A stretch of 64,000 bases of DNA from Scenedesmus sp. PABB004 (taxonomy: Eukaryota), in contig JABVCE010000003.1 of NCBI GenBank assembly GCA_014905635.1, forward strand, positions 1,550,001 to 1,614,000, written 5' to 3'. Below, in pieces: positions 1-64,000 of this stretch. Each line of letters begins with the position of its first letter. Within the stretch, counting starts at the first letter, position 1. The position numbers and the translations under genes were made by a program. The notes below the pieces were generated by a model, which worked only from the letters and a program-made list of their open reading frames with translations, was not told where the DNA came from and did no database searches.

Positions 1-1408
1 TCGGCAAAGGGAGCAAAGTCGAGCGGCGCCTGCACGCCGCCGACGGCGCACACGCGCGCCACGGCGTCGGCAAACGCGGCCGCGCTCGCGGCCGCCATCG
101 CAGGGCCGCCTGCGGGCGGGCGGGCGGGCGCGGCGCGCGGCGCCGGGGGCGCGCTCGGCGCGGCGCGGCGGCGGCGCGCCCGGCCCGCGCCGGCGCGCGC
201 GCGCGCCCGCTGCGCCCCCGGCCCGCGCCGCGCACCCGGGCCGTCCCAGTCGAGAAACGCCGGGCCGGGCACGCCAAACCTGAAGCCCTCGCTCGGCGGC
301 GGTGGCGGCGGCAGGCCCTTGAGCGGGCTGCTGCGCCGCCACACGTCGGCCGCTCCCGCGTCGCCGGTCTCCATGATGGCCATCAGCGCCGCGCCGTCGG
401 CGACGCTGCGCGCAAAAACGGTCAGGCAGTCGAGCGACGCGCACGCGGGGACGACGCCTGCGCGCGGCGGCGGCAGAGCGCGGCGGCGCGCCGAACTGGT
501 TGCCGCACGCCGCGGCCTCCCGCCCGGCACAACCTCCCGCCCCCGCCGGCCGCCGCCGCCGGCGCGTGCTGCCCGCCCTGATGGACGCTCCCGCGCCGCG
601 GCGACTCCCGCACGCACCCACGGTGCTGATCTTGCCGAGGGTGCCCTTCAGCCCCACGCAGCCGTTGTAGCCCGCCGGCACGCGGCCGCTGCCCGCGGTG
701 TCGGTGCCGAGCGCAAACGACAGCAGCCCCGCGCCGACGGCGGCCGCGCTGCCGCTGGAGGAGCCGCCGGGGATGAATCGGTCGTCAAAGGCGTTGGCGG
801 CGACGCCGTGCGGGCTGCGCGTGCCGACGAGGCCGCTCGCAAACTGGTCCAGGTTGGTCTTGCCAACGTTGATGCCGCCTGGTGGTGGTGGGTGGTGGTG
901 TGTGTGTGTGTGGGGGGGGGGGGGTGGGCGGGCGCGCGGCGGCGGCGGCGGCGCGGCGTCAGGGCGTCGCTGCCGTGCGCGCGCGCACAACGGTGCGCAG
1001 GAGGAGCACGCACGACCGCGCGCGCGAGCGAGCGAGGGGCCCAGCGCCCCCGCAGCCCCGGCGCGCACCGGCGTCCTCGAGCGCCTGCACCGCGACCGCG
1101 GTCGCGGCGGGCACGTAGGAGAAGGCGGGGCACGCGGCGGTGGTGGGCATGCCGGCGACGTCGACGTTGTCCTTTGTCGCAAACGGCACGCCCCACAGCG
1201 CGCCGCGCTCGCCCGCCGGCTGCGCCTCGAGCGCCGCCGCGCGCGCGAGCAGCGCCTCGAGCGGCGCGAGGTGGATGAACACGGCCCGCGCACCCGCGAG
1301 GCGGGGGTACAGCGCGCGCACCAGCCCGCTCGGCGTGGCGGCGCCGCTCGCGTACGCCGCCGCGAGGCTGGCCAGGTCCATCGCCGGCAGCTCCTGCTCC
1401 GCCGCCAT
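1..1408 (-). CDS. Allophanate hydrolase, amidase-signature domain (AtzF/DUR2-like); multi-exon, 3' part runs off the window start
   Basis: Spliced translation [12 protein letters not shown]...[28 protein letters not shown]...[20 protein letters not shown]...[12 protein letters not shown]...[21 protein letters not shown]...[10 protein letters not shown]. It shows the amidase Lys-cisSer-Ser motifs and the AH-typical [14 protein letters not shown]. Confidence 0.9.
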
Positions 1409-2121
1409 CGCGGCTGCTGGTGCTGGTGCTGCTGCTGCTGGCCTGCTGCACCCGGTGGGAGGGGGAGGGGGGTGGGGAGGGGCGGCGCGCGGGCGTGAGG
1501 GCCGCCGTCCCACCGGGGGTTGCGGCAGCAGCGGCCGCGCGAGCACGGTGGCGGCGGCGGCCCGGCGGCGGCGGCTGCAGCGCCCCGCGGCCTCTGCGAC
1601 CGGGGGTGCACGGTGAGGGAGCGCAGGGCGGCTGGCGTGCCGTCCCGCCCGCCCAAGCAGCAGCACGGGGGCGTGGGCCCCCGTGACAGCCCCAGCGCGG
1701 CGCCGCGGCCGGGCGGCTGCGGCGCGGATGCAAGAGCGCGCCAGCAGCAACCGCTGGACGCGGCCGCCCGCCCGCGGCGCTCACTCACCGCGGCCTTTGG
1801 TGCGGATCGCGCGTTCAGCGGCGCGTGGGGCGCTGCGCTGCAGCGGTGAGTGAGCGCCTGCTCCTGGCGATGGGCCGTGCTGGTGCGGCGCGAGTGCGAC
1901 GCGTGCGGAGGTGGCTGGGTGATTCAGAGCACAGGAGGGCTTGGGGTCCTGCCGCTGCGCCGTGTTCTGCCAGCCCGGCGTCCCCACGTGCCGCCGCGCC
2001 GCCCAGCGCCCGCCCTCACAGCCTTCCAGCTCCAGGGTTGCCCGCGCCGACCCGTGCGCGCCTGCGGCACCGGCGGTGACACTCGCAGCAGCGACGGTGC
2101 GCGCCGGCGGCGGCCGCCGCG

Positions 2122-2809
2122 ATGTCCGCGATGCTCCAGCTCGCCGTGGCGGGCGCGCACCTGACGGGCCTGCCGCTCAACCACCAGCTGACCGAGCTGG
2201 GGGCGCGCCTGGTCCGCACCGTGCGCACGGCACCCGTGTACAGTGAGCGCGCTGGCGGGCGGGCGGCGGCCGCGCGCGGGGGCGCGGCCCGCGGCGCGGC
2301 CGGCCGCGGCGCCGCGCCGGCGCGGCCACCAGCAGCAGCAGGGGCACCATCATGCCTGACCCAGCGCGTCGCGCACCGCCCCGCCAGAGATGTACAGCCT
2401 GGGCCCCAAGCCCGCGCTCATCCGGCAGGCGCCGGGCAGCGCCGGCGGCGGCAGCATCGAGCTGGAGGTGTGGGAGCTGCCGATCGAGAAAGTGGGGTGC
2501 GTGGCGCGCCGGCGCTCGCCCGGGGTGGCGGCAAGCGCTGCGCTGCGGCGCTCTGGTGTGTTCGTGCGCTGCAGCGCCGACGCTGGCCGCGCGCCCACGG
2601 CCCGCCTGCGCCGCCGATCCCCCCCCCTGCGGACACGCGGCAGCTACTTCCTGCGTGACGGCGTCAAGGAGCCGCTGGGCATCGGCGACGTGCTGCTGGA
2701 GGACGAGAGCACGGTCAAGGGCTTCATCGGCGAGGCCTACGCGGTCGCGGGCGCGCCCGACATCACGTCGCACGGCGGCTGGCGCGCCTACCTCGCGGCC
2801 AAGCAGTAG
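2122..2809 (+). CDS. Stand-alone allophanate hydrolase C-terminal domain protein (exons 2122-2242, 2388-2496, 2644-2809)
   Basis: Spliced [45 protein letters not shown]...KPALIR...IELEVWELP...PLGIGDVLLEDESTVKGFIGE...DITSHGGWRAYL matches the AH C-domain motifs (GAHL.G.PLN.QL, EVW.L, PLG.G.V.L.DG..V.GF, DIT..GGWRAY). Both GT-AG introns keep the frame. Confidence 0.88.
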
Positions 2810-2811
2810 CT

Positions 2812-2888
2812 GTGGCACAGCAGCAGCTGTAGCAGCAACAGCAGCAGCTGTGGCAGCAACAGCAGCAGCTGTGGCAGCAACAGCAGCG
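2812..2888. repeat. Tandem repeat, ~21-bp unit (gctgtggcagcaacagcagca) x ~3.5, in the 3' UTR region
   Basis: Direct reading of the sequence. Confidence 0.75.
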
Positions 2889-3034
2889 TCTGCAGCACAC
2901 GCGCCCGCGTGCGCAGCTGCGGCGCTGTGCCTGGCTGCGACCGGCCGACGGCGGCCACATTCCTTGCGGGCGGGGGCGCACGTTGCGGGCCGTAACCACC
3001 CGGGCCTGGCTGGTCACACGGAGTCCGACACAGC

Positions 3035-4225
3035 TCACGCGCCGCTGTTTGAGTTGGCCGTCAGGAACCGCCAGAAGCCGCCGCCCTGCGGCGCCGCCTG
3101 CGGTGCCGCCGCCTGCTGCGCCGCTGCCGCCTGCTGCGGTGCCTGCTGCACCGCCACCTGCTGCACCGCCGCCTGCGGCTGGCCCCGCGCCGCCGCGAGG
3201 CACTGGTCGGCCGCGAGCCAGAGCTTGGCCAGCTGCTCCGCGAGCACTGCCGCGCTCGGCCGCGCCTCGGGCGCGTCCGCGGCCGCCCACAGCCCGAGCG
3301 CCAGCAGCCGCTCGCCCGCGGCGGCGTCCCACGCGCCCGCGCGCGCGTCGAGCAGGCCCGCACCCTCGCCTGCACCGAGCGCTGCGCGCGCGCGCGGGAC
3401 GAGGTCGTGCAGCCGCTCCAGCGCGCCCGTCGCCAGCTGCAGCAGGCTCACGCCAAGCGCGTACACGTCAAGGGCCAGCCCAACCACGCCGCTGCTGCGG
3501 TACTCGGGCGGCAGGTAGGGGAACGTGCCGACCATCAGCGTCTCCCCCGCCGCACCGCCGCCGCCGCCGCCGCCGGCGCCGCCGCCGCGCCGGCCCCGCG
3601 CGCCGGGTGCGAGGTCTGTGAGCGGCGCCGCGAGGCCAAAGTCGCCGAGCTTGGCGTTGAGGCGGCCGTCGAGGAAGATGTTTGCCGGCTTGATGTCGCG
3701 GTGCAGCAGCGGCCCGCACCGCTCGGGCGGCAGGCCGTGCAGGTACGCGACCGCCGACGCCGCCTGCGCCGCGACGCGCAGGCGCAGCCACCACGGCAGC
3801 GCGCTGCGCCCCGACTGCGGCGCGCGCGCGCGGGCGCGCACGGCACGGGCACGGGCGGGCACGGGCGGGGCGGGGCGGCCGCATCGGCGCCCGCCCGCCG
3901 CCGCCGGGCGTTGGCGCTGCCGCGGCCGCTGCCGCTGCCGCGCGTGCGCGCGCACCTGCACCGCGAGCTGCTCCTCCACGTTGCCGCCGGGCATGAGCTC
4001 GTACAGCAGGCAGCGCAGCGGCGGCGCGGCGCTGCGGCAGACGCCGAGCAGGCGCACGAGGTGCGCGTGGCTCAGCCGCGGCAGCAGGCGCAGCTCGTTG
4101 TCAAACTCGGCCGTGCCCTGCAGCCCGTCCGCCGCCATGACCTGCGCCCGCGCGCGCGGTCGGCGCCGCGGTCGGCGCCGCGGTCGGCGCCGCGGTCGGC
4201 GCCGCGCCGCGCCGCAGCCCCACCC

Positions 4226-4256
<31 letters not shown>

Positions 4257-4393
4257 GCCTTGATCGCGACGGGTCGGTTGTGCAGCATGCCGCGGAAGAC
4301 GCGGCCAAAGCCGCCCTCCCCCACGACCGCGAGCTCGTGGAAGCCGCCGGTCGCGAGCGCGATCTGAGACGGCGACACCTCCGGCACGCCCAT
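3035..4393 (-). CDS. RLK/Pelle (IRAK-like) receptor-like cytoplasmic Ser/Thr kinase; introns 4142-4258 (GC-AG) and 3815-3955
   Basis: ATGGF...VGEGGFGRVFRG, VAIK, EFDNEL, HLVRLLG, LLYELMPGG, LPWWLRLRVA, HRDIKPANIFLD, LGDFGLA, GTFPYLPPEY, DVYALG motifs. Confidence 0.88.
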
Positions 4394-4887
4394 GCCGCCG
4401 CTGCTGGGGCGGCTGGCGCGGCTGGCGCTGCGGCGGCGGCGCGAGCGCCGAGCCGCCGGCGACCCCTCGCGGCCTCCCCAGCTCCCCGCCTCGCTCCTTG
4501 CAGCGGCGGTCCCGCGCCCGCTCCCTCCCGTACGCAGGCGCGGCAGCTGCAGCGGTTGGCGGCGGCGGGCGGGCTGCGCGCGCGCGCGGGAGCTGTGGCG
4601 CTGGCGGTGAGGGTGAGCCTAGCTCAGGTCGGCGGGCGGCCGGGGTGAGGAGGGCAGGTGTGCGCGCGGCGGCGGCGCGGCGCTCCGCAGCGGCGACAGC
4701 AGCGGCAGGTCAGCGGGCGCGAGACAGGGGGCGGTCTCTCAGCTCATCGGTGGCGCACAGCCGCCACTCGGTGCCCGTGCCCGCGCAGCGCCGCCGCCGT
4801 TCTCGCTCGGGCCGGAGCGCCTGCCGCATCCGCCCGCGCCAGGCTGTGCACGGCCGCAGGGGCTCCCCGGCGCATCCCAGCGGCACC

Positions 4888-7800
4888 ATGGCACCCAAGA
4901 AGGTCGTGGACCCGGACAAGGCCGCCAAGGCGAAGGCCAAGCAGAAGGTGGGCGCGCATCACCTGCTGCGGCGCGGCCAATCGGGGCAGCCCGGCGCGCG
5001 GCGCCCGTCACGGGGCAGCGGTATCGGGAGCCGGCCGCGGCCGAACGCGCCGGCGGGCACGGCGGCCCCGGCGGCGGCCGCTGCGGCGGCTGCAGCGGCA
5101 GCAGCGGCGGCCGGGCGCGCGCGGCGCGGCAGCGCAGGGCGGCTGGCGCGCCGTCCCTGCAGCGCCGAGCCGGGCCGGCAACAGCATCCGGCGTGGGCCC
5201 CCGTGACAGCGACAGCGCCAGCGCCGCGGCCCGGCTGCACGAGCGCGCGCCCGCGGCGCCCCCGGCGCGTCGCCGCCCGCCCGCGGCGCGGCGCGGCGCT
5301 CGCATCGGTGGGGGTCGGCGTGCCAGCGGCGCGTCGAGCCTTGATCGTTCAGCGTTGGGCGGGCGCTGCGGCGACGCCGGCGGGCCGGCGCGCACCTGAG
5401 CGCCCGCGCGCCCCTCCGCGCCCCGCCGCGCCCGCCAGGCCGCCGAGGACAAGACGTTTGGCCTGAAGAACAAGAACAAGAGCGCCAAGGTCCAGAAGTG
5501 AGCGGCCGCGCCGTTGTGCTTACGGCACACCGTGGTCCGCCGCGCACGCGGCGGCAGCGGGCGCGCGCGCCCGCCGTGCGCGCTCCGACGCGTCTCGGCG
5601 CGCCACGGCGCGCAGGTATGTCCAGGGCGTCGCGAGCAGCAACGTCGGCGTGAGCACCAAGGACAAGCGCGCGCAGGAGGCGGCGGAGAAGGCCAAGCGG
5701 GTGCGGCAGCGGGGGCGCAACGGCGCCGGCGGGCGCAGCGGGCGGCGACGCAACGGGCGGCGGCGCGGCGGGCGGCGGAGCGGCGCGCCGAGTGCGCCCC
5801 GGCCCCGCGCTCCCCGCGCGCGCTCCCCGCAGGACAAGAAGGAGGCGGAGGAGCGGCGCAAGAAGGAGCTGGCGGAGCTCTTTGCGACGACGATCAAGCA
5901 GCCCAAGGTCCCCGCCGGCGTCGACCCCAAGAGCGTGGTCTGCGAGTTCTTCCGGCACGGGCAGTGCACCAAGGGCTTCAAGTGCAAGTACAGGTGCGCG
6001 CACGGTGGCCGAGCGCCGCCGGGGGGCTGGCCGGCCCGCCGCGCCGCCCGTGTCGCGCGGGCGCGCTGCGCCGGCGCCGCCGCGCGCCCCCTCGCCCTCC
6101 CCCCAACACACCCGCACCCACCCACCTGTCCACCCACCCACCTACCCGTCCACCCGCACAAACACACCCGCCCGCCCGCGCGCAGCCACGACCTGGCTGT
6201 CGAGCGCAAGACCGCCAAGATCGACCTCTTCACCGACCAGCGCGAGCTCGGCAAGGACGGCGAGGAGGTGCGGTGCGCGCGCGCTGTCGCGTGCCGCGTG
6301 CGCCGTGGGCGTGTGCGCTGTGTGCGTGCATTGTGCTTGTACGTGCATGCGCGTGCGTGGCGGCGCGCCGACGCCGACGCCGCGCGCGCTGCACACCCAT
6401 CGCGCGCGCTGCGCACCCACCGCGCAGGGCATGGAGGACTGGGACCAGGCGACGCTGGAGAAGGTGGTCGCGGAGAAGCACGGGTCTGAGAAGCCGAGCA
6501 ACGCGACGAGCATCATCTGCAAGTTCTTCCTCGACGCCGTGGAGAAGCGCCAGTACGGCTGGTTCTGGAAGGTGGGTGAGGGTGGGTGCCATTGGTGGGC
6601 GCGTGCGCGTTTGTGTGTGGGTGGGGGTGGGGGGGGGGGGGGGGAGTCGCGGCGCGGCGGCGCGCGGCGGGGCCCCGCAGGCAGCGGGGCGGCCGCGGCC
6701 GCGGGGGCGGCTGCACGGGCGGCGCGCGACGCCGCGCCGCGCCGCGCCGCGCGCCGCCGCGCCCGCAGTGCCCCAACGGCAGCGACTGCAAGTACAAGTG
6801 CGCGGCGGCGGCCGCGCGCGCGGCGCGGCGGCCGTGCTGGCAGCGCGCGGCGCGCGCGCTTGCTGACCCGCCGCCCGCCGCGCCCGCCGCGGTGCGCGGC
6901 CAGGCACGCGCTGCCGCCGGGGTACGTGCTCAAGAGCCAGATGAAGGAGCTGCTGGAGGAGGAGGCGGCCAAGAACTCGCGGGACATCACCGAGGTCATC
7001 GAGGAGGAGCGCGCCAAGGTGGTCGCCAAGACGGCCATCACCGAGGAGGTGCGCACGCGCGCGGCGGCCGCGGCGGCGCGGTGCAGGGAGAGGCGGCGGC
7101 GCGCAGCAGGGAAAGGCGGCGGCGGCGGCGGCGGAGTGGCGGCGGGCGGCAGGCGCGGGGGCGGCGGCGAGCAGCGCGCCGCCGCCGCGCGCGGCGCGCA
7201 GGTGTTTGCCGGCTGGCACGCGAAGAAGCGCGCGGAGCGCGAGGCGCGGCGCACGGCGGCGCTGGAGGAGCGCAAGAAGAAGGCGCGGCGCCGCGCTGCG
7301 GCGCTGGCGCGCGCGCTGGCTGCGGCGGCGCGAGCCGCCGCGCTGCCCGCGCGCGCCGCCGCGCCCGCGCGCGCGTGCGCCGCCGCCCACGCCCACGTGC
7401 GCGCGTGGTCCGCGCCTGCCTCTTCAGGGCCTGCTCAACGGGCGTGAGATCTTCCTCTCTGACAACTTTGTCGCGACCGACGACGCGGCCGCGGGCGGCG
7501 CGGACGAGTACGCGCGCGAGGACGACGACGAGGCGCGCATCAACGACATGTTTGAGCAGGCGCGGCGGCGCGGCGCGGCGCGCGGCGCGCGGCGCGGGGC
7601 AGCGGGGCACCACGGCGCGGGGCGCGGAGGGGGGGGGGCGGCGCGCGGCGCGGCGCGGCGCGGCGCGGGGCGACGTGCAGACGCCCGCGGGCGCCCGCCG
7701 CGCGGGCACGCGCGCAGGCGCGCAAGGCGCAGCAGGCGGCGGCCGAGCAGGCGGCTGCGGCGCCCGCGGCCGACGCGGCGGGCGCGGGGCCCAGCAGCAG

Positions 7801-7975
7801 CGCCGCGGCGGGCGGCGACGGCGGCGCCGGCGGCGCCGCCGCCACGGCGCTCGCGCTGGACGCCGACGACGCGGCGCTGTTTGACGACAGCGAGGAGCTG
7901 GACGACGAGGACCTGGACGACGAGGAGCTGGAGCAGTTGGAACAGCGATTGGGGAAGGGCGCGGCCGTGAAGTGA
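4888..7975 (+). CDS. ZC3H15: CCCH zinc-finger protein ZC3H15/TMA46/DFRP1 homolog (~11 exons)
   Basis: [100 protein letters not shown], GREIF, acidic C-terminal tail. Confidence 0.93.
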
Positions 7976-8235
7976 GGGCGGCGCGGCGCGGCACCCCTCA
8001 CGCGCGGGCGGCCCGCGCCGGCGCGGCAGTCAGCAGGGCGGCCGGCCGGCGCGCGGCGCGCGCGTCTGTGGCGCAGCGTGCGTGCGAGCAGGTAGCACAT
8101 GCAGCAGAGGGGCATCTGATCGTTGCGGACGCGGCGTGACTGGTTGCTGAACCCTCGTCGTTTGACCTCGCGGACCGCGCGCGACAGACGCTGTCCAGCA
8201 CCGCCGGTCGCCTCCAGACCAGCTCGCCTTGCGCC

Positions 8236-8465
8236 CGCCCTCGCATCCCCACACCTCGCATCCGCACGGCCAGCGCCGCCCCACGCGGCACGCGGCGCCG
8301 GCGGCCCGCGCAGCAGTGCGGCCAGTCCCTGCGGGCGTTTGGAGCAGACAGGGAGCTGGCGCCGCGCGCGTAGAGACCGGGACCAGCGCGCCGACGGCGA
8401 GGCGCGGCCCAGGTGCGGCGGGGCGGGGGCGGGATGCCAGCGACTGCTGCTCGGCGCGCCCGCGC
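8236..8465 (+). repeat. Dispersed repeat family A, diverged partial copy
   Basis: Shares ...gggagctgg...gcgtagagaccgg...ggcgaggcgcggccc.ggtgcggcggggcgggggcgggatgcc with the copies at 36611-36923 and 59955-60295(-). Confidence 0.7.
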
Positions 8466-8644
8466 CATGGCCCGCCCCCGCGCGCCGTGCTGTGCTGGTA
8501 CAGCTCAGCTAGTCCGCGGGCTCATCTGGCGCCACGCAGCGCTCCTCAGGCTGCCGCGCAGAGCTTGCAGCAGCGGTTGGCGCCGCCGCCCCGCCGCGAC
8601 GCCCGCCGCCCCGCCGCCCACAGGCGCCAAGCGAGCACGCCGCC

Positions 8645-11457
8645 ATGGCCCAGGAGTTCCACGTCACCTGCTGGGTGCCCAAGGTGCGTGCGCACGCTCG
8701 CCAGCCAGGCGCTGGCTGCCCATGCGTCGCTGCAACCTGCACGCGCCCGCCGCCGCAGGTGCCGCCGACGGCGGCGCAGCAGCCCGCCCCCTGGCGGCCC
8801 GCGGGGAGCAACAGCCTGCACTCCACGGGCGCCGGCGATGCCGCCGCCACCGTGCGCAGCAGCCGCCTGTTCCGGCAGCTGGCCGGCGCGCCGCAGCAGG
8901 CCGCGCGCCCGCCCTCGCCCGCGGCAGAGCAGGCGCCCCGGGACGGGCCGCTGCGCGATAGCCGCATCTTCAAGCCGCGGCAGCACCAGCACCAGCCGCA
9001 GCAGCCGCAGCCCAGCAGACGCGGCCGCGCGGCCGGCGCTGCGGCGGCGGACAAGGAGAACGCCCCGCTGCGCAGCAGCCGCCTGTTCAAGGCCGGCGTC
9101 GGCGTCGGCGGGGCGCCGGCGCGCGCGGCGCCGGCGCGCACGGCGCTGGGCGGCCTGCGCGCCGTGCAGCAGGACCAGCAGGGCCGCGGCGGGGCCTGGC
9201 CCAGCGGGGGCGGCGTGCTGCAGCTGCTCGTGCCCCTCGGCACGCCGGCCGGCACGCCCGGGACCCAGCTGCGCTACGCGGCCGCGGCCGAGAGCAGCAG
9301 CACCGGCAGCGCCGCCGCCACGGCCAGCGGCAGCAGCGCCAGTGGCGGCCGCGCCTTTGGCGCCGCCCGGCGCCCCAGCCCGCCCAGCTCGCACTTTGTG
9401 TGCACCGGCAGCGGCGCGGGCGGCGGCGGCGGCGCCAGCCCCGGCCGCAAGCGGCGCGAGGCGCGCCAGGCCCGCGAGGCGGCGGCCGCGGTGCAGGCGC
9501 TGCTGTGGCAGGGCCAGCAGCTGTACCAACACCAGCAGCAGCGGGCGCCGACGCCGCGTGGACCGCAGGCGAGCCCAGCGCCCGCGTTTGCCGGCGGCGG
9601 GGACGCCTGCCTGACGCCCAGCAGCAGCGGCAGCAACGCGCTCCGGGAGCGGGGTGGCAGCGCGTGGGCGCCGTCCACCGGCGGCGCCGCGAGCGCCTGG
9701 CCGTCGAGCTCGCGGCAGAGCCCCGGCAGCTGCGGCGGCAGCGCGTGGAGCGGCGGCGCCAGCAGCGCGGCGGCGGCGTTGCGCGAGCCGGCTGCCAGCG
9801 ACGGGCTCTCAGTGCAGGACAGCGGCAGCAGCAGCAGCAGCAGCAGCAGCGGCGAAGCTAGGTGGGAGCCCCACGCAGAGGCGCTGCGTGCGGAGGCAGC
9901 AGGGGAGGCGGCGGCGTCACCCTGCCAGCTTGAGGGTGGGCAGCCGCCGCCGCAGCCGCCGTCGCAGCCGTCGCCGCAGCCGCCGCCGTCACCGCCATCG
10001 CCGCAGCGCCTGGCGGAGGGGCCGGCGGCGGCACCACAGCCCCTGGACGACGCGGCTGCGCCGCCGTCGCCCGCCGCGCGCAACGCCGCGAGCGCTGCGG
10101 CCAGCTACCGGGCGCTGCTGTGCTCGGCGCAGGCGCTTGTGACCAACTCGGAGCTGGCGTGGCTGAAGCTGAATAACTACCATCGGCAGCGCATCAGCGG
10201 TGAGGGGGCGCCGCGGCGAGGCGCGCCGCCGGGGCCGGACGCCCGACGCCCGCCGCGGCGCCCCTGTCCCTGCCCCTGCCCGCAGGCCCGCTGCCCGGCA
10301 GCCCGCTGCGCACGCCCGCGCGGCCGCTCAGCCGCATGGGCAGCGCCGCCAAGCAGCCGCCGGCGCAGGAGCAGCCGTCGGCGCCACTCCAGACGCCAAG
10401 CCGGGCGGGGCTGGGCGTGCTGCAGTTCAGCAGCCCCGCGCCGCTGGGCCGCCTGCTCGGCGGCGGGCTCGGCGGCATCGTGCTGCCAGGCTCCCCCGCG
10501 CGCACGCCCGGGGTGCGGCACTCGTCGCCGGGCGTCATGCTGACGTGCCTCACCGGCGCCAGCGGCCTCGCGACGCAGCCCGCGGCGCTGCGCAGCGCGC
10601 GCAGCAGCTCGCTGCGCGGCGACGGCCCCGGCGGCGCTGCGGGCCCGTGGCCCTCCTTGCAGGAGCCGCCCACGTCGCCGGCGGGCACCGTGTTCCTCAC
10701 CCCCGGCGCCGGCGCGGGCTCGGGCGCCAGCGGCGGCCCCGCAGCGGCCAGCGACGACGCGCCGTCGCGCAGCCCGTGGTGGCGTGCTGCGGCGGCGGCG
10801 GAGCAGCCGGCCGCGTGTGCTGGCAGGGCTGGCGGCGGCGGTGCAGACGATGGCGTCGTGCCGCGCGTGCTGTTTGGCGGGCTCGACGGCGCCAGCCCGG
10901 CGACAGCGCGGCGGCCCTGCCCCAGCCCCGAGGCGTTCCCGTTTGGCTGCGGCAGCGCCCAGGCTGCGCAGGCGGCGCCGGCGCAGCAGCCGCGCATGCG
11001 AGCTGATGCCGGCGGCGGCGTGCACGGCGCCAGCCCCCCGAGCGACAGCGCTGCAGCGCAGGCGCCCACAGACCAGGAATGCTGGTCTGTGCACACCAAC
11101 TGGGCGGCCGACGGTCTTGACATGCAGCACCCCGCGGCGCCGCCGGCGCCCGCGGCGCGGCTCGGGGACGGCCGTGGCGGCGCCACGCGGCCGCCGCTGG
11201 CGCCCCTCGGAGCCGACCGGCAGCGGGGCGATGCGGCGGGCGAGGTTTTGCTGGCGGTGGTGCGCGGCATCGAGAACCTCAGCCCCGCTGACGCGGCGCT
11301 CGCGTGCGAGCGCCTGGCGGCCCGGGCGAAGGCCGCGCGCGGCCACGGCGGCGGGGCGTCGCGGCCAGCGCTGACCAGCCGGGCGGACGTCGGCATGGTG
11401 CTGCCCTCGCCGACCGGCTGCGGGCGCTGGGCCGGCGCGTGCGGGGGCGGCAAGTGA
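8645..11457 (+). CDS. Hypothetical low-complexity (Ala/Pro/Ser/Gly) protein, probably 3 exons
   Basis: gccATGg start; plausible introns ~8684-8758 and ~10200-10285; long ORFs with coding-like codon usage; TGTAA at 11524 downstream; no recognisable domain. Confidence 0.55.
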
Positions 11458-11521
11458 CCAGCGGCGGCGGCGGGCGATCGCAGCGTGCGCGGGGGGCGAC
11501 GGTCGGGGGTCGTGGCGGCAC

Positions 11522-11537
11522 GGTGTAAAGTTACACC
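11522..11537. terminator. Back-to-back TGTAA polyadenylation signals (GGTGTAA-AG-TTACACC) between convergent genes
   Basis: TGTAA (chlorophyte poly(A) signal) on + at 11524-11528 and on - at 11531-11535, lying between the stops at 11457(+) and 11570(-). Confidence 0.7.
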
Positions 11538-11569
11538 TCGTTGGATGGGCCCCGTCAGCTGCTGCCGCG

Positions 11570-13103
11570 TCAGCTGTCCTGCGTGGCCTTCTTGCCCTTC
11601 TTCTTGGCCTGCTCGCCCTCCTGCTGCTTTTCCCGCTGCTTCTTCTCCTTCTTCTCCTTCTTCTTGTCCTTTGTCTTCTCCTTTTTCTCCTTCTTTTTGT
11701 CCTTCTGCTTGTCCTTCTGCTTGCCGTTTGCGGCCGCGCCGTCTTCCTGCTGCTGCTGCTGCTGCTGCGCCGGCTCCTGCTGCTGCTGCTGCTGCGCCGC
11801 GTCCTTGTGCCGCTTCTTGGCGGTCGGCGCGGAGCCGTTGCCCTCCTCCTGCTTGCGCTTCTTGGGCTTGGCCGCGCCGTTGGGCAGGGCCGAGTGCTGC
11901 TGCTTGCCGTCCCGCCGCTGCTTTTTGCCGCCGCGCGGCTGCGCCGCCGCCGCTGCCGCCGCCGCTGCGGCCGCCGCGAGCAGCTCCTGGCGCGCCGCCT
12001 GCCGCGACTCCGGCTGCGCCGCGCACAGGCCCGCGCCGTCCCCGAGCAGCGAGGCGTCCAGGTTGAACAGCACCTCCCCCTCGTCCGGGTCGGTCACGGG
12101 GCAGCTGGCGGCGCGCGGGGCGGGCGCGGGGTGTGGGCGGGGCGGGCGCGGCGTCAGCGCGCCGTGCGCGGCGGCGCGGCGCAGCGCGGCGGCGGCGGCG
12201 CGCCGCACCTGAGCACTCTGCAGGCCACCTGGTCGCCGATCATGATGGCCCGGCTGAAGTCGCCGCCGGGCACCCAGCAGTCGAGCTGCGGCGCGGGTCG
12301 GGCGGCGCGCGGGTCGGGCGGCCGCGGCGGCGGCGCCGCCGCCAGCGCGCCCCTGCTGCGTGCCCCTGCGCGCCGCAGCCGCGGCCGCGGCCGCGGCCGC
12401 GGCGCCTGCCCTAAACCCTCACGTCTGCGTCGTAGGCATAGCCCTCGGGCATCTGCGTGGCCGGGACGATGGCGTTGATGCCGCCCAGCACGAGCAGCCC
12501 GACCAGGCCCGGCGACAGCTTGTGCACGCGCCCGACTGCGGCGGCCGCGGCGGCGGGGGTCCGCGTCGGCGCGGACGGGGGAGGCGGGCCCCGCGGCGGC
12601 GGCGGCGGGTGGCGCGCGGGGCGGGGTGGGCGGGCGGGCGGGGCCGTGCCGCACCGAGCACGGCGCCCGGGTTGGGCTTGAACAGCACCAGGTCCGCGGC
12701 GGCCTGGATGGCCAGGTAGGGCATGTAGCTCGACACCAGCGCCTGCGTGCGCGCGCACGGGCGGGTCGGCGCGCGCGGCGGCGCAGCTCCTGGGCGGCCG
12801 CCCGCCCGTGCGCGCCAGCTTGGTGAGGATTTTGAGGTTCGTGTACGCCAGCAGCACCGCCTCCTGGTCCTCCATGTACCTGCGCAGCCCGGCGCGGGCC
12901 CGCGTGAGCCGGCGGCGCCGCGAGCGCCGGCCGGCGGCCGGCGGCAGCGGCGGCGCGCACCGCAGCAGGTGGTCGTCCAGCTCCTTGCGAACCCCCGCCT
13001 CCACGTTGGAGGAGAAGCCGGGTGGAACGAAGACGGTCAGACGCGCGCGGAGCCGGCGCACCAGGTGCAGGCACCGCGCGTCCAGCGAGGAGGAGGGCGG
13101 CAT
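11570..13103 (-). CDS. RPA43: RNA polymerase I subunit RPA43-like (RPB7 family), ~6 exons, Lys-rich C-terminal tail
   Basis: LTVFVPPGF...VRKELDDHLLRYMEDQEAVLLAY.NLKI...PYLAIQAAADLVLFKPNPGAVLVGRVHKLSPGLVGLLVLGGINAIVP...GDQV; basic KKEKK tail typical of A43. Confidence 0.8.
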
Positions 13104-13796
13104 GGCGGCTGCCCCGCGCCCGCCCGGCGCGCTGGTGAGACCGTTCGCTGCTCCGGCGAGTGGGGCAGGTCACTCTGCTGCAGGTGCCCCGGCGCTGCCG
13201 CGCGAGCTCGACCGTGGGCGCCGGGCGCGCGTGCCGACGGCGCGGTGCTGCCGCGCGTATTCGGCGGTGTTGGCGTGGGGCGCTGCGCTCTGTGGCGCCT
13301 GCCAGCCCGCTGCTGGACGCCGGCAGCGCAGCGCGGCGCCGCGCCAAGCGCCGCCGCGGCCGCCCGACTGCCGCGCGACCGCCGCCGGCCGCCGCAGCCC
13401 CCGTGCTGCAGGTTGCCCGCTGACGCCGCGCGCTGCAGCTGCAGCTGCGCGATGGTGTGCCGGTGCGCGCGTCGGCGCCTCGCGCGCGCCGCTGGCTCTG
13501 GCGTGCCGTGCGCTGCGCGCCGGCTGCTGAGCTCGCGGCGCAGCGCCCGAGATAATCACGGCAGACGCGCGCCGGTGACCGGCGGCGGCACCAACAGCAG
13601 TGCACGGGCGCGTGCCAGAGTCAACAACTCGCGCCTGCCCTCAGCTCAGCTGGCGAGTGCGGGCTGGCAGCGCCGCGCAGGCAGCTGCAGTGAGGCACGC
13701 AGCACGAGGCAGCAGCCCTCACGCAGCAGCACGAGGCGGCAGCCCTCACGCAGCAGCGCGGCGCGCAGGGGAGCCGAGGCTTTCCGGGGGGTTGGT

Positions 13797-13812
13797 GGTG
13801 TTGAAAAACACC
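13797..13812 (-). terminator. Histone mRNA 3' stem-loop (H2A copy 1)
   Basis: AAAAT-GGTGTT TTTC AACACC-ACCA. Confidence 0.9.
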
Positions 13813-13924
13813 ATTTTTTTGGGTGCGCTCGCGCGCGGGCGGCCGGCCAGTGGCGCGGCGCCCGCGGCGGCTGGCGCCACTGCCGGAGCAGCAGCACCGG
13901 GTGTGGCCGGGCGTCGCTGCCGGT

Positions 13925-14314
13925 TTACTCGGCGGCGGCCTCGCCCTTCTTGCCCTTCTTGGGCAGGAGCATGGTGTGGATGTTGGGCAGCACGCCGCCG
14001 GAGGCGATGGTCACGGTGCCCAGGAGCTTGGAGAGCTCCTCGTCGTTGCGGATGGCGAGCTGGATGTGGCGGGGGATGATGCGGTTCTTCTTGTTGTCGC
14101 GCGCGGCGTTGCCGGCCAGCTCCAGCACCTCGGCCGCGAGGTACTCGAGCACCGCCGCGAGGTACACGGGCGCGCCCGCGCCGATGCGCTCGGCGTAGCG
14201 GCCCTTCTTCAGGTAGCGCGCCAGGCGGCCCACGGGGAACTGCAGGCCCGCCTTGGAGGAGCGGGACACCGCCTTGCCCTTGGCCTTGCCGGCCGCCTTG
14301 CCGCGCCCAGACAT
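13925..14314 (-). CDS. H2A: Histone H2A (intronless)
   Basis: [14 protein letters not shown]...[40 protein letters not shown]. Confidence 0.99.
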
Positions 14315-14399
14315 GGTGGCTGCTGATTCGGGGTGGGGGTTGACTGCGGGGTGCTGGGTCGCTGCTACAGCGGTGTTGCCGGCGGCGGGCCCGTGAGGG

Positions 14400-14540
14400 C
14401 GCTCATATACGCGCCCACGCCAGCGAGGAGGCGGGCGGGCGGCAGCGACGGCTCGAGCTCAGGCGGGGCGGTCTCGCGCTCTGAGCTGAGCTGAGTGCGG
14501 CGCGCACGTTGTTGCCCCGCGCCCCGCCCTACAAAAGGCC
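14400..14540. promoter_or_regulatory. Bidirectional H2A/H2B promoter with TATA-like boxes and CTGAG repeats
   Basis: TATATG on - (14404-14409), TACAAAA on + (14530-14536), CTGAGCTGAGCTGAG at 14481-14495; near-identical in all three copies. Confidence 0.6.
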
Positions 14541-14619
14541 CGGCCCCGCCCCCCGGCGCCCAACCCGTGCCCTCGTCGCACCCAGACGCACCCCCCGCAC
14601 CCCCCACCAGCCCGGCACC

Positions 14620-14985
14620 ATGGCCCCCAAGGCCGCTGAGAAGGCTCCGGCCAAGGCGCCCGCCAAGAAGACCACCGACGGCAAGGGCAAGAAGAAGAAG
14701 GTCTCCAAGGCCGAGACCTACAAGATTTACATCTACAAGGTGCTCAAGCAGGTGCACCCCGACACCGGCATCAGCTCCAAGGCGATGTCCATCATGAACA
14801 GCTTCATCAACGACATCTTTGAGAAGATTGCCGGCGAGGCCTCCCGCCTGGCCCGCTACAACAAGAAGCCCACCATCACCTCGCGCGAGATCCAGACCGC
14901 CGTGCGCCTCATCCTGCCCGGCGAGCTCGCCAAGCACGCCGTGTCTGAGGGCACCAAGGCCGTGACCAAGTTCACCTCCGCCTAA
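14620..14985 (+). CDS. H2B: Histone H2B (intronless)
   Basis: MAPKAAEK...[37 protein letters not shown]...[22 protein letters not shown]. Confidence 0.99.
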
Positions 14986-15071
14986 GCGCGCCCCCGGCGG
15001 CACCCGGCTGTGCCACACGCGCGCGCTGTGCCAGCCGCGGCGCGGCGGCGGCGGCCAACCCCCCTCAAAAT

Positions 15072-15087
15072 GGTGTTTTTCAACACC
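15072..15087 (+). terminator. Histone mRNA 3' stem-loop (H2B copy 1)
   Basis: AAAAT-GGTGTT TTTC AACACC-ACCA. Confidence 0.9.
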
Positions 15088-15674
15088 ACCACCCCGGCCT
15101 GGAAAGCAGCAACGCTGCGCGCGCGCGTGCTGGCGGGCCGCAGCGGTGCGGGCGCAGCAGCAGCAGCGCGCGCGCCCAGCCTGCAGCAGCACGGCGACCC
15201 TCAGCTGGCTGCGGCAGCGCGTCGGGGCGCGCGTGGCCCGCTGCAGCAGTGTGCGTGCGCGCAGCTGCCGGGGACGCTGGCTGCGTCGGCGCAGGCCGCA
15301 CGCGCGCGCTGCGCCTGGGCGCGCGCCCGCACCGCCGCTGAGACCTGGCGCCGTGACGGCGCCGCCGCGCGGTGCGACTGGCTGGTCGTCGGCGCCCGCT
15401 CCCGCGCTCGGGCAGACCCCGGCCTCCTCGCCCGCGCGCGCACGCCTCGGCTGGCGGGCGCCCAGGCCTGCGCCAGGCCCGCCGCGGAGGCATCCCCGGC
15501 CGCTGCTCCGGCCGCCGCGCCCGCCCGCCGCCTCGCGGCCGGCCCACGCGCCCGCATTCCGGTGCCATCAAGCTCAGCGGTCACGCCGCGTGCCTCTCCG
15601 CGGCCAGGCGCGCGCACGGCAGGCCGGCGTGGGCGCAGCAGCAGCGCCGCCCTCTGAGGGCGGCAGCAGCTGCC

Positions 15675-18600
15675 ATGCCTCGCTCTGGGCCGCGAGAGCG
15701 GCCGGGCGCGAGGATCACCTGCGCCTGCGGCCACTGGCCGTGCCCGATGGAGGTCGCGCTCGAGTTCCTGGCTCGCGGAGAGGCCGCCGCAGAGAGCGGC
15801 GAGCCCGCCTGCTTCTGCTGCTCTTTCGCCCCGCTCCAAGACGGCATGAATCAGCTGCTCGACGCTGTGTTGGGTTCCAGGGAGGGAGAGCCGCTGGGGC
15901 ACGACTCGCTGGCGTTGGGGCGCACGCTGACCGACGGCGTGGCGCGCGCGCTGCGCCTGTTCGCGACCTGCGCCGGCAGCTCAGACGGCTGCAGCTCAGA
16001 CGCCTGCAAGGGGCTGCGCCACCCCCAGATGGCGGCAGCTGCGGTGCTGGCCGTCAGTCATGGCGCCGCGTCGCTGTATTCACTGTGTGTCGGGGCGATG
16101 GCGGAGAGCGAGCCGGGCTGGCAGGCGTGGCTCGCCTCGGACGCCGTCGCTGCAGGTGCGCGCGGCGGGGACTCCGCGGGCAGCTCGCCTGCGCGCGGTG
16201 GATGCTCAGTCGGCCCTCCCCCACTGCCCCGCCGCGCCGCCGCCGCTCAGGCCTCATCCCAGCGCTCGGCGCAGCGGCGCCCTGCCTGGCGGCCCTCATC
16301 CGCGCGGCTGGCGCGCAGCAGCAGGGTGGCGCCGCGGCGCCGCAGCAGGAGCTGCTCCACCCGGCGTCGCCACTGCGGCTGGCGCCGCTGGCCCCCAGCC
16401 TGCTTGCAGCGGTGTACGCGGCGGCCCTGTGGGGCAGGGTGTCAATGCTGCGCTGCGGCCTCGTATGCGAGTCGGGCGTGCTCCCTGCCCCGCTCGGCTC
16501 GCTGGACAGGCAGCTGGCGTCAGCGCTGCAGCCGGTGACAGAGCTGGTGCTAGCAGCGCTGCACGCGTGGGAGAGCAGGCCCGGCGGCAGCGGCGGCGGC
16601 GGCGGCAGCGGCGGCAGAGCGGCTCAGCGGGCCAGCCGGCGCGGCGCCACACGCTGGCCGCACGACCTGGACGACACGGGCAAGAGGTCGTGGGGCCTTG
16701 TGGTTGAGGCCGCCACGGTCGTCAGCCAGGCCAGCTGCATCTTTCTGAGCAAGCTCGCCAGCCCCGCGCTTGACGGCGGCGCGGCGAGCACCCGTGCGCC
16801 GGGCCTGCCGCTCGCGCTGCTGCAGCAGCTGGCGTCGGCGCCCAGCGTGCTGGCGTGCGCGTGCGCCTTGCTCAGCATCGCCGCCCGAGACCTGCATGTG
16901 CTCCAGCGCAGCGTGGCTGGCTGGCCGGCGGGGGGCGGCGCCGGCGCGCTGGCGGTGCCGGCCTGGCACGACGAGCTGTTTGGCGCGCTGGGCCTGCCCG
17001 CGCTGGTCCACATCACGCGCGTGAACAACGACAGCGACGACGAGGCGTTCAGGCGGTGCAGCAACAACTGCAGGTGTGCGTTCGACGGCGCCACCACCGT
17101 GCTGCGCCTGATGGCGACGGCGGCGGAGCAGCCAGGCGACGCCGGCGCCAGCACCGCCTCCAGCGGCCAGGCCGAGGCAGCGGCAGCGCTGCGGGGCACA
17201 CTGATGCTGGCGGCGGTGCAGCTGCTGGCGCTCAAGCCGGAGCTGGCCGTGCTGGCGCCCTGCACTGCCCTGCTGGACGCGCTGTCACCTGCCGGCTCCC
17301 CGCCAGACGTGGCAGCCAGCGAGGCGGCGAGCACAGCCTTCCTGCTGCTGGGCCCAGCGGCCGCCCACGCGCTGCGCAGCGGGCTGGAGCTGCGCAGCTG
17401 ACGCAGGCTGTGCGGGGCAGAGCCGATTCAGGGCTGGTGCTGGCGCACGTGCAGAGGCAGCTGGGCAGCCTGGCCAGCGACGTGCTGCGCGCGCTGCGCG
17501 CAGGTGAGGGCGCGCACGCACATACGCGCCAGGGCAGCTTGCCAGCAGTTTGACTCCTGAGCCGCCGCCGCCCCCGCTCGCCGCCGCCCTGCTGCAGGCG
17601 GGCCGGGCCTGGCAGCCGCGCTGCGGACTGACGTGGCGCTCGTGGGCCTGGAGGCGCTGGTGAGGGCTGTGCAGGTGGGCGCGCTGGCGGCGCAGGGCGA
17701 CACCGAGGAGCAGAACACAGCTTTCCACTGGCTCTGCGCATCGGATGGTGAGTTTTACGACACACACCAGGAGCTCGTGGATGCCATCAACAGAGCCGCT
17801 GTTGCGCACCCAGAGTGCACGGGGCCAGCGGCGGCAGCGGCGGAGACAGCGGAGCAGCTGTGCGGGGCGCTGTCGGTCGTGCACGCCGCTGCCCAGGCGG
17901 CGGCGCCGCCGCCTGGCAGCGCAGCCGGGCGCAGCGCGAGCACTTCCCAGGAGCAGCTCGCGCTGCTGGCGCTGCTGCTGTACGCGCTCAGGTGCTCGGC
18001 CAGCGCCTTCAACCGGCTGGACGCCCCGCAGGGCGCTGCGTGCAGCGCGCGCGTCGCGCTCGGCGCAGCTGCTGCCGCACGCGCTGGTGCGGCGCTGGCG
18101 TGTGCGGCGGGCGCGGCGCCGCAGCAGGCTCGCAGCGCTGCCAGCAGCAGCACCGCCAGCAGCAGCCGGCGCAGCGGGGCCAAGGCCAACGCCCTGGGCG
18201 CGGAGAGCCTGCAGCAGCTGGCGGCGGTGCTGGTGGGGCGCGCCCTGCTGGTCGCTGGCGCGCAGCTGCAGCGCGCAGCTGCCGGCGCGATCGGCCGCGG
18301 CGCCCCCGTGCCGCCGCCGCCCGAGCCAGCGGCCCTGGAGGAGTGCAGCGCTGCCGCCGCACGCCTGCTGCAGGCGGCGCCGGGCCTGCCGCGGCGCGCG
18401 CGTGCCGCGCTGGAGGCAGCGCAGAGCGAGCTGGGCGGCGCGGGCGAGCCGGCGGGGCAACCTGGCGGCGCGGCGGGCCAGGCGGCGGCGCTGCAGCGGC
18501 TGGGGCAGGCGCTGTGCGCTGAGTGCGTGCTGCCCTCCCTGGCCGACTGCAACAACCCCACCTGCACCTCGATGGGGAGCATGGGCAAGGGCTCGCGCTG

Positions 18601-18785
18601 CAGCGGCTGCAAGGCCGCCCGCTACTGCTGCAAGGAGGTGCGGCGCCTGCGGGCGGGGGCCCAGCGCAGCTCAGCGCCTGCACCGCTGCTGACGCGCGCG
18701 CTGCGCCGCCACCTGCTCGCAGTGTCAGACCGCGCACTGGCCGCAGCACAAGGCGGCGTGCAAGCGGCTGAGCCGGGCGGGCTGA
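15675..18785 (+). pseudogene. Ala-rich protein with C-terminal MYND zinc finger; apparent frameshift/stop near 17390-17401 (possible pseudogene)
   Basis: Spliced C-terminus CNNPTC...RCSGCKAARYCCKE|CQTAHWPQHKAACK (intron 18638-18722) is a MYND finger. Introns ~16157-16250 and ~17503-17597. Exon 2 stops at 17401 while coding-like sequence continues in another frame. Confidence 0.65.
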
Positions 18786-18925
18786 CGGAGCGGCGGCGAG
18801 GTGCAGGTTGACGAGTTGCTGAGCCGCGTGTTGCTGCTTTGCGCGTTGGCCGCGGCTGCCGCTGGCAACACAGGCCCACCGCCGCGTGCGCTGCCACGTC
18901 AGAGCAGCCTTTCCAGGGGCTTGGT

Positions 18926-18941
18926 GGTGTTGAAAAACACC
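18926..18941 (-). terminator. Histone mRNA 3' stem-loop (H3 copy 1)
   Basis: Same 16-nt hairpin with AAAAT/ACCA flanks. Confidence 0.9.
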
Positions 18942-19095
18942 ATTTTGGGGGTTGCTGCCAGGCGCCGGTGGCCGCCGACAGCGCGCCGACAGACGCCAGC
19001 AGCGCCCCTGCAGGGCCCTGCCGCCGTCGCCGCCGCGGTCAGCGGGCCGGCGCCGGGCGCACGCGCAGGCCGGCGCCGGTGGTGGCGGCGGCTGC

Positions 19096-20096
<1,001 letters not shown>

Positions 20097-20194
20097 GCGG
20101 ATCGCCCACCAGCGACCGCCCGCCGGCGCGCCGGCGCCGGCTGCTGTGGGTCCCAAGCCCGCAGCCCGGCCGCCGGCGCTGCCAACCCCAAAAT

Positions 20195-20210
20195 GGTGTT
20201 TTTCAACACC
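20195..20210 (+). terminator. Histone mRNA 3' stem-loop (H4 copy 1)
   Basis: Same 16-nt hairpin. Confidence 0.9.
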
Positions 20211-20977
20211 ACCAGCCTGTTTGGAAGGTCGCGCCCGCTGCAGCAACCCTGCTGCGCTGCATGCTGCTCGCGCGCGCGCGTGTGCGCAAGCTGCCAAATG
20301 GCGCGTGCGGACAGCTCCAGCCCGGTGCCAGAGCAGCCAAATAGAGAATTGGGCGCTGCCGCCGCGCCGTCGGCCCGCGCGCTCGATCGCTGCCCGTGCC
20401 GCTCGCGCAACGTCCCGCAGACGCTGCAGCACACCGCCAAGCACCGCTCGCTGCGGCAGAGAGCGTTGCGTGCGCTGCGTGTTCGATCGCCCCCGGCTTT
20501 GCCTCAAGGGCGGGCACGCACACCAGCCAGGACGCGCGCCGCCCGCGCAGGCACGCCGCGCGTCGCCGCCCGTGCCCCGATGAGCGGCGGACGCAGCCGC
20601 GCCGTCACCGCCTGAGCAGATTGCCTGGCAGGGGTTGGTCCTCGCGTGGACGCGCTCACCCAGCTCTTGTCGGCGCGGAGGAGCCGGGCGGGGCTAGCTG
20701 ATGCCGCGGCCATCGATGACCGCCCGCCGCCCGCAGCCCGGGGCCCAGGCAGCCTGGGCAGGCTTCCGGCCGTTCCGGCGAGGCTCGTAGTGTCTCACGC
20801 GCGTGCCGTGGTGGCTGGGGGCCGTCCCATGCCGGCGGGGTGCGCGGCGCTCACACGCGCTCAACTCAGCTCGGCCGCGCCGGGGGCCGCCGCGTATAAA
20901 GCCGGCGCTGCGCCGGCCCCCGGCCAACTCCGTCGACACCCCCTGTCGATCCGCCACGTCCCGCACCGATCGCAACC

Positions 20978-21919
20978 ATGTCTGACGCCCCCGCGCCCGC
21001 CCAGGCGCCCGCCAAGGCCAAGGCGCCCGCCAAGCCGCGCGCCAAGCCCGCCCACCCGCCCACGGGCGAGCTGGTGGTGGCCGCAATCGTGGCGCTCAAG
21101 GAGCGCATGGGCTCCAGCGTGCCCGCCATCAAGAAGCACATCGCCGCCAACCACAAGGTGCGCGGCGCCGCGGCGCCGCCAGAGGCGCCCCCTCGCCCCC
21201 TGCGGGTCGCCCCAGCTGTCAGCCAACGCCCCCTCGCGCGCCGGCCGGCGCTGCGCTGCCGCAGCCGGGCCGGCGGCAGCGCTGTTGTTGACCCCGGCAG
21301 CGCGCGCACCGGCGCCAGCATGCCGCGCGGGCGCCCCCCCCCCCCTGCCCCCCGCGCGCGCGCGCGCGCGCGCGACCTGCAACTCCGCACCTGCTGTCGC
21401 TCACCTCCCCGCCGCCCGCGCCCGCGCCTGCCGCTGCTGCCGTGACGTGCGCAGGGCCTGGCGCCGGGCTGGGAGAAGCGCGTCAACGCGAGCATCAAGC
21501 ACCTCACCGAGAAGGGCAAGATCGTCAAGGCCAAGGGCCACTTCCGGCTCGCCGCCGCGGCCAAGAAGGCCGCCGCCAAGCCCAAGCCCGCCAAGAAGGC
21601 CGTGGCCAAGAAGGCCGCCACGCCCAAGAAGCCCAAGGCCGCGGGCGCCGCCAAGCCCAAGAAGGCCGCCGCCAAGAAGACGCCCACCAAGGCCAAGAAG
21701 CCCGCCGCCGCCAAGCCCAAGGTGGTCAAGAAGGCGACCAAGAAGACGCCCACCAAGGCCAAGAAGCCCGCCGCCGCCAAGAAGCCCGCCGCCAAGAAGC
21801 CCGCCGCCGCCAAGAAGCCGGCGGTCAAGAAGCCCGCCGCGGCGAAGAAGCCCGCCGCCAAGAAGCCCGCCGCCAAGAAGCCCGCCGCCAAGAAGCCCGC
21901 CGCTGCCAAGAAGGCGTAA
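20978..21919 (+). CDS. H1: Linker histone H1 (exons 20978-21157, 21455-21919)
   Basis: [67 protein letters not shown] globular domain plus KKPAA-repeat tail; TATAAA at 20895. Confidence 0.95.
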
Positions 21920-21971
21920 ATCGGCAGCCGCCGGCCCGAGCCCGTGCCCCCGCGCACGTTTCTCCTAAAAT

Positions 21972-21987
21972 GGTGTTTTTCAACACC
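21972..21987 (+). terminator. Histone mRNA 3' stem-loop (H1)
   Basis: Same 16-nt hairpin. Confidence 0.9.
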
Positions 21988-22149
21988 ACCACACCCCGGC
22001 TTGGAAAGGCTCGAGCGCACCGTGCGCACCGTTCCTGAGCAGGGTGCGCCGGCGCAGCTGCTGCCTTTGTTCTGCGGATCCAAGCTGCGGGGCGTGCCAC
22101 CGCCGCCCTGCGCCCGCGGCGCAGGCACGTTCGCGTCGGCGCCCTGCCG

Positions 22150-22830
22150 ACCGAGCGCAGGCCATGTTGCTGCTGGCCGCTGCTGCAGCTCCTCGGCGAG
22201 CCCAGGCCCGGGCAGGCCGCGCGCTGCACTGCCGCTGCGGCCAGCAGCTGCGCGCGCTCCGCCTCCAGCGCAGCTGCTCGACCCGCTGCCGCAGCTCGTC
22301 CGCTCCCCGCGCCGCATCAGCTGCGCAGCTCAGCCGCACGCAGCGCCGCCTCGAGCGCAGCGTGGCTGGCCGCCGCTGCCTCGCCCCTGGCCGCGGCAGC
22401 CTCAAAGGCCCGCCTGTAACGGAGCAGGCTGATGCCGTCGCGCTCTAGCTGCGCGGCGCGCGCCGTCGCGGCTGCCAGCTGGGCCTCGAGGCGCCGCTGG
22501 TGCTGTCGCAGCGCGCGCACGCAGCTGCTGCCGCCCGGCGCCGACAGGCCGCCCACACCGCCCTGCCGCGCCGGCGAGCACGCTGCTGGCGCAGCCACTG
22601 CCGCCGCCACCGCCTCCACCTCCGTCGCAAGCGGGCGCGAGGCTGCAGGAGCGCGGCGCGCGCTCGCGAGCTGCAGCTCTGCGTCTGCCAGCTGCGCGGC
22701 CAGCGCCGCTGCAGCCTGCTGGGCCTCGTCCACGCGAGCCTCCGCCGCGCGCAGGGCTGCGTCGCACGCCTCGGCCACATCATGCTGGTCGCCACCGGCC
22801 TGGGCGCAGCGGTGGCTCGCTGGCCGCAGG
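22150..22830 (-). pseudogene. Frameshifted partial duplicate of exon 2 of the coiled-coil gene at 48087-50085
   Basis: DVAEACDAALRAAEARVDEAQQAAAALAAQLADAELQLAS...LERDGISLLRYRRAFEAAA is shared with ~49150-49800; small deletion gives AELRS* versus AELRAADAARG; the upstream acceptor region is retained. Confidence 0.8.
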
Positions 22831-23259
22831 GCAGCGCCCTGCCAGGCAATCTGCTCAGGCGGTGACGGCGCGGCTGCGTCCGCCGCTCATCGGGGCACGG
22901 GCGGCGACGCGCGGCGTGCCTGCGCGGGCGGCGCGCGTCCTGGCTGGTGTGCGTGCCCGCCCTTGAGGCAAAGCCGGGGGCGATCGAACACGCAGCGCAC
23001 GCAACGCTCTCTGCCGCAGCGAGCGGTGCTTGGCGGTGTGCTGCAGCGTCTGCGGGACGTTGCGCGAGCGGCACGGGCAGCGATCGAGCGCGCGGGCCGA
23101 CGGCGCGGCGGCAGCGCCCAATTCTCTATTTGGCTGCTCTGGCACCGGGCTGGAGCTGTCCGCACGCGCCATTTGGCAGCTTGCGCACACGCGCGCGCGC
23201 GAGCAGCATGCAGCGCAGCAGGGTTGCTGCAGCGGGCGCGACCTTCCAAACAGGCTGGT

Positions 23260-23275
23260 GGTGTTGAAAAACACC
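23260..23275 (-). terminator. Histone mRNA 3' stem-loop (H4 copy 2)
   Basis: Same hairpin. Confidence 0.9.
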
Positions 23276-23373
23276 ATTTTGGGGTTGGCAGCGCCGGCGG
23301 CCGGGCTGCGGGCTTGGGACCCACAGCAGCCGGCGCCGGCGCGCCGGCGGGCGGTCGCTGGTGGGCGATCCGC

Positions 23374-23802
<429 letters not shown>

Positions 23803-23885
23803 TCAGGGTCGCTCGCGCTCAGCCGGCACCTGAGCGGTCGGGAGTTTGGCGGGAGAGCGGCCCCCCTCGCGCCGGCGCCTCATAA

Positions 23886-24374
<489 letters not shown>

Positions 24375-24528
24375 GCAGCCGCCGCCACCACCGGCGCCGG
24401 CCTGCGCGTGCGCCCGGCGCCGGCCCGCTGACCGCGGCGGCGACGGCGGCAGGGCCCTGCAGGGGCGCTGCTGGCGTCTGTCGGCGCGCTGTCGGCGGCC
24501 ACCGGCGCCTGGCAGCAACCCCCAAAAT

Positions 24529-24544
24529 GGTGTTTTTCAACACC
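24529..24544 (+). terminator. Histone mRNA 3' stem-loop (H3 copy 2)
   Basis: Same hairpin. Confidence 0.9.
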
Positions 24545-24684
24545 ACCAAGCCCCTGGAAAGGCTGCTCTGACGTGGCAGCGCACGCGGCGGTGGGCCTGT
24601 GTTGCCAGCGGCAGCCGCGGCCAACGCGCAAAGCAGCAACACGCGGCTCAGCAACTCGTCAACCTGCACCTCGCCGCCGCTCCG

Positions 24685-27600
24685 TCAGCCCGCCCGGCTC
24701 AGCCGCTTGCACGCCGCCTTGTGCTGCGGCCAGTGCGCGGTCTGACACTGCGAGCAGGTGGCGGCGCAGCGCGCGCGTCAGCAGCGGTGCAGGCGCTGAG
24801 CTGCGCTGGGCCCCCGCCCGCAGGCGCCGCACCTCCTTGCAGCAGTAGCGGGCGGCCTTGCAGCCGCTGCAGCGCGAGCCCTTGCCCATGCTCCCCATCG
24901 AGGTGCAGGTGGGGTTGTTGCAGTCGGCCAGGGAGGGCAGCACGCACTCAGCGCACAGCGCCTGCCCCAGCCGCTGCAGCGCCGCCGCCTGGCCCGCCGC
25001 GCCGCCAGGTTGCCCCGCCGGCTCGCCCGCGCCGCCCAGCTCGCTCTGCGCTGCCTCCAGCGCGGCACGCGCGCGCCGCGGCAGGCCCGGCGCCGCCTGC
25101 AGCAGGCGTGCGGCGGCAGCGCTGCACTCCTCCAGGGCCGCTGGCTCGGGCGGCGGCGGCACGGGGGCGCCGCGGCCGATCGCGCCGGCAGCTGCGCGCT
25201 GCAGCTGCGCGCCAGCGACCAGCAGGGCGCGCCCCACCAGCACCGCCGCCAGCTGCTGCAGGCTCTCCGCGCCCAGGGCGTTGGCCTTGGCCCCGCTGCG
25301 CCGGCTGCTGCTGGCGGTGCTGCTGCTGGCAGCGCTGCGAGCCTGCTGCGGCGCCGCGCCCGCCGCACACGCCAGCGCCGCACCAGCGCGTGCGGCAGCA
25401 GCTGCGCCGAGCGCGACGCGCGCGCTGCACGCAGCGCCCTGCGGGGCGTCCAGCCGGTTGAAGGCGCTGGCCGAGCACCTGAGCGCGTACAGCAGCAGCG
25501 CCAGCAGCGCGAGCTGCTCCTGGGAAGTGCTCGCGCTGCGCCCGGCTGCGCTGCCAGGCGGCGGCGCCGCCGCCTGGGCAGCGGCGTGCACGACCGACAG
25601 CGCCCCGCACAGCTGCTCCGCTGTCTCCGCCGCTGCCGCCGCTGGCCCCGTGCACTCTGGGTGCGCAACAGCGGCTCTGTTGATGGCATCCACGAGCTCC
25701 TGGTGTGTGTCGTAAAACTCACCATCCGATGCGCAGAGCCAGTGGAAAGCTGTGTTCTGCTCCTCGGTGTCGCCCTGCGCCGCCAGCGCGCCCACCTGCA
25801 CAGCCCTCACCAGCGCCTCCAGGCTGGGGCCCACGAGCGCCACGTCACCCTGCAGCGCGCCTGCCAGGCTGTCGGGCCCGCCTGCAGCAGGGCGGGGCGG
25901 CGGGGGTGGGGCGGCGGCGGCTCAGGAGTCACACTGCTGGCAAGCTGCCCTGGCGCGTATGTGCGTGCGCGCCCTCACCTGCGCGCAGCGCGCGCAGCAC
26001 GTCGCTGGCCAGGCTGCCCAGCTGCCTCTGCACGTGCGCCAGCACCAGCCCTGAATCGGCTCTGCCCCGCACAGCCTGCGTCAGCTGCGCAGCTCCAGCC
26101 CGCTGCGCAGCGCGTGGGCGGCCGCTGGGCCCAGCAGCAGGAAGGCTGTGCTCGCCGCCTCGCTGGCTGCCACGTCTGGCGGGGAGCCGGCAGGTGACAG
26201 CGCGTCCAGCAGGGCAGTGCAGGGCGCCAGCACGGCCAGCTCCGGCTTGAGCGCCAGCAGCTGCACCGCCGCCAGCATCAGTGTGCCCCGCAGCGCTGCC
26301 GCTGCCTCGGCCTGGCCGCTGGAGGCGGTGCTGGCGCCGGCGTCGCCTGGCTGCTCCGCCGCCGTCGCCATCAGGCGCAGCACGGTGGTGGCGCCGTCGA
26401 ACGCACACCTGCAGTTGTTGCTGCACCGCCTGAACGCCTCGTCGTCGCTGTCGTTGTTCACGCGCGTGATGTGGACCAGCGCGGGCAGGCCCCGCGCGCC
26501 AAACAGCTCGTCGTGCCAGGCCGGCACCGCCAGCGCGCCGGCGCCGCCCCCCGCCGGCCAGCCAGCCACGCTGCGCTGGAGCACATGCAGGTCTCGGGCG
26601 GCGATGCTGAGCAAGGCGCACGCGCACGCCAGCACGCTGGGCGCCGACGCCAGCTGCTGCAGCAGCGCGAGCGGCAGGCCCGGCGCACGGGTGCTCGCCG
26701 CGCCGCCGTCAAGCGCGGGGCTGGCGAGCTTGCTCAGAAAGATGCAGCTGGCCTGGCTGACGACCGTGGCGGCCTCAACCACAAGGCCCCACGACCTCTT
26801 GCCCGTGTCGTCCAGGTCGTGCGGCCAGCGTGTGGCGCCGCGCCGGCTGGCCCGCTGAGCCGCTCTGCCGCCGCTGCCGCCGCCGCCGCCGCTGCCGCCG
26901 GGCCTGCTCTCCCACGCGTGCAGCGCTGCTAGCACCAGCTCTGTCACCGGCTGCAGCGCTGACGCCAGCTGCCTGTCCAGCGAGCCGAGCGGGGCAGGGA
27001 GCACGCCCGACTCGCATACGAGGCCGCAGCGCAGCATTGACACCCTGCCCCACAGGGCCGCCGCGTACACCGCTGCAAGCAGGCTGGGGGCCAGCGGCGC
27101 CAGCCGCAGTGGCGACGCCGGGTGGAGCAGCTCCTGCTGCGGCGCCGCGGCGCCACCCTGCTGCTGCGCGCCAGCCGCGCGGATGAGGGCCGCCAGGCAG
27201 GGCGCCGCTGCGCCGAGCGCTGGGATGAGGCCTGAGCGGCGGCGGCGCGGCGGGGCAGTGGGGGAGGGCCGACTGAGCATCCACCGCGCGCAGGCGAGCT
27301 GCCCGCGGAGTCCCCGCCGCGCGCACCTGCAGCGACGGCGTCCGAGGCGAGCCACGCCTGCCAGCCCGGCTCGCTCTCCGCCATCGCCCCGACACACAGT
27401 GAATACAGCGACGCGGCGCCATGACTGACCGCCAGCACCGCAGCTGCCGCCATCTGGGGGTGGCGCAGCCCCTTGCAGGCGTCTGAGCTGCAGCCGTCTG
27501 AGCTGCCGGCGCAGGTCGCGAACAGGCGCAGCGCGCGCGCCACGCCGTCGGTCAGCGTGCGCCCCAACGCCAGCGAGTCGTGCCCCAGCGGCTCTCCCTC

Positions 27601-27807
27601 CCTGGAACCCAACACAGCGTCGAGCAGCTGATTCATGCCGTCTTGGAGCGGGGCGAAAGAGCAGCAGAAGCAGGCGGGCTCGCCGCTCTCTGCGGCGGCC
27701 TCTCCGCGAGCCAGGAACTCGAGCGCGACCTCCATCGGGCACGGCCAGTGGCCGCAGGCGCAGGTGATCCTCGCGCCCGGCCGCTCTCGCGGCCCAGAGC
27801 GAGGCAT
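24685..27807 (-). pseudogene. MYND zinc-finger gene, copy 2 (same apparent frameshift near 26081)
   Basis: Mirror copy of 15675-18785. Confidence 0.65.
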
Positions 27808-28394
27808 GGCAGCTGCTGCCGCCCTCAGAGGGCGGCGCTGCTGCTGCGCCCACGCCGGCCTGCCGTGCGCGCGCCTGGCCGCGGAGAGGCACGCGGCGTG
27901 ACCGCTGAGCTTGATGGCACCGGAATGCGGGCGCGTGGGCCGGCCGCGAGGCGGCGGGCGGGCGCGGCGGCCGGAGCAGCGGCCGGGGATGCCTCCGCGG
28001 CGGGCCTGGCGCAGGCCTGGGCGCCCGCCAGCCGAGGCGTGCGCGCGCGGGCGAGGAGGCCGGGGTCTGCCCGAGCGCGGGAGCGGGCGCCGACGACCAG
28101 CCAGTCGCACCGCGCGGCGGCACCGTCACGGCGCCAGGTCTCAGCGGCGGTGCGGGCGCGCGCCCAGGCGCAGCGCGCGCGTGCGGCCTGCGCCGACGCA
28201 GCCAGCGTCCCCGGCAGCTGCGCGCACGCACACTGCTGCAGCGGGCCACGCGCGCCCCGACGCGCTGCCGCAGCCAGCTGAGGGTCGCCGTGCTGCTGCA
28301 GGCTGGGCGCGCGCGCTGCTGCTGCTGCGCCCGCACCGCTGCGGCCCGCCAGCACGCGCGCGCGCAGCGTTGCTGCTTTCCAGGCCGGGGTGGT

Positions 28395-28410
28395 GGTGTT
28401 GAAAAACACC
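28395..28410 (-). terminator. Histone mRNA 3' stem-loop (H2B copy 2)
   Basis: Same hairpin. Confidence 0.9.
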
Positions 28411-28496
28411 ATTTTGAGGGGGGTTGGCCGCCGCCGCCGCGCCGCGGCTGGCACAGCGCGCGCGTGTGGCACAGCCGGGTGCCGCCGGGGGCGCGC

Positions 28497-28862
28497 TTAG
28501 GCGGAGGTGAACTTGGTCACGGCCTTGGTGCCCTCAGACACGGCGTGCTTGGCGAGCTCGCCGGGCAGGATGAGGCGCACGGCGGTCTGGATCTCGCGCG
28601 AGGTGATGGTGGGCTTCTTGTTGTAGCGGGCCAGGCGGGAGGCCTCGCCGGCAATCTTCTCAAAGATGTCGTTGATGAAGCTGTTCATGATGGACATCGC
28701 CTTGGAGCTGATGCCGGTGTCGGGGTGCACCTGCTTGAGCACCTTGTAGATGTAAATCTTGTAGGTCTCGGCCTTGGAGACCTTCTTCTTCTTGCCCTTG
28801 CCGTCGGTGGTCTTCTTGGCGGGCGCCTTGGCCGGAGCCTTCTCAGCGGCCTTGGGGGCCAT
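28497..28862 (-). CDS. H2B: Histone H2B
   Basis: Identical protein to 14620-14985. Confidence 0.99.
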
Positions 28863-29167
28863 GGTGCCGGGCTGGTGGGGGGTGCGGGGGGTGCGTCTGG
28901 GTGCGACGAGGGCACGGGTTGGGCGCCGGGGGGCGGGGCCGGGCCTTTTGTAGGGCGGGGCGCGGGGCAACAACGTGCGCGCCGCACTCAGCTCAGCTCA
29001 GAGCGCGAGACCGCCCCGCCTGAGCTCGAGCCGTCGCTGCCGCCCGCCCGCCTCCTCGCTGGCGTGGGCGCGTATATGAGCGCCCTCACGGGCCCGCCGC
29101 CGGCAACACCGCTGTAGCAGCGACCCAGCACCCCGCAGTCAACCCCCACCCCGAATCAGCAGCCACC

Positions 29168-29557
29168 ATGTCTGGGCGCGGCAAGGCGGCCGGCAAGGCC
29201 AAGGGCAAGGCGGTGTCCCGCTCCTCCAAGGCGGGCCTGCAGTTCCCCGTGGGCCGCCTGGCGCGCTACCTGAAGAAGGGCCGCTACGCCGAGCGCATCG
29301 GCGCGGGCGCGCCCGTGTACCTCGCGGCGGTGCTCGAGTACCTCGCGGCCGAGGTGCTGGAGCTGGCCGGCAACGCCGCGCGCGACAACAAGAAGAACCG
29401 CATCATCCCCCGCCACATCCAGCTCGCCATCCGCAACGACGAGGAGCTCTCCAAGCTCCTGGGCACCGTGACCATCGCCTCCGGCGGCGTGCTGCCCAAC
29501 ATCCACACCATGCTCCTGCCCAAGAAGGGCAAGAAGGGCGAGGCCGCCGCCGAGTAA
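29168..29557 (+). CDS. H2A: Histone H2A
   Basis: Identical protein to 13925-14314. Confidence 0.99.
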
Positions 29558-29671
29558 ACCGGCAGCGACGCCCGGCCACACCCGGTGCTGCTGCTCCGGC
29601 AGTGGCGCCAGCCGCCGCGGGCGCCGCGCCACTGGCCGGCCGCCCACGCGCGAGCGCACCCAAAAAAAAAT

Positions 29672-29687
29672 GGTGTTTTTCAACACC
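29672..29687 (+). terminator. Histone mRNA 3' stem-loop (H2A copy 2)
   Basis: Same hairpin. Confidence 0.9.
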
Positions 29688-30340
29688 ACCAACCCCCCGG
29701 AAAGCCTCGGCTCCCCTGCGCGCCACGCTGCTGCGTGAGGGCTGCCGCCTCGTGCTGCGTGCCTCACTGCAGCTGCCTGCGCGGCGCTGCCAGCCCGCAC
29801 TCGCCAGCTGAGCTGAGGGCAGGCGTGAGTTGTTGACTCTGGCACGCGCCCGCGCACTGCTGTTGGTGCCGCCGCCGGTCACCGGCGCGCGTCTGCCGTG
29901 ATTACGTCGGGCGCTGCGCCGCGAGCTCAGCAGCCGGCGCGCAGCGCACGGCACGCCAGAGCCAGCGGCGCGCGCGAGGCGCCGACGCGCGCACCGGCAC
30001 ACCATCGCGCAGCTGCAGCTGCAGCGCGCGGCGTCAGCGGGCAACCTGCAGCACGGGGGCTGCGGCGGCCGGCGGCGGTCGCGCGGCAGTCGGGCGGCCG
30101 CGGCGGCGCTTGGCGCGGCGCCGCGCTGCGCCGCCGGCGTCCAGCAGCGGGCTGGCAGGCGCCACAGAGCGCAGCGCCCCACGCCAACGCCGCCGAATAC
30201 GCGCGACAGCACCGCGCCGTCGGCACGCGCGCCCGGCGCCCACGCTAATCAAACAGCCAACAGCGCTGGGCGGCCCGGCCCGGCGCCGGCCTGGCAGCGT
30301 GGGCGTTCAACGATGATGGGGCGGCAGCCGCGGGTAGCGT

Positions 30341-31744
30341 TCAGCCGCCGTCAGCGTCGCTGGCGTCGCGCTGTCCGCCGCCACTGCCGCCGCCGCAGCG
30401 CAGCACGATGTCGGTGCGCGGCCAGGGCAGCTGCGCCAGGCGCTGCGCCAGCGCCTCGTACGGCGCCGCGCGCTGCTGGTTGGTGAGGGCGGACGCGCCG
30501 CTCGTGCTGCTGAGCACCCAGACCTCGGTGTCGCGCGGCAGCGGCCAGCCCGGCGGCAGCGCGCCGGGCGGCTGCGGGCCCAGCGCCACCGCCGACGAGG
30601 CCGTGCGCGCCGCGCCGCGCAGCGCGCCGGCGTCGCCCAGGTTGAGCAGCTCGACGTAGTGCCGCTTGCCTGTGAACGCGACCAGCGCCGGCGCGCCGCA
30701 CGCGCCGCACGCGCAGCCTGCGGGCGAGACGCCGGCGCGCGCCGGGGAGGCGGCGGCGGCGGCGGCGGCGGCGTGAGGGCGGGGGCGGCGCGCCACGCGC
30801 TGCCGGCCTCGCACGGCGCGCCGGGCCGAGCGCCGCACGCCGCCGCGGTCGCGCGCGGTCGCGCGCGCCCACCTATGCTCGCCGACGCCCTGCGCGCGTG
30901 CGCTGCCAGGCGCGCGTAGAAGCCGGCGCGCCAGCGCTGGAAGTCGGCCGACGTGAAGCCGGAGCTGCGCGGCGCGCGCGGCAGTCGGCGGGGCGCAGCG
31001 CGCGGCCGCGCCGGCGGCGGCGGCGCTCCCCCGCGCCCTCCGCGCATGGGCCTGCGCCCGCCCCGGTCGCCGGTGCGTGCGTTATGTCCGTCCCTCCGTC
31101 CGCACCTGTCCGTCCCGGGCTGGCCGGCGCCGACGTCTGTGAAGCCCACGCCCGCGCCCGCGGGCAGCGCGTCGTCCGCCGCGGGGCCGCTGGCGGGCGG
31201 CGCGATGCCGACGGCGCTGAGGATGCGCCACATGTGGTTGCCGGGGTTTGAGTAGTAGTGCCCTGCGCGCCGCCGCCGGGCGCGGGCGCGGGCGCGCGGG
31301 CGCGGGCGCGCCGGCAGCGGGTGCACCGGCAGCGGGTGCGGCAGCTTGAGCGTCCGCGCGCCGCCGGGCCGGCCGGCGCGCCACCCAGCCCCGGACGCAC
31401 CTGACATCCATGCGTGCTCGCTGGGGTTGTGCCCAACCAGCATGAGCCGCAGCGGCGCGTCCCCCAGCTTCTCGGGCAAGCCGCCGGGGGGGCTAGGGAA
31501 CTCTTGATCGGTCCGCGCGCGCTTGGCGGGCCGCACCGCCGCGCCAGCAGCCGGGCGACCCCGCGGCGCGGCGGCGGCGGCGGCGGCGGCAGGGCGGGCG
31601 CCGGCCTGGAAGGCGAAGGCCTGTGGGCACGCGCGGCGCGCAGCAGCGGCGCAGCGAAAGCGGTCGGGCCGCTGCCGCGCGCCACGCCCGCCGGCGCTGG
31701 TCGACGCAGGCGGCGACACCACGCACCTCAAAGGGGTTGGCCAT
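30341..31744 (-). CDS. MUG/TDG-family (UDG family 2) mismatch-specific uracil/thymine DNA glycosylase, ~5 exons
   Basis: LRLMLVGHNPSEHAWMS|GHYYSNPGNHMWRIL (cf. GINPG...GHHF...NRFW), GVGFTDV, LVAFTGK, VWVLSSTSGAS (cf. PSSSG). Confidence 0.85.
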
Positions 31745-32230
31745 GAGCGCAGGGCGCGCCGTGCGGCTGCGCCGGCGGCGGCGCGCGCTGCCCGACGTGC
31801 GCAGTGCGGCGGCGGAGCGGGCGGTCGCTGTCGTCCGACGCGGCGCTCGCCAGTCGCTCTCCCGCTTCACCTGCGCGACGCAGCCCGCAGGCGCGTGGTT
31901 ACGACCGCCCGGACAACATCACGCCCGCTCCCCTCCAGCTGCCGGGCGGCGCCCGGGGGCGGTCGGCAGCGCGGGACGGGCAGCAGGCAGCGCGCCGGCA
32001 CCGGCAGCCACCCCAAGCCAGCGCGCCGGCAAAGGCGTGTCGCCAACTGCACGCCCCCGCGGCCGCACCAGCCCGCCGGCGGTCAGCGCCGCCTGCAGAC
32101 GATCGTTTCGCGTCGCGCTCCGCAGCGGGCGCAGACCAGGCGCGCCTGATCGGCGCCGCGCACGCCGCGGGGCGGCCGATCCCCGGACTCAACCGCGTCC
32201 GTCGCGCCTGCGGGCCACGGGGGCGGCACC

Positions 32231-35041
32231 ATGCCTGTCTTCCTGCTGCGGTGAGTCCGTGGTCAATGCGGCTCCGCGCCCAGCGCCAGCGCGCCAGCCA
32301 AGGCGCCGGGCTCTCGCCCGGCCCGCCCCTCGCGCAGCTCTCCCCTGCCTCCGCCCGGGCGGCGGCGCGCGCAGCTCGGGTGCCTGGCCCGCCGCGCCGA
32401 CGCCGCCCGCCGACGCCGCCGCGCCCGCGCCGCCGCGCCCGCTGCTGCCGCTGCTGCTGCTGCGCCGCCGCCGCCGCGCAGCTCGTACTGCGAGGCCCAG
32501 GAGCTCTACCGCAGCGTGACCGTGCCCGCCAACACCAGCGGCACGCCGCGCCTGGTGGTGTTTGACGCGCCCGGCGCGCTGCGCACGTTCCTGCGCCCCG
32601 CGCGGCGCGGGCTGATGTATGACTTTGCGCAGCAGGCGGCGCGCGTGCGGGCGATGGTCCGCGCGTTCAAGGCCGCCGGGTACGAGCTCGTGGTCTTCCT
32701 CGACTGCGCGATCCCGGACGACAAGCTCACCACCTGGTACCGCCGCCGGTGCGCGCCGCGCGGGCCGCGCGGAGCCGGCGGCGCCAGCAACGGCGGCGGC
32801 GGCAGCAGCGCCAGCGGGCGCGACGCCGAGCGCCGAGCGCCAAGAGCCGCCGTCGGCTCAACCGCCCACCGCCTCCTCCGCGCCGCGCGCAGGGCGGTGG
32901 AGGCCGCCACGCTGCGCAAGCTCAACGCGCACCTCACCGCCGACCCGCCCAAGGCGAGCGTGCCGGACGGGCTGTGGCTGCCGCCCAACGGCGCGCTGCA
33001 GCTGCTCGGCGACGCGTTTGCCGAGGCGGGCGTGCGCGTGTTCCACAGCTTTGACGACGCCGACCGCGAGGCCGCCGCGTGGGCGGCCGCCAACGACGCG
33101 TACGCGGTCATCACCGACGACACCGACTTTCTCTGCCACGACGGCGTCGCGCGCGTGTGGGCGGCCAACGTCAAGCTGCCGCCGCCGCCCAAGCCGGGCA
33201 TGGGTGCGGCGCCGCGCGCGCGCGCGCGCGGGGCGCGGGGAGCGCGCCGCCGCCGCGCCACGCCGCGCTGCCAGCGCGCCGCCCACGCGCGCCGCCCGCC
33301 CGCGCCGCCCGCGCCCGCGCCCGTGCGCAGCCTCCGCGCCCGTGCCCGCGGGGGGCCCGATCCGCGTGAGCGAGCTGCTGCGCCCCGCGCTGCTGGCGAG
33401 CCTGGGGCTCAACCAGGCGCAGCTGCAGCAGCTCGCGGGGCTGCTGGGGAACGACCACATCAAGCACATCGCCAAGGACCGCGTGAGCGCGCTGCGCGCC
33501 GCGCACCCGGGGGAGCACGTTGTGTCGGTGCTCGCGCGGCACGTGCTGGAGCTGCAGGTCCCGCTTGGCTTCCCAGCGGTGCCCATCCCGCCGCCGCCGG
33601 TCCCGATCGACCCCGCCGTGCGCGCGGCCGTCGCGGCGGCGGTCGCCGCGGTCGGCGGCCGGCCGCTGCCCAAGCCCAAGAAGGGCGGCGGCGGCCGCGG
33701 CGGCCGCGGCGGCGGCGCCAGCGGCGCCGCCGGCGGCGTTGACCCGGTGGTGCGGGAGGTCGTGGCGGCCGCGCTCGCGCGCGCGGTCGCCGCGGCCGCG
33801 GGCGACGCCAAGGAGGCCGGCAGCGACGCCGAGGACGAGGGCAGCGCCGGTGAGGAGGACGAGGAGGCCGCGGCGGCGGCCGAGGAGGCCGCGCTCGCCG
33901 ACGCCAACGGCGGCGCCGACGACGCCGGCGCCGGCCGGGCGCCGCCCGCCGACGACACGGCGAGCCTGGTGGAGCGCTGCCGCCGCGCGATGGCCCAGTA
34001 CGCCTCGGACGGCGTCGCGCCGCCCGTGGCGGTCGGCAGCGGCGACCGCTGGCTGCTCGCGAACCGCGGCGTGCTGCTGCGCGGCGTGGGCGTCGAGGAC
34101 GCGAGCCGCACGCCCGCGCACGTGCTGCTCGCGCCGCTGCGGCTCGCCGTGTATGCGGCGCTGGGCCTGGGCGCAGTGACCGAGTACCTCTGTGTCCCGG
34201 ACGAGAAGTGGAAGGACTGGGCCGCGGGGCGGCGCGTTGAGGTGCCGGCGCCGCCGCCGAGCGGCAAGAGCAAGCGCTCGGGCGGGCGCAAGGAGCGCCG
34301 TGGACGCGGCGGCGTCGACCCCGCGGTGCGCGCGTGCGTCGCGGCCGCGTTTGCGGCGGTGCTGGCGGCGCACGGCGTCGCGCCGCCGGCGGCGGCTGAG
34401 CCGGCGGCGGCCGACGGCGCCGAGCCGGCCGCGGCGGCCGACGCGGCCGACGACGCGGCCGAGCCGGCCGGCGACGCGGCGGCGGCGCAGCCCGCGGCCG
34501 AGCCGGCCGGGGCGGCTGAGCCGGCCGCCCCGGAGGGCGGCGACGCCGGCGACGACGGCGTCGACCCCGCGGTCCGGCGCTGCGTCGCGGCGGCGCTCGC
34601 GGCGGTGGTGTCGCGCGCCAAGCGCCGCGAGCCGCCGCCGTACGAGCCGCTGCCCAAGGCGCTGCCGCAGAAGGCCGCCGAGCTGGCGGCCTTCATCCTG
34701 CGCCGCCTGCGCGCGCTCGACCCGCGCGCCGAGGCGCTGAGCGCCGCGCACGAGCGCGCGCTGCTGCTGCAGGCCAGCCACCGCCGTGCGCTGCTCGACC
34801 TGCTGCGCGTGCGGCCGCCGCGGCTCGCCGCCGCGGCGCTGCCGGACCTGCACGCGCTCAACCTCTTCCTGCAAGGCTACGTCACGCTGCACGCCGCCGC
34901 CGACGGCAAGCTGCCGCGCGTCAACGCCGTCCTGCTGGTCGAGGGCTTCCACGCGCTCGCGCAGCACCCCGACCTCGCCGACAAGGTGCGGCGCGGCGCG
35001 GCGCGGCGGGGGCGCCGCGCTGGCGCTGCGCGGGCGCGCGC

Positions 35042-35081
<40 letters not shown>

Positions 35082-35851
35082 GCCCGGCCTGTTGCGCTGA
35101 CGCGGCGCCCGCCCGGTTTCGCGCGCGCAGCTGGCGGCCTGCCCCAGCGACATCGACGCGGCGCGGGAGCCGGGCCGCGCCGCCGGGGCACGGGCGGGGC
35201 TGGCCGCGGGCGGGCGCGGCGCGGGCAGGCAGCCCGGCGCCGGGCCGCGCGGCGGCCTCGCCGGCGGCGGCCGCGGGGCGATGCAGCCCGGCGCGGGCCT
35301 CGCCGGGCGCGGCGCGGGCTGGCGCGGCGGCGCGCCGCCGGGCGGCCGCGGCGAGTACGGCGGCGGCGGCGGCCGCGGCGGCCGCGGCGGCGGCGCGCAG
35401 GCCGGCTTTGGCGCCAGCTTTGGCGCCGGCTACGGCGGCGGCGCGCCGGCGGGCGGGCGCGGCGCGCGTGAGGGATACCAGCTCTATCAGGCGGGCCCGC
35501 AGCAGCGCGGCGAGCAGCCGACATGGCAGCAGCGCCAGATGCGCGGCGTCAGCGCGCCGCCGCAGCAGGCGGCCGGCGGCGGCTACGGCGGCGGGCAAAA
35601 GGGCGGCGGCGGCTACGGCGGCGGCGGCGACGGCGTGTACGGCACGTACCAGCAGCCGCAGCCGCAGCAGCCCCAGCGCCAGCCGCGCGGCGACGGCTAC
35701 GGCGGCGGCGGCGGCGGCGGCTACAACGGCGGCGGCGGCGGCGGCTACGGCGGCGGCGGCGGCTATGGCAGCGGCGGCTACGGCGGTGGCGGCGGCGGCT
35801 ACGGCGGCGGCGGCCACGGCTACAACGGCGGCGGCGGCGGCGGCGGCTACA

Positions 35852-35886
<35 letters not shown>

Positions 35887-36040
35887 TACAACGGCGGGTC
35901 GTACGCTGCGCAGCAGGGCGGGGGCCGCGACGCGGCGCAGGATGGCAGCGCCGGCTTCTGGGACACGCCCGCCAGGAGCTCGCACGGCCAGGGCTACCAG
36001 CAGGGCGGCGGCGGCGGCGGCTACGGCGGCCGCCAGCAGT

Positions 36041-36072
<32 letters not shown>

Positions 36073-36402
36073 TACCAGCAGCACGGCGAGCGCGGCGGCG
36101 GCGGGGGGTACGCGCAGCAGCCCTCGCAGCAGGCGCCGCGCGAGGTGGCGTACGGCCGCCAGCCCTACAGCCAGGGCCGCGCCGCCGAGGCGCCGAGCCA
36201 CGGCAACGGCTACACGCAGCCGCCCTACACCGGCGCGCGCGCGCCGCCGCCCCCGCGCGGCGGCGGCGGCGGCGGCGGGGGGCAGCCGGAGGGCGAGGCG
36301 CAGAGCGGGCTGACGTGGCAGCAGCAGGCGCTCATGGGCGGCGGCGGCGGCGGCGGCCGCGCCCGCCGCGGCAGGGGCGGCGGCGGCGGCGGCTGGGAGT
36401 GA
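32231..36402 (+). CDS. PIN/XPG-like nuclease-fold protein (FAM120/Asteroid-like) with long Gly/Tyr/Gln-rich RGG tail, ~5 exons
   Basis: LVVFD, LVVFLD...K..TW.RR, DDADREAA, AVITDDTDF, LAGLLGND acidic PIN motifs; splices 32251-32481 and 34986-35130 keep the frame; GGYGGG/GGRGG tail. Confidence 0.72.
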
Positions 36403-36610
36403 GGCGGCGCAAGCGACGGCGGGCGATGACTGCGCGGGCCTGCAGAACCGGCTCGCGGCGTGGGGGAATGAAGCAGCCGCACGGCAGCGGCGGCGCCGAG
36501 TTTTGATCGTGCGCACGCACCGGCGCATGCGCTTGACAGAGCACTCGGACGGGCGGGCTTGGGGGGTAACAAACAGGGGGTGCTTGCTTCGCCGCCCCGG
36601 TCTGCGGCCC

Positions 36611-36923
36611 CGCGCAGCGGCGGCGCAGGGCTCAGCGCGCCGCCCGCCCGCGCGCTCGGCGGCCGCGCCCTCCCCGCCGCGCCGAGGCCCGCCACCAAAG
36701 CGCCCACCGCCACCCCAGCCGCGCACCCGCGCCCGCCCGGCCCGCCGGCACCGCCCCGCACACGGCGCACGCGGCGCCGCCAGCCCGCAGCAGCACCGCC
36801 CCGGCCCCTGCGGGCGCCTGCGGGGTGGTCAGAGCAGGCAGGGAGCTGGAGCGTGCGTAGAGACCGGAGCGAGCGGCGCGGCGGCGAGTCGCGGCTTCGG
36901 TGAGGCGAGGCGGGGGCGAGTTG
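36611..36923 (+). repeat. Dispersed repeat family A copy
   Basis: ~310 bp clearly alignable to the reverse complement of 59955-60295. Confidence 0.85.
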
Positions 36924-37108
36924 AGAGCAAGAGCAGCACCCGCCAACCCGCTCGCCGGGCGGGCGCCGTGGCGAGCAAGGCCCACCAATGCCCGCAGACA
37001 CGACTGAAAAGCACCTGTGAGCCCGGGCGCGAGCCGGAGCGGCGCGCAGCCGCCGCGGCGGCGCGGTCATCGCGGTCAGCACCCGGCGGCGGGGCCAGCG
37101 CTGGCGCC

Positions 37109-39788
37109 ATGCTGGCCCCCAGCTTCCAGGTCCACCTACAAGGTGCGTGACACGCCCCTGCGACGGCGCCGCCGCCGCCGCTGCCGCTCCCCCATGGCAG
37201 CGGCGCCGCTGCTGCGCCCGCCGCGCAGAGCGCGTGCTGCCCGGCCGCGCGGCGCTGGGGCGCTTCGACGGCGAGACGCCCTGCCTCGTGTTCGCCACGG
37301 CCGCGGGCAAGGTGCTGGCGCACAACCCGCACGATGGCGGCGCCGGCGCCGGCGCCGGCGCGGCGCTGAACATCAACCGGCAGATCACCGCGCTCGCCGC
37401 GGGCCCGCTCGCGCCCGGCGGCCGCGACGCGCTGCTCGTCGGCACGCCCACGTGCCTGCAGTGCTACGACGTGCACGCCAACCGGTGCGGCGCCCGCGCG
37501 GCGCGTGCCCGCGCTGCGCGCGGCGCGGCGCCGGGGTTTTTGAGGCTTAACCTGTCCGCGCGAGCCCTGAACCTCGACCTTCAAACCCCTGCGCCCGCCA
37601 GGGACCTGTTCTTCGTCGACGTGCCCGACGGCGTCAGCGCGCTGGTCGTGGGCCGCTGCGGCGGCCGGGCCGACCCGCTCGTCGTCGTGGGCGGCAGCTG
37701 CAGCGTGCAGGGCTTTGACGGTGCCGGGCGCGAGGCGCTCTGGGCGGTCACGGGCGGCACCGTGACGGCGCTCGCGCTCGCCGATGTCGACGGCGACGGC
37801 GAGCAGGAGCTGCTCGTGGGCGGCGACGACGCGGCCATCCGCGTGCTCGGCAGCGACGGCGCGCTGCGGTCAAGCGTGGCCGAGGCGGACGTCGTCGTCG
37901 CGCTCGCGGGGCTGGGCGGGCCGCGTTTCGCCTACGCGCTCGCCAACGGCACGATCGGCGCGTACGCCGGCGGCGCGCGCCTGTGGCGCGTCAAGAGCCG
38001 CCACGGCGACGCGTGCCTCGCCGCCTTTGCCCTGCACGCGGGCGGGCCGCCCGAGCTGCTCGCGGGCTGGCGCAGCAGCAAGGTCGAGGCGCGGCGCGCC
38101 GCCACCGGGGAGGTGGTCGCGCGCGACGCGCTCGCCGGCGGCGCCGGCGGCGTCGCGGCGCTGCTCGTGGGCGCGCTGCGCGAGCTCGGCGGGCCGCCGG
38201 AGCTGCTCGCGCTCGGCGGCGGCGGTGAGCTGCGGGGCTATGCGGCCGCCGACGCGGACGAGCGCTGCGCCGACGCGGGCGACGCGGCGGCGCAGCAGGT
38301 CGCGCTGGTGGACCTCGCGCAGCGGAAGCAGGAGCTGGTCTACGAGCTGTGCAGCCTCGCGGCGGGCGGCGCCGGCACCAGCGGCGGCCTCAACGGCGGC
38401 GGCGGCGGCGGCGGCGGCACGGGGGCGGGGGCTGGGGCGGGCGGCGGCGGGGCCGCGCTCGCGGCGGTCATCCCTGCTGACACGCGCGTGGACGGCTGCA
38501 TCGCGCTCAACCGGTCGACCCTGAGCTGCGAGCTCCTGCTGCGCACCAACAACGAGACCGTCATCAAGGCTGTCGCCATCTTTGGGGAGCAGGCGCGCGC
38601 CGCGCTGTGCTGTGCTGCGCACGCTGTGTGTGCTGCGCGCGCCGTGGCGCGAGCGCGCCGCCGGCGCGGCGCGCCTGACCGGCCCCCGGGCGGCGCCGCG
38701 CGCGGGCGGCGCAGGTGTTTGACGGCGAGAGCCTGCTCGTGCGGCCCGCCGCGCCGGGCAGCAGCCTCGCGGTGCGCCTCTGCCCCGGCCGCGACGCGCC
38801 GGCGCTGCTCGCGGTGCGCGTGCTCGTCGGCGGGCGCACCAGCGCGCTGTATCACGTGTACGAGCTGGAGCTGGCCCTCCCGCGGTACGCCCTCTACGCC
38901 GCGCACGACGAGCCGCCGCGCGACGGGCCGCCGCGCGGCTGCGTGACCGCGACGCTGCAGCACCCCGCCGCCCGCGTCGCGGCGTGGCTGGAGAGCCGCT
39001 TCGCGGCCAAGCCCGCGGCGGCGCCGGGCGGCGGCGGCGGCGGCGCGTTTGAGGCGCACTTTACGTGCGTGCGCGGCGGCGCGCGCCTCGCGGTGCGCGC
39101 GAGCGCCGCGCCCAGCGGGCTGCGGCTCGCGCTGCACTGCGACGCCATGGAGCTCGCCGGCGAGCTGCTGCAGGCGCGTGGCGCACGCTCCGCCGCGGGG
39201 GCAGCGGGGAGGAGGGGGGAGGGGGCGCTGCCGGTGCTGGCAGCACTGCGCGCACGGCGGGGACGCCTGCTGCGCGCACCGCGCGCGCCGCGTCTCACGC
39301 CCCTTAACCCCCGCACCGCCTCCCCCCCCCCCCTGCAGGACCTGTCGTCCTACCTGGGCGTGACGGAGCTGGCCAGCACGGCGGCCTTCCCCGACGCCAT
39401 GGCCGCGCTGACCGCCAGCCTCGCGGGCGTCGAGGCGGCGAGCGCGACGCTCGAGTCGGCCGAGGGCGACGCCGCGGCGCTGGCGGGGGAGGTCAAGGCC
39501 GGCGCGGTGCGCGCGGAGGACGCGCGGCTCCTGGGCGACATGGCCGGCCTGCGCCGCGCGCACCGGCGCCTGGCCGACCTCAACCGCGGCATGCAGCTCG
39601 CGCACGCGGCGCGCGCGGCCAACCAGGCCGCGCTGCTGGAGGGCCTGCGCCACGTGAGCCGCGTGATCCAGGCCGCGGCGGCGCTGCGCGTCGGCGCGCC
39701 CGCCGCGCGCGTCGTCGCGGCGTGCCGCGCGGCGGTCAAGAGCCGCAACCTCGCGGCGCTGCCGGGTCTCGTGGAGACGGGCGGCTGA
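37109..39788 (+). CDS. BBS2: Bardet-Biedl syndrome 2 protein (BBSome subunit), ~5 exons
   Basis: MLAPSF...GRFDGETPCLVFATAAGKVLAHNPH...LNINRQIT...DALLVGT...YDVHAN.DLFF.DVPDG...VVGGSCSVQGFD..G.E.LWAVTG...DVDGDGEQELLVGGDD...FAYALANGTIGAY...RLWRVKS...IFGEQVFDGES...RAEDARLLGDM. Confidence 0.93.
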
Positions 39789-40053
39789 CCGCGCGCGGCG
39801 CGCGCTGGGCTGCTGGCCTGTGCTGCTGACAGCGCGGCAATGCACGAGGGCGGGGCAGTCACACACTCAGTGAGCGAGGGGTCTGCACGCCGCCGCGGGC
39901 TGCCGCGGCGGTGCCCGGGAACCCGCGTCCGTCCGAAAGTCAAGCCGCCCCCAGACGAAAGCTGCGCCCCGCCCCGCCCGCGCCCGCGTCCGTCCGCCGC
40001 GTCCGTCCGGCACGTCCGTCCGCCGCGCCGCGCCGCGCCGCGCCGCGCCAGCC

Positions 40054-41711
40054 TCACGCGCCGCCGAGCGCGGCGACGGGCAGCGCCGCGGGGCGCCGCG
40101 CCGCGGCGCCGAGCTCGTCCGCGAGGCGCGCGAGGTCGGCCACGATCTGGTAGACCGCCTGCGGCCGGCCCAGCGCGGCGCTGCGCGCGGCCATGGCCGC
40201 AAACGCCGCGGCGTTGTCGGGGCGCAGCCAGTCGGCCACGATGGCGGCGATGCGGTCGGGGCGCGTCTCAAACGCGCCGACGCCGTTGTCGGCGACGTAC
40301 GGGATGTTGCCCTCCTCCTGCGCCCCAGCGCGCCGGGCGCAGAGGTGCGGCGGTGAGGCGGCACGGCGTTTTCGGGCGCGCGCGCGGGGCGCGCGGCGGC
40401 GCGCGGCGCGGCGCGCGGCGGCGGCGGCGCGGCGCGCCTGGCAGGGCACGTTGCCGTTGAGCAGGATGGGGAGGCCGCTGATGAGCGCCTCGGCGATGGT
40501 GCCGGGGCCGGCCTTGGTGATGATGAGGTCGCTCGCGCCCATCCACTGGCGCAGCACGATGACGCGCACGACGCGGCGCACGCGGCGCACGCGGCGGACG
40601 CGGGGCACGCGAGTCGGCGCGGCGCCGCCGCACCGCGCCGCCGCGCCGGCACCCCGCCTCCCTCTCCTTCTCCCCTCCAGGCAGCGCCCAGCGGCGCGGG
40701 TGTGGTTGAAGAAGCTGGCTCACCTCGTGGATGTTGTCCACAAAGCCGCAGGCCACGACGTGGCTGCCGCCCGGCCAGGCGTGGCCGAGGAGCTTGGCCA
40801 GCAGCGCCTTGTTGCGGCCGCAGATGACCGCGACCTGCGCGCTGCCGCGCAGGCGCGCGTCGAGCTGCTCCACCGTCGCCTGCAGCTGGCCCATGCCCTC
40901 GCCGCCGCCGACCAGCAGGATGGCCGGCACGCCCGGCAGCAGGCCCTGGCGCGCGCGCGCGGCGGCGGCGGCGGCACGTGCGTCAGCAGCCGCCGGCGTG
41001 GGCTGTCGCAGCAGCGCCCGCCGGTGCCAGCGCCGGCGCCGCGCCGCGCCGCCGGGGAGCCGCACCAGCTTCTTGCGCAGCGCGGCCTTTGGGGGCAGGC
41101 GCTTGCTGAACACGGGCCGGATGGGCAGGCCGTGCAGGACGAGCTGCTCGTCGCTCAGCCCCATGCGCCGCCCCAGCTGCTTGCAGAACTCGGTCGGCAC
41201 AAAGCACTTGTCCACCGCCCTGCGCGGCGCGGCGGGCCGCGCGCCACGTCAGCGCCGGCGCCGGCGCGGCGACTGCGCGGCGGTGCCTGCCTGCGGCGCG
41301 GCGCGGCGCCCCGCAGCGCCGCGGCGCGCCGCAGCGGCGCGGGCGCGCGCCTGCAGAACCAGGTGTTGTGGCAGGTCGTGAAGTCGGTGACGACCGTCGC
41401 AAACGGCGGCGGCCGCGCCGCGCCGGCCGCGGCCGCGCGCGCGGCGAGGACGCGCGTGGGGATGTGCTGCATGAGCGGGTGCACGCTGACCACGAGGTCG
41501 GGGTCGTACGCGTCAAACGCGGCGCGCAGGTGCGCCCCGATCGCGGCGTGCAGCGCGGAGAAGTAGGGCAGGTGCACCGCGCGCGGCTGTATGGCGGTGT
41601 AGGTGAAGCGCCACAGCGCGCCGTGGCGCACGAGGAAGGAGTAGCTGTCCGGCAGCGTGTTCCACGGCGCCGGCGTGTGCTCCTTCCACATGTCCACGAT
41701 GACCACCTGCA

Positions 41712-41751
<40 letters not shown>

Positions 41752-42620
41752 GCGCGAGCGGGGCGTGTGTGGGGGGCGCCCGGCGCCGCCGCAGCAACGG
41801 GCGCCCCGCCGGGCCGCGCCCGCCCGCCCGCCGCCGCGCCGCGCCCGCCGCGGCGCGCCCCGGGGCGCGCCCGCGGCGCCGCGCCCCGGGGCGCGCCCGC
41901 GGCGCCGCGCCTTGTACTTGGCACCGTAGCGCTCCTCCAGCGCCTGCTTGAGCGCCTCTGCGCTCGCCTTGTGCCCGCCGCCCGTGTTGCTCATCATCAC
42001 CAGGATGGTCCGCTGCCCCCGCCGCGCCGCGGCGCCGCCGCCGCCGCAGCGCGCGGTGAACGGCCACAGCCGCAGCTGCAGCGCGGCGGCGGGCCCCGCA
42101 AACTGCGGCGGCGGCGCGGCGGGGCGTGGGCGCGCGGGCGCGCGGGCGCGCGGCGCGCAGCCACGCGCGTGCGGGCCCGCGGCGGCCGCGCAGAGCCCCC
42201 GCCCACGGCGCGCGCCGCGGCCGCGCGGCTCACCAGGCCGCCCGCGCCCGCGCCGAGGCCGGCGGCGCCGATGGCGCGGAACGCGACGTTCAGCGGCGCC
42301 GTCCACGCGAGCCGGCTCGACGACGCGCCCGGCCGCGGCGCGTCGCCCGCGGCCGTGGGCACGATGCGGCGGGGGCCGTTGGTGCTGGCGGTGCCGGCCT
42401 TGCGCGCCGGCGCCGCCGCGCGCCGCGGCGCGCGCTGCTGCTCGTGCTGCTGCTGCTGCGCCCGCCGCCGCCCCGCCGGCGGCGCGCCGAGCCGCGTCGG
42501 CTGCTGGCCGGCCGGATGCGCGCTCAGGTCGCCTCCGCGAGCGCCCTGAAGCAGAAGGGCGGGCAGCTGCGGCGGCAGCAGCCGCGGCACTGCCGCCTCG
42601 GCCTCCGTGGCGACCGTCAT
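40054..42620 (-). CDS. MGD1: Monogalactosyldiacylglycerol synthase (GT28), ~9 exons
   Basis: ILVMMSNTGGGHKASAEAL, DLVVSVHPLMQH, TVVTDFTTCHNTWF, HGLPIRP, LLVGGGEGMG, VICGRN, ITKAGPGTIAEAL, PCQEEGNIPYV. Confidence 0.93.
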
Positions 42621-43520
42621 GACCGGCGCAATGCCCCGTGCGACGGCGAAGCGACGCCTCTACACCCACGGCGCGGCGCGGCGAGCAATTAAGCGCCGGG
42701 CGCGCGACAGGATCAGCCAGATGGCCCCGCCCCTGGCCCAGATGCCAGCTCAGCCAGCGCTCAGCGCGGATCTGCCCACTGCCGACGCGGAGATGTGCGC
42801 GGCGCTGCGGACACGACGCGCCAGGCCCGGGGGGCGGCGGGGCTCTGCGGCGGCCGCCGGCGCGCCGCTTTGACGAGCGGCGACCCGGCGTGCGACGCGG
42901 CGACCCCGCGCCGGCCCGCCGGCGAGTTTGCGGACTGGCGCTCGGCGCCGAGGCGTGGCCGCCAGCCGCCTGCACCAGCACCGCACGCGCCCGGCGCCGC
43001 GGCGGCAGCCGGCCCCCGCTGGCCGAGCCCCGGCGGCGCAAGCGAGCGCACGCCGCCCTCGCGCGCGCGGCGGCGCAGCCGGCGCTCGCGCTCGCCCGCC
43101 GCCACTTGCTGAGCCCCCGGGCGGTCACGGGGGCGCCTCAATTGCCGCGCCGGAGACGCCCCCAGGCTCGAAGCCCCACGCCCGCGGCCGCTCGCGCACG
43201 GTTCTGGCGCTGCGGGCGACGGACGGGCGCGCAGGTGCGGCGCGCGACCGGGCGTCGCGGCGCGGCGCGCGGCGCGGCGCGCGCGCGGGCGGGCGAGGTC
43301 TGGCGGGCGCGGGCAGGGCTGCGCGCGCGATCGCCGCGCCCTGGCGCCCAGCAGCGCGTTGTGTGGGGGTTGCGCCCGGTGCAGCGTTCGGGCGCGGTCC
43401 TGGGGGCATGCGGGCGCTTGCCGGTCGCGGGGCGGGGGCTCGCCCCATTCAAGCCCGCCCCCCGCCGCGGCGCGCGCAGGTACCCTGGCCGTGGGCGGCT
43501 GAGGCTCTGCGCTCGGCGGC

Positions 43521-46500
43521 ATGGAGGCCTCGGCGGGGCCGTCCCCGCTGCCGTCGCCGGCCAAGCCGGCGGGCAGTCAGGACGCGAGCCCCGCGGCCGA
43601 CAACCCGGCGCTGCTCAAGCTGCTGGGCGACTCGGTGCAGCTGATGAGCAGCATCGTGGAGGGCGAGCACGTGGCGTGCGAGAACACGCAGGCGCAGCTC
43701 GCGACGGCGCTGCGCGACCTGAAGCAGCAGCTGGTGGGCCAGGAGATGCAGCAGGACCGGCCCGCCGACGACGAGGGCGCCGACGTCGGCAGCGGCGCGC
43801 CCGACCAGGCCGGCGGCGCGTCGGACGCGGGCGCGGGCGGGCCGGCCGCGCACGCCGACGCCGCCGCGCACGCCGACGCCGCCGCGGGCGCCGACGCCGC
43901 GGGCGCCGCCGCCGGCGGCGCAGGCGACGGCGCGACCGCGCCGACGGGCACCGCGCTGCTTCGCCAGGCCGGCGGCGCGGCGGAGCCGGCGGCCGAGCCG
44001 GCGGCCGCTGGCGGCGGCACGCCGGCCGCCCCGCCGGGCAGCGCCAAGAGCGGCGGCTCGCCGCCCGCTGGCCCGGGCGGCAGTGGCCTGCCGCCGCGCT
44101 GCCCCATCGCCAACGCGCAGGACCAGGCGACCGCGCTCGCGTCGGCGCTGTCGGCGGTGGCGGCCGCCGCGGCGTCGCAGACGCTGCCCGTGGAGACGGC
44201 CTCCGGCCTCGCCGCCGCGCTCGTGCGCTCCGCCAGCCGCGCGTGCCTGACGGGCGACGGCGACGGCGCCGCGTCGGCGCCCGCGCCCGCGGCGGCGTCG
44301 GAGGCCGGCGACGACGCGGCGGCGGAGGAGCCGCTCGCGCCGCTGGAGGCGCCGTTTGAGGCGCTCGCCGCTGCACTGCTGAGCGAGCAGCAGCAGCAGC
44401 TGGCGGCCGCGCCGCCGGCGCCCGCGAGCGAGGCGGGCGGCGAGCAGCCGGGCGGCGACGAGGTGCCGGCGCTGCCGGCGCCGCAGCAGGCGTTTGTGGA
44501 GGCGCTGCACGCCATCGCGGCGGGGCAGCTCGCGGCGGTGGGCGGCGGCGCCGCGACGCCCGCGGGCGACCGGCCCTCGATGGCGGGCTCGGTCGCGTCG
44601 GCGCCGTCCAGCGCCACGCCCACGCCCACCGCCGCGGCGGCGGAGGAGGGCGACGGGGGCGGCGCGCCCGCGGCGGTCATGGCCGCGCTGTCCAACCTGC
44701 CCGCGGGCGCGCCGGCCAGCAGCGCCAGGGCGCCCGTGTCGCGCAAGGCCAGCGGCAAGGTCGGCCAGCAGGCCGGCCAGCAGCAGGCGGCGCCGGCGCC
44801 GGCGCCGCAGGGCAGGGCGGCCGCGCCGGCGGTTGCGCCCGTCGGCTCCGGCGTGCCGGTGAGCGCGCTGCTGCTGGCGGCGCTGCAGGAGCGGCTCGCG
44901 CTGCCGGCGCCGTGCGCGGCGCCGCCCTGCGGCGCTGGTGGCGCAGCTGAGCTCATGCAGGAGGCGGGCCTGCCCATGCTGCAGCCCATCCGCACCGTGA
45001 GCAGCGGCGTCAGCGCGCTCGAGGGCAGCGCGGGCTCGTCGTCGCAGCCCGGCACGCCCAGCGTGCCGCCGGCGCCGCCGCCGCCGGCGAGCGGCGACCC
45101 CGCGGCCGTCGCTGCGGCGGCCGCGACCGCCGCGACCAACGGCCTGCCCCGCGCCGGCGCGAGCCGCCTCGGCCGCGGCGGGCGGGGGGAGGTGAAGCCG
45201 CCGGAGACGCCCGTGGCCGTGCTGATGACGGGCGAGGACGTGGCGCTCGCCCACGTGCTGCTGCGCGCGGGGGAGGTCGCGCCCGGCGGCACGCCCGCCG
45301 CGCTCGCGGCGCTGCTGGGCTTTGGCCCCGGCGACGAGCCCGACGTGCTCTCCGCGGTCGGCGACGGCGGCGGCAGCCCCGCGTCCGCGGTGGCCAGCTT
45401 CCTGCACAACATACGCGTGCTCAACATGGACGCCGCCGCAGCGGCGGCCGAGGGCGACGGCGCGGGCGCCAAGGCCGCCGCGACGCTGCGCGGGCTCAGC
45501 GAGTCGCTGCTCACGGCGCTGGTGGAGAGCTTCTGCGGCCTCGTCGGCGAGGCGGAGCGCGAGCGCGAGCGCGCCGCGGCGGCCGAGGCCGCCGAGGCGG
45601 CGGCGGTGGTCGCGGCGGCAGCGGCGGCGGCGCAGCAGCAGCAGCAGCAGGCACAGCAGCAGCAGCAGCAGCAGCTTGCGGCGGCGGCGGCGCTCGCGCC
45701 CGCGTCGCCTGCCGTGCCGGCCGGGCTGGACCAGCTGCAGGTACAGCTGGCTGGCCTGCTGGCTGCGCAGGCGCCGGCCGCGACCCCCACAGCGGCGGCG
45801 GCACCGACCCCGGCGCTCAGCGCGTCCAGCCTCGCCGCGGCGGTCGCGGCGGCGCCGCAGCAGCAGCAGCAGGCGTCGCTGCTCGCGCTGCTGCAGCAGC
45901 TGGGCGGCGCGACGGCGGCCGCGCCGCTGGCGCCCGCGGCGCCCAACCTCACCAACGTCCTGTCCACGGCGCTCCAGGTGATCGCGGCGCAGCAGCAACA
46001 GCAGCAGCAGCAGCAGGCGGCGGCGCAGCAGGCGGCGGTGCAGGCGGCCATGCAGGCGGCGGCGCAGCAGGCCGCTGCGCAGCAGGCGGCGGCGCAGCAG
46101 GCCGCCGCGCAGCAGCAGCTGGCGCAGCAGCAGGCGGCGCAGCAGCAGGCGGCGCAGCAGCAGGCCGCGGCCGCGGCGGCGGCCGCCGCGGTGGCCGCGG
46201 CTGGCCTGCAGGCCCCGCAGCCCAGCCTCGACATGCAGTCGCTGCAGCTGCTGGCGAGCCTGCAGCAGCACCAGGCGCAGCAGCAGCACCAGGCGCAGCA
46301 GCACCACCAGGCCCAGGCGGCGCAGGCGGCGGCGCAGCAGGCGGCGGTCGACGCGCACCTGGGCATCGCGACCTCCGCGTCGCTGCTGCAGCCCGCGGGC
46401 AGCCTGGTCGGCCCGAGCAGCGGCGGCAGCCACATGGCCGGCGCGCAGGGCGCGCTGCCGGGCCTGCCGTCGCTGCTGTCGGCGCAGCTGGCGTCCAGCT

Positions 46501-46745
46501 CGGTCGCCATGTCGCTGGCCGCCAACAACGGCGGCGGCGGCGCGGGCCTGGCGCCGCCAGTGACGTACCACCTGCCCAGCGGCGGCGGCGGCGGCCTGCC
46601 GCCGAGCCTGCCGCCCGGCTTCCAGGGCGGGCAGGCGGCGCAGCTGGCGCAGGGCCTGGGAGGCTATGCCGCCGCCGGCGGCGCCGGGCACTGGGCGCTG
46701 GGCGGCCACGAGCTGGCGGGGGGCCACAGCGGCGTGGCCGCGGCG

Positions 46746-46777
<32 letters not shown>

Positions 46778-47140
46778 GGCGGGCGGCGGCGTGCCGTCGC
46801 TGGCGAGCGTCGACTCCAGCGGCGGCTCGTTCACTGGCGCCTCTGGCCACTCCGGCCACTCCGGCACGCTCGCGGTGCCCGCGGTGGTGGCCAACGCGCA
46901 GGCGCCGGCGCAGGTGCACCAGGGGACGCCGCCGGGCGGCGCGGGCGTGCCGGGGCCGCCGGGCGTGCCGCCGAGCGTATACGCGGACGCCAGCCTGGAG
47001 CAGGCGAGCGCGGTGGCTGCCGCGGCAGCGGTCGCGGCCGCCGCGGCGTCGCAGAAGCAGGCGCAGGCGCAGGCGCACCACCATGCCGCCGCGGCGGCGG
47101 CGGCGGCTGCCGCGGTGGCGGTGCAGCACCAGCACGCGGC

Positions 47141-47187
<47 letters not shown>

Positions 47188-47426
47188 CCGCCGCGGTGCA
47201 GCAGGCGCAGCAGATGGTGGGGGAGATGGCCTTTTACAACAACTACCCCGCGGCGGCCACGGGCATGGCGGGGCAGATGGGCTTCACAGCTGACGACTGG
47301 CAGCTGTGGCAGCAGCACCAGCAGCAGCAGGCGGCGGCGGCGGCGGCGCAGGGCCAGCAGCAGGCCGCGCACGCGGCGGCGCACGCGGCGGCGCACGCGG
47401 CGGCCCAGGCGGCGACCCAGCAGTGA
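43521..47426 (+). CDS. Hypothetical 1301-aa Ala/Gln-rich low-complexity protein (poly-Q tracts)
   Basis: Uninterrupted 3.9-kb ORF with host-like codon bias; probable 5' UTR intron acceptor near 43479; no recognisable domain. Confidence 0.7.
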
Positions 47427-48086
47427 GGGCGAGGCGGCTGTGCGGGCTGGCGGCGCGTCGCGACACCGAGATTGCATGTGTGCACCGCCACACCACCGCG
47501 GCGGTCGGCGGTGATATAGCGGCGCCCTCGCGTCGGCACCTTTCATGCGCGGCGACGACACCGTGACGCCAACACGCGCGGCCCTTGCTGCGAGCTCGGG
47601 GCGCGGGCTTTGACTCAGAGTCAGACTCATTCGTTTGGTCGAGTGCAGCAGCCCATTGCGAGCGCGCACTGCGGCGAATCCCTGCCGTGTCCCTGTTTCG
47701 GGCGCGCTCCCTGCGCCCGCGTCTCGTCTTCCTGTTCCCTGCATCATCACAACGCATCGCCGCAGCGGCAGCAGCAGCAGCGCACGGCACATGGTCGGCG
47801 CCATTGTCGAGGGCGCGCGTGGCAGTTGTTGCGGGGCGTAGAGCAAATCGGGGGCTGCTGGCGCGCTGGAGAGGAGGAGGAGGAGTAAATGTGCGCCCAA
47901 AAACGCGGTTGACCGGCGGTCAAACGCGGCGCATCTGCCGCCGCGCTGCCGCCCTCCTCCCCCCGCCGTCCCCACCGTGCATCACGCGCCCAGTGCGTCC
48001 CGGGGCAGCCCTCTGGCCGCACCCCAAGCCACGCTGCGAGCGAGTTGGGCGAGCAGCGCCCGCGCGGCCGCGCGGCGGCGCCCGCG

Positions 48087-50085
48087 ATGCACTCGTTCAG
48101 CGAGTTTGTGGCGACTCGCAGGCACCCCACGAGCGACGGCAGTGCGCTCACGGGGCTGCAACCGATCACGCTGGAGGACCTGGTGCGCAGCGGCGGGCCT
48201 GCGCCCGGGCAGTCGGCGAGGCCGCGCGCCAGCTCGGAGCAGCAGCGCGCGGCGCTGCAGCACATGCAGCAGCAGCTGCAGGCCCTGCAGCACCGGGCAG
48301 CCCAGCGCGGCAGCGCGCCGGCGCCGCCGGCAGACGCGGCGCGAGTTGACGGCGCGACCGCGCGGCGCGAGCAGCCCTCGCTCGGCTGGCTGCAGCAGCA
48401 TCAGCAGCAGGAGGAAGCGCAGGAGCATCACCAGCAGCTGCAGGAGCAGCTGCCGCAGGCAGCCGCGGCAGAGCGTGCACCGCCGCCGCGCGCAGCCAGC
48501 CCTGCAGCGCGTGCCTCGGCCGCGAGCGCATCGCAGCGCGACGGCCTACTACCGCCGTGCAGCAGCGGCGCCGTGGAGCCGGTGCTGTTCAATGCCCCAG
48601 CGCCTGCCAAAGGCAGCGCACGAGCGCATGGCGCAGCGTACGGCAGCGCTGGCACCGCCGCTCGCCAGCTTCTCGCCGACGCTAGCAGCAGTGACGGCGA
48701 AGGCGGCAGCGACAGCGGCAGTGACAGCGACACTGACCCAGACCAGCGCCCGTGGAAGGCGGCCGCAGCGCAGGCCGCCGCCAACTGCGCATGCGGTGCT
48801 GCCGACACGTGCAGCCCGGCGAGCAACGTGCAGCTGCTGGCGGCGCGCCGGCACGCCCAGCAGCTGCAGCAGCTGCAGCAGCTGCAGCAGCAGAGCGACG
48901 CCCTGGTCCGCGAGCTCGAGCGCGAGCGGCAGGCGGCGGAGCGTGAGCGGCAGCATGCAGCCGATGCATGGCAGGAGGTGGCCGAGGCGCGCGCTGAGTG
49001 CGACGTGGCGCTCCAGTCGCTGCGCCAGGACAACGCGTCGCTTGCGGCCCGGCTGCGGCGAACCCTGGTGAGACGGGGGCTTGGCACGAGGCCACCCAGG
49101 CGCGCGGCGCTGCCCCGCCACCAGCGAGCCCCCGCTGCGCTGCTGCGCCCAGGCCGGCGGCGACCAGCATGATGTGGCCGAGGCGTGCGACGCAGCCCTG
49201 CGCGCGGCGGAGGCTCGCGTGGACGAGGCCCAGCAGGCTGCAGCGGCGCTGGCCGCGCAGCTGGCAGACGCGGAGCTGCAGCTTGCGAGCGTGCGCCGCG
49301 CTCCTGCAGCCTCGCACCCGCACGCGACGGAGGCGGAGGCGGCGACGGCGGTGGCAGTGGCTGCGCCGGCAGCGCGCTCGCCGGCGCGGCAGGGCGGCAT
49401 GGGCGGCCTGCCGTCGCCGGCCGGCAGCAGCTGCGTGCGCGCGCTGCGACAGCACCAGCGGCGCCTCGAGGCCCAGCTGGCAGCCGCGACGGCGCGCGCC
49501 GCGCAGCTGGAGCGCGACGGCATCAGCCTGCTCCGTTACAGGCGGGCCTTTGAGGCTGCCGCGGCCAGGGGCGAGGCAGCGGCGGCCAGCCAGGCTGCGC
49601 TCGAGGCGGCGCTGCGCGCGGCTGAGCTGCGCGCGGCTGATGCGGCGCGGGGAGCGGACGGGCTGATGCGGCAGCGGGTCGAGCAGCTGGAGGCGGAGCG
49701 CGCGCAGCTGCTGGCCGCAGCGGCAGTGCAGCACGCGGCCTGCCAGGGCATGGGCTCGCCAAGGAGCTGCAGTGGCGACCAGCTGCCGGCGGTCGGCAGC
49801 AGCACGGCCCGCGCTCGCCCGCGCAACCCAGCAGCGCGGCAGAGCAGGGCGCCCACGCGCCTGCGTCTCCGCCGGGCTGCCCCGCCCCACGTGCGGGGGC
49901 CGGGCGGCGTGTCAGGCGGCGGCACGCTCAGCCTGGCCCAGCGGGTGTCCAGCGCGCTGCCGCCCGGCTCGCCGCTGCAGGAGCAGTTGGCCGAGCTGGT
50001 GGCAGAGATCGCCGCCGGCGTGCGTGAGCGCGAGACGCTGGCGGCGCAGTCGGCGGTGCTGCTGTGGCTGGTGGTCGGCGAGTGA
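48087..50085 (+). CDS. Hypothetical coiled-coil protein (2 exons; intron ~49068-49152)
   Basis: MHSFSEFVATRR...; heptad-rich LVRELERERQAAERE...LEAQLAAATARAAQLERD; GT-AG intron keeps the frame. Confidence 0.6.
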
Positions 50086-50152
50086 GCGCGGTTGCGCGCG
50101 GTTGCAACGCGCCGCCCCCGTCTGTCTCAGCGCACGAGCAGTTGACGCAGTA

Positions 50153-53100
50153 TCAGGTTCCGCTGCTAGCAGCTGAGCTGCAGCCGGTCACCTGCACCAG
50201 GACGTCGCCCGACGACGACAGCTTGCCGCCGCCGCCGCTCGTGGGCTCCGCGACGACGACGCTGCCAAACTTGACCGACCCGCACCCGCCGCCCTCGGTC
50301 GGCGCGCTGAGCGGGCCGAGCTGGCCGATGGCGGTCCACGCCTTGGTGAAGCAGAGCGCCTCGGGCGTCGCCGGCGGCCGGCTGCCCACGAAGCTCACGG
50401 GCGGCCCCGCGCTGCTCGCGTTGGCGAGGTTGGACGTCGACGCCTCCTCCGACACCATGACGCAGCCGCCGAGCGTGATGTTGGGCGCGCCCGCGAGCCG
50501 CACGCTCAGCGGCGCGCTCGGCTCCCACGCCCGCCCGTCGGGCGCGAGCGCGAGCGCCGCCGCCGTGACGGTGGCCGGCGCGTCGCTGGGCAGCTGCGCG
50601 GTGTAGGTGCAGTTGACACCCGCGCCCCCGCCGGCGGCCGCGGGCGGCACCACCAGCACGGCCGCGCCGGTGGCGCCGGCGGGCCCCGCCGCCGCGCGCA
50701 TCGCGCTCGCGGGGCAGACCGCGCTGACCTCCAGCGGCGCGTCCAGGCCCGCCTGCGCGACCGTCACGCGCACCTCGGCCAGCGGCAGCGGCGCCGCGCC
50801 GGGGTTGGTCACGCCGACCACGCCCTTGACCTGGAAGAGCCGCGGTGGCGCCGCGTCGCCCGGCGCGGCGGCGGGCGCGCTGCGCCGCAGCACGACGCTG
50901 TGGTTGAACAGCGCCACGCCGCCGGCCGGCGCGGCCATCATCACCAGCAGCGGCGCCGCCACGCGCTCAGCCGCGGGCGCGGTCGTGACCGCGGCCGAGA
51001 CCGCGGCGCCGGCGGCGGGCGCGAGCGGGCGCAGCGTGTGCTCCAGCGTCCACTGGAAGCTCTGGCCGAGCGCGCCGACCGCGGGCGGCGCCAGCGTGAG
51101 CAGCGGCGCAGCGTCGGGGCAGCCCAGCACGCGGAGGGAGGCCGCGGCGGTCGCGGTCGCGTTGGCGGCGCCGCCGCCCAGGCCCGCCGTGAGCACCGCC
51201 TGCTGGTTGCCGCAGCTGCTGGCGGGCAGGGGGCCAAAGGTGGCGTTGAAGGCGTAGGTGAAGGGCTCGCACAGCCGCGCCGGCGCGGCGGGCGGCGGCG
51301 GCATCGCGCCGGCGGTCGCGGCGGGCTGCAGCGGCGCCGCCGCGCCGGCGGCGGGCGCGGCGCCGTCGAAAGCGGCCGACACGCTGGCGCACCTGCGTGG
51401 CGGCAGCGGCGGCGGCGGCGGCAGCGCGGCGTCGGCATCGGCTAGGAGCGGCCAGGGTTTAGAGGCATAGGCCCCCTGAACCCATCACTCTAACTTAAAC
51501 CCTGAAGCCTAGATCGCGGCGCCGCACCGCCCCGACTCGTAGACGGTCGCGTGCTCCCAGTCGAGCGGCCAGGGCGCCGGCGCGTCGGCTGCCTCGCCCG
51601 TGGATGTCTCGAGGCGCATCTCCACGACAGAGGCAAAGTCGTCCGGCACCGCCGCCACAAAGCTGCAGTAGAACGGCTGCGGCGACCCCGGCTCCGGTGC
51701 GGCCTCCTCCTCCGCGCCCGGCTCGGCCGCAGGCTCCGGCTGCGCCGCGGCCGCGCCGTCCGCCCCCGCGCCGCCACCGTCGCCGCCCGCCACCGCGCCC
51801 CTGCCGCGCCGGCCGAGCTTGATGTCAAAGGGCAGCCAGCGCGGCCGACTGGGCGCGGCGGGCGCGGCCGGCGGGGCTGGCGCGGATGCTGCCGCGGCCT
51901 CCGCGCCCGCGGCGGCCGCTGCGAGTGCAATCGGCGAGGCCGGCAGCGTGAACGACAGCACGGCGCCGTCGGGCGCGGCGTCGTCGGGCGCGGCGCCGTC
52001 TGCGCCGCCGGCAGCCGCGGCCGCGGCCGCGTCGTCGGGCGCGGCGCCGTCTGCGCCGCCGGCAGCCGCGGCCGCGGCCGCGGCCGCGCGCGCGGTGGCG
52101 GCCTCTGACGCGACGACGTAGTCAGACGCGCAGACGGCCGCGCCGGTGAGGGGCGGCTCGCCGTCGGGCCGCGACAGGCTGTAGCGCGCGGCCGCCACGG
52201 TCAGCGGCGTGGCGTGGGGGTTGATCACGCCCAGCAGGCCCTGCACCTTGCGCCCGCCGACCGCGTCGGTGCGGCTGTAGCTGACCGCCCACTGCGACGT
52301 GGCGCGGGCGGCGTACTGCATCGCGCCGCTCGGCGGGGCCGACGCGTTGACCGCCCACGCAAAGGTGCGCTTGGCGGTGAGCTGCAGGTCCGCCCAGGAG
52401 AGCTCGGGCACGACGCCGCAGCCGGTGAGCCGCAGCGGCGAGGTCAGCACGGCGCTGACGGCCGGCTCGGCCGGCGCGCCGCCGGTCGCGCGGGGCTTGA
52501 CGGTCAGCGCCAGCACGCCCTGCGCGCCAGGGCGGGACGCGAGAGGGCGGGGGCAGGAGGAAGGCGGCGGCTGGGCGCGCGCGCGCACGAGCAAGCGGTC
52601 GCGCGCGATCACGCGGCCCGCGCGCGGCCGCCGCGCCGCACCAGGCTGCTGCCGCAGTCGGCGGAGGTGAATCCCTCGTACGCCTCCACCCAGCTCACGG
52701 CCTCGCCGGCGCACACGGTCAGCGGCTGCTGCTGCTGGCCCAGCAGGCGCGCCGGCGCGGCGGGCGCCGGCGGCGCGGTGCCCTCGACCAGCCGCGCGGG
52801 CGCGACCAGCCGCTCGCCGCCCTCGCCGCCGACCGCCGCGAGCGCGGCGGCGAGGTCGGGGCTGGCCGCGAGCTCCTCGGCCGGCACCGCCGACACGTTG
52901 GCCACGCGCATCGCCCACACGTCCGCGCAGGCGCGCTCGGTGAGCGGCGCGGGCGCGAGGCCGGCGACGTCAAAGCGCTGCGGCGGCCCGCTGTCGACCT
53001 CTGCCGGGTTGGCCGACAGCGGCGTGCGATACTGCGCCTGGACCGTGCCCGAGCCCACGCCGGGCGGCAGCGGCGCCGCAAAGGTGCAGCGCAGGCTGCC

Positions 53101-54549
53101 GGGCGCGAGCACCTGCGGCGGGACGACGATCGCGCCCTGCGCGCCGAGCGGGCACGTCGCCGCCACGGCGATCGGCGCCGGCGGCGCCGCGGCGCCCGCG
53201 CCGGGCGCGCTCGCGTTGGCGCCGCCCGGCGGGTCGGGCGTGAGCAGCACGCGCACGGCCGCGAGGACGTACGGCACCAGCTGCGTGTTGGTGAGCTCCA
53301 CGCTGCCCGCGAGCGCGTCCGGGCCGTCCGGGGCGCGCTCGAGGCTGAGCTCGGAGCGCACCAGCACGGTCGCGTTGAACGGGACAGCCGCGCCGGGCGC
53401 CGCGCCCTGCACGGCGCTGCTGGTCGAGACGAGCCAGCGCGCGGCGCCGGCCTTGCCCGTGCCGAGCGGGCCGAGCGACACCGCGGGCTTGACCAGGCCC
53501 AGCAGGTCCCGCTGGCGGCACCCGCTCGCCACGAGCGTCCCGCCGGCGGGCTTGATGTCGGCCGAGGCAAAGCCGCCGACCGCGAGCGCCGGCGCGTTGC
53601 GGAACTGCGGCGGCGCGCATCGGCGCGGGTGGGCGCGTCAGGCGCGCCGCCGCGCATGCCGGGCGCGGGGCCACGCGCGCGCGCAGACCTGGAAGGTGCC
53701 GCAGACGTCCGTCGCGCCAAAGGGCCCCACGGCCATGGAGTAGGTGAAGCTGGCGGCCTGCTCGCACACCTGCACGCCGCCGGCAAACAGCTGCGCGCCC
53801 GGCGAACCCGACGCGGCGGGCTGCAGCACAAAGCCTGCGCTCGCGGCGCCAGCGTCGACCGCGTCGCGTAGCGTGGCGCACGCGGTGCTGGTGTCGGCGC
53901 CCGCCGGCGCCGCCGCCGGCGCCGCCGGCCAGGACACCGGCAGCAGCTCGCCGAGCACCCCGCGCACCGCGCCCGCCAGCTGCACGCTGGGCTGGACGGT
54001 GGTGACGCCCGGGCGCGTGCCGAGCTGGAGGTTGAACGCGCAGGACGCCGACTCCCCGGGCGCGAGGTCGCGCGGGCGGCACGACTCCAGCACGCGCTGC
54101 GTGGGGCCCAGCAGCGGCAGCCCCGGGCCGAGCAGCAGGCGGATGCCCTCCACGCGCACTGGCGCGTCGCCGCCGTTTGACAGCACCACGCGGCCCGCCA
54201 GCGCGAAGCCCGTGCCTGCCGAAGCGCGCGACACGTCGACGCGCCAGGTCGCGACGGCAGACGCAGTCCCGCCGTACAGCGTCAGCGTGCTCGGGCTGGG
54301 GCTGATCAGGCTGCTGCGCACCGTCCAAGCCTGCGCGGGGCCGACCTGGGGATCGAGGCCGCGCACGGCGACGCGGAAGCCGCCGCCGGCAGCGCCCGCA
54401 GCGGCGGCGCCGCCGCTCAGCAGCGCCAGCAGCGCCAGCAGGCCTGCACGTGCAGACGGGGCGGCGCTGCGTGGGCTGGGGCGCGGCCGCAGCTCGAGCG
54501 GAGGCCAGCATCTGCCTGCCCCCCTGCGCTCGCCTGTCCGGCGCGCCAT
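50153..54549 (-). CDS. Putative secreted protein built from four ~270-330-aa Cys-patterned beta-rich repeats
   Basis: N-terminal hydrophobic LLALLALLSGGAAAA; four modules, each with W-x-V/L, G-x-V-x-(V/L)-x-N and a C..C..C..C..CG..GC pattern; introns near 54445-54534, 53606-53687, 52520-52641 and 51393-51530. Confidence 0.65.
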
Positions 54550-54821
54550 CGAAACCATCGCTTTTGGAGTGTCAAAGAGCTCCTGAAGTCATGGCGGGGG
54601 CCGCAGAAGCCTGGGCGCGCAGAGGGCAAAACTGGGAGCGCGGGAAGGGGCGTCGCGGCCCGCCCGCGGGCGGCGAGTGCGTGCGGAAGCGTCTACGAGT
54701 CGCGGAACGTGGCTTGGCAGCGCAAATTGGCCCCGCGCGCGCGAGCTGCGTGCGTGATGGCGCCGCGTACTGCCGGCTGCAGCTGCGCGCCGCGCAACGA
54801 TTGCTCCGCGCCCTCACGCCC

Positions 54822-56760
54822 TCACGCCGTCAGCCGCAGCGGGCTCACGAGCAGAGCCAGGTCCGCCACGGGCTGCGCCGTGAGCGCGCGCCGCGCCGCG
54901 CGCCGCCGGCCGCGCTTTGCGGCCTTGGCGAGCGTGTCGCGCGCGAGCGGCGCCCACTGCGCCGCGGTCGAAAAGTCATCGATGCCCATGCCTGGAGGGT
55001 TCAGGGCCGAGGTGGGGAGGGGGCGGGCGAGGCGGAGGGCTCGGCCGGGCGGCGGCGGCGCGCGGCGAGTGCCGCAGCGGCGAGCGCCAGCGCTGCGTCC
55101 GCGCGCGCACCGTTGGCCATGCCGCGCAGCAGCTGCACCACGCGCAGCACGAAAAACATGTCGGGCGGGAAGCGCTCGATCGCGGCCTGCTTGATGGGCG
55201 AGTTCTTGTCAAAGGGGTCCACCTGCGGGCGCCGCCGGTGCGTTCGCGGCCTCAGGAGAGGCCCGAGCGCTGGGCCCGCTCGTGCGCCCGGCCGCGCACC
55301 CGGCCGCGCGTGTCAAACATGCCGAACGCCATCTCCGCGCGCAGCGCCGCGTCGTCCTTGGACGTCTCCACGCGCAGCGCGCCCAGCGCGGCCGAGATGG
55401 CAGCCGCGTCGCCCCTGCGCGCCAGCGCCGGCGCGCCCGCCCGTCGGCGCGCCGCGCCGCGCCCAGTGCCGCCCCGCCCCGCCGCCGCGCCCCGCCGCGC
55501 CTTGCCGCGCCCCGCCCCGCCCCGCCGCTCTCCGCCCTCTGCGCGCGCCGCACCGGTCCATCGCGAGCACGAGCTCCGCGAAGCTCGCCCGGTCGGCCTC
55601 GCCGAGCTGCTTGCTCTGCCCATAGTCGAGCAGCGCGACGCGGCCGCCCGGCTGGACCATGATGTTGCCCGGGTGCCCATCCGCCTGGAAGAGGCCCTCA
55701 CCCAGGATCATGCGCCCGTACGCCTCGCTCACGCGCGACAGGATGCGCCGCGCCGCCTGCACGGCCGCGCCGGCAGCCACGACGGTGGACGCGCGCGGGC
55801 GGCGGCGGGCGTGCGCGGGCGGCGGCGGTGCGCGGGCGCCAAGGCGGCAGGCGCGCCGCAGGCGGCGGCCGCGGGCGCGGCGCACCTTCTCGCGCTTCCA
55901 CGCGGGCAGGTGGGCGACCTTGTCGCGCAGCTGCGTGAGCGGCACGCCCTGCGCGCGCGGCGGTGGCGGGCGTCGGCGGGCGGGCGGGCGCGCGTCCCGC
56001 GGCTGCGCGCCCGCGCGCGGGCCTGCCCCCTCCTCACACTCGCCCGTCCACACACAGCCCCGCCCACCTCCATGAAGGTCATCACCATCAGCCGCTGGCT
56101 CACCAGCCCCGGCACGCTGCGCGGCACGACGACGCGCCCCGACAGCGGCGCCAGGTGGGCCGCGATCGTGTCCATCACCCGCGCCTCCCTGGCGGGCGGT
56201 GCGGCGCGCGCGCCGCGCCAGCACGGCGTCACACGGCGGCCGCGGCGGCGGCAGGCGGCGGGCGCGGCGGCCGGCTGCGCGGCGGCGGCGGCGGCGGCGC
56301 GGCCGCGCGCGCACGCCGCAGCAGCGGCCAGCCGCAGCAGCCAGCCGGGGCGGCGCACCGCATGAAGTCGAACTCGAGGTGTATCTGGCGCTGCATCTCC
56401 TCGACCGCGCTGAGCAGGTCAAACTTGAGCTCCGTCTTTTGCAGGAACGCCGACGTCGCGCGCAGGTTGACCAGGTCGAGCGTCATCGTCGCGAGCGCGC
56501 CCGGGTACTGCACCTTGACCGCGACCAGCCCGCCGTCGGGCACGCTGCCCGCGGCCGCCGCGTGCGCGACCGCGGCGGCCGCGGGGCTCGTGACGGCCGG
56601 CAGGCCCGCGCCGTCGGCGGGCGCGCGCCGCGCGGCGCCGCCGCCGCGGCGCGCGCCGCCCGCGACGAGCGGCAGCAGGTGCCCGCCCTTGCCGAGCTCG
56701 CCGCCCCCGGCGAGGAAGCTCGCGCCCGGCTCCAGCGCCCAGTCGCTGCTGCCGTCCGCC

Positions 56761-56795
<35 letters not shown>

Positions 56796-58114
56796 GCCGT
56801 CGCCGCTGCCGCTGCTGCTCGCGGCGCTGGCCTCGCTGGGCGCCCTGCTGCCGCCGCCGTCGGCCGCGCCGCCAAACCAGGCCGCCAGTCCCTGCAGCCC
56901 CCGCCCGCTGCCGCCGCGCTGCCGTGCGGCGGGCTGCTGCTTCTGCTGCTGCTGGAAGTGCTGCAGGCCCAGCACGACGGGCACCTGCAGCACCTCGCCC
57001 GGCTGCAGGTCGTCGAGGTCGGCCGACCGGTTGGCCGCCGCCAGCTCAGCGAGGCTGATGCCGTGGCTGTTGCAGATGCTCCACGCGGTGTCGCCCGGCG
57101 CGACCGCCACCGGCGCGAGCAGCCCGCGCTCGCGCCGCGCCAGGCTGTGCAGCGCGTCGCGCGGGAAGCGCCGCAGGCGCGCCTTGTGGACCTGCGGCGC
57201 CGGCGGCGGGGGGCTGGGCGCCGCGCGCCGCGGCGCTCGCGCGCGGCCGCGCCCCCTAGCCCCAGGGCGCCCCTCGCCCGCCCCCACCCCTCTGGGCCGC
57301 CGCCCCGCGCCCACCACGCCGCCCGCCGCCCGCCGCCGCGCGGCGCCGCCGTGCCTGCGAGATTGACGCGGAGCCGATGGGCTTGTCAAGGTCGATCCAT
57401 TCAAACACCTCTGACAGCTCCTGGATGCCCAGCTCCTCGCACACCACCTGGCGCGCGCGCGCGCGCGCGCGCGCGCGTGAGGCGCCAGCGGCGAGCGGGC
57501 CGTGCTCGGAGCGCAGCGGCGCCAGGCCCCCGGCGGCGCGGCGCGCACCTGCTGTGCGCGCTCGCGGCTCATCGGCGGCACCTGGTCCTGCAGCAGGCAG
57601 AGCCGTGCGCAGATCTGCTCCGGCACAAAGTCGGCGCGCGCGCCAATGAACTGCCCCGCCTGCGGCGCGGCGCGGCGCGGCGCGGCGGGCAGCGGGCCTC
57701 GGCGGCGCGGCAGGCCTCGGCGGCGCGGCTCGGCGGTGCAAGCGGCTGAGCGGCGGCACAGCGGCGGCGGCGCGCCTTGAGGTAGAAGCCCCGCAGGCTG
57801 ATGCAGAGGTCGTACATGGCGTCGCCTGCGCGGTGCAGCGGCGGCGGCGCACTCGTGCGGCGCACTCGTGCGGCCGCGTGCGGAGCCGCGCCCGCCTGCG
57901 CGCGCGGGGCGCGCCGCGCACCCGCCCACGCGTGCTGCGCGTCCCAGAGCGGCCGCGTGTCGCGCCCCTGGGCGGCCGCGAGCGCCGCGCGCAGCTGGGT
58001 GAGCTTGTAGGCGGTGTATATGTGCGCGACGCGGCCGAAGAACGCGCCGCTGCGGACCAGGTTCTGCACCGGCCGCGGCGCGCGCGCCAGGAGGTCGTGC
58101 TCCGGCGCCGCCAT
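54822..58114 (-). CDS. ABC1/UbiB/ADCK atypical kinase with an internal LysM domain, ~11 exons
   Basis: LRGFYLKAGQF, LQDQVPP, PIGSASISQVHKA, VAVKVQYPG, EFDFMREA, MTFMEG, FQADGHPGNI, LLDYG; LysM at 56979-57110. Confidence 0.9.
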
Positions 58115-58816
58115 GCCACCGGCGGGGGGACCCGGGGAGGGCGGGGGCGCGGGGCGACGGCCTGCGCGGCGGCGGCGCCGGGTGGGCGCGCGGCGCAGCG
58201 GCGACCGCGCCGCTGCTGCTGCCGCGCTGCCGCCGGCCGCGCTCGCCGGCGCGGGCGCGACGCGCCGCACCGCAATGCTGGCGCAGAGTCTGATGCGCCC
58301 GGCGTGGAGCGCGGCTGGCAGCCGGAGACCGCGCGCGGTCGCTGCTGCCGCTGCTGCTGCCGCTGCGGCGTGCGCGAGCGGCATGCGCGGGCGGCGTGTG
58401 CGTGATCGTCGAGATCGCGGTGGAGCCGTGCGCGATCCGGCCCGCTGCTGTGGAAACGCGGGCTCAACGTGTGAAGACGCTCGACGGCGGCGTCACAGCA
58501 CCCGGGGCGCAGCGCATGTGCGCGGCGGACCGGCTGCGCGCACCACGCACGCTTCACCAGGGCGCGCTGCTGCTGCTGCGCTGAGGCCGCCGGCAGCGCG
58601 CTCGCCTGCGCGCCGCGCCGCCGGGTCGGCGCTGCGCGCGCTGCCGGGTCCTCGCCGCTGGCAGCCGGCGCGCCGCTGGCGGCCCAGGGCTGCCCCAGCT
58701 CTGGCGCGCGCACTCCGCACGCCAGCTGGCACCGCGCCTGCTCGGCGCTGCGCGCGCAGGCGCGCCGGCAGGCGCTCCGGGGGGGGGGTTGCGTCTGACG
58801 AGGGCGGCCGCAGCCG

Positions 58817-59475
58817 TCATCGCTCGTCCCGGTCCTGCTGCTGCTGCTGCTGCTCCTGCTGCTGCTGCTGCTCCTGCTGCTGCGCCGACTGCTGCTGCCC
58901 CGCCGCCGCCGCCGCCGCCGCGGCCGCCGCCGCGGCCGCCGCGGGCCGCTTGGCCAGCCCGCCGCCGCCGGCGCCGGCGCCGGCGTGCGCGAGCGTGCCG
59001 AGCAGGCAGCGCTCGAGCAGCGCGTGGCCGTTGACCCAGGGGTGGTACTTGTTGAACAGCGCCGTGCCGTCCCGCCCCGCCGCGCGCAGCAGCACGTCGG
59101 CGCCGCCCGGGTGGAATCTAAGGTAGGGCGTGATGTTGTACACGCGCCCGCCGAGCGCCATCCACGCGTCGTCGGGCGCCGCGTGCGCGCGCAGCTCGGC
59201 GGCGCTGATGTCGCGCCGGCGCCCGTGGCCGCCTGCGCGCGCGGCGCGTGGGCGGGGCCGAGGGCGCGGGCACGCGGGCGCGCGCGCGCCGCGCCGCGCC
59301 CGGCGTCGCCGCGCCGCACCCGTGAGGTCGGCGCTCGAGCGCGACACGCGCAGCCAGTCGACCTGGCTGAACCCCTTCTCGAGAGGCACCTTGTTGCGCC
59401 GCCCCTCTGCGGCGACCTGCGGAGCCGCGCGGCGTTCACGAGGGCGCGGCGCGCAGCGGCGCAGCAGCGCAGCCC

Positions 59476-59507
<32 letters not shown>

Positions 59508-59743
59508 CGCACCTCCTGCACCCGGCGCGGCGCCGCCGGCCGCTCCCCGGCGGCGCCGGCGTGCACGACCGTGGACCGCGCCGTCAACGGCAGCTGCGGC
59601 GCGGCCAGCGACGCGGTGAGGCCGCGCGCAGGCGGCACGCCCGCGCTGCCCCAAACGCAGCACGTCGCGGCGCTGCGGCCCCAGCGCGTGTGCACCTTGG
59701 GCGCCGCCGGCAGGCTGGGGAAGCTGAAGCCCTCGTCCCCCAT
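58817..59743 (-). CDS. Cytochrome b5-like heme-binding protein (RLF/Irc21/CYB5R4 N-terminal type), 4 exons
   Basis: RNKVPLEKGFSQVDWLR, DAWMALGGRVYNITPYLRFHPGG, AGRDGTALFNKYHPWVN...LERCLLG. Confidence 0.9.
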
Positions 59744-59954
59744 CGCTGTACCTGACTGCGCGCAGCACGGGCGAGCGAGCAGGGCGGCGGGCGTCGGGGC
59801 AGGCGCGGCCCAGCGGCGGCAACCGCTGCAGCAGCGGCGCCCGCGGCGCCGCGCGCAGCCCAGTGGCGGCCACATGGCTACTTCGTGGCACGCTGCACAG
59901 CCATGTTCCGACCACCGGCGGTCGCGGGGGCCCGCGGAGGCGCGCCGCGGCGCC

Positions 59955-60295
59955 GGCAGGGCGCGCCAGCTGCCGCCGGCATCCCGCCCCCGCCCCGCCG
60001 CACCCGGGCCGCGCCTCGCCGCCGCGCCGCTCGCTCCGGTCTCTACGCACGCCGCTCCAGCCCCTTGCCTGCTCCGCCCGCCCCCAGGCGCCCGCAGGGG
60101 CCGGGGCGGTGCTGCTGCTGCGGGCTGGCGGCGCCGCGCGTGCCGTGTGTGGGGCGGTGCCGGCGGGCCGTGCGGGCGCGGCTGGGGTGGCGAGCGGGCG
60201 CTGTGACGGCGGGCCCCTGCAGCGGCGGGGAGGACACGGCCGCCGAGCGCGCGGGCGGGCAGGCGGCGCGCTGAGCCCTGCGCCGCCGCCACGCG
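59955..60295 (-). repeat. Dispersed repeat family A copy
   Basis: Aligns to 36611-36923 and 8236-8465. Confidence 0.85.
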
Positions 60296-60670
60296 CGGCA
60301 AACGGTGCGGCCGGGCGCCGGCCCCCCGCTGCGCGGCAGTGCCAGGCAGGCGCCAGGAGGAGGTTGGGCTGGCGCACCGCCGCCGCTGGGCCTAGCGCAG
60401 GCGCTGGGGCGCAGCTGTCGCGTGCGGGGCACGCAGGTGGGCTGTCCACGCGCGACCTCTCTCTCCGAGCTCGAGGCAGCGCCGACGCGCGCTCTCAGTG
60501 AAGCGGGCTGGCGCGGCACACGCACGACAGGCGGGCAGAGCGGCGGAAGGGACGGCAGCGGCGGCCAGCACGGCAGGCCACGGCGCGCGGCGCAGCAGCG
60601 CACACGCGCAAACAGCACGCGCCAGCGGCCGCGTCGCAGAGGGGGGAGCCGGGCTTTCCGGGGGGTTGGT

Positions 60671-60686
60671 GGTGTTGAAAAACACC
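60671..60686 (-). terminator. Histone mRNA 3' stem-loop (H2A copy 3)
   Basis: Same hairpin. Confidence 0.9.
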
Positions 60687-60798
60687 ATTTTTTGGGGTGC
60701 GCTCGCGCGCGGGCGGCCGGCCGGTGGCGCGGCGCCCGCCGCGGCTGGCGCCACTGCCGGAGCAGCAGCGCCGGGTGTGGCCGGGCGTCGCTGCCGGT

Positions 60799-61188
60799 TT
60801 ACTCGGCGGCGGCCTCGCCCTTCTTGCCCTTCTTGGGCAGGAGCATGGTGTGGATGTTGGGCAGCACGCCGCCGGAGGCGATGGTCACGGTGCCCAGGAG
60901 CTTGGAGAGCTCCTCGTCGTTGCGGATGGCGAGCTGGATGTGGCGGGGGATGATGCGGTTCTTCTTGTTGTCACGCGCGGCGTTGCCGGCCAGCTCCAGC
61001 ACCTCGGCCGCGAGGTACTCGAGCACCGCCGCGAGGTACACGGGCGCGCCCGCGCCGATGCGCTCGGCGTAGCGGCCCTTCTTCAGGTAGCGCGCCAGGC
61101 GGCCCACGGGGAACTGGAGGCCCGCCTTGGAGGAGCGGGACACCGCCTTGCCCTTGGCCTTGCCGGCCGCCTTGCCGCGCCCAGACAT
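60799..61188 (-). CDS. H2A: Histone H2A (copy 3)
   Basis: Identical protein to copies 1 and 2. Confidence 0.99.
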
Positions 61189-61493
61189 GGTGGCTGCTGA
61201 GTCGGGGTGGGGGTTGACTGCGGGGTGCTGGGTCGCTGCTGCAGCGGTGTTGCCGGCGGCGGGCCCGTGAGGGCGCTCATATACGCGCCCACGCCAGCGA
61301 GGAGGCGGGCGGGCGGCAGCGACGGCTCGAGCTCAGGCGGGGCGGTCTCGCGCTCTGAGCTGAGCTGAGTGCGGCGCGCACGTTGTTGCCCCGCGCCCTG
61401 CCCTACAAAAGGCCCGGCCCCGCCCCCCGGCGCCCAACCCGTGCCCTCGTCGCACCCAGACGCACCCCCCGCACCCCCCACCAGCCCGGCACC

Positions 61494-61859
61494 ATGGCCC
61501 CCAAGGCCGCTGAGAAGGCTCCGGCCAAGGCGCCCGCCAAGAAGACCACCGACGGCAAGGGCAAGAAGAAGAAGGTCTCCAAGGCCGAGACCTACAAGAT
61601 TTACATCTACAAGGTGCTCAAGCAGGTGCACCCCGACACCGGCATCAGCTCCAAGGCGATGTCCATCATGAACAGCTTCATCAACGACATCTTTGAGAAG
61701 ATTGCCGGCGAGGCCTCCCGCCTGGCCCGCTACAACAAGAAGCCCACCATCACCTCGCGCGAGATCCAGACCGCCGTGCGCCTCATCCTGCCCGGCGAGC
61801 TCGCCAAGCACGCCGTGTCTGAGGGCACCAAGGCCGTGACCAAGTTCACCTCCGCCTAA
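61494..61859 (+). CDS. H2B: Histone H2B (copy 3)
   Basis: Identical protein to copies 1 and 2. Confidence 0.99.
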
Positions 61860-61944
61860 GCGCGCCCACGGCGGCACCCGGCTGTGCCACGCGCCCGCGC
61901 CGTGCCAGCCGCGGCGCGGCGGCGGCGGCCAACCCCCTCAAAAT

Positions 61945-61960
61945 GGTGTTTTTCAACACC
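61945..61960 (+). terminator. Histone mRNA 3' stem-loop (H2B copy 3)
   Basis: Same hairpin. Confidence 0.9.
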
Positions 61961-62541
61961 ACCACCCCGGCCTGGAAAGCAGCAACTCTGCGCGCGCGAG
62001 TGCAGGCTGGCGGGCCGCAGCGTTGCGCGCAGCAGCGGCAGCGTGCGTGCACCAGCCTGCAGCAGCACACGGCGCGCCTCAGCTGGCTGCGGCAGCGCGT
62101 CGGGGCGCGCGTGGCTCGCTGCGGCCAGCAGTGTGCGTGCGCGCAGCTGCCGGGGCGGCTGGCTGCGTCGGCGCACACCGCACACGCGCGCAGCGCCTGG
62201 GCGCGCCCGCGCCGCTGCTGAGACCTGGCGCCGTGACGGTGCCGCCGCGCGCTGCGACCGCCTGATCGGGGGCGCCCGCTCCCGCGCTTGGGCAGACGCC
62301 CGGCCTCCTCGCCCGCGCGCGCACGCCTCGGCTGACGGGCGCCCAGGCGTGCGCCAGGCCGCCCGCCGGCGGCATCCCCCGCCGCTGCTCCGGCCGCCGC
62401 GCCCGCCCGCCGCCTCCGGCCCACGCGCCCGCGTTCCGGTGACAGCAAGCTCAGCACTCACGCCGCGTGCCTCTCCGCGGCCAGGCGCGCGCACGGCAGG
62501 CCGGCGTGGACGCAGCAGCAGCGCCGCCCTCAGCAGCCGCC

Positions 62542-64000
62542 ATGCCGCGCTCAGGGCCGCGAGAGCGGCCGAGCGCGAGGATCACCTGCGCCTGCGGCCA
62601 CTCGCCGTGCCCGATGGAGGTCGCGCTCGAGCTTCTGGCTGGCGGCGAGGCCGCCGCAGAGAGCGGCGAGCCCGCCTGCTTCTGCTGCTCTTTCGCCCCG
62701 CTCGGCGATGACGTGGACCAGCTGTTCGAGTTCGTGGTTGAGTTCATGCACGGCCAGCCGCTGGGGCACGACCCGCTGGCGTTGGGGCGCACGCTGGCCG
62801 GCGGCGTGGCGGCGGCGCTGCGCCTGTTCACCGCGACCTGCACCAGCAAGCCGGGCGGCTGCACGGAGCTGTGCAACCCGCAGATGCTGGGAGCGGCGAT
62901 GCGGGTGGTCGCTGTTGCCTGTGAGGCGCTGACTCAGCTGATGCAGGGCACGGCGGACGCGCACAGCGGGCCCGACTGGCAGGCGTGGCTCGCCTCGGAC
63001 GCCGTCGCTGCAGGTGAGCGCGGCGGCGACTCCGCGGGCAGCTCGCGTGCGCGCGGTGCATGTTCAGTCGGCCCTGCCCCGCTGCCCCGCCGCGCCGCCG
63101 CCGCTCAGGCCTCATCCCAGCACTCGGCGCAGCGGCGCCCTGCCTGGCGGCCCTCATCCGCGCGGCTGGCGCGCAGCAGCAGGGTGGCGCCGCGGTGCCG
63201 CAGCAGGAGCTGCTCCACCCTGCGTCGCCACTGCGGCTGGTGCCGCTGGGCCCCGGCCTGCTTGCAGCGGTGTACGTGGCGGCCTTGTGGGGCATGGTGT
63301 CAATACTGCGGTGCAGCCTCAAACGCATGCCAGGCGTGCTCCCTGCCCTGCTCGGCTCGCTGGACAGGCTTCTGGCATCAACGCTGCCGCCAGTCGCAGA
63401 CCTGGTGCTGGCAGCGCTGCACGCGTGGGAGAGCAGGCCCAGCGGCAGCGGCGGCGGCGGCGGCGGTGGCGGCAGAAGGGCGCAGCGGGCCAGCCGGCGC
63501 GGCGCTGCGCGCTGGCCGCACGACCTGCCCGACACGGGCAGCGACTCGTGGGGCATTACGGTTGACGCGGCCGGGGGCGTCGGCCAGGCCACCTGCAGCT
63601 TTTTGAGCGAGCTGGCCAGCCCTGCGCTTGGCGTCGGCGCGGCAAGCGACTGTGCGCCAGGCCTGCCGCTCGCGCTGCTGCAGCAGCTGGCGTCCGCGCC
63701 CAGCGTGCTGGCGTGCGCGTGCGCCTTTCTCGGGATCGCCGCCCGAGCCCTGCACGTGCTCCAGCGCGGCATGGCTGGCTGGCCGGCGGGGGGCGGCGCC
63801 GGCGCGCTGGCGGTGCCGGCCTGGCACGATGAGCTGTTTGCCGCGCTGGGCCTGCCCGCGCTGATCCACATCACGCGCGTGAACAATGACAGCGGCTGCG
63901 AGGCGTTCAGGCAGCGCGGCATCAACGTGTTCGCGCTCAACGGCGTCACCACTGTGTTGCGCCTGACGGCGGCGGCAGCGGAGCAGCCAGGCGGCGCCGG
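62542..64000 (+). CDS. Diverged paralog of the histone-cluster MYND gene (5' part; runs off the window end)
   Basis: MPRSGPRERPSARITCACGHSPCPMEVALE...CFCCSFAPL; same first intron position; many substitutions relative to 15675-17150. Confidence 0.65.

Follow-up and report, generated by a model that had tools for sequence, protein, structure and literature searches.

A LysM domain inserted in the beta2-beta3 loop of an AKC2-type ABC1/UbiB kinase gene of Scenedesmus sp. PABB004

Introduction

Can the N-lobe of an ABC1/UbiB kinase accommodate a LysM domain and, if so, what is the domain doing there? The question arises from a locus in the window (the whole 64,000-nucleotide stretch of Scenedesmus sp. 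PABB004 DNA that was analyzed, to which all positions refer). A preliminary description had reported a LysM between the A-rich loop and the catalytic Lys of such a kinase and had hinted at a glycan-sensing atypical kinase.

Results

Gene model and kinase domain

The splice-motif model of the gene (Table 1) had 10 introns, 8 of them GT-AG and 2 GC-AG (after exons 2 and 4), and aligned over its full length with P0126, which is a complete protein derived from an Enallax costatus transcript. SASISQ ended exon 4 and VHKA began exon 5; the intron between them was absent from the preliminary description. The GC content of the window was 73-83% per 2 kb, and the source assembly comprised 40 Mb in 80 contigs. 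An in-frame upstream ATG at 58384 would open a possible 90-aa acid-free leader. However, this start codon is less likely, because Tetradesmus proteins begin at the equivalent of the ATG at 58114, which has the better context (G at -3 and +4).

Table 1. Features of the kinase gene and its insert (window positions)
Feature	Position	Strand	Basis or remark
ABC1/UbiB kinase gene, AKC2 orthologue	54822..58114	minus	11 exons, 687 aa; splice-motif model, one open frame
Exons 1-4	58114-57922, 57825-57776, 57659-57549, 57447-57355	minus	splice-motif model
Exons 5-8	57191-56359, 56188-56068, 55948-55886, 55756-55554	minus	splice-motif model
Exons 9-11	55414-55300, 55222-55111, 54991-54822	minus	splice-motif model
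KxGQ motif of the UbiB family (YLKAGQ)	57651..57784	minus	split by intron 2
A-rich nucleotide-binding loop GSASISQ	57355..57375	minus	ends exon 4
GC-AG intron of 163 nt, SASISQ/VHKA boundary	57192..57354	minus	joined form agrees with P0126
Strand beta2 (VHKA) and basic helix into the insert	57123..57191	minus	strand 152-159, helix 164-174 in P0003 model
LysM domain, aa 177-220, non-canonical GDTAW start	56979..57110	minus	PF01476 45.4 bits; fold; 31/44 identical to P0126
Gly/Ser/Ala-rich linker, largely disordered	56589..56978	minus	pLDDT <50 for the shorter P0003 linker
Conserved Ala-rich helix back to the kinase N-lobe	56529..56588	minus	alignment of relatives; helix 288-296 in P0003 model
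Strand beta3 and catalytic Lys (VAVKVQYP)	56502..56525	minus	ABC1 profile match
Catalytic loop ADGHPGN and metal-binding motif LLDYG	55619..55684	minus	motif match

The Pfam model of the kinase (PF03109) scored over its curated cut-off on single exons (31.8 and 49.4 bits) and reached 124-161 bits on full-length relatives. Positions 23-45 of the ABC1 profile matched the exon preceding the insert (weakly, E 0.14) and positions 48-110 matched beyond it; with the profile on both sides of the insert, the earlier placement in the N-lobe of an ABC1/UbiB kinase was borne out. The full motif set was found, namely YLKAGQ, GSASISQ, AVKVQY with the beta3 Lys, LEFDF with the alphaC Glu, ADGHPGN and LLDYG. 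Judged by its motifs and by the fold modeled for a homologue, the product is an intact UbiB-family atypical kinase/ATPase.

The structural model of the Tetradesmus protein P0003, whose insert of 149 aa is shorter than that of the window protein, had a pLDDT of 85 and a pTM of 0.83. Strands beta2 (residues 152-159) and beta3 (305-311) were both formed, one helix led to the LysM and a second led back, and residues 241-284 were disordered. This model matched COQ8A with a TM of 0.72 by target length, and the 12 best Foldseek rows were all COQ8A, Rv3197 or MSMEG_1954. A COQ8-like fold is predicted to persist around the LysM insert, as modeled for this homologue and not for the window protein itself. 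The beta2-beta3 turn of the kinase fold points away from the ATP site.

The insert and its LysM domain

On the minus strand, VHKA began at 57191 and VAVK at 56525, with 218 codons between them in a single open exon (57191-56359). The equivalent loop had 9 residues in the land-plant relatives Rosa and Calypogeia, which leaves a net insert of ~210 aa. Both the coordinates and the in-frame insert of ~210 aa given in the preliminary description agreed with these values, as did its remark that VHKA and VAVK normally lie only a few residues apart.

The same description had named a clear LysM and had foreseen that the insert might fail to score as one. The Pfam LysM model (PF01476) gave 41.1 bits on the whole exon and 45.4 bits on the domain alone against a cut-off of 20.9. 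AlphaFold concurred, predicting a beta-alpha-alpha-beta arrangement with a mean pLDDT of 88, and the best Foldseek rows were solved LysM domains (rmsd 0.8-1.6 A, probability 1.0, E about 1e-3). By contrast, the NFP/LYK LysM1 model scored 13.7 bits against a cut-off of 36; together with a single LysM lying within PF03109, this matches the earlier view that the architecture is not that of plant LysM receptor-like kinases.

Identity between the window protein and P0126 was 110/153 before the insert, 12/23 in the lead-in helix, 31/44 in the LysM, 72/151 from the end of the LysM to VAVK and 251/316 past the insert. An island within the linker (56664-56750) was common to Scenedesmaceae relatives only. 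Because P0126 is transcript-derived and aligned throughout the insert, the insert is present in the transcript of a close relative. Removal of the LysM, or of the whole insert, by splicing is very improbable in this alga. At 57182 there is a GC donor-like site that matches the exon-2 donor over 9 bases; splicing from it to an acceptor-like site at 56985 or 56892 could skip the LysM without shifting the frame. However, the piece in front would then be a microexon of 9 nt, and most of the linker would still be present. The LysM is conserved in the transcript-derived proteins P0126 and P0100, and the insert has exon-like codon-position GC (third-codon GC of 0.98 vs 0.95 in the kinase core).

Distribution of the LysM among relatives

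The set of relatives held 121 proteins, including the best 120 of 155 matches from one search; one bacterial LysM protein and two fragments without the loop region were dropped, and two Trebouxia-type rows were read by eye. The 117 rows measured in this best-matches set, the window protein included, comprised 35 with a LysM in the loop, 55 with a LysM-less insert of at least 30 aa and 27 with a short loop. Both Trebouxia-type rows, outside the 117, also carried the LysM. The survey of ABC1 plus LysM architecture across algae that had been proposed for this locus thus recovered the pair in these 35 and two rows, at the same site. In a first Pfam check the LysM was over the cut-off in 5/7 cases, the remaining two being just under it; in a second it was found in 8/8 predicted carriers and 0/4 predicted non-carriers.

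Carriers belonged to the Chlorophyceae, the Bryopsidales, Tetraselmis and Trebouxia. Those with names were Tetradesmus, Enallax, Monoraphidium, Chlamydomonas, Volvox, Gonium, Pleodorina, Astrephomene, Dunaliella, Sanguina, Bryopsis, Ostreobium, Tetraselmis and Trebouxia C0005. LysM-less inserts were seen in Chlorella, Micractinium, Parachlorella, Auxenochlorella, Nannochloris, Coccomyxa, Elliptochloris, one Myrmecia protein and a pedinophyte; among the measured rows, no orthologue of the Chlorellales or Coccomyxa had a LysM, and the LysM-less insert was kept. Short loops were found in Rosa, Calypogeia, Pyramimonas, stramenopiles and a second trebouxiophyte set (9-17 aa in that set). A further 136 proteins came from a profile search of 1.84 billion representatives, with 95 loops of at most 25 aa, 17 longer ones and 24 that were not measurable; four kinase-type matches carried a LysM. 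Loops of more than 60 aa in P0169 and P0212 were anchor mis-picks and were ignored. One of the four carriers from this search, P0128, lay outside the core-chlorophyte clade and had a minimal loop of 70 aa.

An amphipathic helix was considered as a general feature of the LysM-less inserts and rejected, as only 11/54 beat shuffles (p <=0.05), and many rows were close kin. A hydrophobic moment of at least 0.6, often in Trp/Arg-rich segments, was reached by 23/54 LysM-less inserts vs 4/35 linkers behind a LysM, and the window's own candidate segment did not beat shuffles (p 0.165). Amphipathic segments in LysM-less inserts are a weak lead.

With the insert removed, the tree agreed with algal taxonomy and the window protein was sister to Tetradesmus plus Enallax. 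Two kinase-core trees recovered the clade of the window protein with AKC2 relatives, at 98 (27 rows) and 96 (10 rows). The simplest reading of these sequences is that a LysM entered the beta2-beta3 loop once, early in chlorophytes, and was then lost several times; the tree backbone has poor resolution.

An old insertion that was merely tolerated in a permissive loop, the LysM being a passenger or a purely structural, folded spacer that is freely lost, is an unlikely account. It would fit a loop that in LysM-less orthologues takes unrelated inserts of 44-156 aa and in the second trebouxiophyte set is short, and Volvocales LysMs whose Pfam scores drop to 18-24 bits. However, the LysM is kept over four algal classes with family-specific surface residues, and its identity to the Enallax protein is 70%, compared with 48% in the part of the insert that follows it and 79% in the C-terminal part of the kinase.

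Orthology to AKC2, cellular location and the eyespot

On sequence grounds, the window gene is the orthologue of Chlamydomonas reinhardtii AKC2 (Cre06.g307100; XP_001691373). In the accessible text of PMC10760936, Cre06.g307100 is listed as AKC2 with the Phytozome domains PF03109+PF01476, a PredAlgo assignment of 'O', AT4G24810 as best Arabidopsis match and read counts in wild type. The full C. reinhardtii AKC2 sequence was not among the matches, and the link runs via C. incerta P0016, clade and name. Three AKC2 peptides in the available part of PMC4678213 were compared with P0016; two were exact and one agreed at 14/15. P0016 shares a supported clade with the window protein, so these peptide matches tie AKC2 to that clade. 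Another orthologue, P0062, carries the NCBI name AKC2. The pair of ABC1 and LysM is itself not new, as it is already on record for AKC2: in addition to the domain annotation, the accessible text of Boyd et al. 2011 (PMC3084665) reports the LysM of AKC2 and proposes protein-interaction roles for the LysMs of AKC2 and EYE2. The novelty implied by the preliminary description is not borne out. Neither a functional study of AKC2 or its LysM nor a published statement that the LysM is an intradomain insertion was found in our literature search, which covered open-access texts and part of their supplements.

According to the portions of the papers at hand, AKC2 is a GreenCut protein that rises 2-fold under heat and was quantified in the soluble proteome (PMC3186191), and the starch mutant CAT24 is an insertion in Cre06.g307100 whose linkage its authors call unproven (PMC3760859). 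The next locus by number, Cre06.g307150, encodes a beta-amylase and is the mutant CAT4 (same source). A starch role for AKC2 was set aside on both grounds and was not counted as support.

Most full-length orthologues began 75-100 aa ahead of GFYLK and thus had short N-termini. Plant ABC1Ks usually bear an N-terminal plastid or mitochondrial transit peptide. Together with the PredAlgo 'O' for AKC2, the short N-termini argue against a cleavable plastid or mitochondrial leader, making the earlier label 'organellar' doubtful for the AKC2 clade. We take At4g24810 to be ABC1K12, a correspondence that was not found in the main texts of the ABC1K literature searched. In the accessible parts of PMC7288548, PMC11625579, PMC12568898 and PMC12890914, ABC1K11-15 fall in a 'mitochondrial clade' in which the ABC1K12 side is poorly defined.

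A dedicated eyespot component, acting alongside EYE2 and MIN1, both LysM proteins, and the ABC1 kinase EYE3, is an improbable identity for this protein. As an eyespot role would have it, Chlorellales and Coccomyxa, which are not known to form flagellate cells, lack the LysM. However, Monoraphidium and Tetradesmus retain the LysM, and an eyespot is not known from their vegetative cells. At least three other LysM matches occurred in this genome, and none of these three resembled C2-LysM or thioredoxin-LysM. Three AKC2 peptides were recovered in the extended eyespot fraction, and EYE2 and MIN1 have LysM domains; that fraction, which contained envelope and plasma membrane, held 742 proteins, contaminants among them (available part of PMC4678213), and the presence of AKC2 in a soluble proteome also speaks against a dedicated eyespot role. 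EYE3 itself was rejected as the identity of the window gene, the orthologue being AKC2.

The GlcNAc groove

In the accessible text of PMC4083421, the AtlA substitutions T13A and L14A lower GlcNAc5 affinity 60- and 80-fold, and one AtlA LysM module is enough for binding at about 12 uM. The sugar contacts of the T. thermophilus LysM are V21, G24, T26, L27, Y28, F50, L52 and Q53, many of them main-chain (available part of PMC4356369). In alignment, the window LysM kept the equivalents of Thr, Leu52 and Gln53, as well as the Val and Gly of this set, and an Asp was among the residues kept at the chitohexaose-contact positions; it had Ala at Leu14/L27 and Asp at F50.

The groove was surveyed in 34 orthologue LysMs (three near-duplicates removed; the rows are related and not independent) and in 36 control repeats out of three bacterial multi-LysM proteins, which are likewise not independent. 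At the AtlA-L14 position the orthologues had Ala in 24, L/V/I in 8 and Pro or Gly in 2, and T/S occupied the T13 position in 13; in the controls a large hydrophobic residue was found in 36/36 (Ala 0/36) and T/S in 35/36. The residue after the L14 position was Trp in 27/34, and an Asn was held in 27/34 as a further family-specific residue. Chlorophyceae and Bryopsidales LysMs had a conserved G-x-x-A-W-x-x-C-N instead of the GDT(L/F) groove. T/S was present at the T13 position in 6/6 Sphaeropleales rows, whereas Thr was lost in 12/13 Chlamydomonadales and 3/3 ulvophyte-like rows. Tetraselmis- and Trebouxia-type LysMs kept L/V/I at the L14 position, and the Tetraselmis-type and one deep-branching member lay nearer the canonical motif. 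A fern chitinase LysM had Cys at the L14 position, showing that Leu is not obligatory there. By alignment, the GlcNAc groove of AKC2-type LysMs is drifted and non-canonical, and the G-x-x-A-W-x-x-C-N surface suggests that the ligand is not a long GlcNAc chain.

These residues bear on the glycan-sensing atypical kinase, in which binding of the LysM to fragments of chitin or peptidoglycan, or to a GlcNAc glycan of the alga itself, would recruit or switch the kinase. We hold this unlikely. The domain has the canonical LysM fold, with solved chitin/peptidoglycan binders as its nearest matches, a single AtlA LysM suffices for binding, the Sphaeropleales and the near-canonical members retain parts of the groove, and an SLT+2xLysM protein is encoded in the same genome. 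However, the window LysM has the Ala and Asp noted above, the Thr is lost in most Chlamydomonadales, and the LysM is absent from Chlorellales, Coccomyxa and land-plant orthologues. Moreover, with no leader evident, the LysM would face an intracellular compartment without a known ligand. With groove positions often changed, a single LysM copy and whole lineages lacking it, the earlier glycan-sensing hint is weakly disfavoured. A narrower form, in which AKC2 is an intracellular GlcNAc sensor whose LysM pulls the beta2-beta3 hairpin via two stalk helices and so switches the UbiB ATPase, is more doubtful still, as are the ligands that go with it (wall fragments from bacteria or fungi, or a GlcNAc polymer of the alga's own at the plastid envelope). 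If true, it would provide a ligand-gated UbiB protein and a route of LysM perception independent of plant receptor kinases.

Discussion

The insert is coding in relatives, occupies one fixed site and lies between two helices, with the fold and the catalytic motifs kept around it. The reading that we prefer, with a probability of roughly 50%, is an active UbiB-type enzyme to which the LysM is a docking or localisation appendage. Members of the UbiB family use ATP at a membrane or lipid surface and regulate prenyl-lipid handling. We infer the enzyme activity, location and ligand for the docking reading as follows. The LysM module would have entered the beta2-beta3 loop once, early in chlorophyte evolution. 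As in the family, the enzyme would use ATP at a membrane or lipid surface and so regulate prenyl-lipid handling; it probably acts outside the organelle interior, given the lack of an evident transit peptide. The LysM, projecting on two helices, may tie the enzyme to a partner protein or a membrane-contact site, and in Chlorophyceae and Bryopsidales it would have traded the GDT(L/F) groove for the G-x-x-A-W-x-x-C-N surface. It would be dispensable for catalysis. Docking would also fit the groove drift, the protein-interaction roles proposed by Boyd et al. for the AKC2 and EYE2 LysMs, and the AKC2 peptides from a fraction with envelope and plasma membrane. Several points run against docking: at the chitohexaose-contact positions, where many contacts are main-chain, Gly, Asp, Thr, Leu and Gln are retained in the window LysM; the fern chitinase LysM does without Leu at the L14 position; the orthologue and control rows are not independent; the eyespot fraction included contaminants; and the upstream ATG at 58384 leaves room for organelle import.

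What is added here is the placement of the LysM in the beta2-beta3 loop across carriers, its distribution over lineages and the drift of its groove. The relatives offer a natural comparison on a single kinase, with the LysM, with an insert that lacks it or with a short loop, and Chlamydomonas is a direct test system for the role of the AKC2 LysM. The answer would show what single intracellular algal LysMs bind, and whether this loop can serve to position or regulate a UbiB enzyme.

Among known systems, Chlamydomonas AKC2 has the same ABC1 and LysM pair and is the orthologue of the window gene. However, the inserts of C. incerta and C. schloesseri have 126-129 aa vs about 218 aa in the window protein, and their LysM motif has Gly where the window has Thr. 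The best Arabidopsis match of AKC2 is At4g24810. The Rosa and Calypogeia orthologues form a sister group with motifs in common and about 40% identity, but the land-plant orthologues have a 9-residue beta2-beta3 loop without the LysM and a catalytic loop of ADPHPGN in place of ADGHPGN. Human COQ8A, mycobacterial Rv3197 and MSMEG_1954 share the fold, KxGQ, A-rich loop, catalytic Lys and Asp at 14-19% identity, with only a few residues from VH to VAVK. EYE2 (LysM-thioredoxin) and MIN1 (C2-LysM) each have a single intracellular LysM, a proposed protein-interaction module, and are likened here by their published description only; EYE3 is an ABC1 kinase from the same eyespot fraction as AKC2, and the sources at hand report no LysM for it. 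The plant LysM receptor-like kinases (CERK1, NFP/LYK) also join LysM and a kinase-like domain in one chain, but in the accessible descriptions they have three extracellular LysMs, a membrane span and a conventional kinase, whereas the window protein has one LysM inside a UbiB kinase.

Possible splicing and start of the kinase gene, and its neighbours

Splice-like pairs within the AKC2 orthologue could allow in-frame skips in the insert region (table). If the 109-nt intron-like stretch were spliced out, the upstream alternative start, ATG 58384, would fall out of frame with the kinase. In the Ala/Gly/Val-rich coding region of the window, positions 53641-54540 had no Pfam match. A similar element with AAAACACCA was observed downstream of each gene of the divergent histone-reading pair.

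Candidate features in the window and in other LysM-matching stretches (L002-L004) of the genome assembly (G000)
Feature	Location	Strand	Remark
Splice-like pair	window 57182 -> 56985 or 56892		candidate in-frame skip of LysM
Splice-like pair	window 56984 -> 56892		candidate in-frame skip of 31 linker codons
Intron-like stretch, 109 nt	window 58162-58270	-	5' of ATG 58114; splice-site lists
Ala/Gly/Val-rich long coding region	window 52100-54550	-	hydrophobic leader present
Cytochrome b5-domain gene	window 58970-59230	-	85 bits
Divergent gene pair, histone H2A/H2B reading	window 60799-61859		recognised by eye
SLT and LysM open frame	L002:61-1680 (G000:C14, about 657630-659250)	+	Pfam
F-box-like and LysM protein	L003:1261-1632
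LysM-ended open frame, Cys-containing	L004:910-1650		LysM 23.3 bits, C-terminal end

LysM and ABC1 domains in other contexts

Elsewhere in this alga, the L002 open frame matched PF01464, the SLT domain of lytic transglycosylases, at 27.1 bits; behind this domain lay two stretches of LysM, scoring 54.2 bits together. LysM was the sole Pfam match in the L004 open frame, with no second domain matched. Two ABC1 matches lay at a near-identical position on contigs C46 and C66 (bases ~9800-10400, near the contig start), perhaps reflecting duplicated subtelomeric DNA or assembly redundancy.

Among the relatives of the kinase, four trebouxiophyte proteins with a short β2-β3 loop (P0068, P0069, P0071 and P0072) carried a TspO/MBR domain C-terminal to the kinase; P0069 contained a P450 piece in addition and may be a merged gene model. 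In the Chlorellales orthologues (P0024, P0032, P0056, P0057 and their kin), the loop held Trp/Arg-rich segments at the position of LysM in other orthologues; these segments are possibly membrane-binding, on weak statistics.
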